A stretch of 64,000 nt of DNA, from IMG/VR virus record IMGVR_UViG_3300028581_000034. The stretch is one strand, 5' to 3'. Positions within the stretch are counted from its first letter, which is position 1; each line of letters starts with the position of its first letter. This stretch comes from an uncultured virus (IMG/VR IMGVR_UViG_3300028581_000034) (lineage: Duplodnaviria > Heunggongvirae > Uroviricota > Caudoviricetes). The position numbers and the translations under genes are program-made. Under the pieces are notes generated by a model. The model was not told the origin of the DNA. It made no database searches and worked only from the letters and a program-made list of their open reading frames with translations. Below are positions 1-64,000 of the stretch, in pieces.

Positions 1-886
1 CTGAAGAACCACTAGTACCATTTGTACCTGAAGTTCCTGACGAACCCGATGTTCCATTTGTACCACTAGTTCCTGATGAACCACTCGTACCATTTGTACC
101 GCTAGTTCCTGAAGAACCGCTTGTACCCGAAGTTCCTGATGAACCTGAAGTTCCTGAAGAACCTGATGTACCCGAAGAACCACTCGTACCATTTGTACCC
201 GAAGTTCCTGATGAACCTGAAGTTCCGCTAGTTCCTGATGAACCGCTTGTACCTGATGTTCCACTTGAACCTGATGTTCCGCTAGTTCCTGAAGAACCTG
301 ATGTACCCGAAGAACCACTCGTACCATTTGTACCCGAAGTTCCACTTGAACCTGATGTTCCGCTAGTTCCTGAAGAACCACTCGTACCATTTGTACCACT
401 AGTTCCTGATGAACCACTTGAACCTGATGTTCCTGATGAGCCTGATGTTCCACTTGTTCCTGATGAACCTGACGTACCGTTTGTACCGCTAGTTCCTGAT
501 GAACCTGAAGTTCCGCTAGTTCCTGATGAACCGCTAGTACCATTTGTACCTGATGTTCCTGACGAACCTGAAGTTCCACTAGTTCCGCTTGAACCTGATG
601 TTCCTGACGAACCACTAGTACCATTCGTACCTGATGTTCCTGACGAACCTGAAGTTCCTGAAGAACCACTAGTACCATTTGTACCTGAAGTTCCTGACGA
701 ACCCGATGTTCCATTTGTACCACTAGTTCCTGATGAACCACTCGTACCATTTGTACCGCTAGTTCCTGAAGAACCGCTTGTACCTGAAGTTCCTGATGAA
801 CCTGAAGTTCCACTAGTCCCTGATGAACCCGAAGTTCCATTTGTTCCGCTAGTTCCTGATGAACCTGATGTTCCTGATGAACCTCC
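1..886 (-). repeat. 9-bp-period tandem coding repeat (Gly-X-Y: GSS, GTS, GTN)
   Basis: Recurring gttcctgat / gaacctgaa / accatttgt units. Bases 1-127 recur identically at 658-784 (offset 657 = 73 x 9). Confidence 0.95.
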
Positions 887-1975
887 AGAAACCATCACCT
901 CCCAATTAGGATTAGAATCAGGTGCCGCTTGTCCTGCAGATATATTTGTTATGGCAACATAAGTGACATTATTATAAGAAACAACATCATTTATACCATA
1001 AGGCGTTACATTAGACCAACCTCCAACCCAGTTAAATCCAAGTCCTGAAGTTCCTGATAAACCTGATGTTCCTGAAGAACCAGAAGTCCCTGAAGAACCT
1101 GAAGAACCTGTAGTTCCTGTAACAGTTACCGAAATATTTCCACCACCGTCATCAGTTACAGACGCATTTGTAAATGTAATACCGGTAACATTTGAAACAA
1201 TTGTAGTACCGTCACCAACTTGAAGAGGGTTACCTCCACCACCACTTGTAAACCCTGTAATTAAAACATTAGAACCATCACTATTATTTAGTGTCAATTC
1301 TCCCAATCCACTATTGTAAGTTCCACCCGTTATAGTACCTGTAAATCCTGTTATTGATAAAGTACCTCCAGTATTATTATAAAGTTCTAAAGTTGTTGAC
1401 GCAGAAAAATAGGTACCACCGGTAATTGCAGTATCAGTACCATAAAATACTCTCCACCTTGCATTATCTCTTGTTACACCACTAACACCTTCAATTGTTG
1501 AGCCTGTCCAAGCATTAATAAAGTTTATACCCGCTTGAGAACGGTCATTAACAGTTGTTGTATAAGTTGTCTCAGTTTTAGCTGAATTACCAGTCAAACC
1601 AGAAAGAGCATTCCACAAATCTTCATAGTTTGGTATGGTATATTGATAAACAGTATCTGTTTCTTGGACAAAAACTTGCATACCAAGTCTTCTACGTCCT
1701 GTTGAAATATTATCAGAATTTAAGGTTAAAATATCTCTAGAAAAAGCAGTGCCAAGACCTTTAGTAAATTGAATTGGTATTGTATTTCCCGAGTAATTTA
1801 CAGGTCCAGATACAGTTCCCCCTAGTGTCCATTCTAAATCTGTGAGGTAATAAACCTCCATGTAACCACCTGTTTGTAAAACAGAGAAATTTGTACCAAA
1901 AGTTGATGTTCGGGCAACACTTTCGGAGCCTGATAATTGAGAACTGGTTATTGGGTTTTTATATTGGAATGCCAT
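2..1975 (-). CDS. Collagen-like (Gly-Ser/Thr-X) fibre or decoration protein, 3'-truncated by window edge; absent from ORF track
   Basis: Hand translation from ATG at 1975 (MAFQYKNPITSSQLSGSES...) is open to the window edge. It includes RRLGMQVFVQE, a W..VTPY.INDVVSY..VTYVA....AP...PNW module and then continuous GSS/GTS/GTN triplets. TATTTATA lies 10 nt upstream. Confidence 0.85.
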   Translation of the reverse strand, partial: MAFQYKNPITSSQLSGSESVARTSTFGTNFSVLQTGGYMEVYYLTDLEWTLGGTVSGPVNYSGNTIPIQFTKGLGTAFSRDILTLNSDNISTGRRRLGMQVFVQETDTVYQYTIPNYEDLWNALSGLTGNSAKTETTYTTTVNDRSQAGINFINAWTGSTIEGVSGVTRDNARWRVFYGTDTAITGGTYFSASTTLELYNNTGGTLSITGFTGTITGGTYNSGLGELTLNNSDGSNVLITGFTSGGGGNPLQVGDGTTIVSNVTGITFTNASVTDDGGGNISVTVTGTTGSSGSSGTSGSSGTSGLSGTSGLGFNWVGGWSNVTPYGINDVVSYNNVTYVAITNISAGQAAPDSNPNWEVMVSGGSSGTSGSSGTSGTNGTSGSSGTSGTSGSSGTSGTSGSSGTSGTNGTSGSSGTSGTNGTSGSSGTSGTNGTSGSSGTSGSSGTSGTNGTSGSSGTSGSSGTSGTSGSSGTSGTNGTSGSSGTSGTSGSSGTSGTNGTSGSSGTSGTSGSSGTSGSSGSSGTSGTNGTSGSSGTSGTSGSSGTSGTNGTSGSSGTSGSSGTSGTSGSSGTSGTSGSSGTSGTSGSSGTSGTNGTSGSSGTSGSSGTSGSSGTSGTSGSSGTSGTNGTSGSSGTSGTNGTSGSSGTSGTNGTSGSS

Positions 1976-1985
1976 TTTTTTTATT

Positions 1986-1993
1986 TATAAATA
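1986..1993 (-). promoter_or_regulatory. TATTTATA putative late promoter
   Basis: Coding-strand motif 10 nt before ATG 1975; recurs before most structural genes. Confidence 0.6.
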
Positions 1994-2021
1994 CTAAGTT
2001 TTTTATCCATCAATATTAATT

Positions 2022-3623
2022 TTATGTTTTTGTATCACCTTTGAAGTATAGTGATTGTGTGAGTGGCGTTGAAGGTGGTTGTTCTGCAAACGTACTTAAC
2101 CATAACACCCTATAAACACCAGCAGGAATTGCTGCTCCTGAAGTAACCGTAACGTTTATTGCCGACAACAATGGGTCAGGTATTCCGTCATCTAATAGAT
2201 TAGTTGCACAAGCCGAACCTGAACCAATATCTACAGTCATGTTGTTCATAACTCCACCAACACCTGCTAAAGGAACCCACATTGAGTAGAAATAAACAGT
2301 ATTTGGGTCAACTTGTGCTGTGGTAACTTGAATGGTTCCAAAAGTGTATTGATTTTGTGTACATCCAAACGAGTCTGTTCCAGAACCTGAAGCCTGACGT
2401 ATAAATGAACTAAGTGAAGTTACTGGTGTTAAGAAATTATCTTGTGGTGTAGTCCAACCTGGGAAGTGAACATAATCATCTAAATTATTATTATAATTAG
2501 ATGAGCCAGGTGTACCGGAATTCCAATACCCATACCAATCAGCTCCCGCTCCAACCATGTAAGTTCCTAAACTTGTAATTGAATTTACGTCTTGAGGTTC
2601 GGGGAATAGATATGCCGAATATGCCGGTAAACTTGGAGTTACCGTTGGGGTTACTGTAGGTGTTGGGGTAACACTTGAAGTTACTGTAGGTGTTGGGGTA
2701 ACACTTGTTGTTGGTGTTACTGATGGTGTCGGTGTAACCGTTCTTGTTGGGGTAATTGATGGAGTATTTGTTGGTGTAACAGAAGGAGTTTGAGTAACTG
2801 ATGGAGTTACAGTTGGGGTTTGGGTATTTGTTGGTGTAACTGAAGGAGTTTGAGTAACTGATGGAGTTACAGTTGGTGTTACTGTGTTTGTTGGAGTAAT
2901 TGTTGGTGTTAATGTTGGGGTTGGAGTAATTGTACTTGTTTGAGTAGGTGTAATTGTTGGTGTTAACGAAGGCGTAATTGATGGTGTAACAGAAGGTGTC
3001 GGTGTGGTTGTTGGAGTATTTGTTGGTGTAATAGATGGTGTATTTGTTGGAGTATATGTTGGAGTTGAAGTTACTGTTGGTGTAACCGTATTGGTTGGTG
3101 TAACAGTCGCTGTTGGTGTTACAGTCGGAGTTTGTGTTGGTGTTTGTGTTGGAGATTCTGTTGGAGTTTGTGTTGGTGTGTGTGTAACAGTTGGTGTGTT
3201 TGTTGCAGTTATTGATGGGGTAATTGTGTTTGTTGGAGTAATAGTCGGAGTAACCGAAACAGAAACTGTAATAGATGGTGTAACAGATGGGGTTGGTGTT
3301 TGTGTTGATGTTGGAGTTGGACTTACCCCACCTCCTGATGGAGTTACAGTTGGTGTAGGAGTTACACTAGGTGTTGGGGTTGGTGTTGGGGTTATATCAC
3401 CAAAACAAATGGTGACACCATCAATCATCTCACCACGAGTTTGTGATAAATAAACGGCAGTTGTTCCTGTAGAACCTGTATAAACGTCAAAAGGACCTAA
3501 AGCATTTGAATTAAGAGGAATTCTTACAATAAAACATTGATTCCCAGTTACCGTGATTTGTTGTTCAACAATCGTATCACAGCCTGAAGCACGGTTAACT
3601 ACAAGAATATTCTCTAACGCCAT
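2022..3623 (-). CDS. Pro/Thr-repeat (mucin-like linker) virion-associated protein
   Basis: 533 aa ORF with about 250 aa of TPTxTP repeats between two globular domains. TATTTATA upstream at 3633-3640. Confidence 0.75.
2631..3395 (-). repeat. 12-bp-period TPTx coding repeat
   Basis: [11 protein letters not shown]... in the translation; gttggtgt units in the DNA. Confidence 0.9.
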
Positions 3624-3737
3624 AACTTTGATTATAAATACACAGGTTTTATTCTTTTTTAGAATAATATTTCAGTTTTCTTATATTAAAACAAACTGAA
3701 AAAACTTTAGTTATTAAATAATAAGTGTCTTATTACA

Positions 3738-4073
3738 CTAAGAAATAATAGTTTCAAAAGTACAAGTACTTTCAGTGACTGAAATATTAACAATACAATT
3801 AGCAAGTTGTACGGATATATCAAACCCACAACCTTCACTACAATCTAATATTTGAAACTTTTCACACCCATTATTATCAATTAACAACACCATAATTGAT
3901 GGTGCTGATAAGAATAATGTAGGTGGAAAAAATCTAGCTGCAGGTGGTATAACACCTGTGTCAGTAATAGTACCTAAAAGAGTTGTATTATTACCATAAA
4001 CATCTGCAACATACACAGATATTGGTGTTGAACCCGAAACCGCTTCTATTCTTATTTGATTCATGATAGACAA
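3738..4073 (-). CDS. Hypothetical beta-rich structural protein (single SprB/Ig-like module)
   Basis: 111 aa, SGSTPISVY...LIDNNGCEK resembles the modules of the adjacent gene. Overlaps the upstream stop codon. Confidence 0.6.
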   Translation of the reverse strand: MSIMNQIRIEAVSGSTPISVYVADVYGNNTTLLGTITDTGVIPPAARFFPPTLFLSAPSIMVLLIDNNGCEKFQILDCSEGCGFDISVQLANCIVNISVTESTCTFETIIS

Positions 4074-7000
4074 TCAATATCGTATTCAATAATTAGTTCA
4101 ACTATCACTTCTTGGGTTGATATACCACTACCAGGATTTGATTTAATTGTTATTTGATTTGTTGACGGATTAACAACAACACTAACAATCCCTGAAATAC
4201 TTTGTAATAAATTTTGAATGGTTGTATACCATAAGTTATCACTTGGTACATCAACTAATGTTGTTCCCGTGTAGAACGTATTTGTAATAACAGTATTTTG
4301 TGGTTGGATTTGAACTTTTGCGGTATAAGTCGCTTGAGTTAAAATACAATCAGTATTACCTGATGTTAAATCATAATATCCATCAACTAAAATTTGATTA
4401 ATTCCACATTTTGTTGGTGAAATAATATCAAACAAATCAGCACCCATCGTGTAACTCTGAACCGATGTATAAACTTTATCACAATCTATTTCAGTTCCTC
4501 TAACCAATGAACATCCATTTGAATCTTCAACAATTAATGTATAAGTACCACCCGTCAAACCTGATACTGAAATTTGTTGTGGGTTTCCAAGAACGTTATC
4601 CGACCAATAGAAGTTAAATGGTGGAATCCCTGATGATATAAAGGCGGTTATTGTTCCTTGACTTCCAGTTCCACAAGAAGTTGAATACAATGAGAAATTA
4701 ACAGGTGGTGTTGAATCAACACTGAACGCTTTAGTTATCGCACACCCTGAACCATCGGTAACTGTTACCGTGTGTTGTCCAACAGAAATATTATTAAAAG
4801 TTACAGAACTTAAAATTGTATCTGTAATATTAATAATTCCATCAATAGAATATGTTAGCGGAGTTTCATATCCCGAACCAACATAAATGTCAACCTGACC
4901 ATAAGGATTATTACAAGTTGAATTATTAACTCCAATTGTTACATCAAATTTATCTTGTGTTAGAATTGTAACTGATTGTGTGTACAAACAGCCACCATTA
5001 TCTTCAACAAAAACAGTGTATGTACCCCCCAATAAATTAGAGAACACTTCTTGAGTTTGATTACCCGTTACAATATCTGAATTACCATCAGAGTCAACAA
5101 GTGTGATTGTATATGGTGTTACACCTCCAACAATGTTGACAGTAATCTCACCATCAGTTAATGAACAATAAGAGTTTTGTGTTATAACATTAACAGATGT
5201 AATACCATATGAACTGTTAATTGCTGTTGAGGCAACAAATTTACAAAGAGCAGCGTCTGTAACTTGTATCTGATACTGACCATTACTTAAATTTGGTAAT
5301 GTGAATTCAGTAGAATAACTAATATCAACTGTCCCTGTAGAAGCTGAATAGTAGTATGGTGCAGTTCCGCCTGTAATAGTAAATGTAAGACTACCATTAT
5401 TGTTAAAACACGTTGGGTTAATTGCCGTAATAGAACCAAGTCCAACAGGTGCCAAGTTAACAATCTCACCATTCTCTGTTTTTTTACAACCATAAAAATC
5501 AGTAACTTCAACAGAGTAAACACCCGCAGTTAAACCTGAAATACTTGAAGCTAAACTACCGTTACTCCATAGATAAGAATACGGTGGTGTACCTGTCTGT
5601 CCTGTTACATATAATTTACCAATGTTTCCTGTACCACAAGAAGCATTTGGTACAACATATAATCCAAAATCCAACTCTGTTGAATCTTCAACTATAAATG
5701 TTTGGCTTGTTCCTTCACCCCCACCACCATCGGTTGCAACAAGATAGTAAGTTCCTGCAGACAACGAAGTAAAAATAACCTGTCCTGTATTGGAATCTAT
5801 CTGATTGATAATTTCATCACCAATGTTGTATAAACTATACGTTACAACCGAGAATGATGAATCCGATGTTGCTGTTATTGTACCATTGTCCAATCCACAA
5901 GTTGTTGATTCAACACCCAAGATTGAAACACACAAACATCCCGAAACCGTGATGTTAATGTAAAACTCATTGTTAACAGGAACAGTTGAGTCATTGGCTC
6001 TTACATTATAAACGCCAGATGGTAATCCTGTCTTATAATTCCCCAATCCTAATTCAGGGTTAAACCAATCAAAAGTATATGGTGGAATCCCACCACTAGC
6101 AGTTATCAATACCGAACCTAATCCAGTCTGACAAGCTCCCGTAACATTTAAAAAATAATCAAAAATACCACCATTACCAAAAGCACCTGTTGATGGTGTG
6201 ACTGTTGGAGTTACTGTTGGTGTTGGTGTTTTAGTTTGGGTTGGTGTTGGACTCGGAGAAGCGTTTGGCGTTATTGTTGGAGTCGGAGTTGTTGTCGGAG
6301 TTATTGTTGGGGTTGGACTTGGACATGGTGGACAATTACCTGAATCATCACAACCTGCCGTTAACACATATGAAAAAGTTGGATTGGTGTCAATGTATAG
6401 TGTGTCACCAGTAAATCCTGTTGTTGCAGTTGCGCACCCAACATAAGAACCACCAACACCGTAGTAATTTATTGAAAATACACTACCGTCAACATAATCG
6501 GTTGACATCTCAACATCACCTCGTCTAAAACTAAACGTAGAACCGTCACAACAATCGGTAAATGTATAAACACATTCAGTAGTATTAGATTCTGTACAAG
6601 CTCCACACGCTCCTTGTGATGTATCATTAGTGTAAGGACTAATAAATGTTTGTGCCGGTGTATTAAAAGAATTTGTACCCAAGTAAGCATAACACAATCC
6701 ATCACCACTATAAACAACAGATGATATTGCAATTTGGAATGCTGCAGTATTAACTTCAAATGTTTTATAAACCGGGTCAGGGTTAGATATTCCAAAACAA
6801 CAACTTACAAAGTATTTGTTAGCATATGTTGGACAAGGGTAACTACTTTCACATACTGTGCAGTTATCAAAACCAACCATGTAATCATCACCACCACTAC
6901 CACTTAAACTTGTGATTTCCCAACACTCACCGTTGATAGCAATTGCCTGACCAACAGATGCTGTTGATGGGACATTTACGTCTAAAGTGGTTACCTCATC

Positions 7001-7327
7001 ACAACAACTTGTCAATATTGCAGGTACAAAAGTTGCTGGAGGTATAATACATCCACCACCATGTTCATATACACAAGCATCACAATCTGTACCTGTACCA
7101 CCTGAATAACTTGTGAAACTATTACTTAACGTATAAGTAAGAACACCGCCAGTATGAGTACTGAAAGCCTCCCAACATAATGTTCCGTAAGTTCCATCTG
7201 TTGTTGTATATGTTTGTCCAACAATAAAAGTACTATTTGACGTACCATTTACAGTAGGTGTGCAAGGTTGAATGACGATTGTCGGGTCAGAACAACAACG
7301 AAGATAAAAGAAATTACTACAAGCCAT
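4061..7327 (-). CDS. Cys-rich, PT-linker, SprB-repeat adhesin-like protein
   Basis: Repeats GGIPPYTFDW, GTPPYSYLWSNG...SISGLTAGVYSVEVTDFYGC, GGTAPYYYS, GGVTPYTI, GIPPFNFYWS...GLTGGTYTLIVEDSNGC. N-terminal CC...CW...C..C repeats. Confidence 0.75.
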   Translation of the reverse strand: MACSNFFYLRCCSDPTIVIQPCTPTVNGTSNSTFIVGQTYTTTDGTYGTLCWEAFSTHTGGVLTYTLSNSFTSYSGGTGTDCDACVYEHGGGCIIPPATFVPAILTSCCDEVTTLDVNVPSTASVGQAIAINGECWEITSLSGSGGDDYMVGFDNCTVCESSYPCPTYANKYFVSCCFGISNPDPVYKTFEVNTAAFQIAISSVVYSGDGLCYAYLGTNSFNTPAQTFISPYTNDTSQGACGACTESNTTECVYTFTDCCDGSTFSFRRGDVEMSTDYVDGSVFSINYYGVGGSYVGCATATTGFTGDTLYIDTNPTFSYVLTAGCDDSGNCPPCPSPTPTITPTTTPTPTITPNASPSPTPTQTKTPTPTVTPTVTPSTGAFGNGGIFDYFLNVTGACQTGLGSVLITASGGIPPYTFDWFNPELGLGNYKTGLPSGVYNVRANDSTVPVNNEFYINITVSGCLCVSILGVESTTCGLDNGTITATSDSSFSVVTYSLYNIGDEIINQIDSNTGQVIFTSLSAGTYYLVATDGGGGEGTSQTFIVEDSTELDFGLYVVPNASCGTGNIGKLYVTGQTGTPPYSYLWSNGSLASSISGLTAGVYSVEVTDFYGCKKTENGEIVNLAPVGLGSITAINPTCFNNNGSLTFTITGGTAPYYYSASTGTVDISYSTEFTLPNLSNGQYQIQVTDAALCKFVASTAINSSYGITSVNVITQNSYCSLTDGEITVNIVGGVTPYTITLVDSDGNSDIVTGNQTQEVFSNLLGGTYTVFVEDNGGCLYTQSVTILTQDKFDVTIGVNNSTCNNPYGQVDIYVGSGYETPLTYSIDGIINITDTILSSVTFNNISVGQHTVTVTDGSGCAITKAFSVDSTPPVNFSLYSTSCGTGSQGTITAFISSGIPPFNFYWSDNVLGNPQQISVSGLTGGTYTLIVEDSNGCSLVRGTEIDCDKVYTSVQSYTMGADLFDIISPTKCGINQILVDGYYDLTSGNTDCILTQATYTAKVQIQPQNTVITNTFYTGTTLVDVPSDNLWYTTIQNLLQSISGIVSVVVNPSTNQITIKSNPGSGISTQEVIVELIIEYDIDCLS

Positions 7328-10302
7328 TATTCAAAACAACTAACTGAAAGATTTATACCAACTGATAATTGAACTTGTTCTGATGTATTGTTGTCAACAG
7401 ACCTCAAGTTAGTTATTGTTAATTTATTACCATTTAATGTGTAAGTATACCCATATTGGTAAATTTTATACAAATTATTTATTAATGTTGTTCTCCAAGT
7501 GTAGTCAGACGGAGCATCACTAATACCATATCCTGTATAGAAAAATTCATTAATAATTGTTTGAGAACCAATAGTAAGAGTTAAATACCATTCTGATTTT
7601 ACAGAGTTTTGAGTACAAATCTCAGGATTTAAATCATTTTGAGTGTAAAAATTATTAACTCTATTGGCTAATATTCCTGTGAAATTTGAAACAGTAGCAT
7701 CACCATTTAACCAAGGGTAAATGAAGAACTCGGCGTAACCTGTATTACAATCATAATCAAATATATTTGAGATGATAAAACATGGTTCCGCAGGAACTGG
7801 TACAATTTGACAACCTCTTTGTCTTCTATAAACAAATTTCTGTTTGTGAAAGATTGAATTTTCAAGTCTAACACCTGTCATCCAAATTGTTGTTGCTGGA
7901 ATCATTTGTTCAATTAGTTTCATCCAAAAAGGACCCAAAGCATCTACATACTCAATTAACTTTTGATAGGTATATTTGTTATTTGGAAGTCCAACAGTTT
8001 GTTCAGATTGTATGTATTTCCAAAACACACTTTGTAATGTTGGATATCCACCAGTCTTACCATCTGTTATGTACATTCTGTTTCTGGCGTTAATCATATT
8101 TTGCCAAAACGTTTGAGCGAATTCAAAGAATGTTTTCTTCTGTGGCTCAGGGTCAATGACAGTATCATCAATACCACCCGGTGTTGGGAAGTTTGCAGTA
8201 TATCCCGATTCAGGAATTGGGTAATTATAGTTTCTTGATTGGTCCCAAACATCATAAGCTAAACCTTGACCTACATTCAAGAATATATCAACGTTCTTAA
8301 CATTTAAAACCAATTTTTCACTATCAGTAAAATAATAAGATTCATATCCACCTTCAGTTGAAACTCTCAACCTATCATCGGTCGCAACCCAAGACTTTTG
8401 ATTGTCAGGTACTTTTCTTAATTTGTAACCATCCATCATATATGGGAAGTCTGAAAATCTTTGGAGATATATTCCACCATAGGTAAATGGTTCTAATGAA
8501 ACTTGGTTATCTAAATTTTGTCCTGTGTAAGTTTGATAGGTTGGTGTAAATTGGTCAGGACTTCTATGTTGTGGTGTTGATTGATACCAACCAGCCCCTT
8601 CTTGGAAAAACACCGCATTTGAACCCGTATTTGCCGGTGACTGTGGAAAACCATCATTCGCAACAGGGTAATCATTTCTTCTGATATTGACGGTTTGATA
8701 ATCAGTTGTTGTTGTGTATGCCGTAAATTGTTCACCTCTAATAGAATATGTTACAGCACCATTTAAAGTTGGTGTTTCTGTCACATAGGTACCACCCGAT
8801 AATGATGCCCATTGGGTATCAAAATTGACCATATTAATTCTTTGGTCGGCTAAATAAATGAATTCGTTATAATCAATTAACGCATCAGGTGCACCAATTA
8901 ATCTTAATAAAAATTCAACAGATTTTCTTGTTCCCTTACTTTTGAAAAGATATGCGGAATTCAATATCAAATTTCTATAGAATTGGTAATTTAATTCTGT
9001 TGGTGTTTGAGACCTCGCATAACCAGGGTATTCTGTTATGGTTGTTCCAAAAACACTATCTAAGAAATTTTCGTTAGTTATTGGTGAAAAATTATTTGAC
9101 CAACCTAAAGTTTGAGAAAGATTAAATAATAACTGTGATGGAATATCATTACCCGGATTATAGTCAACACTATTCATCCACGCCAAAGAATCAATAAATT
9201 GTTTTATTTGGTCAAAACTTCTACCATATATCTGTAGAACTTTTTCAACTCTTTGGTCCATAGTATCAAATTCTCTAATTGAATCTGTAATCAAAAATCT
9301 TGATACCAAATTTGTTTTATATGAGTCTAAACTTTCCGCAGTGTCGGCTAATTTTGCCAAGTAATTGTCAAATCTACCCGAGATAATATCTAAATTCCAA
9401 CTACCATCTTTAGGCCATGTAACTTGAACATAACCAGTATAAAATTGTCCAGCTTCGTTCTGTAAAGGTACTTGGAAATTTGCAGTGTATTCAGGTGAAA
9501 TAAGTCTATTCATTAAGAATTTTTCCACCTCATCTAAGTCTTCTGCAAAAACTTGGTCAACAATAAAATCATTAGGTCTAACTATAAAATTATCTAACGA
9601 TGTTGATAAACCACTGAAAGGATTTCCTTGAACTATAAAATTTAATGAACCTGAATCAATTGATGATGATGGTGTGAACCCAATAACTCGGTATTCAATA
9701 TTATCCAATGATAATGCATAATCTAAATAAGTTTTTGTTAAATTACGATACTTGGATGTCACAATTTCTCGTAACATAATATTAGTCGTTGCATTGACAG
9801 AATACTCTATGTTAAAAGGATTGTAGATTCTTGAAACATTTACATCAAAACTTGTCTCATCCTCAACTGAGTCATAAACAATATTTGTTGCAGTTTGTCC
9901 TGTGGTATAGTTTGTCATCGTTCTTCTGACATCTAAACCCGCAGGGAAAAAGTTAATTATCTTATTTATTGATACACTGAATCTTTTTGCCAATGAACCA
10001 TAAAGAGAAAAATTCAGAACTTGTGAAACATCATAATTTGGATATACCCTAAACTGTGATTGTAATATTCTTCTACTTTGGTCAACAGAATTTACATCTA
10101 AATCCTCTAAACTTATTGGTTCAGAAAATGTACCAATTGAAAAAGTTCTATTAACCTTTTCTGTTACCGATGTTGTGAAATCAAAAACAGCATTAGTCAG
10201 TCCACCGCCTTCAACAACTTGAAATCCTACGATGTTGTCAAAAGTTCCGGCACCACTACCTGGTGTTGGTGGATAGAAAAATTTTGTCGAATTGACTGCC
10301 AT
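7327..10302 (-). CDS. Probable baseplate wedge protein (gp7 / P2 gpI-like motif)
   Basis: LLFNLSQTLGW...LFKSKGTRKSVEFLLRLIG resembles the KGT motif of gpI/gp7-type wedge proteins. It lies in the operon downstream of gp25/gp6. Confidence 0.55.
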   Translation of the reverse strand: MAVNSTKFFYPPTPGSGAGTFDNIVGFQVVEGGGLTNAVFDFTTSVTEKVNRTFSIGTFSEPISLEDLDVNSVDQSRRILQSQFRVYPNYDVSQVLNFSLYGSLAKRFSVSINKIINFFPAGLDVRRTMTNYTTGQTATNIVYDSVEDETSFDVNVSRIYNPFNIEYSVNATTNIMLREIVTSKYRNLTKTYLDYALSLDNIEYRVIGFTPSSSIDSGSLNFIVQGNPFSGLSTSLDNFIVRPNDFIVDQVFAEDLDEVEKFLMNRLISPEYTANFQVPLQNEAGQFYTGYVQVTWPKDGSWNLDIISGRFDNYLAKLADTAESLDSYKTNLVSRFLITDSIREFDTMDQRVEKVLQIYGRSFDQIKQFIDSLAWMNSVDYNPGNDIPSQLLFNLSQTLGWSNNFSPITNENFLDSVFGTTITEYPGYARSQTPTELNYQFYRNLILNSAYLFKSKGTRKSVEFLLRLIGAPDALIDYNEFIYLADQRINMVNFDTQWASLSGGTYVTETPTLNGAVTYSIRGEQFTAYTTTTDYQTVNIRRNDYPVANDGFPQSPANTGSNAVFFQEGAGWYQSTPQHRSPDQFTPTYQTYTGQNLDNQVSLEPFTYGGIYLQRFSDFPYMMDGYKLRKVPDNQKSWVATDDRLRVSTEGGYESYYFTDSEKLVLNVKNVDIFLNVGQGLAYDVWDQSRNYNYPIPESGYTANFPTPGGIDDTVIDPEPQKKTFFEFAQTFWQNMINARNRMYITDGKTGGYPTLQSVFWKYIQSEQTVGLPNNKYTYQKLIEYVDALGPFWMKLIEQMIPATTIWMTGVRLENSIFHKQKFVYRRQRGCQIVPVPAEPCFIISNIFDYDCNTGYAEFFIYPWLNGDATVSNFTGILANRVNNFYTQNDLNPEICTQNSVKSEWYLTLTIGSQTIINEFFYTGYGISDAPSDYTWRTTLINNLYKIYQYGYTYTLNGNKLTITNLRSVDNNTSEQVQLSVGINLSVSCFE

Positions 10303-11210
10303 TATTCTGTAATAGTGGTGAAGTTTTTAGTGTAATCAATATTAGTACCTCTATCCTGACGAACTTCGTAAAGAAGAGCATTAAATTGGTCACGGATTTC
10401 GTATAGATTGTATTGTTTGTAAATGTTATTTTCACTATCATACATTGTGTAAACCCCATCATCAATACTTTTAGTTTGATTACCAAACAGAGCAATTGCA
10501 AGAGATGATGTATCGTATTCAACAATATCAACTTCAATTGTGATTGGATTGAAAAATGTGTTAGATAATATAATACTTTGTGCTGGTTGTCCAATAAATG
10601 GTGTTGCGTTTGGTTTGTTTGTTGGCGATGATGAAGGTGACACAGTCAAGAACATTAAATTAGATACCCCATCAACGTAACGATATCTCACCGCCTTTTG
10701 TGTTGTATTCACTTGGTTAACAACAACAGGCTCACAATAAAAACAAGATGTCACAATTCTGAAAAAATTTGGGACTTTAGAACCGTCAGCATTCAAGTAT
10801 TCAATTCTAAACCCAACTAATCCTTGAGGTACAAATTTGTTTCTAAATTGTTCAGGAACATTAGATAAATCAATAACAATCCCCTTTACGTTTGGTAATG
10901 CACTTAAAACACCACAATCACTAATTGTAGTTCTAATTTGTGCTGGTCTTATCATTAGAGTATAAATTCCAATTTGATTGAACTCTTCGGCTGGTAATGT
11001 TAGATTGTATAATCCCCCAAGTACTTCAATACCAGCATTACCACCCGTATTGGTGTTATTAAAGTAAGGACGCAATATTGAAGGTGCGTCTAATGTTTTT
11101 AAAACAAAGTCCGTAGTTTGGTCCCTTGAAGGTGTGTAATTCAGAATGATTTCAACATCTTCAGGAGAAACGTCTGCGGGTCTTATTGTTCCATATGTTC
11201 CAACTGCCAT
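10302..11210 (-). CDS. Hypothetical baseplate-region structural protein
   Basis: 302 aa ORF coupled to the next gene (TAATG-type overlap). TATTTAT upstream. Confidence 0.6.
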   Translation of the reverse strand: MAVGTYGTIRPADVSPEDVEIILNYTPSRDQTTDFVLKTLDAPSILRPYFNNTNTGGNAGIEVLGGLYNLTLPAEEFNQIGIYTLMIRPAQIRTTISDCGVLSALPNVKGIVIDLSNVPEQFRNKFVPQGLVGFRIEYLNADGSKVPNFFRIVTSCFYCEPVVVNQVNTTQKAVRYRYVDGVSNLMFLTVSPSSSPTNKPNATPFIGQPAQSIILSNTFFNPITIEVDIVEYDTSSLAIALFGNQTKSIDDGVYTMYDSENNIYKQYNLYEIRDQFNALLYEVRQDRGTNIDYTKNFTTITE

Positions 11211-11236
11211 TTTATATCTTTATTTCAATAAATAGT

Positions 11237-12331
11237 TTATCCTTTTTTTTCTATAAGAAAATATCCGTATCCATAATTTTCCATATCAGACACGGTTGAT
11301 ACTTCCCCTAATCTTCTTATTTGTTCGTAAGCGGTATTTTTACCTCTTTCAACAAATACATCCGATACAATTTGGGGTTGGTCAATCACACCCATCAAAA
11401 TCGGTTCTTTGGTTATGGGAACCGCTTCAATCATGTTTTGAGTTAATCCACTACTGTTTTCAAAATATATTGTCGTACCATCTGAGTAATCATAGTAATC
11501 AACATTTTGAATTGTATATGCGGTATATGATGATGCAATGTTATTAACAACACCAATTATCTCAACACCTTGAATTACAGGAACCCCAACTATGTAAGGT
11601 GTCACACCATATTGTTGTAATTCTGTTAGTCTTGAAGTTGTTACACCTGATACAACAAATGGTACCGTTGTGTATGCTGAGGAGACTTGTTGAGCAACGG
11701 TATTGTCGGCATCGTATGGATAGATATAATCATAACTTACAGGTGTTGTTGACCAATTACCACCCAAAGGTTGGAAGAATGCTCTTCCTTTAGGATTATA
11801 AATTATAACATTTTCAAACGGAACTTTAACTTCTTTTGAAACCAAGTTAACACCAAAAGGTGTTGTTTGTTTCATAGTTATGGTATACCCGCTTTTTGCT
11901 AATGGATATGTATGATTCAATATCTCTCCACTGAATATCTCTTCAGGACTGTTATCACCCCAATTTATTTTATAAGATGAAAACTCAAGAAATGATTTTG
12001 ATTTTTGTGAGCTGTTGTATACGGTAAATGTATATGGACTAACTGTAGATGATGTGAATATAAAATTAGTTACAACATCGGCCTGTTCAGCAACACCATC
12101 AAATGGGGTATAATAACCCATATCAATGGTTGTTTGAGTCAACATAATAGGAACAGTAAGACCTGTTAATATTGAAGCACCATTTGTTCCACCTGTCAAC
12201 ACTTGTCGCATTGATAGATAAACACCAACTTCAGTTACCTCTACGGTATTACCATTAACATAACTTGTTAAACCGGTTACCAAATCTGATTTGATAAATT
12301 CAGGCGATATTTGAAACTTATAATCAACCAT
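11237..12331 (-). CDS. Hypothetical structural protein with PKD-like motif
   Basis: 364 aa; YKINWGDNSPEE...HTYP...YTITM is a PKD/Ig-like signature. Confidence 0.6.
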   Translation of the reverse strand: MVDYKFQISPEFIKSDLVTGLTSYVNGNTVEVTEVGVYLSMRQVLTGGTNGASILTGLTVPIMLTQTTIDMGYYTPFDGVAEQADVVTNFIFTSSTVSPYTFTVYNSSQKSKSFLEFSSYKINWGDNSPEEIFSGEILNHTYPLAKSGYTITMKQTTPFGVNLVSKEVKVPFENVIIYNPKGRAFFQPLGGNWSTTPVSYDYIYPYDADNTVAQQVSSAYTTVPFVVSGVTTSRLTELQQYGVTPYIVGVPVIQGVEIIGVVNNIASSYTAYTIQNVDYYDYSDGTTIYFENSSGLTQNMIEAVPITKEPILMGVIDQPQIVSDVFVERGKNTAYEQIRRLGEVSTVSDMENYGYGYFLIEKKG

Positions 12332-13139
12332 TTGGCTCTACATATTCATACCATTTTATGGGTTGAGTTGTTCCAACCCTATTAAAAGTTATCGTGTCAT
12401 AAACATTGTATTTTTGAGACGGATAATTTAAATTAACTTGATAGTAAAAATTAAACAAATTATTTGGTGCGTATGTGTCAGACACAGAATCCGATTGGGG
12501 TCTATTAATCATACGAGTAAACGTACCGGTCTTAGCATTCCAAAATTTACAAGACATATAAAATCTTGTGATGTCAATATATTCTCTTGATTGTAACCAA
12601 TAGATAAAGAATCCATTTGTATCCCCAACAAAATCCAAAATATATTTTGGTTTGTTAATATCAACCAACGTTCCTTGCATGTCGGCAACCATCTTTTCAC
12701 CTTGAGTTGTCGGGAGAATCATTGTTAAATAATTCTTTTGTTGTGCCTCTGATGGTGAATCATAGAAATCTAATTTGAAGAAACTTTTCTTGAAATTATT
12801 TCTGTAATAATATACCTCGTCGGTTGTAAACCCTTCACTTCTATAGTCCAAAATCCACTCACTACTTGATGTTAGTGTCCCACCTGAAAAGAAATAAAAC
12901 TCATAGTTAACATCTGTCCTTACCGTTAAATCATTTACGTTTGTTGATGTATAACCTGAATGAGCAAATCTGATAGTTTCAAAATCAAAACCTTTACCGG
13001 CAACTTCAGACATAATTTTTGTCTCAATTTCCCTAATCTCATTTTCAGTATCCAACAAACTCCAATTCAATTGGACAGGAATAAACAGACCTTTGTCTTG
13101 AATATCATTTCTACTAATTTGAATTTTATTCACAGTCAT
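12324..13139 (-). CDS. Hypothetical baseplate-region protein
   Basis: 271 aa ORF overlapping both neighbours in an operon. Confidence 0.6.
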   Translation of the reverse strand: MTVNKIQISRNDIQDKGLFIPVQLNWSLLDTENEIREIETKIMSEVAGKGFDFETIRFAHSGYTSTNVNDLTVRTDVNYEFYFFSGGTLTSSSEWILDYRSEGFTTDEVYYYRNNFKKSFFKLDFYDSPSEAQQKNYLTMILPTTQGEKMVADMQGTLVDINKPKYILDFVGDTNGFFIYWLQSREYIDITRFYMSCKFWNAKTGTFTRMINRPQSDSVSDTYAPNNLFNFYYQVNLNYPSQKYNVYDTITFNRVGTTQPIKWYEYVEPNG

Positions 13140-14820
13140 CTACGGCAGGTTGTGTTGCAATGTTTAATCCTCCAAGGATGTCTTGATAGTTTGTACCCTC
13201 AGGTATCAATCTAAATACATAATCCCTGTAAGGATAATGAGCCCTATTCAAATAAGGATAGTTTACACCTCTATCTAAATTATCAAACTCACCATATAAA
13301 TAAGGCTCCCTCCATCTAAACTCTTGGTCTATGGTAGAATAAAACGCATAACTTGGTACGTTTTCAGAATTGTTCTGTGGTGCGGTTTCAACGTAATCTG
13401 AAAAAACTCTTAAGGTTAATGGAATGTGTGGTACATAATAGTAACCCATGGCATTTGGATTTGGAGTTGATTCTGTTTTAAACACATCTTGGTTGAATTT
13501 AATTTTATGAATCAAAGGTGAAATAACTCTTTCAACTTGTTCATAATCATTCCACTCACAAAAATCACCGTCTAATAAATCACCAACTTTTAAAACTTGA
13601 TTGTAATAAAATGTTTCAGTTGTTCCACTAGTTTTAGTATAACTATTAACAGGTATATTTGTAAAAGAATATTGGTTATTATCTGACCACCAAGTACTAA
13701 CATCTTTAGTAAGATTAAATCCCCAACCTCTTTTGAGTCCTACACCATTAAATGACTTGTTAAAGTATCCTGTATATCCTTTGTTAACAACCGATAAAAA
13801 TATCTCACCTACAGGACGATTTCTGTTGTCTGTAATTCCACTAAGAATCAATTCTTTTTTCAATGTAACATCGTAAGTATTTGATGATGTTTTTGTTGAA
13901 ACTCTTGTCTGTTGATTTGGTGTAATAGAACTAAACTCTAATTTTTTCTGATTATTAAATGGGTTAAGTTCAAATCCGGTTTTTGTTACATCAACTTCGT
14001 TCTGTGTAAATAAAACTCTGTTTTTTCTAACGTAATATTTTGACCTTGTTTCCAAATTTGATGGATTAGAAACTCTTTTAAATGTTCCCATCCTACCATT
14101 AAAAAATGTATTACCAGTGTAACCAGGGTTTATAATATTAAACACAAAATCAGAACTTTCATATCTGTCATTACCTAATGATAACACCTCAAATATTGTA
14201 TCACCGTCATAATCAAATGATAATTCAACGGATTCAAATGGAACAAGTCCATGTGACATCAAACACTGAAAAGAAATAATATTAAAACCACCTTCTGAAG
14301 ATGACGATATTATAAATGGAATCCCCTCTTCAGCATTCCACTGAATGGTTTGTCCCGAATACGTTCCTTGCATTGTAACACTACCATCATTTGTAGATGG
14401 GTAGGTTAAATAATAAGTCCAATTATAAGTGTATGCACTCTCAGGTGAGTAATCAAAGTGATAATCTGTTATTCGTGGTCTAAAGAAGTCAAACTCATAA
14501 TATTGTGGGTAACCTCTCCACACACTACTAACCGATGATTGTTCAGGATTTACATAATATAAATTATTAAGAAATGGAATATATTCTGTGGTCCCTGTTA
14601 AAGTATTATCATACAAATATTGTAACTTGAATGTTGGTCTGAACACCTCAGAAGTTTGTCGTTCATCGTCATATAGTTGTGATAAGTTTAAAGAGGTGTT
14701 TCTTACAAACTGTGTTAACTCCTCTTGTGTTTGACTTAGTTCAAGATTCACCTGTTGGTCAATAGAAGGTGCCGATTTAAACTGAAGTCTAGACGGTATA
14801 ATTGTAAAATCACTCATCAC
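13126..14820 (-). CDS. Hypothetical baseplate-region protein
   Basis: 564 aa ORF overlapping both neighbours in an operon. Confidence 0.6.
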   Translation of the reverse strand: MMSDFTIIPSRLQFKSAPSIDQQVNLELSQTQEELTQFVRNTSLNLSQLYDDERQTSEVFRPTFKLQYLYDNTLTGTTEYIPFLNNLYYVNPEQSSVSSVWRGYPQYYEFDFFRPRITDYHFDYSPESAYTYNWTYYLTYPSTNDGSVTMQGTYSGQTIQWNAEEGIPFIISSSSEGGFNIISFQCLMSHGLVPFESVELSFDYDGDTIFEVLSLGNDRYESSDFVFNIINPGYTGNTFFNGRMGTFKRVSNPSNLETRSKYYVRKNRVLFTQNEVDVTKTGFELNPFNNQKKLEFSSITPNQQTRVSTKTSSNTYDVTLKKELILSGITDNRNRPVGEIFLSVVNKGYTGYFNKSFNGVGLKRGWGFNLTKDVSTWWSDNNQYSFTNIPVNSYTKTSGTTETFYYNQVLKVGDLLDGDFCEWNDYEQVERVISPLIHKIKFNQDVFKTESTPNPNAMGYYYVPHIPLTLRVFSDYVETAPQNNSENVPSYAFYSTIDQEFRWREPYLYGEFDNLDRGVNYPYLNRAHYPYRDYVFRLIPEGTNYQDILGGLNIATQPAVDDCE

Positions 14821-17800
14821 TTAAATACTTTTGTTTAAATTTATCAAGTGCCGTTAAACCAGTTTTTAATCCAAAATAAAAATGGAATGGAGCACCCACT
14901 AAAAATCTACTATTCCAATTACCAACATTTGGTGTAATCACACCATTGTTATCTTGCATGTAAATGTAACCTCTCGCTCTTCTATCATCACCTTGAGTAT
15001 TTGACCCAATAAAGTATGTTGGAGACACCACATTTGTTCTATCTAAAACTTGATACTTTCTTGAGAATATATCATTTGTTTCCGTTGCCCATGTATTTTC
15101 ATCACTACCAAATATTGTTGGGTTTACCAATCTTGGGAATAAATAACTTAATAATGTACTTCTCGGTGGGTTTTGTTCCCACTGATAGAAAGGCACTTCT
15201 TGTGATTTAATACCGTAACTATATTGAATCGCAGATGATGCCGGATTTGGTCTGAAATTGATTTTACCAGGAGTTAAAAAATCTTTGAACTGTAGGTCTT
15301 CTGTAGTTGAAGAGAAGAAGATACCCATAACAGGTCCACTTATATTATTCCCCAATAATTGAACGGGGTCATCCGTACCACCAAAAGACTCGTAAGCATC
15401 TGCAGAGAATTTAATAACACCATTTTCAGAGTTGATTGATAATAATTGTACTAAATCACCGTCAGCTCTAAATTCTTTTCTTGAAAAAAGAATATTAATA
15501 ATACTACTATTAAGTGTTTGTGGTAATGTTGTTAAAGATAATAATCTAATGAACGCGTTATTTGTTATTCTTGATATAACGAAGAACGTTAAAATATCTG
15601 AAGTATCACCATAACTTGTTGGTGTAAGTTTATTCATCACAAAACCTTTGTATGTTGGGTCTAATGAAATTTCAGAATAGATATCACTCTTTGGACCCAA
15701 ATTCATAATTGTTGTTGGGTATAATAAGTTTAAATCATTAATCTTACCCGCCGAAGGTGTTTGTCTTTTACCAATAAACCCTTTAGCAGACGATGGATTA
15801 TAAGGACTACTTCTCATGTAAAAGTTGTTACTGTCATCATTGAAGTAAACAAACTCTTTACAGTACGTTGTTCTAACAGGTCTATTCTGACCATCATAAA
15901 CAGTTCTTGTTTGAATTGGTGGTGTGTATAATGTTCCGTTTACCCAGTTGTTAGTAAATGTTTGAGATAAAACACCTCTACACAACGCATAAAAGAATCT
16001 ATACCTAACACCATATTCTGTAAACCCTAACAAATCTTTAGGTAATGAAACTAAAGGTTTTGTCATAAACCTATAACATCCATCATAAACTATGTCATTA
16101 TTTTGACAGTCGGCTTTAACCCCAAAAGTTTTTCCGTCACCACTATAACAATCAATACTAACCATGTTGGTACATGAAAAAGTTTCAAGAACATTCACAG
16201 CACCTGTTAAATCTGTGATGTCAGAAGTTACAATGTCAGCACCTGTACCATAAGCAACAGTTGTAAAATCCTCCTGATACTGAGTGGTGATTTCATAAAT
16301 GGTGAAACCTAAATTCTGTTGTAACACAGGAACAATACCATTCCAATTTGAACCTTCTAAGAAATCTGAAGACGGTAGTCTGTCAGTTCTCATTACATTT
16401 AAAATCTTATTAGAAATTGTAAGAGGTGTTGATTCAAATTGTGGTAACAAAGAAACTGAAATATATTCACTATCAACTTGTGAAGGTTTTTTACCTTGAC
16501 CTGTTGTCTTTAACCAATAAAAATCTAAACCTGAAACATCTTCTAATGAATCATATTTACCATCATTGATTTGAGTATCAAAAAAGTCGTTTTTATCTTT
16601 ACTTGTTGTTAATACAACACCACTATTTGTTGGATATTCAAAGTAATCATCAACACCATAACTCTTTAAAGTTCTACCACCACTATTTATGAAATTTTTC
16701 CATTCAGTATTAGCATCTAATCCACTATAGTAACCAACATTTGATGTTGTAAATGCTGAAAAACCGTTACCGGCACTAAAGAATTTACTCTCATAAAATA
16801 TGTTAGATTGAACATTGTGATTTTGAACTGACATATCAGTTTCTGTCAATTTTTGAATAGGTACATTGACTCTTGATTTAGTTGTAACAACAACGTCATC
16901 TTCGTTTGTAAATCCAAGAATCTTACCAATACCATATTTGTTGGTATACAAAGGTGAGTAAGGGTCAACCCCTCTTTGAAGAATTAAAATATATTGATTT
17001 TCAAATCCTTCAAATGTTGTTCTTGGTTGATATCCTGTGGTATACTTATCCCAAGTCAAACCTTGTTTTCTAGCATAGGTAACATTAACAACCGAATTTA
17101 TTAATTTTAAAAATGAATTATATGTAGGTTGTAATTGACATACAGGACCCACAAACACAACACTACCATCACCACTATCTAATGTTGGTGTTGCACATGC
17201 ACAAACCTCCATGGTCTCACCAACCCAATCTTGTGCGGTTGTATCATATACGTTAGTTAGGTTAACATATTGTGTAGTTCCATCACAAGCCTGATATGAG
17301 AAATATGCGAATAATTGACCGACAGTTGAGTCGTCACATTTTACAACATACTTTCTACAAGATGAACACCCTGGTTGTGCAATAAGATTAAACGCATCAC
17401 TAACGGTAATTGCGGTAACCACTTGGTAATATTCAATGTCCGCAGGGTAATTATAATTTGTTTCTGTCGAACCTGAACTTAAGGTATACGTTTGAGTCGT
17501 ATCTGTAGTTTGAGAAGTAGCATAATTTATTGTTACGGTACTAGGACCAATAAATAACGTGGTACCGCTAATACCCGTATCTGATTGAGTATTAGAACTG
17601 AACTTATAGTTATTGTCCGACGAATTTTCAGGATTAACAAATGTCAACAACGTTCCTGAAGGAAACTGAGATTGAGACATTATTGTTAAAGTATTATCAA
17701 AGTGTTTTGTCGTTGCGTTTGATGGATTATCAAAACTAACAGAAATTCTATTGAGTCCGTCAAAGTATTTTTTTCTACTATTGAATTGATTAACTCTCTG

Positions 17801-20017
17801 AGCCATCGGTAATGATGTTCCATATGCGAAATACTTGTCATTATCCGCATCAGGTAATCTTGTCTCCTCAGACTCTGTAGATTTATAAACCCCCAACTTT
17901 TGGTTTCTAAAAATTCTTGAACCAACCGCCTGTGACAAAGTAAAAGATTGAACCGCAATATTATTATCTGAGATTGTACCATCATCATCATCATTACTTT
18001 CAACCTTATTAAACTTCAAATCACTCTCAGAAATTTTTTCATAATAAAGTCCAGGATTTGCTAAAGGTGTTAACAAAGATGTTCCACCACCTTCACTGTC
18101 ACCGGCAATGGTGTCACCAGGTTTACAATCACAACCCTGACACTCGGGGTATGTTATCATTGATAAGTTAAACGCTCCAAATTTAAACTTTGTAATTCTT
18201 CTGAATTGTGTTGTTAGTGTTATAGCAAGTGTGGTAAAAAAGATTGCTGGTGCAAGAAATAGTAAACCAGCACCAAATACCGCCATTAAAGCGGCCGTAA
18301 GGGTAAAGAAAGTGTAGGCTAAATACGATGAAATAGCTATCAAAGCAATTACAATAGGAACCGCCAAATTATTCCACAAAAATGCAATAATATGATAAGC
18401 AATAAGAAGTGGTACAAATATTATTTGGAATATCTGAAATAAGATTGAAAATAAGAAATATATTAAATCAAAATTCTTAACCCCCTCGTTGACGGGAAAA
18501 TTGTTTGTTGTGTTGGTACACTGATTGTCGGCAATATCTTTTACACCGATAAACTTACTTCTACCATCCCCCCTTTTATATTGGTCAATTAAACTAGAAA
18601 CGGTAAAGACTTTGTTGTATTGAAACTCATAGAAGGTATCAAGACAATTAATGGCATTATTTAATTTTTCATTCTCAATTGCCGTGGTACTGGCATCGGT
18701 ATATCCTGACCAATCAATACCAAAGTAATATGAACTTTTTAAATCTTTTAACAATAATGGGTTACTACCATAAATCGGGTCAACAGAGGACAATTGCCAT
18801 CCATATTCTCTGATGTTTGGAACCAAGTAATATGGTCTTCTAATTTGCTCAACAGAGTTTGGTGATTGTTGCCATTTGATTTTGAATCTGTATTTTCCTT
18901 TTGTTGGAATACCCACCGACGGGTCTCGTGAAAATATTCTTGTTCCGTCTTCAGAGGTTGTCACATAATCCAAGTTCATTGGAACTTCAACAACCCATGT
19001 ACCGTCACCGTCAATTACATTACCTGAGTTTTCCAATCTATATTCCTCCAAGATTGGTCTACCCTCATCATCTTGGTTGATTGTTTGTCTAACGGCCAAT
19101 ACCTGACCAGGACCAGGGATATTCTGACACAGACTACCTGTATTGTCTTTTGGTTTACATCCTCTACCTAACACACTTGGAGGTCCATCGGTTCTTACAG
19201 ATGGTGCCCCGATTCTATACTCATCAGGACTTGAGAACATTGAACCCATGAATATCGCTGTTGGTTCAATATCAATATTGGCTTCTTCACGTAAATCAAA
19301 ATCAACACGGTTTACCTCGGCTTGACATAGGCTTGGGTCACCCCAAAATGGATTTACTTCAAAGGTCTTGGTGATGGATACAATCTGTGGTAAACTCTCC
19401 AAGTTGGTTGATGTTTGGAATCTATCACCCGCCACCTGAGCTTCAGTGGCTCTACCCATACGAATCAAATCCTGAGGGGTTAGTGAGAACTCACCAATGT
19501 CACTCAAGTCCAAATCCATTACCATAGTTTGTTGTCCCAATGGAACACCAAAAATCATGTAGTCACCACTCTCGTTGGTCTTGACAGTATACTTGTAATA
19601 ACGGTCGTAAACCGCAACTAAAGTTGGGTCTTTTAAAACCTCTTCTCTTGTTGGGAAAGTACCAACTACAGCATGTTTTGCATATGACGGCTCACTTGGT
19701 AATAAGTTAAATCTAATACCATTGGTGTCCCTATCGTTTGGTTGAACATAAGGATATAGAGCAACAATCTGTTCGTTAAGTGCATCGGTTTCAGTGATAG
19801 GTACAAAGATTGAAACCTTTACGTTTGGAATACCTAATCCACCGTTGGCAATAACCCTACCAACCACAACACCGTAGTCCGCACAGTTTCTTGTGTAAAC
19901 ATCATTCTGAGAAATTTGAAGAGAAAGAATTTCTAAAAATTCAAAATCTTGCTCTAATTGAAACGATATATTTTTGTCTACACCTAAGTCAGTTTTTATC
20001 CTATATGATTTTCCCAT
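14810..20017 (-). CDS. Large structural protein with N-terminal carboxypeptidase-regulatory-like Ig domain and an internal hydrophobic (TM-like) segment
   Basis: 1735 aa. GVVVGRV...GIPNVKVSI...KTNESGDYMIFGVPLG motif and an approximately 85 aa hydrophobic stretch. TATTTAT upstream. Confidence 0.6.
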   Translation of the reverse strand: MGKSYRIKTDLGVDKNISFQLEQDFEFLEILSLQISQNDVYTRNCADYGVVVGRVIANGGLGIPNVKVSIFVPITETDALNEQIVALYPYVQPNDRDTNGIRFNLLPSEPSYAKHAVVGTFPTREEVLKDPTLVAVYDRYYKYTVKTNESGDYMIFGVPLGQQTMVMDLDLSDIGEFSLTPQDLIRMGRATEAQVAGDRFQTSTNLESLPQIVSITKTFEVNPFWGDPSLCQAEVNRVDFDLREEANIDIEPTAIFMGSMFSSPDEYRIGAPSVRTDGPPSVLGRGCKPKDNTGSLCQNIPGPGQVLAVRQTINQDDEGRPILEEYRLENSGNVIDGDGTWVVEVPMNLDYVTTSEDGTRIFSRDPSVGIPTKGKYRFKIKWQQSPNSVEQIRRPYYLVPNIREYGWQLSSVDPIYGSNPLLLKDLKSSYYFGIDWSGYTDASTTAIENEKLNNAINCLDTFYEFQYNKVFTVSSLIDQYKRGDGRSKFIGVKDIADNQCTNTTNNFPVNEGVKNFDLIYFLFSILFQIFQIIFVPLLIAYHIIAFLWNNLAVPIVIALIAISSYLAYTFFTLTAALMAVFGAGLLFLAPAIFFTTLAITLTTQFRRITKFKFGAFNLSMITYPECQGCDCKPGDTIAGDSEGGGTSLLTPLANPGLYYEKISESDLKFNKVESNDDDDGTISDNNIAVQSFTLSQAVGSRIFRNQKLGVYKSTESEETRLPDADNDKYFAYGTSLPMAQRVNQFNSRKKYFDGLNRISVSFDNPSNATTKHFDNTLTIMSQSQFPSGTLLTFVNPENSSDNNYKFSSNTQSDTGISGTTLFIGPSTVTINYATSQTTDTTQTYTLSSGSTETNYNYPADIEYYQVVTAITVSDAFNLIAQPGCSSCRKYVVKCDDSTVGQLFAYFSYQACDGTTQYVNLTNVYDTTAQDWVGETMEVCACATPTLDSGDGSVVFVGPVCQLQPTYNSFLKLINSVVNVTYARKQGLTWDKYTTGYQPRTTFEGFENQYILILQRGVDPYSPLYTNKYGIGKILGFTNEDDVVVTTKSRVNVPIQKLTETDMSVQNHNVQSNIFYESKFFSAGNGFSAFTTSNVGYYSGLDANTEWKNFINSGGRTLKSYGVDDYFEYPTNSGVVLTTSKDKNDFFDTQINDGKYDSLEDVSGLDFYWLKTTGQGKKPSQVDSEYISVSLLPQFESTPLTISNKILNVMRTDRLPSSDFLEGSNWNGIVPVLQQNLGFTIYEITTQYQEDFTTVAYGTGADIVTSDITDLTGAVNVLETFSCTNMVSIDCYSGDGKTFGVKADCQNNDIVYDGCYRFMTKPLVSLPKDLLGFTEYGVRYRFFYALCRGVLSQTFTNNWVNGTLYTPPIQTRTVYDGQNRPVRTTYCKEFVYFNDDSNNFYMRSSPYNPSSAKGFIGKRQTPSAGKINDLNLLYPTTIMNLGPKSDIYSEISLDPTYKGFVMNKLTPTSYGDTSDILTFFVISRITNNAFIRLLSLTTLPQTLNSSIINILFSRKEFRADGDLVQLLSINSENGVIKFSADAYESFGGTDDPVQLLGNNISGPVMGIFFSSTTEDLQFKDFLTPGKINFRPNPASSAIQYSYGIKSQEVPFYQWEQNPPRSTLLSYLFPRLVNPTIFGSDENTWATETNDIFSRKYQVLDRTNVVSPTYFIGSNTQGDDRRARGYIYMQDNNGVITPNVGNWNSRFLVGAPFHFYFGLKTGLTALDKFKQKYLSDE

Positions 20018-20108
20018 TTAAGGCTTTAATGATAAATAGTTATTTGGGTTTTTTTGAGAAAACCTCTTAATCTAAAAATATACCTTAAGGTGTGATTAAA
20101 TAAAGGTG

Positions 20109-21947
20109 TTATGTGAAAGAAACGTTCTGTAAGTTTCTTACCCTCACCTTAATATCTTTTTGTGGGTATCTAACCTGATAAACTTGGTTAGGTTGTGCAA
20201 ACAAAGTATCGTCAACAGGTCTGATAATTCTTAACTCAGCGTCTGAATATGGCATTGAAGTTTCATCCGAAGAATATTGTCCCCCCACTTTGTTATCAAT
20301 AACAATATCCGATACGGTAATTACACCATTTTGACTTTGAACAATACTTCTAAGTTCTGACAAATAAACGTTCTGACCTAACTGTCTGAATTGGGGGTCA
20401 AAATATGTTGAAACTCTGTTAACAATATCACTAATAATTTGTCCTGAGTTTTGTGTTGCATCTAATACAACTGAAATCTCCACACCCAAGTCTAAAACCT
20501 CTGCGGTTGTTACCTGAATATAGTCATTCATCATTCTATAATTTGACAAATAATTTGCTACGTTTTGTTTCAATGTATTTGATACAATACTAGTCAACTT
20601 ACCAGATGTATCATAAGATAACATTGAGATGACAATTTTGTTGTTGTTTTCTGTGATTGATACTTTTGCAGGTGCACCGAATTCTGCTGGCATGTTCCTC
20701 AATAAAGAGTCATAGTCATTAACGGTAACCGCTCTGTTCTGAGCCGCGAAGTTAAATGCGACAAAGTTTCTAACTTCTTCTGTGTTTGGTGCGTTTGAAC
20801 CACCAATAGCCGCGGTAACGTTGGTACATCTCAATGAATTGATTACCGAACTATTAATTGTTTGTGACGGACCATTAACAAAGAATGATACCGTTCCAAT
20901 CTGATTAATAACGTTTGTACCTAAGTTTGTCGCTAAACCACCACCAACTCTATACTGAACAAATAACGTTGCGTTTGGTGTCAATGTTGAACCCAATGAA
21001 AAGTTATTGGTAATGTTCTGAATTGTAATTGGGAAACCTAAATTGGTGAAGGTATTCAATTGGTCTTGAGCTGAAGTTGTACCCCCACCAAAAGTTAGTT
21101 TATCAAACCCTTCAGGTGTGAATTCAGAGATGAATCTACTATTTGTTTGAAGGTACCTACCTACTTTAATACCGGGTTGGTCAGACACTTTGGTAGGGTC
21201 TTCAATAAAGATTCTATCCTCAGCCAAAGCATCTACCTCAAACCATCTGTTTTCTAAACCTAAAAATTCTGCAGCGGTAGGAACGTTAGTGTAGTTGGTT
21301 CCGTTCTTTAATAATACACTTGTAATACCAAGAACATTTTTATCTGGTAAAAACAATTCAAAGAATGGTTTTACATCGGCAGGTGTGATAACTCTTTTGT
21401 AAACTTTGGTAATACCATTTACAACAAGCTCTCTTTTTGTGATTGTGTAGTTAACTAAATTACCTGTGGCATCAAAATTTGGAATCTTTAATCTGTTTGG
21501 GAAACCGGCGTAATTGTATGGTGACGAGAAATCAATATCGTATTGGTTTTCAAACACAATACCCGCACCAAATATTTGAGAACCTCTATTTAGAATACCC
21601 AAATATCTTTCATCTTCTTTATCACCAAAAGCAGGTACAGTAATTGAGAAATCAACTAAAGATACTGATGGTCTCTGACCCGGTATTTTAAGACCGTATG
21701 TTCTGGCTATATTATAAATTGATGACCTTTGTTGTGCGTATTGTAATACAGTCTCTTGGATACTTCTATCAATGTGATAGTGTAGGTTGTCTGCAACCGC
21801 AGCATTCAAATCCAAGAATACCGAGAACACTGACGCGTCGTTGAAGTCCTGAATTAGTTCAGGATAATATGTACGGACATAGTTTTGTAACTCTATACGA
21901 ATTCCTTCATAATCTCGTACTGTATATGAAATTCTATTGTTTGCCAT
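20109..21947 (-). CDS. Baseplate wedge subunit (T4 gp6 / baseplate J-like)
   Basis: DYEGIR..L..Y; SIYNIARTYG; FGGG; YRVGGG; GGSNA...AQNRAVTVNDY are characteristic gp6 motifs. Follows gp25. Confidence 0.9.
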   Translation of the reverse strand: MANNRISYTVRDYEGIRIELQNYVRTYYPELIQDFNDASVFSVFLDLNAAVADNLHYHIDRSIQETVLQYAQQRSSIYNIARTYGLKIPGQRPSVSLVDFSITVPAFGDKEDERYLGILNRGSQIFGAGIVFENQYDIDFSSPYNYAGFPNRLKIPNFDATGNLVNYTITKRELVVNGITKVYKRVITPADVKPFFELFLPDKNVLGITSVLLKNGTNYTNVPTAAEFLGLENRWFEVDALAEDRIFIEDPTKVSDQPGIKVGRYLQTNSRFISEFTPEGFDKLTFGGGTTSAQDQLNTFTNLGFPITIQNITNNFSLGSTLTPNATLFVQYRVGGGLATNLGTNVINQIGTVSFFVNGPSQTINSSVINSLRCTNVTAAIGGSNAPNTEEVRNFVAFNFAAQNRAVTVNDYDSLLRNMPAEFGAPAKVSITENNNKIVISMLSYDTSGKLTSIVSNTLKQNVANYLSNYRMMNDYIQVTTAEVLDLGVEISVVLDATQNSGQIISDIVNRVSTYFDPQFRQLGQNVYLSELRSIVQSQNGVITVSDIVIDNKVGGQYSSDETSMPYSDAELRIIRPVDDTLFAQPNQVYQVRYPQKDIKVRVRNLQNVSFT

Positions 21948-21954
21948 CTATTGT

Positions 21955-22425
21955 TTAAATATTGATAATAACGAAATCACTTTGTGCAAACGCCAAATTG
22001 TCAACTGTGTAGTCAATCTTTACTTTTGCCGTATACTCAGATGTTCCTTTACCGGGAACTCTATAAACATACTCTCTTGCAGTTCCTGGTATCGTAGTTC
22101 CTTTAGCCAACGGAACCTCTTCAGACGGGTCTGCAGGTTCAATTGTAATTTTATTAAGTAAAAGATTTGGCATGAAATTTTGGACAGAATCCCTAATATC
22201 AGCTTCTATTGCATCAAAAGTAAGGCCATCATACGGTTCAAAGATATATTCATACAATCTTGTACCAAACGTTGGTAAAAAATATCTTGAACCCCTTCTT
22301 GTAAGAATTAAGTGTAATAAGTCACTCCTTATTTGCTGATATTGAGTTTCCGTTAGGGCTAAATAATCCCCTTGTGTTGAATCCACAAAAGGAAATTCTA
22401 AACCATATGTAATACCTTCAGCCAT
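21955..22425 (-). CDS. Baseplate wedge / sheath initiator (T4 gp25-like)
   Basis: IRSDLLHLILTRRGSRYFLPTFGTRLYEYIFEP is a GPW/gp25 signature. Confidence 0.9.
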   Translation of the reverse strand: MAEGITYGLEFPFVDSTQGDYLALTETQYQQIRSDLLHLILTRRGSRYFLPTFGTRLYEYIFEPYDGLTFDAIEADIRDSVQNFMPNLLLNKITIEPADPSEEVPLAKGTTIPGTAREYVYRVPGKGTSEYTAKVKIDYTVDNLAFAQSDFVIINI

Positions 22426-22429
22426 ATCT

Positions 22430-22437
22430 TATAAATA
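22430..22437 (-). promoter_or_regulatory. TATTTATA putative late promoter (gp25/gp6 operon)
   Basis: 4 nt before ATG 22425 and just after a terminator. Confidence 0.6.
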
Positions 22438-22459
22438 TACTCTGTATTTTTTTTCTTAT

Positions 22460-22491
22460 AAATAAAAAACCCATCAAAAATGATGGGTTTT
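22460..22491 (-). terminator. Intrinsic terminator downstream of nrdA
   Basis: AAAACCCATCA-AAAA-TGATGGGTTTT perfect 11-bp stem with A/T runs on both sides. Confidence 0.8.
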
Positions 22492-22509
22492 ATTTATTTT
22501 AGATGTTAG

Positions 22510-24216
22510 TTATGACTCACAAGCCACACATTGTAAATCATTTAGATTTAACTTCTTTCTTGAGAAAGCCTGTGCTGAGTTCATAGAGTGTTGGTAATAC
22601 AGAGTTTTAACTCCAAGTTGCCATGCATCAATTAGAAGTTTGTTAACATCCTTTGTTGGCATGTCAGGTGAAACCATCAAGTTTAGGGATTGAGCTTGGT
22701 CAATATAATCTTGTCTTACCGCCGCTTGGTTAATGATAGATGCCTGATTAATTTCCGCAAAGGTTCTAAAAACATCTTTTTGTTCGTTAGTTAAGAAATC
22801 CAAGTGTTGAACTGAACCGTCATACTTCTTGATACTATCCCAAGTAGTTTTGTTGTCCTTACCCATGTCAACCAATAATCTCTTAAGAATAGGATTTTTG
22901 ATTGTTACCTTCATTTTTGCAACATCCTTAACATAACAGTTAGACCAAATAGGTTCAATTGATTGAGATACTTGTCCCAAGATAAATGCTGAAGATGTTG
23001 TTGGTGCAATAGCATTCAATGTAACATTTCTTCTACCATAACCAACAAGTGTTTCAGGTTCACCAAAAATTTCGGCCAATTCTTCTGAAGCCTTGTATGA
23101 TTTATCTTTAATTAATTTGAATACTTCAACATTCAATTTTGCGGTATCCTTACTGTCAAATGGTAATCCTTTAGATTGTAGTAAAGAGTGCCAACCCAAT
23201 ACCCCCAAACCAAGGGCTCTTTGTCTTTTAGCGAAGTTGTAAGCTCTTTCCAAGTAAAAGAAGGCTCTTTGTCCTTCAATGGTACCGTTTGTTCTTAATT
23301 CGTCAATTTTACCGATAAACTCTGTTACAACCGCATCCAAGAAATACACCATTAATTCAACTGCATCTGTGTCTTTCCACTCATCATAATGTAACAAATT
23401 CATTGAAGACAATACACATACAAATGATTCATCCTCAGAATTGTGAAGTGCAATTTCAGAACACAAGTTAGAGTTGTAGATTTTCATATCTTTATCTCTA
23501 TACACCTCAGGTGCTTTATTGTTCACAGTATCCACAAACATGATGTATGGATATCCAATCTCACCTCTTCTTTGAATGACCTTAGCCCATACAGCTCTTT
23601 TATCAGAGTCACCGTTAACCATGTCCTCCATAAAATCATCGGTTACTGTAATTGCGTGAGTCAAATCTTGAATTGGAAATCCTTCAGTTCCAATTTCCAA
23701 GAACTCCATAATATCAGGGTGTTCAATTGGAAGGTATGGTGAGAATCTACCTCTACGTGTTGAACCTTGTGATATGTTGTCCACAACACTTTGGAATAGG
23801 TTCATAAAATGAACTGCACCTGGTGCGTGTCCATTGTCGGTAATTTCAGCTCCTCTACCTCTGAGGTTACCAAAGTAACCTGAGGTACCTCCACCCATCT
23901 TACTCATTTCACCAACTTCAGATTGAGTAAAGAGGATTGATTCAATGTTGTCTCCAATGTTTGAACCAAAACAACTTACCGGTAGTCCACGTTTTTTCCC
24001 AAAGTTAGCCCATACAGGTGATGATAATGAATACCACCCTTTACTCATATACTCGTAAAACTTGTCTGCAAAACCAACCTTACCTAATAGTTTTTCAGCA
24101 TGGTTCGCAATTACACGAATTCGTTCAAACGGTTCTTCTCCTTCGCTAAGATATCCTCTACGAAGAAATGTTATGGATTCGTCATTAATCCAATCAAAAG
24201 GTTTTCTATTTTCCAT
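22510..24216 (-). CDS. nrdA: Class I ribonucleotide reductase alpha subunit, short, no ATP cone
   Basis: PVSCF, GGGTSG, SNLCSEI, AIAPTTSS, KTLYY and C-terminal CVACES. Confidence 0.95.
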   Translation of the reverse strand: MENRKPFDWINDESITFLRRGYLSEGEEPFERIRVIANHAEKLLGKVGFADKFYEYMSKGWYSLSSPVWANFGKKRGLPVSCFGSNIGDNIESILFTQSEVGEMSKMGGGTSGYFGNLRGRGAEITDNGHAPGAVHFMNLFQSVVDNISQGSTRRGRFSPYLPIEHPDIMEFLEIGTEGFPIQDLTHAITVTDDFMEDMVNGDSDKRAVWAKVIQRRGEIGYPYIMFVDTVNNKAPEVYRDKDMKIYNSNLCSEIALHNSEDESFVCVLSSMNLLHYDEWKDTDAVELMVYFLDAVVTEFIGKIDELRTNGTIEGQRAFFYLERAYNFAKRQRALGLGVLGWHSLLQSKGLPFDSKDTAKLNVEVFKLIKDKSYKASEELAEIFGEPETLVGYGRRNVTLNAIAPTTSSAFILGQVSQSIEPIWSNCYVKDVAKMKVTIKNPILKRLLVDMGKDNKTTWDSIKKYDGSVQHLDFLTNEQKDVFRTFAEINQASIINQAAVRQDYIDQAQSLNLMVSPDMPTKDVNKLLIDAWQLGVKTLYYQHSMNSAQAFSRKKLNLNDLQCVACES

Positions 24217-24239
24217 AATAATTATTACTGTAAATATAA

Positions 24240-25520
24240 TTAAAATAAATCGTTCAAAGTAATAGACTTTGATTTTTTACTGTAATTTATACTACGTTTG
24301 TTAAAAAAGTCTGTGTGTTTTGTTGTTAAAATTTCGTCATTAAACCATTCGGTAGTTTCCAATGTAATAGGGTTCACATCAAATACTTTATCAATCCCAA
24401 TAGCATTTAATGAAATGTTAAATCTATGTTTGATAAACTCTAATGTTTGTTCTTTAGTTAGGAAATCCAAATCACCTTTTTCAAAAATCCAATCAACAAT
24501 ATCAGTCTCAGCTTCGTAAGCATCAATGGTAGCGTTAATTAAATCTTGAACTAATTCAGGTGTCCACCAACTTGGGTTTTCTTTTTTAATTAGATTGACT
24601 AAGTCAAACCCAAATTCTGCGTGAATATTTTCTTCTTTTGAAGTTGCCTCAACTGCGTTACTTGTACCTTTCAATACGTTCTTAAACTTATTGAATGACA
24701 TGATAACTAAAAATTGTGAGAACAACGATACGTTTTCCACAAACATTGAAAACAATATAACGGACTCAAAGTAATCTTGGTTTTCAATTGCCTTTGAATT
24801 TGAGATAGATTTCTCCAAATACTTAATTCTTTTACGCATTGCAGGTACCTCAAGTAGATTTTCAAATTCTTTATTGAGTCCAAGTACTTGAATTAAGTTT
24901 GAATAAGCGTCTGCGTGTCTTACTTCAGATTCCGCAAACGTTGCACCAACACTACCAATTTCAGGTTTTGGTAACTTCTTATAAATGTCACCCCAAAAAG
25001 TTTTAACAGCAATTTCAATTTGTGAGATAGCCAACATAGCTCTTTGTACCGCAGACTTTTCTTTTTCATTTAAATGAACCTTAAAGTCTTGAATGTCAGA
25101 AGTAAAATTAAACTCAGTATGAACCCAATAGGAATGACGAATAGCATCAACGTATTGAAGTAAATTAGGATATTCGTAAGGTTTTAAGTTAACTCTCTTG
25201 TTGAAGATATTTGGTCTGTGTTTTGAGCGATAAATAATGTACTCTTTGGCAACATCATTTAAACCATTGTCCATTAATTTATTCTCAACCATATCATGAA
25301 TCTCATCAACATGAGGTACTTTGGTCTTATCGTTTCTGAAAAGACTTTTCTTGGTTAATCTTGATATTTTTTCAGCCATTTCATCATCAACTTTGTTAAT
25401 ACCCATCATCGCTTTTAAGATAGCATTTTGGATTTTGTCCGATTCGAATGGTACTTTATCACCACTTCTTTTAATCACATATTGTGTTTCACCTTGAGTT
25501 AATTCATTAGAATTATCCAT
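24240..25520 (-). CDS. nrdB: Ribonucleotide reductase beta subunit with N-terminal ATP cone (class Id / NrdBi-type); start moved to ATG 25520, 426 aa
   Basis: YVIKRSGDKVPFESDKIQNAI...VDEIHDMVENKLM...AKEYIIYR is an ATP cone. SQIEIAVK, EVRHADAY, VENVSLFSQF and EENIH are ferritin-like metal ligands. Confidence 0.93.
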   Translation of the reverse strand: MDNSNELTQGETQYVIKRSGDKVPFESDKIQNAILKAMMGINKVDDEMAEKISRLTKKSLFRNDKTKVPHVDEIHDMVENKLMDNGLNDVAKEYIIYRSKHRPNIFNKRVNLKPYEYPNLLQYVDAIRHSYWVHTEFNFTSDIQDFKVHLNEKEKSAVQRAMLAISQIEIAVKTFWGDIYKKLPKPEIGSVGATFAESEVRHADAYSNLIQVLGLNKEFENLLEVPAMRKRIKYLEKSISNSKAIENQDYFESVILFSMFVENVSLFSQFLVIMSFNKFKNVLKGTSNAVEATSKEENIHAEFGFDLVNLIKKENPSWWTPELVQDLINATIDAYEAETDIVDWIFEKGDLDFLTKEQTLEFIKHRFNISLNAIGIDKVFDVNPITLETTEWFNDEILTTKHTDFFNKRSINYSKKSKSITLNDLF

Positions 25521-25551
25521 AATATTTAATATATTTTTTTTTAATTTTTGT

Positions 25552-26931
25552 TTATTGGGCGTTTTGTTGTTCTCTTTGTTTTCTTTTCTCAAGAAGTTCT
25601 TTGACCCTGTCTCTCTTTTTTCCTTCTTGTTGTTCTTCGAATCCAAGGAAAGTTGTTGACGATTCAGTATCTATCTCCAACAATTCGTTGTCAAATTTAC
25701 AATTTTCAAAAATAACACCATCAGAGCCAATACGAGATTTAGTAATCGCAATTGTTGCTAATTTTAATTCTTTTTGTTGAAGTGTTTTAGCAACTGAAAT
25801 AATTACGTGACCAACTTGAGCCTTTTTGATTGAACCCCCCATTTGGTCGGTAGTTACAACTTCAGAAGAAATTGATGAACGGTTACCTTGAGTTGCGGTC
25901 CATCCAACAAGATTCATTTCGTGACACATAGCCTCAAAATGTCTCATCACAGAACCTTCTGCTTTCCACTCGTCATTCCTTGTATTTTCAGGAACAACAC
26001 AGTCAATGTAATCCAATGTAACCATATCAATTGGAGTACCATCGGCAACCATCTTTCTGATTTGGTTTTTGATTTCATTCATTGTCACAGTATCCGAAGG
26101 TAATTTCTTCAAGATTAGTTTGTTTGACATCGTATTCTTAATTTCTTCCACTTTGTCCATAACAGCCTCTTTTTCAGTTGCTAATCTATCAGGTTCAACT
26201 CCAGTCCAAATTGTGAAGTGTTTTCTTTGGATAATCTTTGGGTTGTCTTCAAAAAAGATTTGAATAACGTTATATCCCATGTTAAATGCTGTGTTAGCAA
26301 TTTTGGTCATGAGTGTCGTTTTACCAACACCGGTAGGTGCCAAGATAACTCCAATCTCACCCTTTGCTAAACCACCTTTCATTAGTCTGTCAATACCCGG
26401 AATTCCCATTGGGATAGGGTGTCTGAAGTCATCATTAAGGACTTCATCCATTCCCGAGAAGATGTCTTGTACACCACCATCTCTAATTCCAACTTGTAGG
26501 GCGGTTCTAACCAATCCTTCAACCGTATCATAAGATTCAAAATCACCTTGGTCTATGATTTTTTGAGCTTTGTTCATTACCTTTTGAAGTTCTTGTTGTT
26601 TACAAAACTTCAAGGCTTTTTCTTGCACAAACACACTTCCCTCAAACGGTGCGTTTTGAACTTGTTTAATAGTGTCTAATACAATCTTCAACGCCAACTC
26701 AACTGAAATTTCTGCTTTGGATATTTGTTCCAAAGTTTCAAATCCAGGTGTTGATTGATACTTTTGGTAATATTCCCTTACCATTTGTATAATTAATTTA
26801 AAATATTTGTTGTCGAAATAACTAGGGTCTAAAACTTCGATAATAGATTGTGCGAACTCTTTATCTACGATGATTTGGTTAAGTAATTGTATTTGAAATG
26901 TATTGCCGAGATAGTCGAAATTTTTAGTCAT
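25552..26931 (-). CDS. Replicative DnaB/gp41-like helicase
   Basis: Walker A APTGVGKT, LDYID, WTATQGNR and KSRIG. Confidence 0.92.
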   Translation of the reverse strand: MTKNFDYLGNTFQIQLLNQIIVDKEFAQSIIEVLDPSYFDNKYFKLIIQMVREYYQKYQSTPGFETLEQISKAEISVELALKIVLDTIKQVQNAPFEGSVFVQEKALKFCKQQELQKVMNKAQKIIDQGDFESYDTVEGLVRTALQVGIRDGGVQDIFSGMDEVLNDDFRHPIPMGIPGIDRLMKGGLAKGEIGVILAPTGVGKTTLMTKIANTAFNMGYNVIQIFFEDNPKIIQRKHFTIWTGVEPDRLATEKEAVMDKVEEIKNTMSNKLILKKLPSDTVTMNEIKNQIRKMVADGTPIDMVTLDYIDCVVPENTRNDEWKAEGSVMRHFEAMCHEMNLVGWTATQGNRSSISSEVVTTDQMGGSIKKAQVGHVIISVAKTLQQKELKLATIAITKSRIGSDGVIFENCKFDNELLEIDTESSTTFLGFEEQQEGKKRDRVKELLEKRKQREQQNAQ

Positions 26932-26955
26932 AGAGCCGCGTGTATAAATTAAATA

Positions 26956-27408
26956 TTACCGACTTAGGTCATAACTCAGGAAGTCATGATATAAATTTTG
27001 AGCTGAAAAAATGTCAGTCAATCCTTTCAAAATGATTTTAAGGCTGGGACGTACATCAACCGTATATCTCACTTTTGGTGGGTACAATTTCGCATCAAAA
27101 ATTCTGTGTAAAATAATTTCATCGGACAATTTGACATACAGATGGAAGTACTCAGGACCCTCTGTATTTGATGTGTTTAGAACATCTGGGTCATTGGTAA
27201 TTTCATCTTGATTGTCCATCATGTAAATTACTGTTTTCATTTTGAGATTCTCGGACAACATCGTTTCTACTTCTTTCATGAAGTAAGCTAAATCATAGGA
27301 CTTTCGTGCCAATGGATTATAATTTTTGACATTGTAAAAACGTTGAACGACAATGTTGTTGTTCAAGGTTAGGAGAAACTCCATCTTAACTACGGATTCT
27401 TCTTTCAT
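26956..27408 (-). CDS. Hypothetical protein
   Basis: 150 aa ORF in an operon between the exonuclease and the helicase. Confidence 0.65.
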   Translation of the reverse strand: MKEESVVKMEFLLTLNNNIVVQRFYNVKNYNPLARKSYDLAYFMKEVETMLSENLKMKTVIYMMDNQDEITNDPDVLNTSNTEGPEYFHLYVKLSDEIILHRIFDAKLYPPKVRYTVDVRPSLKIILKGLTDIFSAQNLYHDFLSYDLSR

Positions 27409-27411
27409 AAT

Positions 27412-28422
27412 TTAATTGTTTAATTGTTTGTATTTGCGTTTTTCTTTTCTTGTGAGTTTGGTAAAAGGTTTCATAAAATTAACAAAGGCATCATCGTCCT
27501 TGGGTTGGTATTTAAAAAAACCATCTTCCATCATTAAACGGATTAAGTTTTTATTATCCCTACCCTCAGGGTCTAATGTTTCAGAATAGTAAAGGGTGAC
27601 AAACTCTTTTGCTTCATCTGTGATGATGGGGTTTCTAAGGTCCACAATTTTTTGATTAATTCTGAAGAATTCATCGCCAATCTGTCCTTTTTTTGTTTTT
27701 CCATTTTTAATATTTTGTAAAACTGTTTCTTTTCTATTTTCGGAAATTAACTTGTCTGTCCTTGTACAAATATCGGAAACAGTTAATACATTATCAACAA
27801 TCTCAGGAAATAATTTGACAAAAGTTTTTTCACCAAGACGGTCAATACCAAAGATATTATCCGACTTGTCACCCAAAAAAACTTTAACAACAAGAACGTT
27901 TTGGTGAGGTATGTGAACATCACCAAACTTTATCTTGTCTCCGTAATTATAACTGATTTTCTTGATTGGAGAATAAATGGAAGTATTCTCCGAAATGATT
28001 TGTAAAAGGTCACGGTCTGATGAAAAAACAACCTTTTCTTCGTCTGTCGCTAACGAACAATAATAGGCTATCAAATCATCAGACTCATTACCATCAATTT
28101 CAATCTGACGAACAAAACACTCTTCGAGATATTGTTTAACTCTCGACTTTTGGAAGTAATATGACTCAAGCTTGGCTTCAGTCATATCATTCCTTCGGTT
28201 TAATTTGTAGTCAGGATATAACTCACGTCTTGATTGTGAGTTGTTTTTGCCATCCCAAAAGACGATGACTTTGTCGAATTCGTTTTCGTCCAACTGGCGA
28301 CGAATGGTGTTGATGAAGTGAAATACCCCGCCAATGTGTTCGCCTTCCACGAAAAAGTCTCTGACTCCGTGGAAACCGATTTTAAATAAGTTATCTCCAT
28401 CAACTAATAAAGTTTTGACCAC
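27412..28422 (-). CDS. 5'-3' exonuclease / T4 RNase H (FEN-like)
   Basis: LLVDGDNL, FWDG, YPDYKLNR, ESDDLIA, SSDRDLLQ and GDKSDNIFGI..LGEKT. Confidence 0.92.
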   Translation of the reverse strand: MVKTLLVDGDNLFKIGFHGVRDFFVEGEHIGGVFHFINTIRRQLDENEFDKVIVFWDGKNNSQSRRELYPDYKLNRRNDMTEAKLESYYFQKSRVKQYLEECFVRQIEIDGNESDDLIAYYCSLATDEEKVVFSSDRDLLQIISENTSIYSPIKKISYNYGDKIKFGDVHIPHQNVLVVKVFLGDKSDNIFGIDRLGEKTFVKLFPEIVDNVLTVSDICTRTDKLISENRKETVLQNIKNGKTKKGQIGDEFFRINQKIVDLRNPIITDEAKEFVTLYYSETLDPEGRDNKNLIRLMMEDGFFKYQPKDDDAFVNFMKPFTKLTRKEKRKYKQLNN

Positions 28423-28439
28423 AATTGTGATTTATAAAA

Positions 28440-29006
28440 TTAAAATTTTTTTCCTTTTTTGATATTTTCTGCAGCCCACAAAGGTTGCAGATTAGTATAA
28501 TGACACAACTTCAAAAGCTCTTCAACATTCTTGGCTGAGGATAAGGGGATAATGTGGTCAACATGCCATTCATTTCTTTTTTTCCAATTCATCCCCTCTG
28601 TAAATTTGCTTTCTAAAAAGTTTTTTAAAAAACTAGGAGAACAACCAATAATATCAAATGTCTTGTTTGTTTTTTTTATTTCAAATACATTCATATATTT
28701 CCATAATCTGCACCTCATTCTATTAGTCAAAACAAAGATTGGGTCAATTTTTCTTCTTTCTTTCCTCTGTTCTTGTTTTCTTTTTTTGTAATTTTGCCGA
28801 TACTGCTTTCTTTTATCAGGATTTTCTGTATAAAATTTTTTCAATCTTTCACCAAGCCACTTAGGATTTTTGGTTCTAAGAATTTTTTCAGATTTTTTTG
28901 TACATGTTTTACATTCAGGTCTAAAACCATCTTTTTTTGTACTGTCTTTTCGAAAATCAGAAGAATTCAGATGAAGGCCACATCTACAACAAACTTTAGT
29001 TTCCAT
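28440..29006 (-). CDS. Free-standing HNH (homing) endonuclease with N-terminal Cys4 Zn finger
   Basis: CCRC...DG..PECKTC and WHVDHIIPL...HYTNLQPLWAAENIKKG. Confidence 0.85.
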   Translation of the reverse strand: METKVCCRCGLHLNSSDFRKDSTKKDGFRPECKTCTKKSEKILRTKNPKWLGERLKKFYTENPDKRKQYRQNYKKRKQEQRKERRKIDPIFVLTNRMRCRLWKYMNVFEIKKTNKTFDIIGCSPSFLKNFLESKFTEGMNWKKRNEWHVDHIIPLSSAKNVEELLKLCHYTNLQPLWAAENIKKGKKF

Positions 29007-29148
29007 TGTTAATATATTCTTTTAATAATTTATTAACAAGGGAAGAAAGATTTATCGATTTATCTTTAAAATATTGTGGTAGTTTGGGGTCTATTGAGAC
29101 ACCAATCTTAACTTTCTTTTCAATATCTTCTTTTTTCTTTCTTCCCAT
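28996..29148 (-). CDS. 50 aa ribbon-helix-helix-like protein (copy 1); absent from ORF track
   Basis: MGRKKKEDIEKKVKIGVSIDPKLPQYFKDKSINLSSLVNKLLKEYINNGN. TATTTAT immediately upstream; paralog at 57731. Confidence 0.8.
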   Translation of the reverse strand: MGRKKKEDIEKKVKIGVSIDPKLPQYFKDKSINLSSLVNKLLKEYINNGN

Positions 29149-29199
29149 ATTAATAAATATCTACTAATATAATAAAAGTAGAATAATTACAACTTTTTT

Positions 29200-30207
29200 T
29201 TAATTATCTTCTTTTTCATCCTTCAAATCAAAATCACCATCAGTACCGATAATTTCTTTCCAATACTCCGCATATTCTGTTTTGTATTTTTCAATAGAGA
29301 TTTTTTCTTCCGCTGCGTCTTTACCCGCCAAGAACCCGTGTGGTGTTACAATTATCTTACCATCCTCATAACCCAAACCTGATATGTGATTTTTCATTAC
29401 AGATACTTTAGTTCTAATTGCGAACTTTACACTTCTTTTATCTTTAGTTGCTGTAATTTTGTTTGTTCCCGATTCTTTTTGATTACCAAATAAAAAAACC
29501 AAAGATGAATTTAACCAAATCGCCTCACCACCCTTACTTTTAATTTTAGGTTGCCCAAATGGATTATCAGGCAAACTCACCCAAGGCTGGTTGATTATAA
29601 CCAAAGTATTTTCGTACTTTGATTCCGATTTCCGACTTCCTGAAATACGTTGATTAATACCCATTCCAATTTTGTCTGCTAACACACCAGCATTTTGCAT
29701 CTTCCCGCCCTTACCTTCAAATGTCATCTTACAAGGGACCGAACCAACTGAATCCCATAAAAATAATAAATCATACTCCAATTCACCCTTTTCTTGTGCG
29801 TCAAGTAAAGAATTAATATAATCAGTAATTTCCTCAATATAACTGAAACCATTATTGAAGATAAAAAACCCATCCCAATCTATTTCACCGGTTTCTTCGT
29901 CAACTATTTCTTCACACTTAAATCCCATAAGGCGAGCATGTTCAAAACTCCACTTTTGTTCAGTAATAATGAAAACTGGGAGAATTTCTTTTTTTTGAGC
30001 ATCAACCGCTGCTTTTACTAAAGCAGTAGTTTTCCCGGTATCGGAATGTCCGAGAAACATATTAATGTGGCCAATTGCTGGTCCAGGGAGCCCTACCGCA
30101 TCAAGAAAATCAGTGCCCAAATCAAAAAATTTTTGAGGCTTATACTTTGCGGATGTTGAATATTTCTTCTTAAATGAAGAAAAATCAGTTGATTTCTTTA
30201 TTGCCAT
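29200..30207 (-). CDS. recA: RecA/UvsX-like recombinase
   Basis: GHSDTGKT, WDSVGS, IINQ, KSKGGEA and VMKNH. Confidence 0.88.
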   Translation of the reverse strand: MAIKKSTDFSSFKKKYSTSAKYKPQKFFDLGTDFLDAVGLPGPAIGHINMFLGHSDTGKTTALVKAAVDAQKKEILPVFIITEQKWSFEHARLMGFKCEEIVDEETGEIDWDGFFIFNNGFSYIEEITDYINSLLDAQEKGELEYDLLFLWDSVGSVPCKMTFEGKGGKMQNAGVLADKIGMGINQRISGSRKSESKYENTLVIINQPWVSLPDNPFGQPKIKSKGGEAIWLNSSLVFLFGNQKESGTNKITATKDKRSVKFAIRTKVSVMKNHISGLGYEDGKIIVTPHGFLAGKDAAEEKISIEKYKTEYAEYWKEIIGTDGDFDLKDEKEDN

Positions 30208-30421
30208 TATATTTCCAGAATTCAGTTAATACTTGTAATTTGTCGCTGGCATTTGCCAACTTTTCAACCATGTTATCCATTTCTTCCAACATCTGAGGGT
30301 GTTCGCCAATCCCTGCAGCGTTTTCAAGGTAAATCATCATAGTCGCTTCCGCTTCCAAAATCTGAGACTCATATTTTTTTTTGAGACTGTCTATCGCTTT
30401 TTGTCTGGTTTCTTTTGTCAT
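30185..30421 (-). CDS. Hypothetical helical phage protein (GIGEHP motif)
   Basis: 78 aa, YLENAAGIGEHPQMLEEMD; overlaps the recA start. Confidence 0.7.
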   Translation of the reverse strand: MTKETRQKAIDSLKKKYESQILEAEATMMIYLENAAGIGEHPQMLEEMDNMVEKLANASDKLQVLTEFWKYNGNKEIN

Positions 30422-30459
30422 AATTTTTTTACTAATAATTCTACTATAAAAAATATAGT

Positions 30460-31002
30460 TTATAATACATTTTTTCCTAATGATTTTTGAATAAATTCCA
30501 AATGTTTATTTTTAGTATCAAGAATAACCCCACCTATTGTTGAGTAAATCATTTTTTCTTTATTGTAAATCAAATATCTATGAATTAAATTATGTTCTTT
30601 AATGGAAAGTTTTATAACGTCTAGCCAATCCACTTGATTATAAGACCAATGGTGTAAATGAAAACCTTGTTCTTTTGTTAAAAAAATTTCTGTATATTTT
30701 GCCGCTAGATATTTTTCAGGAAACTTTTGTCGATATCTTTTCATAATATTTTTCTTTTTTTCAGTAGAAGGTTTGTTTTTATCCTTATACCCAAGCCTAT
30801 GATATTTTTCGCGATTTCTTTCCCTCTCTTTTTCAATCCATTCAGGATTTTTTTTTAATTCCTTAATTCTTCGTGAAGTATCTTTGATTGTACATTTTTT
30901 ACACTTATTTAAATGACCATCAGGCATTTTCTTATGAACATAAAATTCTTGTATTGGTAAAATATTACAACACTTAAAACACTTTTTTTCAGTAATTCCC
31001 AT
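30460..31002 (-). CDS. Free-standing Zn-finger + HNH-like endonuclease
   Basis: KKCFKC...EFY...DGHLNKCKKC and HLHHWSYN...IKLSIKEHNLIH. Confidence 0.7.
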   Translation of the reverse strand: MGITEKKCFKCCNILPIQEFYVHKKMPDGHLNKCKKCTIKDTSRRIKELKKNPEWIEKERERNREKYHRLGYKDKNKPSTEKKKNIMKRYRQKFPEKYLAAKYTEIFLTKEQGFHLHHWSYNQVDWLDVIKLSIKEHNLIHRYLIYNKEKMIYSTIGGVILDTKNKHLEFIQKSLGKNVL

Positions 31003-31003
31003 A

Positions 31004-31045
31004 TAACTTTGTCATGTATTATTTTATAAATACATGACAAAGTTA
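31004..31045 (-). promoter_or_regulatory. Perfect 17-bp inverted repeat abutting the endonuclease start codon, with embedded TATTTATA motif
   Basis: TAACTTTGTCATGTATT (31004-31020), 8-nt loop, AATACATGACAAAGTTA (31029-31045). Start codon at 31002. Confidence 0.8.
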
Positions 31046-31064
31046 AAATGGTTATTTTACCATT

Positions 31065-31931
31065 CTAAAATGGCAAATCTTCATCGGGTGTTGAATCAGC
31101 CTGAGGGTCCGTGTACGTTTTGTTTGCTGTGGTACTTGTCATACCACCGCCGTATGATTCAGTGGAAGCCTCTTCATTACCATAGACGTATCCACCTTTA
31201 TCACTATCCCAACGTGGAACTTCACCACGAGCGATTGACTCAAGATATTCAACAGGTTTCTTAGAATAAACATCTAACCATGTCATCTCATTTTCAACCC
31301 ACCCTTTCAATACTTTCATATCTTCATGAATAGGTGCTGCGTCTTCATACATAATAGTTGATACGGTCGTGTATGCCGCTCCTTTAGGAGTCTTTTGCTT
31401 ACTCAATTCAATGATAAGGTCACGTCCTTTTTCAGGGTCGGTGATATCACCTTTGTTTCTCCAAATAGGGATGATTTTATCAAGAATACCTTCATTCTTG
31501 TAGTTATGTTTGAATCTCCAAAACTTCACACCGTCTTCTTCGTGGTCACGGTCAATAACCTTTACAATATAGAATTTACGTGATTTGTACTGTTTAGCCA
31601 ATTCTTTGTCAGATTCTTTACCTGTTGACATAAGTTCTTCATATACTTCGTTCAATGGTGAACGCTCGTTATCATTTTTTCCTGGGTCGTAAAATTTTTG
31701 CCATTTTCCACCTACTTGGATTTCATGGTACCAAGCCTCTTTAAAAGGTGAACTACCATCTATGGTTGGGAGGATTCGGATACGTCGTGTTCCTGAGTTT
31801 GATTTCTCATCAAGAATAAGAGCGAAGTATTTCTTCATTCTTTCTTCTGATGACATACGGTTTTCTCCGCTTGAGCTGTTTTTCTGTGATTGTTCGTACT
31901 GTGCAAGTACTGCGTCTAATGATGTTGTCAT
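31065..31931 (-). CDS. Single-stranded DNA-binding protein (T4 gp32-like)
   Basis: RIRILP...PFKEAWYH, ITDPEKGRDLII and acidic tail DEDLPF; sits in the replication block. Confidence 0.85.
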   Translation of the reverse strand: MTTSLDAVLAQYEQSQKNSSSGENRMSSEERMKKYFALILDEKSNSGTRRIRILPTIDGSSPFKEAWYHEIQVGGKWQKFYDPGKNDNERSPLNEVYEELMSTGKESDKELAKQYKSRKFYIVKVIDRDHEEDGVKFWRFKHNYKNEGILDKIIPIWRNKGDITDPEKGRDLIIELSKQKTPKGAAYTTVSTIMYEDAAPIHEDMKVLKGWVENEMTWLDVYSKKPVEYLESIARGEVPRWDSDKGGYVYGNEEASTESYGGGMTSTTANKTYTDPQADSTPDEDLPF

Positions 31932-31964
31932 AGTTTTTTAGATATTATTTTAGAGTTTAGTTTA

Positions 31965-31993
31965 AAGTTACAAATTTAATTTTAATTAGTCAA
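31965..31993 (-). promoter_or_regulatory. Candidate host-RNAP (early/middle) promoter for the SSB-led replication operon
   Basis: The minus strand reads TTGACT-17 nt-TAACTT and also contains TAAATTTG, which matches the Bacteroidota -7 element TAnnTTTG. It lies just after a terminator. Confidence 0.4.
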
Positions 31994-31995
31994 AT

Positions 31996-32027
31996 AAAAA
32001 AAAAGGTTGTGGGATGTCCACAACCTT
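31996..32027 (-). terminator. Intrinsic terminator ending the hub/late operon
   Basis: AAGGTTGTGG-gatgt-CCACAACCTT 10-bp stem followed by a T-run on the minus strand. Confidence 0.85.
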
Positions 32028-32051
32028 AATATAGTCAAAAATATTAAAAAA

Positions 32052-32687
32052 TCAAAACTTAAATTTAGTTTTTTCTTCCTGAGGTCTGAAAGTTGATTTG
32101 ATTTCTGAAGGATTTACATCCTCAACTTCATCTGATGTTAGAACATATTCGTGTTTACCCGATTTTTCAAAGTCTTCTTTCTTATCATCAAAGAAGTCTG
32201 CCAACTTTTGGGTGAATGGTCCTGAGTCCAAACTTCTCAATTGTAGTTTTTCTTGTGGGGATTTCTCACGATACTTTTCAATTTTAGTTTCAATAGCATT
32301 GAGTTTGTCAACTAATTGGTCCATATCACTTAACTTAGATTGTAAGTTGTCAAGATATCCAAATAGATTACCAAAATACTCTTCTTGTTTTTTTTCAATA
32401 TTTTGTTGAGACTTAACCAATTCTGTTATGTCCAGCTCTTGAGTACCACTACCGTTTTCATCTGATTTACCTTCGTCATCAATTTTTGTGACTTCACTAT
32501 CAGTAGCCACATCAATCTTTTGTGGTGGCATTGATGGGTCTACCGGTGCAGCTTCAGGAGCAACTGCTGGTTCAGCTTCAGGTGTTGGTGGTAAATCTCC
32601 TTCAGGAGGTAATGCCTGTTCGGTAATATATCTATTAATCTTGTGATGTCTCTCAATTTCCTTGAGTATTTTCTTATCTAAATTCAT
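32052..32687 (-). CDS. Hypothetical acidic, Pro-rich / coiled-coil protein
   Basis: 211 aa ORF; ILKEIER...ITEQ leader, Pro/Glu linker, then coiled coil. Confidence 0.7.
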   Translation of the reverse strand: MNLDKKILKEIERHHKINRYITEQALPPEGDLPPTPEAEPAVAPEAAPVDPSMPPQKIDVATDSEVTKIDDEGKSDENGSGTQELDITELVKSQQNIEKKQEEYFGNLFGYLDNLQSKLSDMDQLVDKLNAIETKIEKYREKSPQEKLQLRSLDSGPFTQKLADFFDDKKEDFEKSGKHEYVLTSDEVEDVNPSEIKSTFRPQEEKTKFKF

Positions 32688-32690
32688 CGG

Positions 32691-32915
32691 TTAACCATTT
32701 AATAAGTTTTTTATTCCGTGTTGGGTTTCTACTTTAACTTTACGATTTGCAGTGTGTTGATGACCGGCTCTTTCAATAAGACCATCTTTTTCACGAACAA
32801 CATAACAATCGCCCGTATCAAGGTCACATACTTCTGTGTTACCATCACCAATTGGCTTTGATGAAATTCTGGCTTGTTTACCAAGGTACTGATTTAATCT
32901 ATTATTTAAATCCAT
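32691..32915 (-). CDS. Hypothetical protein
   Basis: 74 aa with CDLDTGDC. TATTTATA upstream at 32932-32939. Confidence 0.65.
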   Translation of the reverse strand: MDLNNRLNQYLGKQARISSKPIGDGNTEVCDLDTGDCYVVREKDGLIERAGHQHTANRKVKVETQHGIKNLLNG

Positions 32916-32957
32916 AGTTTGAGATTTTTATTATAAATATCAACAATATTCAAATTA

Positions 32958-35900
32958 TTAACAATTTGAGCCTATCTGTTTACATTGAACCCCATTGAAG
33001 GAAACTATTTTAGTTCCACTTCCATTCGGATAACAACTACAACAGAAATTATTAAGTATTGAATCCAATATACTTACCGATACAATATCATTGGCTTTGT
33101 ATCCCAAATTAGGACAATCAAGTGGTAAGATACCTAAAGTTGTTGTGAACCTATAAAGTCTTGCTGGTGTTCTAACTGTCGCAACAAAATCAACATAGTA
33201 ATCACCATTTTCGGTTATTCTATCCAAGGCAACGTTCCAACTATTTTGAGACACAAAACTTCCATCCGAGTTGTTTAATAATGTGTTTCCTGATATTTCA
33301 AAATTAGCAACAGGTACAGATTGTATCAAATTATCTTGATTAATAACCAATGTAACAGGGTAACTGTTTACAAGTTGTCCTGAGAATACATTTAACACAC
33401 CTGTCAATCTGTTATCTACTTGTGACACATAATTTACCGACAAGTCATATTGGTTTAATGTTAACGCGTTTGCTAAGATAACATCGTCAGTTGTTATTGG
33501 TGGAAGACTTGATGTACTTGGTGTGGGAGTTGGTGGTATATTACCAGTACCAGGTCCTTGACCTTGAACAAATACAGTTGAAACTGATGGTGTAGGACAC
33601 GGTGGTGTGGCAGTAACAATATTACCAAGGTTTGTTGTTGGGTTTGGTACAGGCCTTGGAGGTAATTGAATTGTTTTAATTGGAGGTGTTACGTTGTTTA
33701 ATAAATCTACCGCCTTAGCATATGAGGCACTTAAAGTAATGTTTTGCGTCTCAGTAACTTGTTTATCATAAGGCCAGTTTTGTAAGTAGTATTGTATCAT
33801 ACCAACACTCTTAATTCTTTGGATACTTGGAAGAATCTTATCTCTCACAAATAAGATATATTTATCAATACTTACAAAACTAACATATGGTAATGTTACA
33901 TTACTATTTTTTTCGGTTGTTGCAGATTGACAAGTATATGTGTTAGTGAAATACTTATCACCCAATGGTCCGTAATCACTTGTCAGAGTAACCTTACCAA
34001 AGTTATAATCGTAACCTTTGAATTTATTTTCAATACCTGATGACATCCAAGAGATTACAAATATACCAAAAACAACTTCAGGTCTTTGTTCAACTTTTAT
34101 AATTTCATTATAGAATTGTTGTGGAGTATAAATAAATGTTTTCCCAGCAACTGATTGGAAACCAAACTCAGCTTCCAAATATGGGAACGATACTTTTGAG
34201 GTACAAGAATTTTGAGCCGCCAATTGATTGTTTGTTTGAACTGTCTGATTGGCATTATTACCTTGTGTTGTTGTTGATGCAGTCTGTAGTGCGTTATCTT
34301 TAGTATTTCTATATTGTTGTAATAACTTAGAAACTAAGTTTGTTTTAATACTTTGAATATAAACATCAATTCTTGGTAATGACATATAACTTTGTCTTAT
34401 ACCTTTAAATGTGGTTTGAAATTGTCCTGGTTGTATTGAGTGTTTTACTTCAGTAATCATGTACGAACCATTAAACATTGGTACGTGTCTCAAATTAAAA
34501 TACATTGTTGGTTGAAGTAACGCATTACCTAACGCAACAACTTCACATTCATAACTCATGTTTTTGTATATGTTATACAGAGAAACATTTTGTGTTGCAG
34601 TACTTCTACCTGTGGCGCTGTTCGCCATCAAATTAATTTGTTGTATTGATTCTGATGTTGCCTTTCCACTATCTTGAGTAATTGCGAAAGAATAAAATAT
34701 ATTTTGATTACGAGTTCCAATATCAACGTTGAATCCTACAACTCTGTTAGACAATGCATAGTCGGTTTTTGTTCCTAAATCCTCATAGAATGGATTAAGT
34801 TGTTCATTTCTCAAATCAAATGAATCACTTCTAAACATATAGTTTTTATTATCTTTCATATCCAAATATGAAGATGGTCTATCCGTATAGAAACAAACAA
34901 GTTTTGGTCCCGATTTTCTAGTGTCTACCGTCATGTAGGTTCCCCACATTTCATTAGCAAACTCTTGTGATGGTTGAACTGTAACAGGTAATGGTGCTGG
35001 CGAGTTTTGTACGTTATAGAAATTAACATACGCAGGAACCGGCATAACCGAAAAATGGTTTTGTGTTAATATTCCACTGATAAATGTGAAGACACTCATC
35101 TTCAAATTCATAAATTCAGGGTCAACCATTTGTTGTAACGCAAAAATATCAATGATAACTTTATCACCAACGTTTCTCGATGCTCTATCTAAGAATAACA
35201 CATCTTCAAATAAAGTTCTTGAATCATCATAACCGGCAATCCACTTATCATTCAAAGCCTTAAACATTTCATATAGTTCAACCTTTGTTTGACTTCCCTC
35301 CCACTGTGATTGAATAATACTTTCAGGAACTTCAGTTACATCCGGTAATCCTGTGTCAGGTTTTTTAATTTTTGTGTCGGTTAAATTTAAAGTATCATTA
35401 AAGAATGTAGTGTGTTCATTAATCCAAGAATTTATTTGTCCTGCAAATTGTTGAATTGTTAATGTATCATCCTCAAGTTTTTGAGTTGTATACATTTTTG
35501 CAAGTGTATTTAACTCGGCAATGTTCTGCGAATTTAATTCAATGTTAGATTCTTCAAAGAATTGGAAAATATAATTACCTATAGTTCCGATATCGGCCTG
35601 TGGTATGGTTGAATTACCAAAATAAATTAAGGCAGTTTCAGTTGTGTTAAGGAAATTTGGTGTTGATAAGGTCAATACCTGATAGGGTTGCCATTGAATT
35701 GGTTCCGTAAGTTGGGGGGCATTTGTTATATGTTGAATATATGATAACCAAACTCTTTTATCATAGTCTGTAGGATTTCCAAGTTTTAAAGCAATATCAT
35801 AATTCATCAAGTTTTGAATTTTTGACATAACCAAACTATATTGGGAATCTACCATATCCAATATCATTTGTTGTCCTGTAGACTTTGGTAATGGTACACT

Positions 35901-38900
35901 CATCAAATCCCTAAATAATAATTGGAAATTTCTGAATTTATCGTTTTGAGTATTTTCAACACCAAACGTTTCAAGTCCAATATTGTTGCTTGAAGCGGTG
36001 ATAAATGTATTTGTGAATTTTGATGATGGTTGTGAGAAGTTTAAAAATTCACTCTCCATCAAGTCCAACACACTTTTTTCAAAAACAGTAAAGACCTCTT
36101 CAAATTCAGCATAGTCATTAGTATTTGAAAATTTAAATGATGACGTACCTAAAGTATTTTTGGTGGTAAAATAACTTTCAAAATTTGGTCTAACAATATC
36201 TGTAGTATCAAAATATCCATAGTTAGGTAAAGACCAAAAAGTTCTAACAGAACCATTAAATATAGAACTATTGTTGTATAAAGGTTCAGTCAACACACCA
36301 ATTGAATTAAAACACTTAAACCTTATTTCATTTTGTTGTGTACCAAATGATGGTAGGATATAATAATTTGTTTGTGGTGTTGTGGCATTTAAAGAACAAC
36401 TATTAATATTTGGATTTGACTCGGGTATTGTATCAGGTATAACAACTGAATAGGTACTAATATCAATTGTTGTTGATAATCCTGTAGTGTCTAAAGTTGT
36501 TGTTGTGATGTTTGAATCCGCCAAGTTTACAACCTTCATACCGTTGTTTATGGCTTGGGTTATTTCACCGTCACTATAATTTGTGAATAGGTTTCTACCA
36601 TTCAAGAAATAATTGAAACTATTAACTGTTTTGGGATAGAAACCTAAATCCATCTCAACAGTTCTTACGTTATTTGCAAAAGTTTCTTTTTGTAATGTAT
36701 AGGAAAAATTACCTACAGTGTATGTTTTACTTGTGTTTGGAGTTCCCGATGTTGGGTCATACTGTCTAGCATAATCAAAATCACCCCAAATTGGACTTAG
36801 AATATCTTGTCTTTGTTGTATTTGAGTTTTGTATCTATGCCAAAGTGAACCATATTTTAATAACCAAACATATGGTAATCTATGAACTGCACCAAACTTT
36901 TTGAACGATGCAAATATGTAATCCAATGAAATTGTTGTACCAGGTTCAACATAACTCTTATATCTTTCTCTGAGTGTTGCTAACGGTAAAGAATTTAAAA
37001 ATAAGTAAGAGGCTTGTTTATAAGGACTTGATTGACCTGTTTGGTCTTGTTCTACACCATACAATATTGAATTAATAAAATATGGAGTGTTCAACATTGA
37101 AGTTGTGGTATCAAATTCTATTTGACTAAAGTCCGTACTATTTGTTGGTGGAGTGTTTGATACAATACCTTCGGTAGGTAACAATAATGTTCTATTACCA
37201 TATAATTGTACCAAACCTGACGATAAATCAGGTGTTTGAGTTTCAATATAATTAAATGATGTTACAGGTCTGATTTGATTATAATCAACAGGGTCTGTAA
37301 AGTTTGTTATTGTTTTAGTTGGATTATAAAATTTATAAGTTCTTGTTGTATTAAATACGTTTTCAGGACCACTTACTAATTGATATCCAACCAAATTACT
37401 TGTATCCCAACTTTCATTTGTATACGGATATAAATCAGTTACCTGAGGTGTGTTAGTAATTGTACTACTCAACATACCCTGTAAGGTTTGTAATTGAGGT
37501 TCGTCTACATAAACTGACAACGATGCCAAAGCACTTAAGTCAGCATTGTTAACACTATTATTTTGAGTACCCACATTGAAAATGTCAATCGGTAAAATAC
37601 CATTAGGGTGCTCAACAGAGTTTCTTAAATAATCTGTAGTGAAATCACCTCTAATATATGTTTGCCATAATCTGCCTTGTCCATCTAAAGATGAATTTCT
37701 TAATACTTCAGGAAAAGTTGTAGGATTTAATGGAGTATTTTTTAGTGTCTGAATCAGATACGGATTACTAACTCCTAAACTTTGAACGATATTTCTAGCT
37801 TCTGTTGTTCCGACAAGATTAATAATATCACTTTTTTCAGGACTGTTAATTAATCTACCAAAGTTTGTATAGTAAGAATATATGGATTGTCTTTCATACA
37901 TCTCATACAAATATTTTATTTGGTTTTTGTTTTGAAACGCTAAATTTGAATATGGAAATAAAATTGCATTTATATTAATTCTACGTGTAAGTGAATTCTC
38001 GTTATCTTGTGGTGGTGTTGAAATAGGTGGTTGATACTTTTGAGTGACACCTTTTAGATATTCCTCCAAAAATTCTACTTCAGGCCATTTGTCATATAGA
38101 TAGCCCTTTGTTAAGTTAACAATAGATGGGTCACCCGGATATGCTAATTCATATTTAGCCTTTTCAGGGTCGGTATTTTCAACAAAAACTTGTGGCCACG
38201 GATATACATCTAATTCAGTATTATCCGCAACTTGTTGATTAACATTTGTACCATACTGAACACTAAATTTGTTATCAGGGTTTGGAGCAGTGATTGATGG
38301 ATTTAAAATAACGTTTCTTCTTACAGGGTCTCTTCTTACATCCCAAGCCTTTGAATGAACGTCATTCATTAATCTGATGAATGCCTCTGTAGATGCCATT
38401 ATAACCGCCAAAACATTTCTAACATTCGGAATGAATCCAATACCAGTTGTTGGTGATGAAATCGTTTTTTGGAGTTTTTCCGAAATTTCCAACTCAATAG
38501 TATTTTGTTTTGTATTGAGTTGTCCTTCCATATCTTTTATCAAACTTTCAAACCTACCGGGTCCATCAAAGGTAAAGAACGGTAATTTCACTTCTTTAAT
38601 ACCTTCTTGTGTAACCTCACCTCTAACACCCCATTTTAATATTTCAGATGCTTGGAATTGAGATATCTGAACCGCAGTTGGGTTTACAATGCCTGTTTGA
38701 GCAATGAAGGTGCGTCTCCAATCAATATCTAATGGTTGAAATATTGTAAACGTGTTGTAAGTTATTTGATTTGTAATTTTATAATTAGCTGTTCCTTTTA
38801 TAGAACCAAAAGTAGCATTTTCATTCAAGGCGGTATTACCTTCAAGAACCAAAGATTTTAATTTACTCTCACCTCTTTTGATAAAACTTATTTCATTTTG

Positions 38901-40127
38901 TTTAAATGTATAAACCCTATTATCAGAATTAATTAAATAATAAGGATTTTGACCCATATATTCCGCAAACCATGAAGTTTTGGAACCTCTTACTTTTTCA
39001 TAATAACCTAACAACGCCTTTCTATAATCTTCAGCATCAGTTAGTGGTTGTAAATCGGCTTTATCTTTGTAAACATCCAAGATTGTTTGTTCCAACTTCA
39101 TCAATTTATATTGAAGTTGTGCCACAGTATATCTTGGGAAGTCTGCCGGTATTAACTGTTTTGCAACATATTCTGAATATACTTCATTAATTTTTTGTAG
39201 TCCACGAGCATCAATCGTATCAATACTAATTGTTGAGTTTAATTGTGTTGACGATGATATATTCTGTGCAGTATTAGTTACTTGTGTTTCCGAGTTAGCA
39301 TTTAAAGTTGTTTCACCACCAATTGTTTTGGAGAAATTAAATGCCGTTTCATACATGTGTGGAACCGCAACTAAGTGTCCCATCGAAATCTCATTAAGGA
39401 TATTATATTTGTAACCAAAAAACTGAAGGGTAACCAAGTAGTTGCCACTAATAGAGTTAAAGTCCGCACTAAATTTGTGTAAGTTTAATTGATATCTAAT
39501 TGCTTGACCATAATACCCTTTCATCGTTAAATAAAAGACAGGATATGGTAAATTGAAAAATGCAGCGTAAGGTGATTGGTCTCCAAGTTCAAACAAAGCT
39601 CTACCCTGAACATCTTCTAATCTTATCGTTACCTCAGGAATAAACGATAGATTTGTTCTGGCCTCAATACTTGTAATACCCAATAACCCTGGGTCAACAG
39701 TACCCCCTAAATTAGTTTGAAATCTTTGTTTGAAATATTTTTTTCCATCAGTGGTATCCACTAAATCTTCATATCTCTGTAGTCTAGATTTCTTTTCTGT
39801 TGAACCTAAACCTGTTAAATCATCGTAATATCCCGTATTTAGATAGTCTTCATCATTAGGACGAAGAAAATTAATCTTCGCTAGCGATACTGTTCTAATA
39901 TTATCTTGTGGGCTTGAACCCAATGCCAACTTTGTTCTTGGAAGAATTTCAGCTTCAAGATTAGCATACATCACCAAGTTTTCATGGTCAACTAATCTTT
40001 CTTCAACAACTTGTTGCCCATTAGACGCAATACGCCATGTTTTGTTAGGGTCAACTAATATAACATTGTTATATGCAGCCTCAACAAAAATGTTTCCTGA
40101 GTTGTCTGATAAACCATTACCTACCAT
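32958..40127 (-). CDS. Giant baseplate hub protein (gp27 / late control D-like halves with a large insertion)
   Basis: 2389 aa. N-terminal LGITSI...VTIRLEDVQG...FYLTMKGYYG and distal YECEVVALGNALLQPTMYFNL..VPMFNGSYMITEVKHSI..GQFQTTFKG. Directly follows the gp53-like gene. Confidence 0.65.
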   Translation of the reverse strand: MVGNGLSDNSGNIFVEAAYNNVILVDPNKTWRIASNGQQVVEERLVDHENLVMYANLEAEILPRTKLALGSSPQDNIRTVSLAKINFLRPNDEDYLNTGYYDDLTGLGSTEKKSRLQRYEDLVDTTDGKKYFKQRFQTNLGGTVDPGLLGITSIEARTNLSFIPEVTIRLEDVQGRALFELGDQSPYAAFFNLPYPVFYLTMKGYYGQAIRYQLNLHKFSADFNSISGNYLVTLQFFGYKYNILNEISMGHLVAVPHMYETAFNFSKTIGGETTLNANSETQVTNTAQNISSSTQLNSTISIDTIDARGLQKINEVYSEYVAKQLIPADFPRYTVAQLQYKLMKLEQTILDVYKDKADLQPLTDAEDYRKALLGYYEKVRGSKTSWFAEYMGQNPYYLINSDNRVYTFKQNEISFIKRGESKLKSLVLEGNTALNENATFGSIKGTANYKITNQITYNTFTIFQPLDIDWRRTFIAQTGIVNPTAVQISQFQASEILKWGVRGEVTQEGIKEVKLPFFTFDGPGRFESLIKDMEGQLNTKQNTIELEISEKLQKTISSPTTGIGFIPNVRNVLAVIMASTEAFIRLMNDVHSKAWDVRRDPVRRNVILNPSITAPNPDNKFSVQYGTNVNQQVADNTELDVYPWPQVFVENTDPEKAKYELAYPGDPSIVNLTKGYLYDKWPEVEFLEEYLKGVTQKYQPPISTPPQDNENSLTRRININAILFPYSNLAFQNKNQIKYLYEMYERQSIYSYYTNFGRLINSPEKSDIINLVGTTEARNIVQSLGVSNPYLIQTLKNTPLNPTTFPEVLRNSSLDGQGRLWQTYIRGDFTTDYLRNSVEHPNGILPIDIFNVGTQNNSVNNADLSALASLSVYVDEPQLQTLQGMLSSTITNTPQVTDLYPYTNESWDTSNLVGYQLVSGPENVFNTTRTYKFYNPTKTITNFTDPVDYNQIRPVTSFNYIETQTPDLSSGLVQLYGNRTLLLPTEGIVSNTPPTNSTDFSQIEFDTTTSMLNTPYFINSILYGVEQDQTGQSSPYKQASYLFLNSLPLATLRERYKSYVEPGTTISLDYIFASFKKFGAVHRLPYVWLLKYGSLWHRYKTQIQQRQDILSPIWGDFDYARQYDPTSGTPNTSKTYTVGNFSYTLQKETFANNVRTVEMDLGFYPKTVNSFNYFLNGRNLFTNYSDGEITQAINNGMKVVNLADSNITTTTLDTTGLSTTIDISTYSVVIPDTIPESNPNINSCSLNATTPQTNYYILPSFGTQQNEIRFKCFNSIGVLTEPLYNNSSIFNGSVRTFWSLPNYGYFDTTDIVRPNFESYFTTKNTLGTSSFKFSNTNDYAEFEEVFTVFEKSVLDLMESEFLNFSQPSSKFTNTFITASSNNIGLETFGVENTQNDKFRNFQLLFRDLMSVPLPKSTGQQMILDMVDSQYSLVMSKIQNLMNYDIALKLGNPTDYDKRVWLSYIQHITNAPQLTEPIQWQPYQVLTLSTPNFLNTTETALIYFGNSTIPQADIGTIGNYIFQFFEESNIELNSQNIAELNTLAKMYTTQKLEDDTLTIQQFAGQINSWINEHTTFFNDTLNLTDTKIKKPDTGLPDVTEVPESIIQSQWEGSQTKVELYEMFKALNDKWIAGYDDSRTLFEDVLFLDRASRNVGDKVIIDIFALQQMVDPEFMNLKMSVFTFISGILTQNHFSVMPVPAYVNFYNVQNSPAPLPVTVQPSQEFANEMWGTYMTVDTRKSGPKLVCFYTDRPSSYLDMKDNKNYMFRSDSFDLRNEQLNPFYEDLGTKTDYALSNRVVGFNVDIGTRNQNIFYSFAITQDSGKATSESIQQINLMANSATGRSTATQNVSLYNIYKNMSYECEVVALGNALLQPTMYFNLRHVPMFNGSYMITEVKHSIQPGQFQTTFKGIRQSYMSLPRIDVYIQSIKTNLVSKLLQQYRNTKDNALQTASTTTQGNNANQTVQTNNQLAAQNSCTSKVSFPYLEAEFGFQSVAGKTFIYTPQQFYNEIIKVEQRPEVVFGIFVISWMSSGIENKFKGYDYNFGKVTLTSDYGPLGDKYFTNTYTCQSATTEKNSNVTLPYVSFVSIDKYILFVRDKILPSIQRIKSVGMIQYYLQNWPYDKQVTETQNITLSASYAKAVDLLNNVTPPIKTIQLPPRPVPNPTTNLGNIVTATPPCPTPSVSTVFVQGQGPGTGNIPPTPTPSTSSLPPITTDDVILANALTLNQYDLSVNYVSQVDNRLTGVLNVFSGQLVNSYPVTLVINQDNLIQSVPVANFEISGNTLLNNSDGSFVSQNSWNVALDRITENGDYYVDFVATVRTPARLYRFTTTLGILPLDCPNLGYKANDIVSVSILDSILNNFCCSCYPNGSGTKIVSFNGVQCKQIGSNC

Positions 40128-40440
40128 AATAAAAGAAGTGTGCCTCTACAGCCGATTTATAATCTTGTAATGAAGTTACTAAAGGATACGGAATACTCAA
40201 TATAGCACCGTCAAATATATTATTTTCCATACCACTATATTGAGGATTTGCTTGTAATATCAACCAACCGAAGAATGGTGTACCATAATATTCTTGAGAA
40301 ACTTTATCTAATCTACTCACACCAACTTTATAAACATAAACCTTATCTGAAGGTTTTGTAGGTATTGCAACATAAGGAACAACAGTTTGTTCACCATTTA
40401 TGTAAAAAAGATTGTATCTGTTATAATATCCTAACGCCAT
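40117..40440 (-). CDS. Baseplate wedge gp53 / LysM / tail-X-like protein
   Basis: RLDKVSQEYYGTPFFGWLILQANP...GAILSIP. Confidence 0.85.
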   Translation of the reverse strand: MALGYYNRYNLFYINGEQTVVPYVAIPTKPSDKVYVYKVGVSRLDKVSQEYYGTPFFGWLILQANPQYSGMENNIFDGAILSIPYPLVTSLQDYKSAVEAHFFYYGR

Positions 40441-43400
40441 TACAGTAATTCCACTTTAGTTGTTATAACACTTCCGTTTATGGTCGCCCACTTAGATGTA
40501 TCCGTATTAGTATTATTTTTTAACCCTAAATCTTTGATGTATGTTTTTTGTTCAGTCGTTGGGGTTGATGAAACTTCATATGTGAAGACTCTTTTCTTGT
40601 CCAATGGGAATGGTGTGTAGTTCAAATAGTTTGTCATTTGAGATTTTTCAAATTCATTAATCCAAGCTTTTGTAACCTCATCTTCTTTAGAATATACTCT
40701 ACGAGAATCTTTTTGCCAATAATTTCTAAATTTATTTTGAAAATCATCTTTACCATCGCCAACTAAATCTTTATTGGTTATAATATTACCGATAATTGCA
40801 TTTTCAAACGATTCATAAAGTTTTTGGTCAATAACATCTTTTGATAATATCGCATATTCCCTACGTTTTGAATTTTCATCCCACCAAATATCATCTGTAA
40901 ATGGTACAAAAACGTTTTGTGTTACTTGGTTAGCTTGGAGTGGGTCGGTGACAAACATACCGGTATAAGCAACACCATTAATTGTTGTTTGAAAATCAAT
41001 CTGACAAGCATCGTCAAACGCCTCCAAATTATTGGCAATTTTTTCAAAATCAGCACTTATTTCTTCATACGTGTTTGTAACACCAACTGATGAACTGTGA
41101 ATTGCAGTTGTGCCCGAAATATTATAAATTACTTCAAGTCCATTTGTTTGTTGATATCCGTCAGTACCTTCACTTGCAGATAATGGATTGTATGTAATAA
41201 CATTTGTTCTTGCAAGTAATTGTATGTATTGTGTTTGTGCATTTGTTATACTCTGAATAATTGTTGATAATGGATTAACAAAACTATTCTGTTTTTCTGT
41301 AACAAATGTTTTCATATTTTGTTTCAATTGTCTCAATGCTTTTTTTGAGAAATTGAATTCGGTAGTATTCATATACCCAACAAAACCATTTTCAGAATCT
41401 ATATCACTAATATATTGAGAAAATAAATCATCAACAGTTTTTTGGAAATTAATTGGTTTACCGTAAATGTTTACAATGTCATTTGAACTATAAGCCAATA
41501 TGTAACCATCAGTATAATTTCTTTGTATTGGGAACAATTGTCTAATTGCGTTGTTATATTGACTATTAACATCTTTAGTTTTATTGACGATTGTTGCAAA
41601 ATAATTTTGGGTGTTCCCAACTAATTGGGTCATTAATGTTTTATATTCAATCGTTCCGTATTGAACACCGTTCTCATCTGTTTCAGTTGTTAAAACCTTA
41701 CCAATAGTCTCTAAGTTAGATTGTGGTCTTGTATTCTCAACTTGGTTAATCGTTGGTGGTGGTACTTCTAATCCTAAATTCTTTACAAATTGTTGGTCTA
41801 AAATTTTATAACTGTCATCAGTTGCGTCCGCCCTATCATCATAAATTTCTGTGTTACCGTAGAAGTTAAATGTTAATGCGTTTTGTAGTTTGTCTACAGC
41901 ACTTTTTAAACCTTGTCCACCAACAAAACTAAATGATAAAGTGACGTTAGCAATCATAGGTTGAACCCCAATACCTTCAGGGTTTAAATCCAAACCTTCA
42001 TAAGTTAGTGAAAGGTTGTCTGGAATAATTTTAGAGTGGAAAAAGTCACCAACTCTTAAAACCAATACTGGAGGTGCACCAAATGCGGTGTTAATGGCGT
42101 TATTATATTCTAATTGTCCTTCAGAATTGACTGTTGGTATTGTATCACCAGGTCTCATACATTGTTGTAAAAATGTAAGTCTACTGTTTAATCCTTCAGG
42201 TGTAATTGAGTGGAATGATGGGTGAAAGAATTTTAATTTTTCTTTTAAGTTATCGTACACCATTGGTGTCTCTTGTTTAATAACCTCAAAATAATCACAC
42301 TCAGATAATAAACTTCTTAAAACTCTCTTAGTAATGTTGTCCCTAAGAACAGTTTCTTCTGTTATAACTTGTTGAACAACAGTTTTGGAATCAACAACTG
42401 TTGTTAATTGTTCTTGAACCCTTGGTTGTGTAGGGTCAATCTTTGATGGTTGTTGGACAGGTACTGGCGTTTTGTCGTTAACAGTAAGTTTTACTCTTCT
42501 ACACGCCATGGCACTTGTTGAATAAATTTTATCGTTACCCGTTAAATTCTGCGTACAATTTACCGAATCAAAAATGTTAACAACATCACCAATTTCAGAT
42601 TCAGGAATTACGATAGTTTCACCATCAGGTATTTCTACAAAAGTTATTTGTTTGTTATCCAAATAAGTTTGAAGACCTAATGTTTCTAAGAAATATTTCT
42701 TTACAGCATTTATTCTTCTTTGAGATAGAGCATCGTTATATGTTGTTGTTTGAGGAGAAGATGCACTACCAACTAAAACCATCTCAATGATACCACCTTG
42801 TGATAATTTTTGTTTCATTAAATTAACTTTAGAATCAATTTTAATTTTATTTGATTCTATAATACTTGTATAAAAAGTTTTAATAGGTTCTCTTTCATCA
42901 GTATTCGCTTGTGATTGATACCTATTTTTAGTTGTCTGTGAAGTGTATGCTGAGTAATATGTTAAATAACTTTCAACAGGAATACTTGGTAATGGAATAT
43001 CATTATCAAAATATAATGCACCAATATCACCCGTAAAATTTTCACTTGAATTACCTGTTTGTGTGGTATTACCATCATTAACTTGTACACCGGCACCATT
43101 TCCACCCCCACCAGTAGTTGCATCATTACCTGTTTGAATGGTGTTTGTCAAATAACGAACCTCTTCAGTTGTAACATTTTTAGTTGATAATTTTTGTTGT
43201 ATTTCAAAAATGTCTCGTGGGTTGATAGTATAATATTTTTGAGCCAATTCATAGAGGTCATATTTTCTACAACCTGCAAAGAATGACTCTAATATACCAT
43301 CCACTCTACTCTTAAGAACTTCGTTTGATAATACTCTATTGACCAACATGTTTAATACAGATGGGTGGTCAACAACAATCTTCCAAGTTAATTGACCCGT

Positions 43401-45485
43401 TCTTGAAGTATTATTGTAAGTGTATACAGGTTCAGGACGACCAATGAAATCAGTCGTTTTAAAACCAGCTCTGGTTGATTCGTTAAATGTTAAACCATAT
43501 GGTGGGAACCACATTACTCTACCTCCATTCGGACCACGTTCACACGCAGGCAAATCTTGGACAGATAATCCCGGTCTGTTTGATGTTCTCCATGCCAAAT
43601 TCTCCAACGAGAACATATATTTCTTGGCATAGAACCCACCACCAAATGGATATCCACCCACTATGTTAGTAGAGTCTTGTCCACCTTCTCTTTTGTTTGG
43701 TGCGATGTTTAAGTTATATGTGTTATCAAACACGGAATAAGCAAACTTTCTACCCTGTGTGGTAATACCATCGGTTTTCTGCAAGTCATTAAACTGAAGG
43801 TATGGAGTATCTTTGGTAAAGATTCTACAATACTCAGCACCTCTTTCTTGACCGATTTCACCAACATAACGAACAACTTTTGAACCTTTGGTAATCTCTT
43901 TATACCCATCGTTGAATACCTTGGATACTTGGTCGATAGCGTTTCCTACGTGTTGGAATCTCTTACCCCCTCTTGGTTGCGAATCAATGATACGTTGGGT
44001 TTCATCCAAGATAGAACCTTGTCTGAAGGTGTAGTTTGTTGATTCAGTTGGACCGTATCCTGCAGGTCCAAAGTCAGGGTCTTCACTTGTTGGGTCTCCA
44101 CCAGGACTTACATACTTACCAGCGTTCCCTCTAAACTTTGGTGATACCCAAGTGAAACCACCTTCAATACCCCCACCACTACTGTATGTCGGTCCGTTAG
44201 CCCCAAGTCTAAGAGCTTTACCAGGTCCTTCATAAAGTTGTGAAAGTTCTGACGGTCCGTAAACAGGTGCTTTAACCTCTCTTCCAAATTGGTCGGTTGG
44301 CACATCACCAACGGGTGAGAATATATTACTTGGTTCTGAAGTCTCTGAACCAACATAATAAAACCCTGCGTTTTCTGTTGCGGGTCTTAGAACTCCTGCA
44401 ACTCTATCAAAAATAGTTTTTGAATAGTTTGGTCTATAAATGTTGTATTCTAAGTTTTTAAATAATATAGACTTTTGACCAGCTCCGGTGTTTTCCAAAA
44501 ATAACACCGAACCTGTCTTAGGTGAACCAAAAAGTCTACCGAAGAATCTTCCAATTCCCGATGCCAAGTTAGCCCCTGCATAAGCCCCAAACAATTGCTG
44601 TGTGGTTCCCTGATTTTGTGGGTTAATACTTGGGTCAAAGTAACTTCCTGGTATTGTTGATAGTGGAACATAAGTTCCTGAAACCCTATTTAATAAATCG
44701 GCTGACGCTCCCAACAATGATGTTGGTTGTGTAATAGTGTAGTTTGGTTCTATAATTGGAACCCTACCTGTTAAAATATTGAGGATATTTGCTCCTCCGT
44801 TGACGTTAAGGAAGTTTGCTCTTCCTAATGTGTTTCGTCTTATTTCTCTTGCAGAGTTGAATAAGAACTGTTCCTTGTAGAAACCAGCACTGATTTTTGC
44901 TAAATAAGAGTCACTTGATAACAAACCATCCGAACCTTGGGGGTCGGGGTTTATAATAAGTGATGATGCTCTATAGGATGAAGGATTAAATGTATTTGGA
45001 TATGGTTGGTTATTGGAACCTCTACCATGTCTGTTTTGTAAAATTTCTAATTGGGTAAAGAACAATCCTGAATCGTATAGCTGATTCTGAGTGTTTGTCC
45101 CACCAAATGGGTTCAGTGGTAACCAAGCACCTTGAATACCAGGAAAACCTGTACGAGCAGCCTGTTGAGCTTCGTTTAGGATTGTTGCATCGCTGTAATC
45201 GTATTCCCCCTCGTTTGAGTTTGTATTCTTAAGGGTGTTAACATCCGGTACTTGGATGTATCCACCATCTCTACCATATTGGTTAAGTGGATATACTTGG
45301 TTAGCAAAAACAGATGTGTCAATTAACGCATCATTACTGTCCGTAGGAGCCATATCCCTAAGGATTGTCTCATAGTTAATCGGAGGGGTAATACTTGATG
45401 GCGACTTTTTGTATGGCACAAGGTTCCTAACAATAAGTTTTTTTCTAAAAACCTCGGAACTAGGAAAATCTAATGAACTTGGCAT
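40440..45485 (-). CDS. Tail tube initiator (gp48/gp54-like) with inserted OmpA-like peptidoglycan-binding domain
   Basis: FIGRPEPVYTYNNTSRTGQLTWKIVVD and APPVLVLRVGDFF...PMIANVTLSF flank LYFDND...GSASSP...YNDALSQRRINAVKKYF...RRV. Sits between tape measure and gp53. Confidence 0.65.
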   Translation of the reverse strand: MPSSLDFPSSEVFRKKLIVRNLVPYKKSPSSITPPINYETILRDMAPTDSNDALIDTSVFANQVYPLNQYGRDGGYIQVPDVNTLKNTNSNEGEYDYSDATILNEAQQAARTGFPGIQGAWLPLNPFGGTNTQNQLYDSGLFFTQLEILQNRHGRGSNNQPYPNTFNPSSYRASSLIINPDPQGSDGLLSSDSYLAKISAGFYKEQFLFNSAREIRRNTLGRANFLNVNGGANILNILTGRVPIIEPNYTITQPTSLLGASADLLNRVSGTYVPLSTIPGSYFDPSINPQNQGTTQQLFGAYAGANLASGIGRFFGRLFGSPKTGSVLFLENTGAGQKSILFKNLEYNIYRPNYSKTIFDRVAGVLRPATENAGFYYVGSETSEPSNIFSPVGDVPTDQFGREVKAPVYGPSELSQLYEGPGKALRLGANGPTYSSGGGIEGGFTWVSPKFRGNAGKYVSPGGDPTSEDPDFGPAGYGPTESTNYTFRQGSILDETQRIIDSQPRGGKRFQHVGNAIDQVSKVFNDGYKEITKGSKVVRYVGEIGQERGAEYCRIFTKDTPYLQFNDLQKTDGITTQGRKFAYSVFDNTYNLNIAPNKREGGQDSTNIVGGYPFGGGFYAKKYMFSLENLAWRTSNRPGLSVQDLPACERGPNGGRVMWFPPYGLTFNESTRAGFKTTDFIGRPEPVYTYNNTSRTGQLTWKIVVDHPSVLNMLVNRVLSNEVLKSRVDGILESFFAGCRKYDLYELAQKYYTINPRDIFEIQQKLSTKNVTTEEVRYLTNTIQTGNDATTGGGGNGAGVQVNDGNTTQTGNSSENFTGDIGALYFDNDIPLPSIPVESYLTYYSAYTSQTTKNRYQSQANTDEREPIKTFYTSIIESNKIKIDSKVNLMKQKLSQGGIIEMVLVGSASSPQTTTYNDALSQRRINAVKKYFLETLGLQTYLDNKQITFVEIPDGETIVIPESEIGDVVNIFDSVNCTQNLTGNDKIYSTSAMACRRVKLTVNDKTPVPVQQPSKIDPTQPRVQEQLTTVVDSKTVVQQVITEETVLRDNITKRVLRSLLSECDYFEVIKQETPMVYDNLKEKLKFFHPSFHSITPEGLNSRLTFLQQCMRPGDTIPTVNSEGQLEYNNAINTAFGAPPVLVLRVGDFFHSKIIPDNLSLTYEGLDLNPEGIGVQPMIANVTLSFSFVGGQGLKSAVDKLQNALTFNFYGNTEIYDDRADATDDSYKILDQQFVKNLGLEVPPPTINQVENTRPQSNLETIGKVLTTETDENGVQYGTIEYKTLMTQLVGNTQNYFATIVNKTKDVNSQYNNAIRQLFPIQRNYTDGYILAYSSNDIVNIYGKPINFQKTVDDLFSQYISDIDSENGFVGYMNTTEFNFSKKALRQLKQNMKTFVTEKQNSFVNPLSTIIQSITNAQTQYIQLLARTNVITYNPLSASEGTDGYQQTNGLEVIYNISGTTAIHSSSVGVTNTYEEISADFEKIANNLEAFDDACQIDFQTTINGVAYTGMFVTDPLQANQVTQNVFVPFTDDIWWDENSKRREYAILSKDVIDQKLYESFENAIIGNIITNKDLVGDGKDDFQNKFRNYWQKDSRRVYSKEDEVTKAWINEFEKSQMTNYLNYTPFPLDKKRVFTYEVSSTPTTEQKTYIKDLGLKNNTNTDTSKWATINGSVITTKVELL

Positions 45486-45497
45486 ACTATTTTATTC

Positions 45498-45505
45498 TAT
45501 AAATA
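45498..45505 (-). promoter_or_regulatory. TATTTATA putative late promoter (tube initiator / hub operon)
   Basis: 12 nt before ATG 45485. Confidence 0.6.
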
Positions 45506-45519
45506 CAGATATCAAAATT

Positions 45520-47259
45520 TTATTTTCTTGATGAAAGTGGTTTAGTACCATTTTCATCTATTTCACCAAGAACTTTTACTAAAGCATTTCTAAATTCTGG
45601 ACTTTGAACATATTGTGTAAGTCTGGCGGTATCAACACCAACAGGGGCATCAATTACAAATCTTACTTGACCATTAATATTAACATCTTTTTGTTGATTT
45701 ACTTCAACATCTTTAGCCATGCTTTTCTTAGCCCTATCAACAGCGGAAGTAATCTTTTCATTATAAAGACTTTCTTCACTACTTCTTGGTTTTTCAATAC
45801 CAAGTTGAGATGCAAGATTCATAAATTTACTAACAACACTACTATTAAGTTCATTTGATTTCTCTTCAACTCTTTTTGTAGCTTCATTAAGAGCGTTCAC
45901 GTCACCTCTTGCCGCTTTTACTAATAAATCTTTAAAGTCATCACCCACAGTTTCAAAGAATTTTCTTGTATCTTCACCACTACCTAAAACTCCTTCAGAA
46001 TATAAGGCACCTGCTATATCGTCACCAGCTCTTTTAAGTGCTTCAGCGCCTCTAATAATCGCCGATTGTCCACCGATAGCATATCCAATTTGGATTGGTA
46101 ATGCCGCAAAATCTCTTTGTATTGTTTCCAAAACACCAAGTTGAGACCTTTGTATATCTTCAACTGTTTTTGGTGCACTTTCTTGGATTTCCCTTAATTT
46201 TTGGAATTCTTCTGATTGTAGGTCACTTAACCTTTTTGTTTGGTCCTTACCTTCATCGTCTTTAATCTGAACAACATAATCACCCTTAAAAGCTCCCGTA
46301 CCCATCTTAGCCATGTTAGCAACCAACATTTTTTCTTCTTCAGTTGCATTGATTCCAAGATTAATCTGACCAAGTCTTCTGTCCATGTCAGCTGCGGATA
46401 GTGCGGTTTTTGTAAATTCAGCCGCGGTCATTCCCGCAGCTTCGGCAATTTCTTTAATTTGTCTTTGTGCACCCGGTGCAATTTTAAATGATTGAGTCTT
46501 CTCATCAAATATCGTAAATTGCTTGGTAAGATTGATTAAACTATCTTGAAGTCCTGCAGGGTCGTTAATTGATTTATCCATTAACACAAACGGGTCAACC
46601 AAATCACCCGCCATAACACCCAATCTTTGGAACGCAGATGCCATTTCAATAGCACCTTGTGGATTCATAACACTGTCAGCGAATTTGGCGGTGGTTGCCA
46701 TATCAAATCGTAACATAGATGCCTGTGCCGCCATTTTTGTTAATCCAACAACACCATCAGAAAAATTAAACCTATTCATGTATTCCATGCTATTGACAAC
46801 GTCTTGCATGATTTTTCTTGAATTAAGTCCTAAACTTTGAACATATCCAATGGATTCTGCGACTGTCTCCCCAACTTGTGATATTTCGTATCCAGCTGCT
46901 TGGAAATTTTCAACAAGTCTTGCAGGGTCCGCTTGTTGACCAATAAGTTGTGCCGCAGCATAAATTTCAGTAATTGTATCTGTAGTTTCAATTACATTTC
47001 TACGAGCACCTTCACTGATAGATATAATTGTTGAATCAATGTCATCAAGAGAAGCACCAACACGGACTAAACTTGATGCAGAATCACTAATAGCATTCGA
47101 AAACTCAACAGCTCTTAATCTACTGTCTCCAAAAGACTTATTAATATTATTAATTCCCGTATAGATTTTATCTATGGTATCTTTAAAGTTCAAGGTGTCT
47201 TGATACGCCTTGAAAACATCACCCATACTATTAAAATCATTCGGATTGTTGTTAGCCAT
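45520..47259 (-). CDS. Tape measure protein (probable)
   Basis: 579 aa, Ala/Gln/Met-rich helical sequence directly after tube and chaperone genes. Confidence 0.7.
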   Translation of the reverse strand: MANNNPNDFNSMGDVFKAYQDTLNFKDTIDKIYTGINNINKSFGDSRLRAVEFSNAISDSASSLVRVGASLDDIDSTIISISEGARRNVIETTDTITEIYAAAQLIGQQADPARLVENFQAAGYEISQVGETVAESIGYVQSLGLNSRKIMQDVVNSMEYMNRFNFSDGVVGLTKMAAQASMLRFDMATTAKFADSVMNPQGAIEMASAFQRLGVMAGDLVDPFVLMDKSINDPAGLQDSLINLTKQFTIFDEKTQSFKIAPGAQRQIKEIAEAAGMTAAEFTKTALSAADMDRRLGQINLGINATEEEKMLVANMAKMGTGAFKGDYVVQIKDDEGKDQTKRLSDLQSEEFQKLREIQESAPKTVEDIQRSQLGVLETIQRDFAALPIQIGYAIGGQSAIIRGAEALKRAGDDIAGALYSEGVLGSGEDTRKFFETVGDDFKDLLVKAARGDVNALNEATKRVEEKSNELNSSVVSKFMNLASQLGIEKPRSSEESLYNEKITSAVDRAKKSMAKDVEVNQQKDVNINGQVRFVIDAPVGVDTARLTQYVQSPEFRNALVKVLGEIDENGTKPLSSRK

Positions 47260-47289
47260 GTTGAATTTCTAAATAAATAGATTCTTTTG

Positions 47290-47469
47290 TTATTTTTGAG
47301 ATTTATCTTCAATCCATTTATTCAAAAGATACTTCCTAATAAAGATAGGCATAATCAAAAATTCTTGGTATGAAACACCAAGTAACGTCTTCAAATAATA
47401 AAATTCGTCTATTTGAGACTTTCTATATTCAGAAGAAAGGACGAAAAAATTCGACCCCAAACCCAACAT
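47290..47469 (-). CDS. 59 aa tail-assembly chaperone C-terminal part (T4 gp51 / lambda T-like); absent from ORF track
   Basis: MLGLGSNFFVLSSEYRKSQIDEFYYLKTLLGVSYQEFLIMPIFIRKYLLNKWIEDKSQK, in the +1 frame overlapping the end of the gp26-like gene. SY.E...MP...R.Y.L pattern. Confidence 0.75.
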   Translation of the reverse strand: MLGLGSNFFVLSSEYRKSQIDEFYYLKTLLGVSYQEFLIMPIFIRKYLLNKWIEDKSQK

Positions 47470-48169
47470 TCACTGTGAGTTTTTCTCCTGACGGGGCCAT
47501 AACAATTCTTTCCATATCCAATCTTGGTTCATTTTCATTCATAAATTTTTTAATGAATTTAGAGTCAGCTATTGGCATCTGCTCTACAAATTTTGTTATT
47601 TCACCCTTATCAGTGTTTCCATTAATACTTTGAATTTCTTTTACTAATCTCATCGTAACTCTTGGAACAACCCTACCTTGTGGGTACGATTCAAATATTT
47701 TTCTAAGTTCTAAACCATCACCATAAGTAAGTGGTTTTAATTTAACTTGAACACCTGATACAGGTAAAGTTGCTGAAAATGTACCATCAGTATCAGGTTC
47801 AGCCCCTTTATTGATGTTTAACTCATCCAACAAAACTTGTGTTTTGAATTCATTACCAGTTACTGGGTCTTTTAAAGACATTTCCATTTCAGGTCCGAAA
47901 GAGGTATTTCTTAAGAAAATTAAAATTGCCTCAATATCACCCTCCAACAACTCTTCAGGTTTCATACCGGGTTCATACAATTTATTTCTAAGAAGTTGCA
48001 TAGTAACATCGTCACTTCTTCCCATCAAAATGTTTTCATCCGCAGCGGTTAGGTATCCTACCTTGACAGAACTTTTTTTGTTTTTATAAAAAATACCTCT
48101 TGAAGGTAATTGAACCACGTCATGTGGCATTGAGAAATTTTCTTGTCCGTATTGTGATATATCTTCCAT
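47429..48169 (-). CDS. Baseplate hub / tail assembly chaperone (T4 gp26-like)
   Basis: VQLPSRGIFY, YLTAADENIL, GDIEAILIFLRNTSFG, LPVSG..VKLKPLT and terminal EFFRP. Sits between tube and tape measure. Confidence 0.8.
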   Translation of the reverse strand: MEDISQYGQENFSMPHDVVQLPSRGIFYKNKKSSVKVGYLTAADENILMGRSDDVTMQLLRNKLYEPGMKPEELLEGDIEAILIFLRNTSFGPEMEMSLKDPVTGNEFKTQVLLDELNINKGAEPDTDGTFSATLPVSGVQVKLKPLTYGDGLELRKIFESYPQGRVVPRVTMRLVKEIQSINGNTDKGEITKFVEQMPIADSKFIKKFMNENEPRLDMERIVMAPSGEKLTVNVGFGVEFFRPFF

Positions 48170-48172
48170 AAT

Positions 48173-48202
48173 AAAAAAACCGTAGAGTTTGGTTCTACTG
48201 TT
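48173..48202 (-). terminator. Possible weak terminator after tail tube gene
   Basis: Imperfect stem AACCGTAGAG-tttgg-TTCTACTGTT followed by a T-run on the minus strand. Confidence 0.45.
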
Positions 48203-48237
48203 AAATATATTGATTTAAAAAAGTAAATAAATAGAAA

Positions 48238-48726
48238 TTAGTAAATTAAAACACAACGGTCAGGTCTTAGACTACAAGTAATTGTAGCTAATCCATCTTG
48301 GGAATAGTTAAGGGTTTGAAAATCTACATTTGTTAGGAATGTTCCGTACAAAATCCATTTTTCAACAACAACACCTGTTGGGTCTACCATCTCAAGGTCA
48401 ATATCTTTTTTATAACCCGCAGCGTAACCCATACGACCTGTCACTGATTCGGCATGTAAACGAACCCACTCCATAAGAGCTTGAGCAGCAGATGGACCAA
48501 TTGGGTCACGGAAGGTAACCGGAATTTCATCCCAGTTAAATCTACCTGCAACAAATGTTGATGTATTCAAAAACTGAATCTCAGTTGAATTAATTTTAAT
48601 TGATGGACGTTTTGTTGATTCAACAAACCATTCGTTAATACCTAACGAAGAAGGAAACCTTAGGATAAAGCGGTTTTGACGCTTCGGTTCGTAAGGTATG
48701 GGCATTTTCATTAATAAATCAGCCAT
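48238..48726 (-). CDS. Tail tube protein (T4 gp19-like)
   Basis: EPKRQNRF, AGRFNWDEIPVTFRDPI, LMEW, YKKD and VVEKWILYG. Confidence 0.92.
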   Translation of the reverse strand: MADLLMKMPIPYEPKRQNRFILRFPSSLGINEWFVESTKRPSIKINSTEIQFLNTSTFVAGRFNWDEIPVTFRDPIGPSAAQALMEWVRLHAESVTGRMGYAAGYKKDIDLEMVDPTGVVVEKWILYGTFLTNVDFQTLNYSQDGLATITCSLRPDRCVLIY

Positions 48727-48761
48727 GTTGTTTTAATTTCTTTAAATTTTTTATCTTTTAT

Positions 48762-48769
48762 TATAAATA
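48762..48769 (-). promoter_or_regulatory. TATTTATA putative late promoter (tail tube)
   Basis: 35 nt before ATG 48726. Confidence 0.6.
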
Positions 48770-48836
48770 CTACCTGTGTGAAAATTTTTCCCTTTACTTT
48801 GTTTTTGAAAAAACTATATCTTCACTAGGTCTAGTT

Positions 48837-49652
48837 CTAGTATTCTTTTTTAATTCCTCCTTTAGTAGAATATACCTTAATTGGTTCTTTGATTTTATCA
48901 AAATGTTTCTTCATTACATCTACATTCTTAATATCATCATCTGAAAAGCCTATTAAAGGTACTCTAGGAGAAAATTTATTGGCAATATCTTTTTTAAGTA
49001 TTGCACTTTTTTGTAAAAGTGCCGCCATGGATTTCACATATCTCACAAAATCTTCCATAGCCGTAACCTTAAGTTCTTCAGGGTTTGCCGCGGAACCCTC
49101 ACCAAAACTTACCGGATTATATTTGTTGAGTTCTAAGTAAGAACGAATCAATTCTTCATCCGTCATTTCTTCTTCACCAACAAAATCACGATATTTTTTT
49201 AAGTTTTTTAATAACGTTTTTTTATCAATACCTTCAAAGTTATTAATAATGTAATTGTATACACCCTCTTTGATGATTTTTGGGTTGTGACCCCTTGCAG
49301 TGATTATCGCAAAAATGGAACCGTTGTTGATTGCTTCTTTAAAGTCATCCCAAGCCGGACCTGGTTTTGCTCTCATAGCATCTATCAAAAATTGTTTATC
49401 ACCTTCCACTCTAAAATTTCTAAAAGGATTGTTAGCATAACCTTTGATTGTTCTGCCCATATAATCAAATGGTTCGTTTCCAATTCTATCTCTAAAAGTT
49501 GCAAAGTCTTCAGTTGACATTTCTATTTCATCACCTGAAGTATCTTCCAAAACTATCTTGGTTGGCATGTGAACGATGTTGTCATCCCAATCAAAGGCAT
49601 AGTATTTTAAATCTGGTGCCTTACCTTCAAAACCTTCTTTAATTCTATTCAT
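48837..49652 (-). CDS. HAD-superfamily phosphatase-like protein
   Basis: Motif I AFDWDDN, motif II IITARGH, a conserved Lys (ELK) and motif IV GFSDDD. Confidence 0.7.
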   Translation of the reverse strand: MNRIKEGFEGKAPDLKYYAFDWDDNIVHMPTKIVLEDTSGDEIEMSTEDFATFRDRIGNEPFDYMGRTIKGYANNPFRNFRVEGDKQFLIDAMRAKPGPAWDDFKEAINNGSIFAIITARGHNPKIIKEGVYNYIINNFEGIDKKTLLKNLKKYRDFVGEEEMTDEELIRSYLELNKYNPVSFGEGSAANPEELKVTAMEDFVRYVKSMAALLQKSAILKKDIANKFSPRVPLIGFSDDDIKNVDVMKKHFDKIKEPIKVYSTKGGIKKEY

Positions 49653-49667
49653 TATTTATAAACGGCT

Positions 49668-49693
49668 AAAAAGTGGGGCCGAAACCCCACTTT
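49668..49693 (-). terminator. Intrinsic terminator after tail sheath gene (UUCG loop)
   Basis: Minus strand AAAGTGGGGT-TTCG-GCCCCACTTT-TT. Confidence 0.85.
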
Positions 49694-49701
49694 GTTTTTT
49701 A

Positions 49702-52700
49702 TTAGATATTTTCAAACGAAGCCCCACTTGGAGTGATGAAGAATTCAATATCAATGAATTCAAGAGCTTTCGTAGGTTTTAAGTAAATTTTACCTGTTAA
49801 TGTGTTTCTATCCAAATCTTCAGGTGAAGAACTTACTGTTACACGGAAGTCATAAAGACCTCTGTCTCTTCTGATTGAGTCAAGGATAGGGTTAACCGAA
49901 TCCAAGAACTGTTGTCTTACGATTTCGTCATTTTGTTCAAACAACAATCTAACTGCCACCGCTGAAATCAACTTACGAGCTTGTAACAACAATCTTCTTA
50001 CGTTCAATCTGTTAAGAGCTGAATCTTTAACTTGAAGAGTTTTGTTACCCCAAATTACAGTTCCAACATCAGAGAAGGTTGCAATTGGGTTGATACGACC
50101 TTGATACAAGGTGTCTCTATCTTCTTGTGTAAGTTTCAATCTCGCCTTAACTGAGTTAACAAGACCTCTTGTGTAACCCGCCGATGCGAACCATGGGAAT
50201 GAAATGTTATCAGTCAACGCTAAGTTTCTACAAACTTGACCTGTTGGTGGTAAGTAGATTTGAGTGTTGTTAACAGTATCTCTTTCCAAAATCCATGGGT
50301 AGTAAGTTGCTGTGTATGATGAATCAATTCCTGTATCATCCAAATTGTCAACCGCCTCTTGTGGGTAAATGATTTCGTATTGAGAACCACCGTCTGAAGT
50401 GTACATGTTGTAGTCAGGGGTTGTCACGATGTAAACCGAGTCAGCCCTTTCATTTTCAATCATACCAATTGCACTTTCACACAAGTTAGAGTTGTTAATG
50501 TAATCAATACTTGAAGTTGCGAATACGTTGATGTTTGTTGATTCAGGGTTATTGAATGACAAGATACCAAGTAAGTAAGCGTAGTAGTCGGTGTTTGCAA
50601 AATCTTGTGTATTGTTCGCCACAACGATTCTCTTGAACGTACCGTCACCAGATGCTGTCGGATATCTTTGAGTAGGTGTAGAACCTTGTAAGTACCCTGA
50701 TGCACCCAACATAAATCTGTCTTGGTTAGTTCTAAACTCTCTGTAGTTATCCCATCCATCAAATCCACCTTGGAAACAGAATGTATATTTTCTTGAGTAT
50801 AAGAAATAATATGGATTATCTTGAGTTGTTGGTTCACCATCAAAATTTGCAACACCACAAACAAACGCTGGTGTACCACTTGTAACTTGAGCATTACCGA
50901 TAGTAACAACTGTAGCACCTGAGTCCATGTGGAAACCTTGAGTTAGGTAATTCCAAGGTTCTGATTCAGTTGCTGTATCCCAACCTACAACAGGGTTCTT
51001 TTTACCCTTATATTGTAACAAGTCAGAGTCAACACCAAATTGTGAAGACATACCAAGGTAAGTTCTTCTTACAACGTCACCACTTGAAGACACGATGTTT
51101 GTTCCACCGTATGTACTTCCAAATGGGGGGTCAAAGATTGTTTCACCTGGGAAGAAGTATTTGTTTTTGATTATAGGGAATGGTGAAGGATTTGATACAC
51201 TATCGTATACTCTTTCTTCAAAACCACGGAAACCACAAGGTAATGCGTCTATTGGTGCCTCATCAGAAAGTTCAATCATGATGTAAGCAGATACTAATGG
51301 AAACTCACCATTAGAAGAACCAATCTTTTTAGCGACAAAACTGTTAGAACCTGGGTCCATAGTACAGTTTGTATATTTTTCATAAACAACAGGATTTGCG
51401 TCTGTATCAAAGAAATCTCTAACTAAAACATCAAAAGTTTGATTTGAGAATGAAATGTTAGCGATTGAAATTTTAACTTCTGTGTTTGCAGAACCACCAT
51501 CTGAAATTGATACAAATTTAAATAAGTTATAAACCTTGTTACCTCTTAATTCAGATACAACAAATGGAGTCTTTGGTGTTTGATATTTGTCCAAGAACCA
51601 AGCAATAGAAGTTGTTGAAGTTTTATCTCTTGCTTCAGGTAAAGCAATTAACTCACAGTTTAATCCTCTAATATATCCTTTGTTATATGCATAATTTAAT
51701 AGACCTGGGTAGGACTCTTCAACATAAATAGGAACCTCAGTTCTTGATTTTGAGAAGTTAGTGATACCAAGAACCTTTGTGATGTAATTAGCATCAACAC
51801 TACCAAATGAAGTTTCAAATTGGAATGTTTTATTTTCATAAGTAACACCACTCAATAAGAATGTTGAGAACGGACTATTTGTAACTCCTGAATATGCTCC
51901 TGTACAAATCATATCCAAGTCAGTCAATCCTGTTACTTGATAAACAGGACCATGATTGTTAGCGTCATATACTGAAATACCTCTTGAACGAAGAGTCGCA
52001 ACAACTAAGTCATTGTACTCTGTGTAAGCAGTTCCACTGTAGTAATAAACAGTACCTGATAAAGTTACATCAAAATTTCCAGTTCCACCTGTGGTGAAAT
52101 CCGTAACCGCATAATCCCAAGAAAAACCTGAGTAACTATTATTAGAATAATTTGTAAAAGTTGCATAATACCAAGGGTCATTAACAGAATCTGTTAAATC
52201 GTTAAACGCTAAGTTCATACTATCAACACTGAATACGTTACGCAAAGTTGTGTATTGAGCAGACAAGTCATTGTATTCTGTTTCAGGAATTGAACCATAA
52301 ACATTCAATGTAGTACCTGTAATATTTGTATTACCTGAAACACCTAAAATAAAATTAAAAATATCATTATTGTAAGTGCTTGTTGAACCATTGTTTAACA
52401 AGTATTGAATGTTAAGGTTGTCAGCAATAACGTCAGGTAATGGAGTTGTAAAGTTTAAAACATTACTTACACCTGTGTTACCGGTTACTACTGCGGTAAA
52501 GTTTAGTGCCACAACATCAGTATCTACTCCGATTGTTGTACCATCTACGTTAGCGGTCACTCTAATAGACCAAGAAGGACCCGCATCATAACCTGATAAA
52601 CCAAGTACTCTTGTTACGAATAATTGGTTAGATTGTTGTAGATATGCCTTTGCAATATATGCGGCTTCATATTTAGGGATTTGCGTTCCAATGAATTTTT

Positions 52701-52902
52701 CAGGAACGGTACCTCCGAAGAATGTTTGAAATTCGTCAAAGTTGGTTATAAAAATAGGTTCAAATGCTGGACCCTTTAATGTTTCACCAACTAGACCCAA
52801 AGTAGTTACACCTACGCTTTGGGCCACGAAAGACAAATCGGTTTCCGAAGTGTAAACACCTGGAGATACAAATACTTTCTGATTAGCTTGTGCTGTTGCC
52901 AT
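49702..52902 (-). CDS. Tail sheath protein (T4 gp18-like), enlarged
   Basis: VSPGVYTSETDLS, GETLKGPAFEP, PWFASAGYTRG, LYQGRINPI, WGNKTLQ and RLNVRRLL; 1066 aa. Confidence 0.95.
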   Translation of the reverse strand: MATAQANQKVFVSPGVYTSETDLSFVAQSVGVTTLGLVGETLKGPAFEPIFITNFDEFQTFFGGTVPEKFIGTQIPKYEAAYIAKAYLQQSNQLFVTRVLGLSGYDAGPSWSIRVTANVDGTTIGVDTDVVALNFTAVVTGNTGVSNVLNFTTPLPDVIADNLNIQYLLNNGSTSTYNNDIFNFILGVSGNTNITGTTLNVYGSIPETEYNDLSAQYTTLRNVFSVDSMNLAFNDLTDSVNDPWYYATFTNYSNNSYSGFSWDYAVTDFTTGGTGNFDVTLSGTVYYYSGTAYTEYNDLVVATLRSRGISVYDANNHGPVYQVTGLTDLDMICTGAYSGVTNSPFSTFLLSGVTYENKTFQFETSFGSVDANYITKVLGITNFSKSRTEVPIYVEESYPGLLNYAYNKGYIRGLNCELIALPEARDKTSTTSIAWFLDKYQTPKTPFVVSELRGNKVYNLFKFVSISDGGSANTEVKISIANISFSNQTFDVLVRDFFDTDANPVVYEKYTNCTMDPGSNSFVAKKIGSSNGEFPLVSAYIMIELSDEAPIDALPCGFRGFEERVYDSVSNPSPFPIIKNKYFFPGETIFDPPFGSTYGGTNIVSSSGDVVRRTYLGMSSQFGVDSDLLQYKGKKNPVVGWDTATESEPWNYLTQGFHMDSGATVVTIGNAQVTSGTPAFVCGVANFDGEPTTQDNPYYFLYSRKYTFCFQGGFDGWDNYREFRTNQDRFMLGASGYLQGSTPTQRYPTASGDGTFKRIVVANNTQDFANTDYYAYLLGILSFNNPESTNINVFATSSIDYINNSNLCESAIGMIENERADSVYIVTTPDYNMYTSDGGSQYEIIYPQEAVDNLDDTGIDSSYTATYYPWILERDTVNNTQIYLPPTGQVCRNLALTDNISFPWFASAGYTRGLVNSVKARLKLTQEDRDTLYQGRINPIATFSDVGTVIWGNKTLQVKDSALNRLNVRRLLLQARKLISAVAVRLLFEQNDEIVRQQFLDSVNPILDSIRRDRGLYDFRVTVSSSPEDLDRNTLTGKIYLKPTKALEFIDIEFFITPSGASFENI

Positions 52903-52936
52903 TGATTAATTTTTTCTTGTGCGGTTTTATTTTATA

Positions 52937-52944
52937 GATAAATA
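52937..52944 (-). promoter_or_regulatory. TATTTATC putative late promoter (tail sheath)
   Basis: 34 nt before ATG 52902. Confidence 0.55.
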
Positions 52945-53025
52945 TTCATTTCAAATACAAAAAACTTGACTTTTAAATATGTATTAATAAACTGGCAGAT
53001 TTTTTTCTCCCTTTTTTCATACTTT

Positions 53026-53190
53026 ATGAAAACTAACCATGACAATATCAAGAACCTAAAAATATCTGAAAAGGCACATACTGTATTAAAAAAGTATTGT
53101 GAGGATAATGGTTTGAAAATTCATAAATTTGTTGAGAAACTCATCTACGACAATTGCCAAGTGAAAAAAGACATTTACGGAGAGGATTAA
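53026..53190 (+). CDS. Small ribbon-helix-helix-like DNA-binding protein; ATG 53026 preferred over TTG 52966
   Basis: IKNLKISEKAHTVLKKYCEDNGLKIHKFVEKLI shows an alternating beta strand followed by two helices. Confidence 0.6.
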   Translation: MKTNHDNIKNLKISEKAHTVLKKYCEDNGLKIHKFVEKLIYDNCQVKKDIYGED

Positions 53191-54233
53191 ACTAGTTTGG
53201 CATTGTATAAAATTAACGCCTCTTCACCTACAGTATCTTTTGTAATATCCACCTGTAAAATGTCACCGGTATTCAATTGAATGGTATCTAAATTACTTCC
53301 ATAAAAATCTCCATTAATTGTAACATCCCAACCACTAACGTTGTTTGTTGACACCAATTTTAAATTAATTCTATAATCAACTTGGTTATCAATCAAGGTT
53401 GTGTTACCCGAAGTGTAGAATAAACGATATTCAAATTCGTTAGGATTTGGTGGAAATGTTTCGGCTCTCCTACCCTTAGCAACATTAACATCGGTCTCAA
53501 ATAATTGAACGACACGAGCCACTGCAGGTTTTACTTGAAATTCTTCTTCATCAATTAAGTAACCCAACATAGTGAAGTCGTAACTTTGAATATAATATTG
53601 TCTTCTCTCAACTTCAGTTACTGACTCATCAGTTATGTTATTCATAATGATTGGTACATACTGACCCTTGATAAAAGTATATGCTTGACGAGATGAAAAA
53701 GTTTGAAGAACATTTTTGTTAAATGTATTCAACTCTCTCATTCTGTTACACATAATTTTTACTTGAAAATTTAAATCAACAGGAACAGGTTGTGGAATTG
53801 TATAAACATCAAACCCTTTTTGGTTTCCATTCCAAGTAGGAACCGTCGCATAATAAAATTGTTTTCTATTTGGAATAGTATATTGGGTTGAGGGATTGGT
53901 TCCGTATTTTACTTCAGGTTGACGAACCAACGTTATAAAAGGAAGTTGTACGTTAAAGTCAGGGTCTTTGAAATTCCAAGTTTCTGTAAATTGAGACCAT
54001 CTTTGGTTAGTTATAATCTTGTCAACAACATTAATATCTTTTCCTGATACTGTAGTTTTTAATTTTTCCTTCACAAACTCCAACATACCTAAATCCAAAT
54101 CAGCATGTAAAACACTTTGTGGAAGGTAGGTCCCGTCTTTGTTGATAAACTCCAATAATTGTTCCCTCCTTGCCGAAAGAGTTTTCGGTGGAACTAAATC
54201 AATATTTGGTTTAATTTGTTTTGGAAATGCCAT
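53187..54233 (-). CDS. Tail terminator / sheath stabiliser (T4 gp15-like)
   Basis: QLPFITLVR...PQPVPVDLNFQVKI...FTMLGYL; lies upstream of sheath. Confidence 0.65.
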   Translation of the reverse strand: MAFPKQIKPNIDLVPPKTLSARREQLLEFINKDGTYLPQSVLHADLDLGMLEFVKEKLKTTVSGKDINVVDKIITNQRWSQFTETWNFKDPDFNVQLPFITLVRQPEVKYGTNPSTQYTIPNRKQFYYATVPTWNGNQKGFDVYTIPQPVPVDLNFQVKIMCNRMRELNTFNKNVLQTFSSRQAYTFIKGQYVPIIMNNITDESVTEVERRQYYIQSYDFTMLGYLIDEEEFQVKPAVARVVQLFETDVNVAKGRRAETFPPNPNEFEYRLFYTSGNTTLIDNQVDYRINLKLVSTNNVSGWDVTINGDFYGSNLDTIQLNTGDILQVDITKDTVGEEALILYNAKLV

Positions 54234-54748
54234 TACGTACCAAAGAATTCATTTTGACTCACAGGTGTTGCAATAATAGTCCTGTAAAATGGTTTATAAC
54301 CTCCATAAGTATGACGATTGTCTGAAACGACCCTTCCGTCATCGGCTACTGAATAGTATCTAACTTTACTTTCAGTTTCATAATAACCCAAGTAATCCCC
54401 CATTTGAATTTCAACCTGTAGTTCATCCAAATAAGATTGGTAAATAGAAAACTTCATATTACCTGGTTCATTTTGTTCAATTCTACTTGTACCTAACTTT
54501 TGTGCTGTAGGAGCTAAGATTTGAACCAATCCTTTAATTTCTACAGGAGCAAGAAATTGGATACCTCCTTCGGGTACCTCCCCATATACATCGTCCTGTA
54601 GAGTTTTATATCTATCTATTCTGTAGAGAATGACTGTAAAATTCATATCCCCTTCAAGCCATTCTGAACCCATGGCGACATCCAAAGAATAATCTTCACC
54701 ACCAAAGAATTTACCTAATCTTGTAATAGGGACTAACTTATCTGACAT
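54233..54748 (-). CDS. Neck / head-closure protein (T4 gp14-like)
   Basis: VILYRID...DDVYGE...PVEIKG...GDY; adjacent to the gp15-like gene. Confidence 0.6.
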   Translation of the reverse strand: MSDKLVPITRLGKFFGGEDYSLDVAMGSEWLEGDMNFTVILYRIDRYKTLQDDVYGEVPEGGIQFLAPVEIKGLVQILAPTAQKLGTSRIEQNEPGNMKFSIYQSYLDELQVEIQMGDYLGYYETESKVRYYSVADDGRVVSDNRHTYGGYKPFYRTIIATPVSQNEFFGT

Positions 54749-54821
54749 ATATTGATAAATACATTCTTATTTATTATATTTAATTTGTTTGTGTATAAAC
54801 CTACGTACCAATAAATACGAG

Positions 54822-57683
54822 ATGGGAATTAGTCTTACAATAGAATCCAAAGCAATTACAGCACTTGAAAGTTATGACGGCGCAAATAACTATATTTTTA
54901 ACCTAAAACACAAACTTCAATTAAATCCTAAGTTTTATCCAACAAGGGCTCAATCAGAATATATTTTAACCAACAAAGACAAGACCCCCAAGGTTGCGAA
55001 AAAGTGGGTGGTTCTTGATTCATACTTTGCAAACAAACTCGCCAACGATAAATTTCTTCTTCAGATTCCTGAGAGGATTTGGGTTGAAAAACTCTTGGCT
55101 GAAAAAGACAAAGCCTATCATGTGTGGGGTAAGTTTTTTGAAACGGATTCATTTACCGATTTTTGGATTCCCAAAGCATCTTTGATTAAAGACAATAAAG
55201 TTGAAATTAAAGAAATTGATTATTCTAAGTATTCACACCGTCCTCCGTTAGACCACCAAAAAGTTGCCATAGAAGAACTCTTAAAAAATAAAAAGTTTAT
55301 TTTGGCAGACGATATGGGACTCGGGAAATGCGAACCAAAAAATAACAGGGTATTTACCCCATTTGGTAGAAAAAATATTGGGGATATTAAAGTTGGGGAT
55401 AAGGTTATTGGTCGTGATGGCAAACCTCATAATGTAATTGGTGTATTTCCACAAGGCGTAAAAGAAACTTATAGAATAACATTTAATGATGGATTTTCAA
55501 TTTTAACGGGAGACGAACATCTATGGTCAGTTTTATCACCTAATTATGGTAAAAATACAAAAAACGATAGACGAAAAAAATCTTTAGTTCTTTCGACAAA
55601 GCAAATGTATGAGGGTGGTAAAATTAAAGTTAAAGGTATTGATTATAATAAAGATAAGGAATATGAGATTGAAACTTATTACAAATCACCAAATAGTAAC
55701 AATAAATGGCAAATCCCTATTGTAGAACCGATTCAATTTGAACGTAACGACAATCTTCCAATTAATCCTTATTTTTTAGGATTGATTTTAGGGGATGGAC
55801 ATATAAATAAATCATCCTGTGTTTTTACAGTACACTGTGACGATTATGATGAACTATTTGATAGTTTTGGTTTGAATGAAAATAAAAAAATTAAAAATCA
55901 GAGAAAAGGAATTAAATTAATCGGTAGGGATGTGTTGAACGGACTCAAACTAAACGAAACACGTTCCCATAACAAATTTATTCCAGAAATATACAAATAT
56001 TCATCAGTTGAAAATAGACTGTCAATACTACAAGGACTAATGGACACTGACGGTCATTGTATGTTTAATGGTGGTGGAAAGTTTTTAGGAACTGAATTTA
56101 GTACCATTTCAAAACAACTATGTGATGACGTTGTTGAAATTGTACAAACATTAGGTGGTATTGCAAGAGTAAAAACTCGTATTCCAACCTATACTTATAA
56201 TGGTGAAAAAAAGAAAGGTAAGTTAGCCTATAGGGTTAATATTAAATTACCAAAAGGAATGAACCCATTTAAATTAAAAAGAAAGGCAAATAAATATATT
56301 GAACCAAAAAAATACCCAACAGGTAGGTATATTAAAAATATTGAGAAAGTTGGTTTTGAAGATAGTGTTTGTATATCGGTGGATTCTCCTGATAAGTTAT
56401 ATGTAACTGAACATTGTATTGTTACACATAACACAACATCAACAATCATCGCTGCGTTGGAGACGGGGTCTAAAAAGATTTTAATTATTTGTCCGGCAAC
56501 TCTTAAGATTAACTGGCAAAGAGAATTCTTATTGTATTCTGATAAGACAAGTTATGTTTGTGATGGTAAGAACTTTTCTGAGAATCACGACATTTTGATA
56601 ATGAACTACGATATCATCAAAAATTTCCACGATACAAAAGACAACGAGAAATCTTTGATTTTTAAATCAAAGTTTGATTTGGTTATCATTGATGAGGCTC
56701 ACTATGTTCAAAACGTCCAAGCTCAAAGAACCAAACTAATTAATGATTTGGTTAAGAACGTGGATAGACTATGGTTGTTAACGGGTACTCCTATGACCTC
56801 ACGACCCATCAATTACTTCAATCTATTGTCATTGGTGGATTCACCCGTGGCAAAGAATTGGATGGCTTACGTGGTTCGTTATTGCTCGGGTTACCAATTC
56901 AAAGTTGGAAATAGAAAAGTATGGAATGTCATGGGAGCATCAAACTTGGAGGAACTCCGAGACAGAACTGGTTCAACAATATTAAGACGCCTAAAAGATG
57001 ATGTGTTGGATTTGCCAGAGAAGATTATCACCCCAGTTTATTTGAGATTGCGGTCCAAGAACTACGAAGAGCTAATGGGTGAATACTATAACTGGTATGA
57101 AAAAAACCCGGAGGAAAGTAAAAACCTTTCAATCCAATTTACAAAATTGATTCAAGTGCGTCAGTTGATTGCCGATGAAAAAACTCAGCACACCATCGAA
57201 CTTGCCGAAAACATCATCGAGCAAGGAAAGAAGGTTATTATCTTTTGCAACTTTACCCATTCCCTTGAAATCATTTACAATCACTTTGGAAAAGCTGCGG
57301 TTCGTTTGGATGGGTCGATGAGCAAAACACAACGTCAGGATGCTGTGGATAGGTTCCAGGAAGATGAAAAGGTAAAAGTTTTTGTGGGTAATATAAAGGC
57401 TTCAGGAACCGGAATCACTCTAACCGCCGGTGAAGCTGTTATAATGAATGATTTATCATTTTTACCTTCAGATATGGCACAAGCTGAGGATAGGGCCTAC
57501 CGATACGGACAAAAGAACAATGTTCTCGTATATTACCCATTGTATGAAAATACTTTAGAGATGATAATTTATAACATTGTGAATTCAAAAAAGAAAATTA
57601 TATCAACTGTAATGGGGGATGTGAATAACGCAACAGATGCCGCCGAAGAAATTCTGAAAAGAATTTATGAAATGAAAAAATAA
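54822..57683 (+). CDS. SNF2-family (SWI2/SNF2, HARP-like) helicase/ATPase containing an intein; ATG 54822 preferred over GTG 54789
   Basis: ILADDMGLGK|T, ICPATLKINW, IIDEAH, LTGTP, ILRRLK, GITLT and QAEDRAYRYGQ. Confidence 0.92.
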   Translation: MGISLTIESKAITALESYDGANNYIFNLKHKLQLNPKFYPTRAQSEYILTNKDKTPKVAKKWVVLDSYFANKLANDKFLLQIPERIWVEKLLAEKDKAYHVWGKFFETDSFTDFWIPKASLIKDNKVEIKEIDYSKYSHRPPLDHQKVAIEELLKNKKFILADDMGLGKCEPKNNRVFTPFGRKNIGDIKVGDKVIGRDGKPHNVIGVFPQGVKETYRITFNDGFSILTGDEHLWSVLSPNYGKNTKNDRRKKSLVLSTKQMYEGGKIKVKGIDYNKDKEYEIETYYKSPNSNNKWQIPIVEPIQFERNDNLPINPYFLGLILGDGHINKSSCVFTVHCDDYDELFDSFGLNENKKIKNQRKGIKLIGRDVLNGLKLNETRSHNKFIPEIYKYSSVENRLSILQGLMDTDGHCMFNGGGKFLGTEFSTISKQLCDDVVEIVQTLGGIARVKTRIPTYTYNGEKKKGKLAYRVNIKLPKGMNPFKLKRKANKYIEPKKYPTGRYIKNIEKVGFEDSVCISVDSPDKLYVTEHCIVTHNTTSTIIAALETGSKKILIICPATLKINWQREFLLYSDKTSYVCDGKNFSENHDILIMNYDIIKNFHDTKDNEKSLIFKSKFDLVIIDEAHYVQNVQAQRTKLINDLVKNVDRLWLLTGTPMTSRPINYFNLLSLVDSPVAKNWMAYVVRYCSGYQFKVGNRKVWNVMGASNLEELRDRTGSTILRRLKDDVLDLPEKIITPVYLRLRSKNYEELMGEYYNWYEKNPEESKNLSIQFTKLIQVRQLIADEKTQHTIELAENIIEQGKKVIIFCNFTHSLEIIYNHFGKAAVRLDGSMSKTQRQDAVDRFQEDEKVKVFVGNIKASGTGITLTAGEAVIMNDLSFLPSDMAQAEDRAYRYGQKNNVLVYYPLYENTLEMIIYNIVNSKKKIISTVMGDVNNATDAAEEILKRIYEMKK
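55329..56432 (+). mobile_element. 368 aa intein with LAGLIDADG homing endonuclease, inserted in Walker A of the SNF2 helicase
   Basis: Begins CEPKNNRVFTP, block B TGDEHLW, LGLILGDG and LQGLMDTDG, ends IVTHN followed by Thr. Removal restores DMGLGKTT. Confidence 0.95.
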
Positions 57684-57686
57684 AAT

Positions 57687-57700
57687 TGTGAATATTCACA
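57687..57700. promoter_or_regulatory. Perfect 14-bp palindrome upstream of RHH copy 2 (candidate operator)
   Basis: TGTGAATATTCACA, 30 nt before ATG 57731. Confidence 0.45.
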
Positions 57701-57730
57701 CTTTTTTATAATTGCAAATATTTATTTATT

Positions 57731-57892
57731 ATGGGAAGAAAAATTAAAGCTGAAGATGAAAAAAAAACAAAAGTATCTATTGCCCTAGATAGAGAACTTT
57801 TAAATCATTATAGAACCCTTCATGTGAATTTGTCTTCTTTAGTTAATAAATTGCTGAAAGATTACCGAGATGAAGGAAACAAAAAAATGTAA
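57731..57892 (+). CDS. 53 aa ribbon-helix-helix-like protein (copy 2); absent from ORF track
   Basis: MGRKIKAEDEKKTKVSIALDRELLNHYRTLHVNLSSLVNKLLKDYRDEGNKKM; 25/50 identical, ungapped, to 28996-29148. Confidence 0.8.
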   Translation: MGRKIKAEDEKKTKVSIALDRELLNHYRTLHVNLSSLVNKLLKDYRDEGNKKM

Positions 57893-58118
57893 TAAATGTA
57901 AAATTGAAAAACTAATTTGTGAATTCGGAAATAGGGCAAAATCCAGCGATGGTAAAAGAAGCTCTTGCAAGACCTGTGATGCTGAAGACACCAGGAAGTG
58001 GAGAAAAAATAACAAGGAAAAAGTTTGTGAACATAAAAAAAATTACGAAAAAAAATACCCAGAAAAAAAAATAGAAAAAGATAATTTAAGAAAATCCAAC
58101 AAAGCTGATTATTTATAA
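57870..58118 (+). pseudogene. Zn-finger N-terminal part of an HNH endonuclease, nuclease domain missing
   Basis: KKCNKC...EF...SDGKRSSCKTC...RKNN matches the N-terminus of 28440-29006 but stops at 82 aa with no HNH motif. Confidence 0.6.
58110..58117 (+). promoter_or_regulatory. TATTTATA putative late promoter (SOD fusion)
   Basis: 16 nt before ATG 58134; the motif switches strand with the gene. Confidence 0.6.
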
Positions 58119-58133
58119 TCAAACAATAAGACC

Positions 58134-59660
58134 ATGGAACATATACAAGAGCAAGTCAATAAAATACAAGAGCAAATAGTCCACGAACAAAAAAAAGAAG
58201 AGGTTAAAGTTCTAATCAAAGAAATGAAAAAAATCGGAATTGAGAAACTTCCGTACGCCTATTCAGCCATCAGTAGATTTATTGACCCCGAAACAATGGA
58301 TGTTCATTACAACAAACATTACAAGGGTTACGTTAACAAATTAAATCAACTACTGAAGAAAAGAAAAGGTGACCAAGACCTTGAAAAAATAATCAGAAAC
58401 ATTTCTCGTTATCCAAAAGGTATCAGAGATAACGCAGGTGGTGCATTTAACCACGCTTTGTTTTGGAATATGTTAACACCAAAACAAATGAAGATTACCA
58501 CAGAGTTGGAAGATATTATCAAGAAAGACTTTGGCACCTATGAAAAATTCAAACAACAATTTGAAACCGTTGCAAAAGAAAGATTCGGTTCAGGTTGGGT
58601 GTGGTTGGTATTAACCAACAAAGGGACACTAAAAATTATGTCCACCCCAAACCAAGACAATCCACTGATGAACATTATTGAAGGTGGGGGTTATCCGTTG
58701 TTAGGATTAGATGTTTGGGAACATGCTTATTATCTCAAATATAAAAATAAGAGAGATGAATACGTTAAAAACTTTTGGTCTGTAATTAATTGGGATTTTG
58801 TCACTAACTTGTACAAAATGAAAACTGAAACCTCATTATTAGAATCTGTAGAAATGGGAAAATTTTTGAATGAAACAAAATCCGAAGGATGTTCACGAGA
58901 AGACATTGAAACTTATCGTGTTCTATTTAACGTGAACAAAAACGCAAGAAACATCTACAAAAACACAATCATCAAAGTTCAACAAAAAGTTTTTGCTGAC
59001 AAGTATCACACCAAAAGAGAAGATGGTGAAATACCTGGTGTTTACAATTTAGAAAAACCAGGTCGTTCAGTTATCAACTATATGAACACAAACTACTCGG
59101 TTTTCTGTATCATGGTTAATGATTTAAATAAAGTTATTCAAGGTAAGATGGGTCAAGAACCAATATCTTTTGAATTGAAGACTCCCGCTGAACAGATTAT
59201 TGAAATGAAGAGAATGTGTAACTACATTGAAAAGTTCCAAGATAGAATTTTCTCAAAAACATCACACACATTTAAGAATATTATGGCAACTCTCAAAGAA
59301 AAAGATTCCATCGGAATTAAACGAGAAGAGATGGCAAAAAAAGTTTTGGAAACTAAATTACCTGAAACTACCGTTGAAATTGTCGCGGGTGCGGGTAAAG
59401 AGAAAGATGCTTACAAGAAAATTGATTTAGAAATTATTCACAAAGGAAGAAAAATTACCGCACAGGTAAAAGGTTTTGATGAACTTATTCCCGAGGATGA
59501 AAAGTTAGTTGTCACAAAAACAGGAGAAATTGACAAATATAAAGTTGATTGGATGGTTTTTATTCGTGGTAAAAATGTTTTAGTCTTTAGAAACCGACCT
59601 GAAATAGTTCTTGGTCAGTATGTATTTGACAAGAACGACTTATTATACCACATTAAGTAA
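58134..59660 (+). CDS. sodA: Fe/Mn superoxide dismutase (Mn-type signature) fused to a C-terminal nuclease-like domain
   Basis: KLPYAY, HYNKH, GGAFNHALFW, FGSGWVWL, NQDNP and DVWEHAYY, plus about 280 extra aa with IDLEI...TAQVK. Confidence 0.88.
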   Translation: MEHIQEQVNKIQEQIVHEQKKEEVKVLIKEMKKIGIEKLPYAYSAISRFIDPETMDVHYNKHYKGYVNKLNQLLKKRKGDQDLEKIIRNISRYPKGIRDNAGGAFNHALFWNMLTPKQMKITTELEDIIKKDFGTYEKFKQQFETVAKERFGSGWVWLVLTNKGTLKIMSTPNQDNPLMNIIEGGGYPLLGLDVWEHAYYLKYKNKRDEYVKNFWSVINWDFVTNLYKMKTETSLLESVEMGKFLNETKSEGCSREDIETYRVLFNVNKNARNIYKNTIIKVQQKVFADKYHTKREDGEIPGVYNLEKPGRSVINYMNTNYSVFCIMVNDLNKVIQGKMGQEPISFELKTPAEQIIEMKRMCNYIEKFQDRIFSKTSHTFKNIMATLKEKDSIGIKREEMAKKVLETKLPETTVEIVAGAGKEKDAYKKIDLEIIHKGRKITAQVKGFDELIPEDEKLVVTKTGEIDKYKVDWMVFIRGKNVLVFRNRPEIVLGQYVFDKNDLLYHIK

Positions 59661-59668
59661 TTTTAAAG

Positions 59669-59676
59669 TATTTATA
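59669..59676 (+). promoter_or_regulatory. TATTTATA putative late promoter (neck gene)
   Basis: 3 nt before ATG 59680; the motif switches strand with the gene. Confidence 0.6.
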
Positions 59677-59679
59677 GGT

Positions 59680-60798
59680 ATGCCAGTAATACCCGAACCA
59701 GAAAGAAGTAAAATCTATACAAGGATTAAACACCAATTAGGTGCTCCCCTTAGAAGTGTAGAACTTGAGGATGAAATGTTAGATTCCTTAATGGAACTAT
59801 CTGTTCAAGATTATGAACAATATACCCTTGATTGGTTAATTGAATCTAATTGGGTTAACTTAGTTAACTTGAACATGAGTGAGAAATCAGTTGCGCAAGC
59901 TTTGATTACACGTACCATGAATTTAGAAGACCAATTTTCGTATTCATATTCAAAAATTGTTGGATTACAAACAAAAGGTCCTTGGGTTTTAAAGAAGGAT
60001 TATTTCATTTTAAGTGCTAATACACAAACCTATGAGATTCCTGCTGGTAGGGAAGTTAATGAACTATTGTGGTTCTCAAACCAATCTTCACAAAGTTTGG
60101 CCTTGTTTGGTGGTATAGGTGGTGGATTTGGTGGTGTTGGATTAGGAGCATCTCAAGCTGGTTATGCTCAGTTTGGTAATGTTGGTTCATACTTTATGAT
60201 GAGTGGTTTTGACTATCTATTAAGGGCTCAAGAAGCAAACATTTTGAATAGAATTTTAGGTGGTTCATTAACTTATCGTATCACAGGTTTACCTGATGGT
60301 AAGAGATTAATTCACTTATACAATACCCCAGGAGGAAGATTCAATTGGAATAACTACTCATTATATGCAGGTAAAGCTGTTTGGTATTGGTATTACGAAA
60401 CAACACCTGATAGTAGGGCAGATTGTTTAAGAGACAATCCTGACGTTATTAAATTACCTTCAGATGTTCCCATTCAAGACTTGACATGGGAAGAGTTAAA
60501 TGCACCTGCTCAACAGTGGGTTAGACGTTGGTTCACCGCCTATGCTAAAGAAACTTTAGCTCGTGTTAGAGGAAAATATAGTGGAAACTTAAAAACTCCT
60601 GACACAGAAATTGTTATGGATTACCAATCCCTATTAACAGAAGCTAAAGACGAAAAAACAAAATTAGAGGAAGAATTGAAATTACGATTAGAGAGACTGC
60701 GTCCTGAAAACCAAATGAAGAAGGAAGCTGAAATTGCAGAAAATCTTAATAAACAAATGAAATTCCGTGCGGCACCAAGACAAATATATGTAATATAA
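59680..60798 (+). CDS. Neck / head-to-tail adaptor (T4 gp13-like); start moved to ATG 59680
   Basis: IKHQLGAPLRSVELEDEML...; WVRRWFTAYAKETLARVRGKY...LLTEAKDEKTKLEEEL. TATTTATA at 59669-59676. Confidence 0.8.
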   Translation: MPVIPEPERSKIYTRIKHQLGAPLRSVELEDEMLDSLMELSVQDYEQYTLDWLIESNWVNLVNLNMSEKSVAQALITRTMNLEDQFSYSYSKIVGLQTKGPWVLKKDYFILSANTQTYEIPAGREVNELLWFSNQSSQSLALFGGIGGGFGGVGLGASQAGYAQFGNVGSYFMMSGFDYLLRAQEANILNRILGGSLTYRITGLPDGKRLIHLYNTPGGRFNWNNYSLYAGKAVWYWYYETTPDSRADCLRDNPDVIKLPSDVPIQDLTWEELNAPAQQWVRRWFTAYAKETLARVRGKYSGNLKTPDTEIVMDYQSLLTEAKDEKTKLEEELKLRLERLRPENQMKKEAEIAENLNKQMKFRAAPRQIYVI

Positions 60799-60801
60799 TT
60801 T

Positions 60802-61137
60802 ATGTCCATTATAAAAAGCACACCAGCGCAAAGAGTAATTAACGGAAAATTAATAACAACCTCAGAAGTATCCGTTGTCAGTGAATCATTTTATGAAACA
60901 AATGGTGAGGCTTGTGTCGTAATACGAGGTATTGACCAATGTAAAGTTAAGTTAAATGCAATAACCACAGACCATACTGTGATTAAAGCGATGACAAACG
61001 TAACAATTGTTCCCGACCGAGGATGGATTGATGAAGAATTTGACGAACTTGTTATAGGTCGTGGAGCCTGTGTTGAATTTAGATTCTGTGCGGGTACTTG
61101 GTATATTATATCATCTGACGGTCTTAAGAATTCGTAA
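60802..61137 (+). CDS. Hypothetical beta-rich protein
   Basis: 111 aa ORF starting 3 nt after the neck gene stop. Confidence 0.65.
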   Translation: MSIIKSTPAQRVINGKLITTSEVSVVSESFYETNGEACVVIRGIDQCKVKLNAITTDHTVIKAMTNVTIVPDRGWIDEEFDELVIGRGACVEFRFCAGTWYIISSDGLKNS

Positions 61138-61411
61138 TAGAGATATTCTCTAAATCACGAATTTTAATATTCTTTAATCCAGTTGTTCCGTGAGATAACT
61201 CAGCAATCTTACCTTGGTTTGCAAGATATTCAAACACATAGTAAAGATAGTCGGGTAAAACCAAATCAGGACGTGTAACAGTAACCCCAATATGTTCAGG
61301 AGAAAATTCACGAGTGGGTCTTCCAACAGTAGTTTCACCACCTTTACGGATTAACCAAAAATTGGCGTCGGGATTGTTAACACTAAAATCAACTAGGTGT
61401 TTCAACTTCAT
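61124..61411 (-). CDS. 95 aa protein resembling part of a type I R-M specificity (HsdS) target-recognition domain; start moved to ATG 61411
   Basis: MKLKHLV...LPDYLYYVFEYL...IAELSHGTT.LKNIKIRDLENISI. Confidence 0.55.
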   Translation of the reverse strand: MKLKHLVDFSVNNPDANFWLIRKGGETTVGRPTREFSPEHIGVTVTRPDLVLPDYLYYVFEYLANQGKIAELSHGTTGLKNIKIRDLENISITNS

Positions 61412-64000
61412 AACTGTAAATATACTGCTCCCAACCTTCTTCCGCCAAATCATACATATAATTTGGGGATAAACCTCGTTTATTCCAATAAGAAACTTCA
61501 CCTTCTGACATATTCATAACCTCATCAAGTTCATCTTGGTCACCTTGTCCCATAGGTAATCCATTGATTAATTCACACTGAGCCTTGGTAAAAATACCAC
61601 GATTACTTGGGTCATCAACAATTAATTCCTTACGAACATCTTGTTTGAAACATACCAACAAAGGTTCAATACGTTTGTTAAAAGTGGTGATTGCTCTTGG
61701 TACATTATATTCACCTGTTAAGTCAGGATTGTTTTCCAAATCATCAGGACTAAGAATATAACAATTTAATCTAATCATAGATGTCATAGACTCGTCAGGT
61801 TCTTTACCATTATTCAAAACATAATACTCCAAATCTTCTTTTCTCCAACCACTCTTTAGTTTGTTAACTTTTTGAACATCACCATAAGACGCTTTCAGAC
61901 CGTTGTTAACATACATAATAACATCTCCCAAGTTTACGTTCATCTTGTGGTGAAGTGCCAATTCCATGTGAGCTTGTCTTGCCATCAAGGAACCCGCTTT
62001 GGTGGTCTGTGTACAACGATACTTGTAATCTGATAGTGTTTGTTTCACTTTCGCCCTTTGAGCGATTTGAGCAAGTGGAATTTGTTTGTCATAAATCTTC
62101 TGAATGTATTCATAATAATATTCTACAAACTCTTGACCCTTACCCTCTAACAACATCTTAATTCCTTTGTCCAAGAATTTTTCAATATAACCAGGTAGTT
62201 TCTTTGACTTAATGGAGTTACCTGTAAGTTTAATCTTACCCTTATAATCCATAACCGCATAGTTCTTACGGGCAAGGTTAATACAGCTCGGCCATACACC
62301 ATCCGTATCAAGAGCCATCTCACCCCTCATGAAGATATCGTTGTATTCGGCAACATCCGACTCAGCACCTTCATAAACCTTACCATCTTTTACTTTCCAG
62401 TTCAGTCCACGACCAACATATTTTCTTTCATTGACACCATCAGGAAGTGAGAAGTTCACACCGTCCGTATCCATTACAAGTGGAGTGTATCCACGAGACA
62501 TGAAGAACTTAATCATCTGACGGAGATATTGTCTACCCGTACAGGTAATCTGTTCACCCATAAACATGTCACCCCATGCATAAACTTGAGGTGCCGAAAG
62601 TGCACCGAACATGGAGTTGATAAAGATTTTAATTGGTAACTGTTTGTTGTTATAGGTCGCCGCTTTATTTGGGTCGGTAGTATAACAATCCTCAGCTAAC
62701 TCTTTGTATTTGATACGAGTGTCACGGAAATACTTCAACATCCCTTTCATCGCACCTGTCACGTCACATTGGGGGAACACATCGTGTACCAACTGAATTG
62801 AAGGGTATAGTGACGAAAAGTCAAGTTTGAGTACGTCTTTTGAATATCCAACTTTAAGTAGTCGTGATAATCCACCAACAAAGTCTGTTTTACCTTGTTT
62901 TGCTGGAATAGCCAAATTGTGTTTGTAACTCCAAGCCAACATTAACATTTTCCAAAGAGTGGCGGTACCCATGGTAGATACCCTTTCATATGTTGTTGGA
63001 ATCATTGATGCAAGAAGGAACGAACCTTGGTTAAATTCTTTATCAACTTTTAAGGTTTCTTCCAAGTCATCTTGGAGGTATCGTTCAACAATTTCAGAAC
63101 CTGTTGTGAGAATATATGTATCGGGAAACTTTTTATCCAAATCAACAAAATCACCTTTTTTTCTATACTCACCATTTTTGATATTCAACCAATACTCTTG
63201 GTTTTCGGTGTACATCTTACCGATACTGTCATGACCAATGTATACACGGTCTTCTTCTTTTACATTGATGAATTCTGCAATATACTTCAAACCCGCAGAT
63301 TTGATTGATGAGTTAATTGCTTGTGCTCTACGAACCGCGTGAATAATATCAATTACATTGTAACCCCAAATGGAAGTCTGCATAAAGTCTTCCACTTCGT
63401 TTGCGAGTTTAAGAATTGTCTTCTTTTGAGTTATTGAATGTTGAGGGTGTAATGAACGACACACCTTTCTGATATCAATACCCAATATTTTACAACGTTC
63501 AAATATCCAATACCAGTCAAAGTTTGCGGAGTTGTAACCACCGATGATACTTGGTTTTAATTCGTTAATTACGTTGAAGAACTCTAATATTCCTTTCTTT
63601 TCATCTTCCTCATTAATACACTCAATAATTCTGTTGAACCCTTTATTGGTTCTAATACCTATCATGAATATACGACCGTGCTTTGGTTCAAGTGAGGTCG
63701 TCTCCAAGTCATATACCAATCGGGTTACCTCATCATAATCCTCGTAACCTTTGAATAGACGTTTTTCTTTGGAAATAAAATATTGTTCTACGGGAGGTAG
63801 AATCATAATCTTGTCTTTAAACTTTTCACCCCAAGGGTCTGCGCCACCATCACGGAAAAACTGAATTAAGTGTCTATAACCTTTCAGTGACTTAACCATA
63901 TAGGTAAGCCCATTCTCCATACGTTCATCACCGTGGGTTTGAAGTTTCTCAATCACAATACCGTGATTTGTCATAGCTTCTTTCTGAGCCCCTTTTGAGT
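61389..64000 (-). CDS. Family B DNA polymerase, probably 5'-truncated by window edge
   Basis: ExoI YDLETT, ExoII GYNSANFDW, ExoIII YLQDD; DFSSLYPS, KIFINSMFG and MDTDGV. The frame stays open upstream of ATG 63974 to the edge. Confidence 0.95.
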   Translation of the reverse strand, partial: SKGAQKEAMTNHGIVIEKLQTHGDERMENGLTYMVKSLKGYRHLIQFFRDGGADPWGEKFKDKIMILPPVEQYFISKEKRLFKGYEDYDEVTRLVYDLETTSLEPKHGRIFMIGIRTNKGFNRIIECINEEDEKKGILEFFNVINELKPSIIGGYNSANFDWYWIFERCKILGIDIRKVCRSLHPQHSITQKKTILKLANEVEDFMQTSIWGYNVIDIIHAVRRAQAINSSIKSAGLKYIAEFINVKEEDRVYIGHDSIGKMYTENQEYWLNIKNGEYRKKGDFVDLDKKFPDTYILTTGSEIVERYLQDDLEETLKVDKEFNQGSFLLASMIPTTYERVSTMGTATLWKMLMLAWSYKHNLAIPAKQGKTDFVGGLSRLLKVGYSKDVLKLDFSSLYPSIQLVHDVFPQCDVTGAMKGMLKYFRDTRIKYKELAEDCYTTDPNKAATYNNKQLPIKIFINSMFGALSAPQVYAWGDMFMGEQITCTGRQYLRQMIKFFMSRGYTPLVMDTDGVNFSLPDGVNERKYVGRGLNWKVKDGKVYEGAESDVAEYNDIFMRGEMALDTDGVWPSCINLARKNYAVMDYKGKIKLTGNSIKSKKLPGYIEKFLDKGIKMLLEGKGQEFVEYYYEYIQKIYDKQIPLAQIAQRAKVKQTLSDYKYRCTQTTKAGSLMARQAHMELALHHKMNVNLGDVIMYVNNGLKASYGDVQKVNKLKSGWRKEDLEYYVLNNGKEPDESMTSMIRLNCYILSPDDLENNPDLTGEYNVPRAITTFNKRIEPLLVCFKQDVRKELIVDDPSNRGIFTKAQCELINGLPMGQGDQDELDEVMNMSEGEVSYWNKRGLSPNYMYDLAEEGWEQYIYSYEVETPS

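Follow-up and report, generated by a model that had tools for sequence, protein, structure and literature searches.

A leader-RHH-nuclease cassette present in two copies

The stretch of DNA analyzed here (the window) comprises 64,000 nucleotides of an uncultured T4-like phage (IMG/VR record IMGVR_UViG_3300028581_000034) and carries two copies of a small gene cassette. Copy 1 lies on the minus strand between uvsX (RecA-like; 29200..30207), its left flank, and rnh (5'-3' exonuclease/RNase H; 27412..28422), its right flank. A 51-nt leader (29149..29199) extends from the uvsX stop codon to the ATG of RHH1 (28996..29148), a gene for a bare ribbon-helix-helix (RHH) protein of 50 amino acids; this is followed by HNH1 (28440..29006), which encodes a nuclease of 188 amino acids composed of a Zn-ribbon, a helical region, and a C-terminal HNH (beta-beta-alpha-Me) domain, and by 17 nt (28423..28439) between the HNH1 stop codon and the GTG start of rnh, the right end of the insertion. 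HNH1 starts inside RHH1 and positions 28996-29006 are common to both genes, so that the coordinates bear out the 11-nt overlap given in a preliminary description of this DNA.

Copy 2 lies on the plus strand. Its leader (57684..57730) contains a perfect 14-bp palindrome, TGTGAATATTCACA (57687-57700), then CTTTTTT and ATATTTAT, and precedes RHH2 (57731..57892; 53 amino acids) and an 82-amino-acid Zn-ribbon ORF without an HNH domain (57870..58118), a nuclease remnant that overlaps RHH2 by 23 nt. The preliminary description had recorded an opposite-strand paralogue identical at 25 of 50 positions, a register of overlap shared by the two copies, and similar leaders, all of which we recovered: RHH1 and RHH2 align at 25/50 identity (E 5e-17); in both copies, GGAAAC encodes G-N for the RHH protein and E-T for the nuclease, RHH1 ending in NGN and a stop codon where its nuclease begins METK and RHH2 ending in EGNKKM and a stop codon where its partner begins MKETK; and the leader alignment agrees with the resemblance noted. 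A back-translated NLSSLVNKLLK pattern matched at the RHH1 and RHH2 sites only (0 matches expected from 100 shuffles), and the Zn-ribbon N-termini of the two copies are identical at 19 of 65 positions (E 7e-6). The nuclease of copy 1 keeps all 20 of the 20 invariant columns of its family, and it is therefore fair to call this copy intact, as had been done. Copy 1 is a complete cassette, and copy 2 is a decaying one that has lost the nuclease domain and kept the leader and the RHH gene. Over 27496-30648, G001, the record closest to the window, matches it at 99.97% identity and therefore represents the same phage rather than an independent observation.

The small RHH protein

Profile matches, predicted topology, and structural neighbors all uphold the earlier view that the small ORF encodes an RHH protein, and a bare one. 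The RHH part of Pfam PF07362 (CcdA; cut-off, 22.4 bits) matches RHH2 above the cut-off (26.9 bits) and RHH1 just below it (21.4 bits), and a PHROG family of Arc-like repressors matches both (PHROG 3180, E 0.0012 for RHH1). The AlphaFold2 (AF2) model of RHH1 (pLDDT 86.5) has strand-helix-helix topology, with an extended segment at residues 11-21 and helices at 22-29 and 34-47, and its VIA-align neighbors (Z 2.3-4.0, values kept low by the small size of the domain) are nearly all solved RHH proteins, among them omega, ORF56, NikR, DinJ, RelB, AmrZ, PutA, SvtR, Arc, and ParG. A Foldseek search with the RHH protein gave no match, and PDB sequence searches with the RHH profile and with HNH1 gave spurious matches only. 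The strand residues predicted to face DNA are V, K, G, and S in RHH1 and T, K, S, and A in RHH2. Median dN/dS was 0.21 over 108 distinct RHH genes, and by this measure the ORF is a real gene on which purifying selection acts.

The best Pfam families for the RHH protein are the antitoxins CcdA and BrnA, and JGI labels its relatives in metagenome records "post-segregation antitoxin (ccd killing protein)." Taken with a type II-like operon in which the leading gene encodes a small RHH protein and overlaps that for a potentially toxic nuclease, these names invite a toxin-antitoxin reading, whereby the RHH protein would neutralize the HNH nuclease by protein contact, whether or not it also acted as a repressor, and would render the cassette addictive. 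CcdA/CcdB and other RHH type II systems share this layout, but it is not specific to them, and the Pfam match is confined to the RHH part of CcdA: it covers profile positions 1-36 (RHH1) and 1-34 (RHH2) of 71, the proteins stop 3 to 8 residues farther on, and the C-terminal toxin-binding region of the CcdA type is absent from both, RHH1 with its 50 amino acids having no room outside the DNA-binding fold. The cassette also lacks a CcdB-like partner, and a lytic T4-like phage would provide no obvious setting for postsegregational killing.

The nuclease

HNH1 matches phrog_1035, "endonuclease VII" (5e-22), and scores 13.3 bits against Pfam HNH, under the cut-off of 21.4. Across a 68-sequence family alignment, neither the HNH motif (DH...N...N) nor the Zn-ribbon cysteines vary, and copy 1 has both; the invariant residues that it keeps include C6, C9, C32, C35, D150, H151, H169, N172, and N181. 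The AF2 model of HNH1 has a pLDDT of 91.4, and its top rows in Foldseek are HNH domains, all with E > 0.1. A DNA search of GenBank gave matches of approximately 70%, of the 3' part of the HNH gene to HNH genes of Flavobacterium phages only, which is a weak hint, from nucleotide matches, of a Bacteroidota host.

Empty and filled insertion sites

Comparison with relatives identifies both copies as insertions. Directly adjacent uvsX and rnh genes, without a cassette, were found at 71 of 71 rnh-anchored loci having upstream sequence, 11 of which carry an rnh gene 95-100% identical to that of the window; in the 11 closest relatives, only 3-5 nt separate the uvsX stop from the rnh start. The copy 2 site, at which SNF2 directly adjoins the SOD gene in the empty form, was empty at 66 and filled at 3 of 80 loci; a 222-amino-acid ORF with an HNH match occupies this site in relatives L086 and L087, and a 785-nt insert with an HNH match does so in L278. 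At either site, relatives with the empty form, including those 95-100% identical in the flanking gene, have no leader, RHH gene, or nuclease. The comparison of empty and filled sites advocated in the preliminary description, the recA-exonuclease junction included, thus reveals a cassette that is polymorphic for presence and absence at both. A metatranscriptome contig that joins 28409 to 29209 represents the empty form; in two metatranscriptome runs containing a small share of the words of the window, contigs lay only on the uvsX and rnh flanks and none over the cassette.

The uvsX allele beside the cassette is diverged, at 74.6% nucleotide identity compared with 96-97% in the flanks, and the encoded protein is 83-88% identical to those of the nearest empty-site relatives. 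The best matches to the window uvsX come from one empty locus (L173, 94%) and one filled locus (L001, 92%). Since the alleles closest to it are found at empty as well as filled sites, we dropped the proposal that uvsX arrived with the cassette by coconversion.

Linkage and shuffling among relatives

The cassette layout is present in hundreds of related phage fragments. We surveyed 117 distinct cassettes from IMG/VR, in 116 of which the RHH gene could be assessed, and found a Zn-ribbon ORF overlapping the RHH gene in 112 of these 116, so that the linkage to a nuclease gene for which a metagenome search had been proposed is seen in nearly all. The overlapping gene encodes a Zn-ribbon plus an HNH domain in 95 of all 117; in 10, the Zn-ribbon ORF runs off the contig, in 5 it is truncated, and in 2 (L011 and L146) the Zn-ribbon is joined to NUMOD3 and a TnsA-like nuclease. 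No hit was found by tblastn of RHH1 against GenBank phages, and of 37 pattern matches in cellular genomes, a single one, on a MAG contig of 2.2 kb, proved to be a relative. The gene upstream of the cassette is of at least five kinds (uvsX, metallophosphatase, primase, SNF2 helicase, and PolB); with this many contexts, the cassette is not fixed at its loci in all relatives, which favors the mobility claimed in the preliminary description.

The leader and RHH gene together (referred to as the head) have moved among these contexts: a tree of heads needs 12 context changes, and near-identical heads occur in different contexts. The identities of adjacent segments are nearly uncorrelated (Spearman 0.11-0.26), identical heads precede nucleases that are merely 43-45% identical or have another fold (TnsA-like), and one nuclease type occurs with different heads. 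No RHH gene accompanies 41 of 80 HNH relatives, two of which lie directly behind uvsX, and the nuclease therefore does not need the RHH protein. Conversely, the RHH gene is kept where the nuclease is truncated or gone in 7 of the 116 assessable cassettes, as well as in copy 2 of the window, a persistence that may point to a function besides governing the nuclease. The statement that leader, RHH gene, and nuclease move as one unit thus holds for the closest relatives, in which all three are present or all absent at both sites, but the parts are separable, as shown by recombination of the head with other nucleases, survival of the RHH gene beyond the nuclease, and the many HNH genes without it.

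These findings bear on two further roles of the RHH protein. The toxin-antitoxin reading sits poorly with heads and nucleases that reassort freely, even onto a different nuclease fold, and with the half of the nuclease relatives that have no RHH gene. We judge a toxin-antitoxin pair very improbable and an antitoxin role of the RHH protein unlikely; of the two functions put forward in the preliminary description, repressor or antitoxin, the former fits the data and the latter, for a protein consisting only of a DNA-binding fold, finds little support. Alternatively, the RHH protein could be an accessory that targets DNA or protects sites, binding near the target or insertion site and either recruiting the nuclease or shielding the DNA of the carrier. 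Its DNA-binding fold, its nearly constant coencoding and translational linkage with the nuclease, and the location of the candidate operator box (see below) at the insertion junction itself would suit such a role, whereas the presence of one head type at five sites with different flanks, the mixing of heads and nuclease types, the headless HNH relatives, and the lack of any RHH-nuclease fusion among three longer relatives would not, and we regard it as quite unlikely. A programmed frameshift fusing RHH to nuclease was also considered and was rejected because no slippery site was seen and no fused relative was found. A C5-methylase gene follows the cassette in 7 relatives and comes directly after the RHH gene in L009, L010, and L013.

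The leader and a candidate operator

In copy 1, the leader consists in order of an A-run, a box (GTTGTAATTATTCTAC; 29178..29193 on the minus strand, leader alignment columns 26-41) that is the candidate operator, TTTT, and the invariant GATATTTAT (29153-29161), followed by 4 nt to the ATG. All of the 111 distinct leaders have TATTTAT 11 to 14 nt ahead of the ATG, and the combination CTTTT-N8-16-TATTTAT occurs in the 64 kb of the window at the two cassette leaders only. When IMG/VR was scanned with the leader motif, 4 of 80 among the matches fetched were real heads, the remainder being chance-like. A sigma-70 promoter scan of both leaders and cassettes found nothing above shuffles, only 11 of 111 leaders have an exact Bacteroidetes -7 motif, and raw counts of TATAAATA and of TATTTAT variants in the window indicated no phage promoter class.

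The box is more closely associated with the predicted outward strand residues of the RHH protein (adjusted mutual information [AMI] of box cluster, 0.675) than with its N-tail (0.491), helix A (0.352), or the context (0.178). Strand type TKSA is accompanied by a TGTGAAT.ATTCACA box in five contexts, and the window itself pairs VKGS with GTTGTAATTATTCTAC (copy 1) and TKSA with TGTGAATATTCACA (copy 2). It is this covariation of the leader box with predicted DNA-facing residues that leads us to read the RHH protein as an autorepressor; box and strand are only 30-60 nt apart and are inherited together, and therefore linkage alone could also produce it. Compensatory changes were seen in box dyad pairs at three positions. 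Overall, however, the dyad is weak, with pairing in 59.6% of cells compared with 56.7% in shuffles and 56.8% after a -3 slide, and in our own reading of the leader alignment it is weak in copy 1 (4 of 8 pairs).

Some leaders contain an A-run, hairpin, and T-run reminiscent of a terminator and fold far better than shuffles (L101, z -4.4; L071, z -2.6). The head might thus be mainly a mobile regulatory and recombination cassette akin to the PeSLs, the composite terminator/promoter motifs described as mediating modular shuffling in T4-like phages (Comeau et al. 2014, PMC4122927; Arbiol et al. 2010, PMC2839356): the A-run/hairpin/T-run would end the upstream gene, the conserved 3' part would restart transcription, head DNA would serve as a homology patch for module shuffling, and the RHH protein would regulate neighboring phage or host genes rather than its own promoter. 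The almost uncorrelated adjacent segments, the exchange of partners and sites, and the survival of the RHH gene after nuclease loss are all compatible with this proposal. The leaders of the window, however, fold no better than shuffles (z -0.81 and -0.40), a terminator scan of both cassettes found nothing above shuffles, and neither the tracking of RHH strand residues by the box above other parts of the protein nor the tight coupling of RHH gene and nuclease start (112 of 116) is accounted for; we consider it unlikely. In PeSLs, as in the cassette, variable genes are bordered by a short, conserved regulatory sequence at which modules are exchanged, but PeSLs are noncoding, whereas the cassette head encodes a protein with which its box varies (PMC4122927).

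Proposed autorepression and comparison with known systems

We suggest, with a probability of roughly 55%, that the RHH protein is the autorepressor of a free-standing cassette of the homing endonuclease type, its DNA binding and the homing itself being predicted. Each copy would be an HNH homing-endonuclease-type cassette set precisely between two conserved DNA metabolism genes of a T4-like phage, its nuclease fronted by a portable head made up of a leader of approximately 50 nt and an RHH gene of 50-53 amino acids. The leader would carry the cassette's own promoter; RHH dimers would bind the leader box, which is often dyad symmetric, and the occupied box would shut off transcription of the RHH gene and the nuclease after a short pulse. 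Translation of the nuclease would be coupled to that of the RHH gene through the overlap, so that a potentially self-damaging nuclease could be kept at a low level and neighboring genes left undisturbed.

The controller (C) proteins that accompany type II restriction-modification systems have a helix-turn-helix fold, often act first as activators, and serve a methylase/nuclease pair; the cassette protein, in contrast, has an RHH fold, and no methyltransferase gene lies beside either window copy. The two arrangements are otherwise alike, since C-protein genes such as that of C.PvuII are small, lie just upstream of the nuclease gene, often overlap it, and are cotranscribed with it, and the proteins are autoregulated through palindromic boxes at their own promoters (PMC2175313, PMC2997769, PMC2647307).

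The free-standing seg and mob homing endonuclease genes of T4, reviewed by Edgell, Gibb, and Belfort (2010, PMC2988022), resemble the cassette in that a nuclease gene (HNH, as in mob) lies between conserved DNA metabolism genes, is present or absent among close relatives, and is restrained in its expression by the promoter used, by overlap, or by translational coupling. Those elements are single genes, and a separate regulator gene is not mentioned in the account cited (PMC2988022); in the cassette, the nuclease gene follows a conserved leader and an RHH gene of its own, both exchangeable between nucleases. Translational coupling is known in T4 homing endonuclease genes, and so is autorepression: in I-TevI, as we propose for the cassette, a DNA-binding module recognizes an operator at the element's promoter and thereby restricts transcription; that module is the nuclease's own DNA-binding domain, whereas the putative repressor of the cassette is a separate 50-amino-acid protein (PMC2988022). 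The RHH protein Arc represses the nuclease/transposase promoter of IS605, and arc genes also adjoin homing endonuclease genes (Moon et al., bioRxiv 10.64898/2026.09.24.754181). Both are RHH proteins of approximately 50 amino acids encoded by selfish elements, Arc binding the promoter of its element and the cassette protein predicted to do so, but IS605 elements belong to the insertion sequences of bacteria, carry TnpA/TnpB, and have another gene arrangement, and a phage cassette, its Zn-ribbon nuclease overlap, and its leader are not part of the description of Arc on which we draw (10.64898/2026.09.24.754181). A literature search found no paper describing a phage cassette of leader, RHH gene, and Zn-ribbon nuclease, in agreement with the earlier statement that this was not recognized as a described element.

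The known means of control of phage homing endonuclease genes comprise promoter choice, RNA hairpins, translational coupling, and the nuclease itself, as in I-TevI. A separate, swappable microrepressor with its own operator would, if the autorepressor reading is correct, constitute a new layer in the taming of selfish nucleases, and it would correct "post-segregation antitoxin" labels, which suggest toxin-antitoxin modules in lytic phages that probably have none. More tentatively, the head may be an independently mobile "expression governor," a unit of promoter, operator, and repressor that gene conversion carries from one selfish nuclease gene (HNH or TnsA-like) to another and from site to site, with at least six strand/box types that diversified so that several cassettes could coexist in one phage genome without cross talk. 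Such a series of strands and boxes would be a source of small, mutually orthogonal repressors and operators, on which the RHH recognition code could be tested. The shuffling of modules around core replication and recombination genes is in any case apparent in these uncultured freshwater T4-like phages, and the two strand/box pairs of the window, VKGS and TKSA, fit the expression governor reading.

Insertion polymorphism of the two cassettes

On the minus strand, gp32 (31065-31931), a Zn-ribbon gene (30460-31002), a 78-aa ORF, and uvsX (29200-30207) are followed by copy 1, which comprises a 51-nt leader, a 50-aa ribbon-helix-helix ORF (RHH1; 28996-29148), and a 188-aa Zn-ribbon/HNH gene (HNH1; 28440-29006) overlapping RHH1 by 11 nt; a 17-nt spacer, rnh (27412-28422), and a gp41-like helicase gene come next. 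On the plus strand, 28.6 kb from copy 1, an intein-containing SNF2 helicase gene (54789-57683) precedes copy 2, a 47-nt leader, a 53-aa ORF (RHH2; 57731-57892), and an overlapping 82-aa Zn-ribbon ORF (57870-58118), beyond which lies a superoxide dismutase (SOD) fusion gene. The preliminary description had paired these two loci, and every checkable detail is borne out because the pattern, N-terminal, leader, and motif comparisons all agree: RHH1 and RHH2 share 25 of 50 residues, the back-translated NLSSLVNKLLK pattern matches only these two sites in the 64-kb window (0 expected), the nuclease N termini are homologous, and the leaders can be aligned, their motif being confined to the two cassettes in the window. 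The SNF2 intein has Pfam matches to Hint and LAGLIDADG homing endonuclease domains and is a further selfish element immediately 5' of copy 2. The N-terminal half of the 508-aa SOD fusion protein (58134-59660, plus strand) is an Fe/Mn superoxide dismutase, and its approximately 280 C-terminal residues have no family match.

The cassette is not fixed at these loci in relatives, as is evident from empty sites at both anchors. A search anchored on rnh returned 80 loci, 71 with upstream sequence; in all 71, uvsX is followed directly by rnh after 3 to 102 nt, with no leader, RHH gene, or nuclease, and in 11 of these rnh is 95 to 100% identical to that of the window. Junction comparison places the copy 1 insertion at exactly 28423-29199, with the first dozen bases of rnh respelled. 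A freshwater metatranscriptome contig (run X1) also joins uvsX to rnh (28409/29209), with 30 other nucleotides standing where the cassette's 799 nt would be, and represents the empty-site form of a relative. Among 80 SOD-anchored loci, the SNF2-SOD junction is empty in 66, holds another insert without RHH in 11, and holds the cassette in 3, 2 of which are the window's own near-identical records. Ten loci (L290, L295-L298, L300-L303, and L306; around 2590-2990) have a different RHH-less insert of approximately 402 to 410 nt at this junction, and the one in L290 includes a short ORF bearing the HExxH-like sequence HEWVH. The cassette is a real, recurrent, insertion-polymorphic element.

Nuclease partners

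Two RHH-anchored scans of IMG/VR gave at least 137 confirmed relatives and 280, respectively; from the best 80 of each, 117 distinct cassettes were left once identical stretches were dropped. A nuclease gene usually follows the RHH homologue: a Zn-ribbon/HNH gene overlaps it in 95/117 cassettes, and a Zn-ribbon/NUMOD3/TnsA-like nuclease is present in 2 (L011 and L146), so that two nuclease classes occur behind RHH heads (leader plus RHH gene). The Zn-ribbon ORF is cut by the contig end in 10 cassettes and truncated in 5; an intein-bearing C5-methylase (L009 and L013) or a resident downstream gene (L098 and L125) lies immediately 3' of RHH in 2 each, and 1 contig ends after RHH. In all overlapping cassettes, the nuclease gene begins within the RHH gene, by 11 to 35 nt and in a constant relative frame. 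C5-cytosine DNA methylase genes immediately 3' of RHH (L009, 322-2460, whose intein has a LAGLIDADG domain by Pfam scan; L010; L013) or 3' of the HNH gene (7 loci, e.g., L140, 1087-2151) give some relatives an R-M-like gene order. Three 8-kb loci (L088, L090, and L105) contain two cassettes apiece; in L088 and L105 the two heads differ in strand/box type, as do those of the window. In L338 and L353, matches to the leader motif immediately precede ORFs of the Zn-ribbon nuclease-like kind without an intervening RHH gene; they may be due to chance or represent head-less variants.

HNH1 matches phrog_1035 ("endonuclease VII"; 5e-22) and retains four Zn-ribbon cysteines and a DH...N...N motif that are invariant across 68 relatives. 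Its model (pLDDT 91.4) comprises a Zn-ribbon, four long helices, and a C-terminal beta-beta-alpha unit; the top matches in a fold search were HNH domains, none significant. The copy 2 ORF covers the Zn-ribbon and some of the helical region before it stops; because relatives have full-length nuclease genes at the same site, this copy is a decayed cassette. Among the best 80 loci of the HNH family, an upstream RHH occurs in only 39, and the HNH gene of L429 and of L454 begins 2 nt past the uvsX stop codon. That RHH serves the nuclease as a targeting or protecting accessory is, in our estimation, rather unlikely.

The RHH protein and its candidate operator

Profile, fold, and dN/dS evidence attests that the small protein is real and under selection and that it consists of an RHH domain and a basic N-terminal tail alone. 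Against the N-terminal RHH part of Pfam CcdA, copy 2 scores 26.9 bits and copy 1 scores 21.4 bits (cutoff, 22.4), the match being limited to positions 1-36 of 71, and both proteins match a PHROG of Arc-like repressors. An AlphaFold2 model (92 relatives; pLDDT 86.5) has an extended segment and then two helices; a Foldseek search with it gave no match, and its neighbours in a structural search against representatives were almost all solved RHH proteins (Z 2.3 to 4.0). Median dN/dS is 0.21 over 108 distinct genes, with the strongest constraint in helix 2. A protein search retrieved 248 clusters, every one metagenomic and labeled "hypothetical" or "post-segregation antitoxin"; 1 match was found among 185,579 cellular genomes and none among GenBank phages.

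Each of the 111 distinct leaders starts where the upstream gene ends, at its stop codon, and contains, in order, an A-run, a variable box of 14 to 16 nt, (A)CTTT(T), another variable segment, and TATTTAT 11 to 14 nt 5' of ATG. The box, a candidate operator, is a clear palindrome with one fixed centre in several types (TGTGAATATTCACA in copy 2, TTGTTAAAAATAACAA and GTAATAAAATTATTAC in relatives) and is weakly symmetrical in others, copy 1 included; 59.6% of box cells pair overall, versus 56.7% in shuffles and 27 to 57% on sliding, and three positions show compensatory changes. Box type is best predicted by strand residues 2, 3, 5, and 7 (AMI 0.675), which we infer face outward, ahead of the tail (0.491), helix A (0.352), and genomic context (0.178), and the TKSA strand accompanies the TGTGAAT.ATTCACA box in five contexts. 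Such covariation is expected of a repressor-operator pair, but physical linkage could yield the same pattern. Sigma-70 promoter scans of the window leaders were negative; the Bacteroidetes -7 consensus is exact in 11 of the 111 leaders and has one mismatch in 67. Window leaders fold no better than shuffles; those of two relatives do.

We suggest, with a probability of roughly 55%, that RHH binds the box in negative autoregulation and that translation of the nuclease would be coupled to that of RHH; the repressor role proposed in the preliminary description is the best-supported reading.

Mobility and modularity

Clustering of flanking genes over 153 cassette instances, duplicates included, placed uvsX upstream in the majority, the remainder being metallophosphatase, DnaG-type primase, SNF2 helicase, family B polymerase, and singletons. 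A leader-plus-RHH DNA tree (109 rows) requires 12 context changes (minimum, 5; shuffles, 25 to 29), and near-identical heads, such as those of L105 and L109, occupy different contexts. Over 55 distinct uvsX-cassette-rnh loci, mean identity is 70% for UvsX, 75% for RHH, 47% for HNH, and 64% for Rnh; adjacent segments show almost no correlation in identity (Spearman 0.11 to 0.26), and identical RHHs are paired with HNHs of 43 to 45% identity. The proposal of a single mobile unit therefore holds for the window's lineage, which acquires and loses the cassette as a whole, but not over longer times, when head and nuclease are separate modules. PeSLs are described as noncoding terminator/promoter cassettes that mediate shuffling (PMC4122927); a comparable regulatory/recombination role for this cassette, with RHH acting elsewhere, is conceivable though improbable. 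The proposal that RHH is an antitoxin-like inhibitor fares worst and is quite unlikely: it is weakened by the size of the protein, by the partial CcdA match, by the free reassortment of RHH and nuclease partners, and by nuclease relatives without RHH, and the suggested toxin-antitoxin module gains little support.

We rate the cassette among free-standing homing endonuclease genes, here equipped with an RHH regulator that is dedicated and portable. Matching the earlier impression that this is not a described element, literature searches on RHH/CopG/Arc genes paired with phage homing endonucleases found no account of this cassette. A 2026 preprint shows repression of IS605 promoters by an RHH "Arc" and mentions in passing that arc genes adjoin homing endonuclease genes (10.64898/2026.09.24.754181). 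For T4, a review lists promoter choice, autorepression by I-TevI, RNA hairpins, and translational coupling as controls of homing endonucleases (PMC2988022).

Sequences around uvsX

The segment comprising uvsX and the preceding 78-aa ORF (29196-30385, minus strand) has only 73 to 75% nucleotide identity to relatives that are 89 to 97% identical to the window in gp32 and rnh-gp41; because of this disparity, uvsX, lying between two nuclease genes, is a swapped allele. The nearest uvsX alleles, in L173 (94% amino acid identity) and L001 (92%), are not specific to filled sites. The third Zn-ribbon nuclease-like gene (180 aa; 30460-31002, minus strand) has no RHH and is missing in close relatives (approximately 205 nt in L151 versus 960 nt in the window). 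Its 62-nt leader (region 30460-31066) forms two predicted hairpins (-27.7 kcal/mol; z -7.8), the second with a 17-bp stem ending 3 nt 5' of AUG, resembling the hairpins that mask start sites in T4 homing endonuclease genes.
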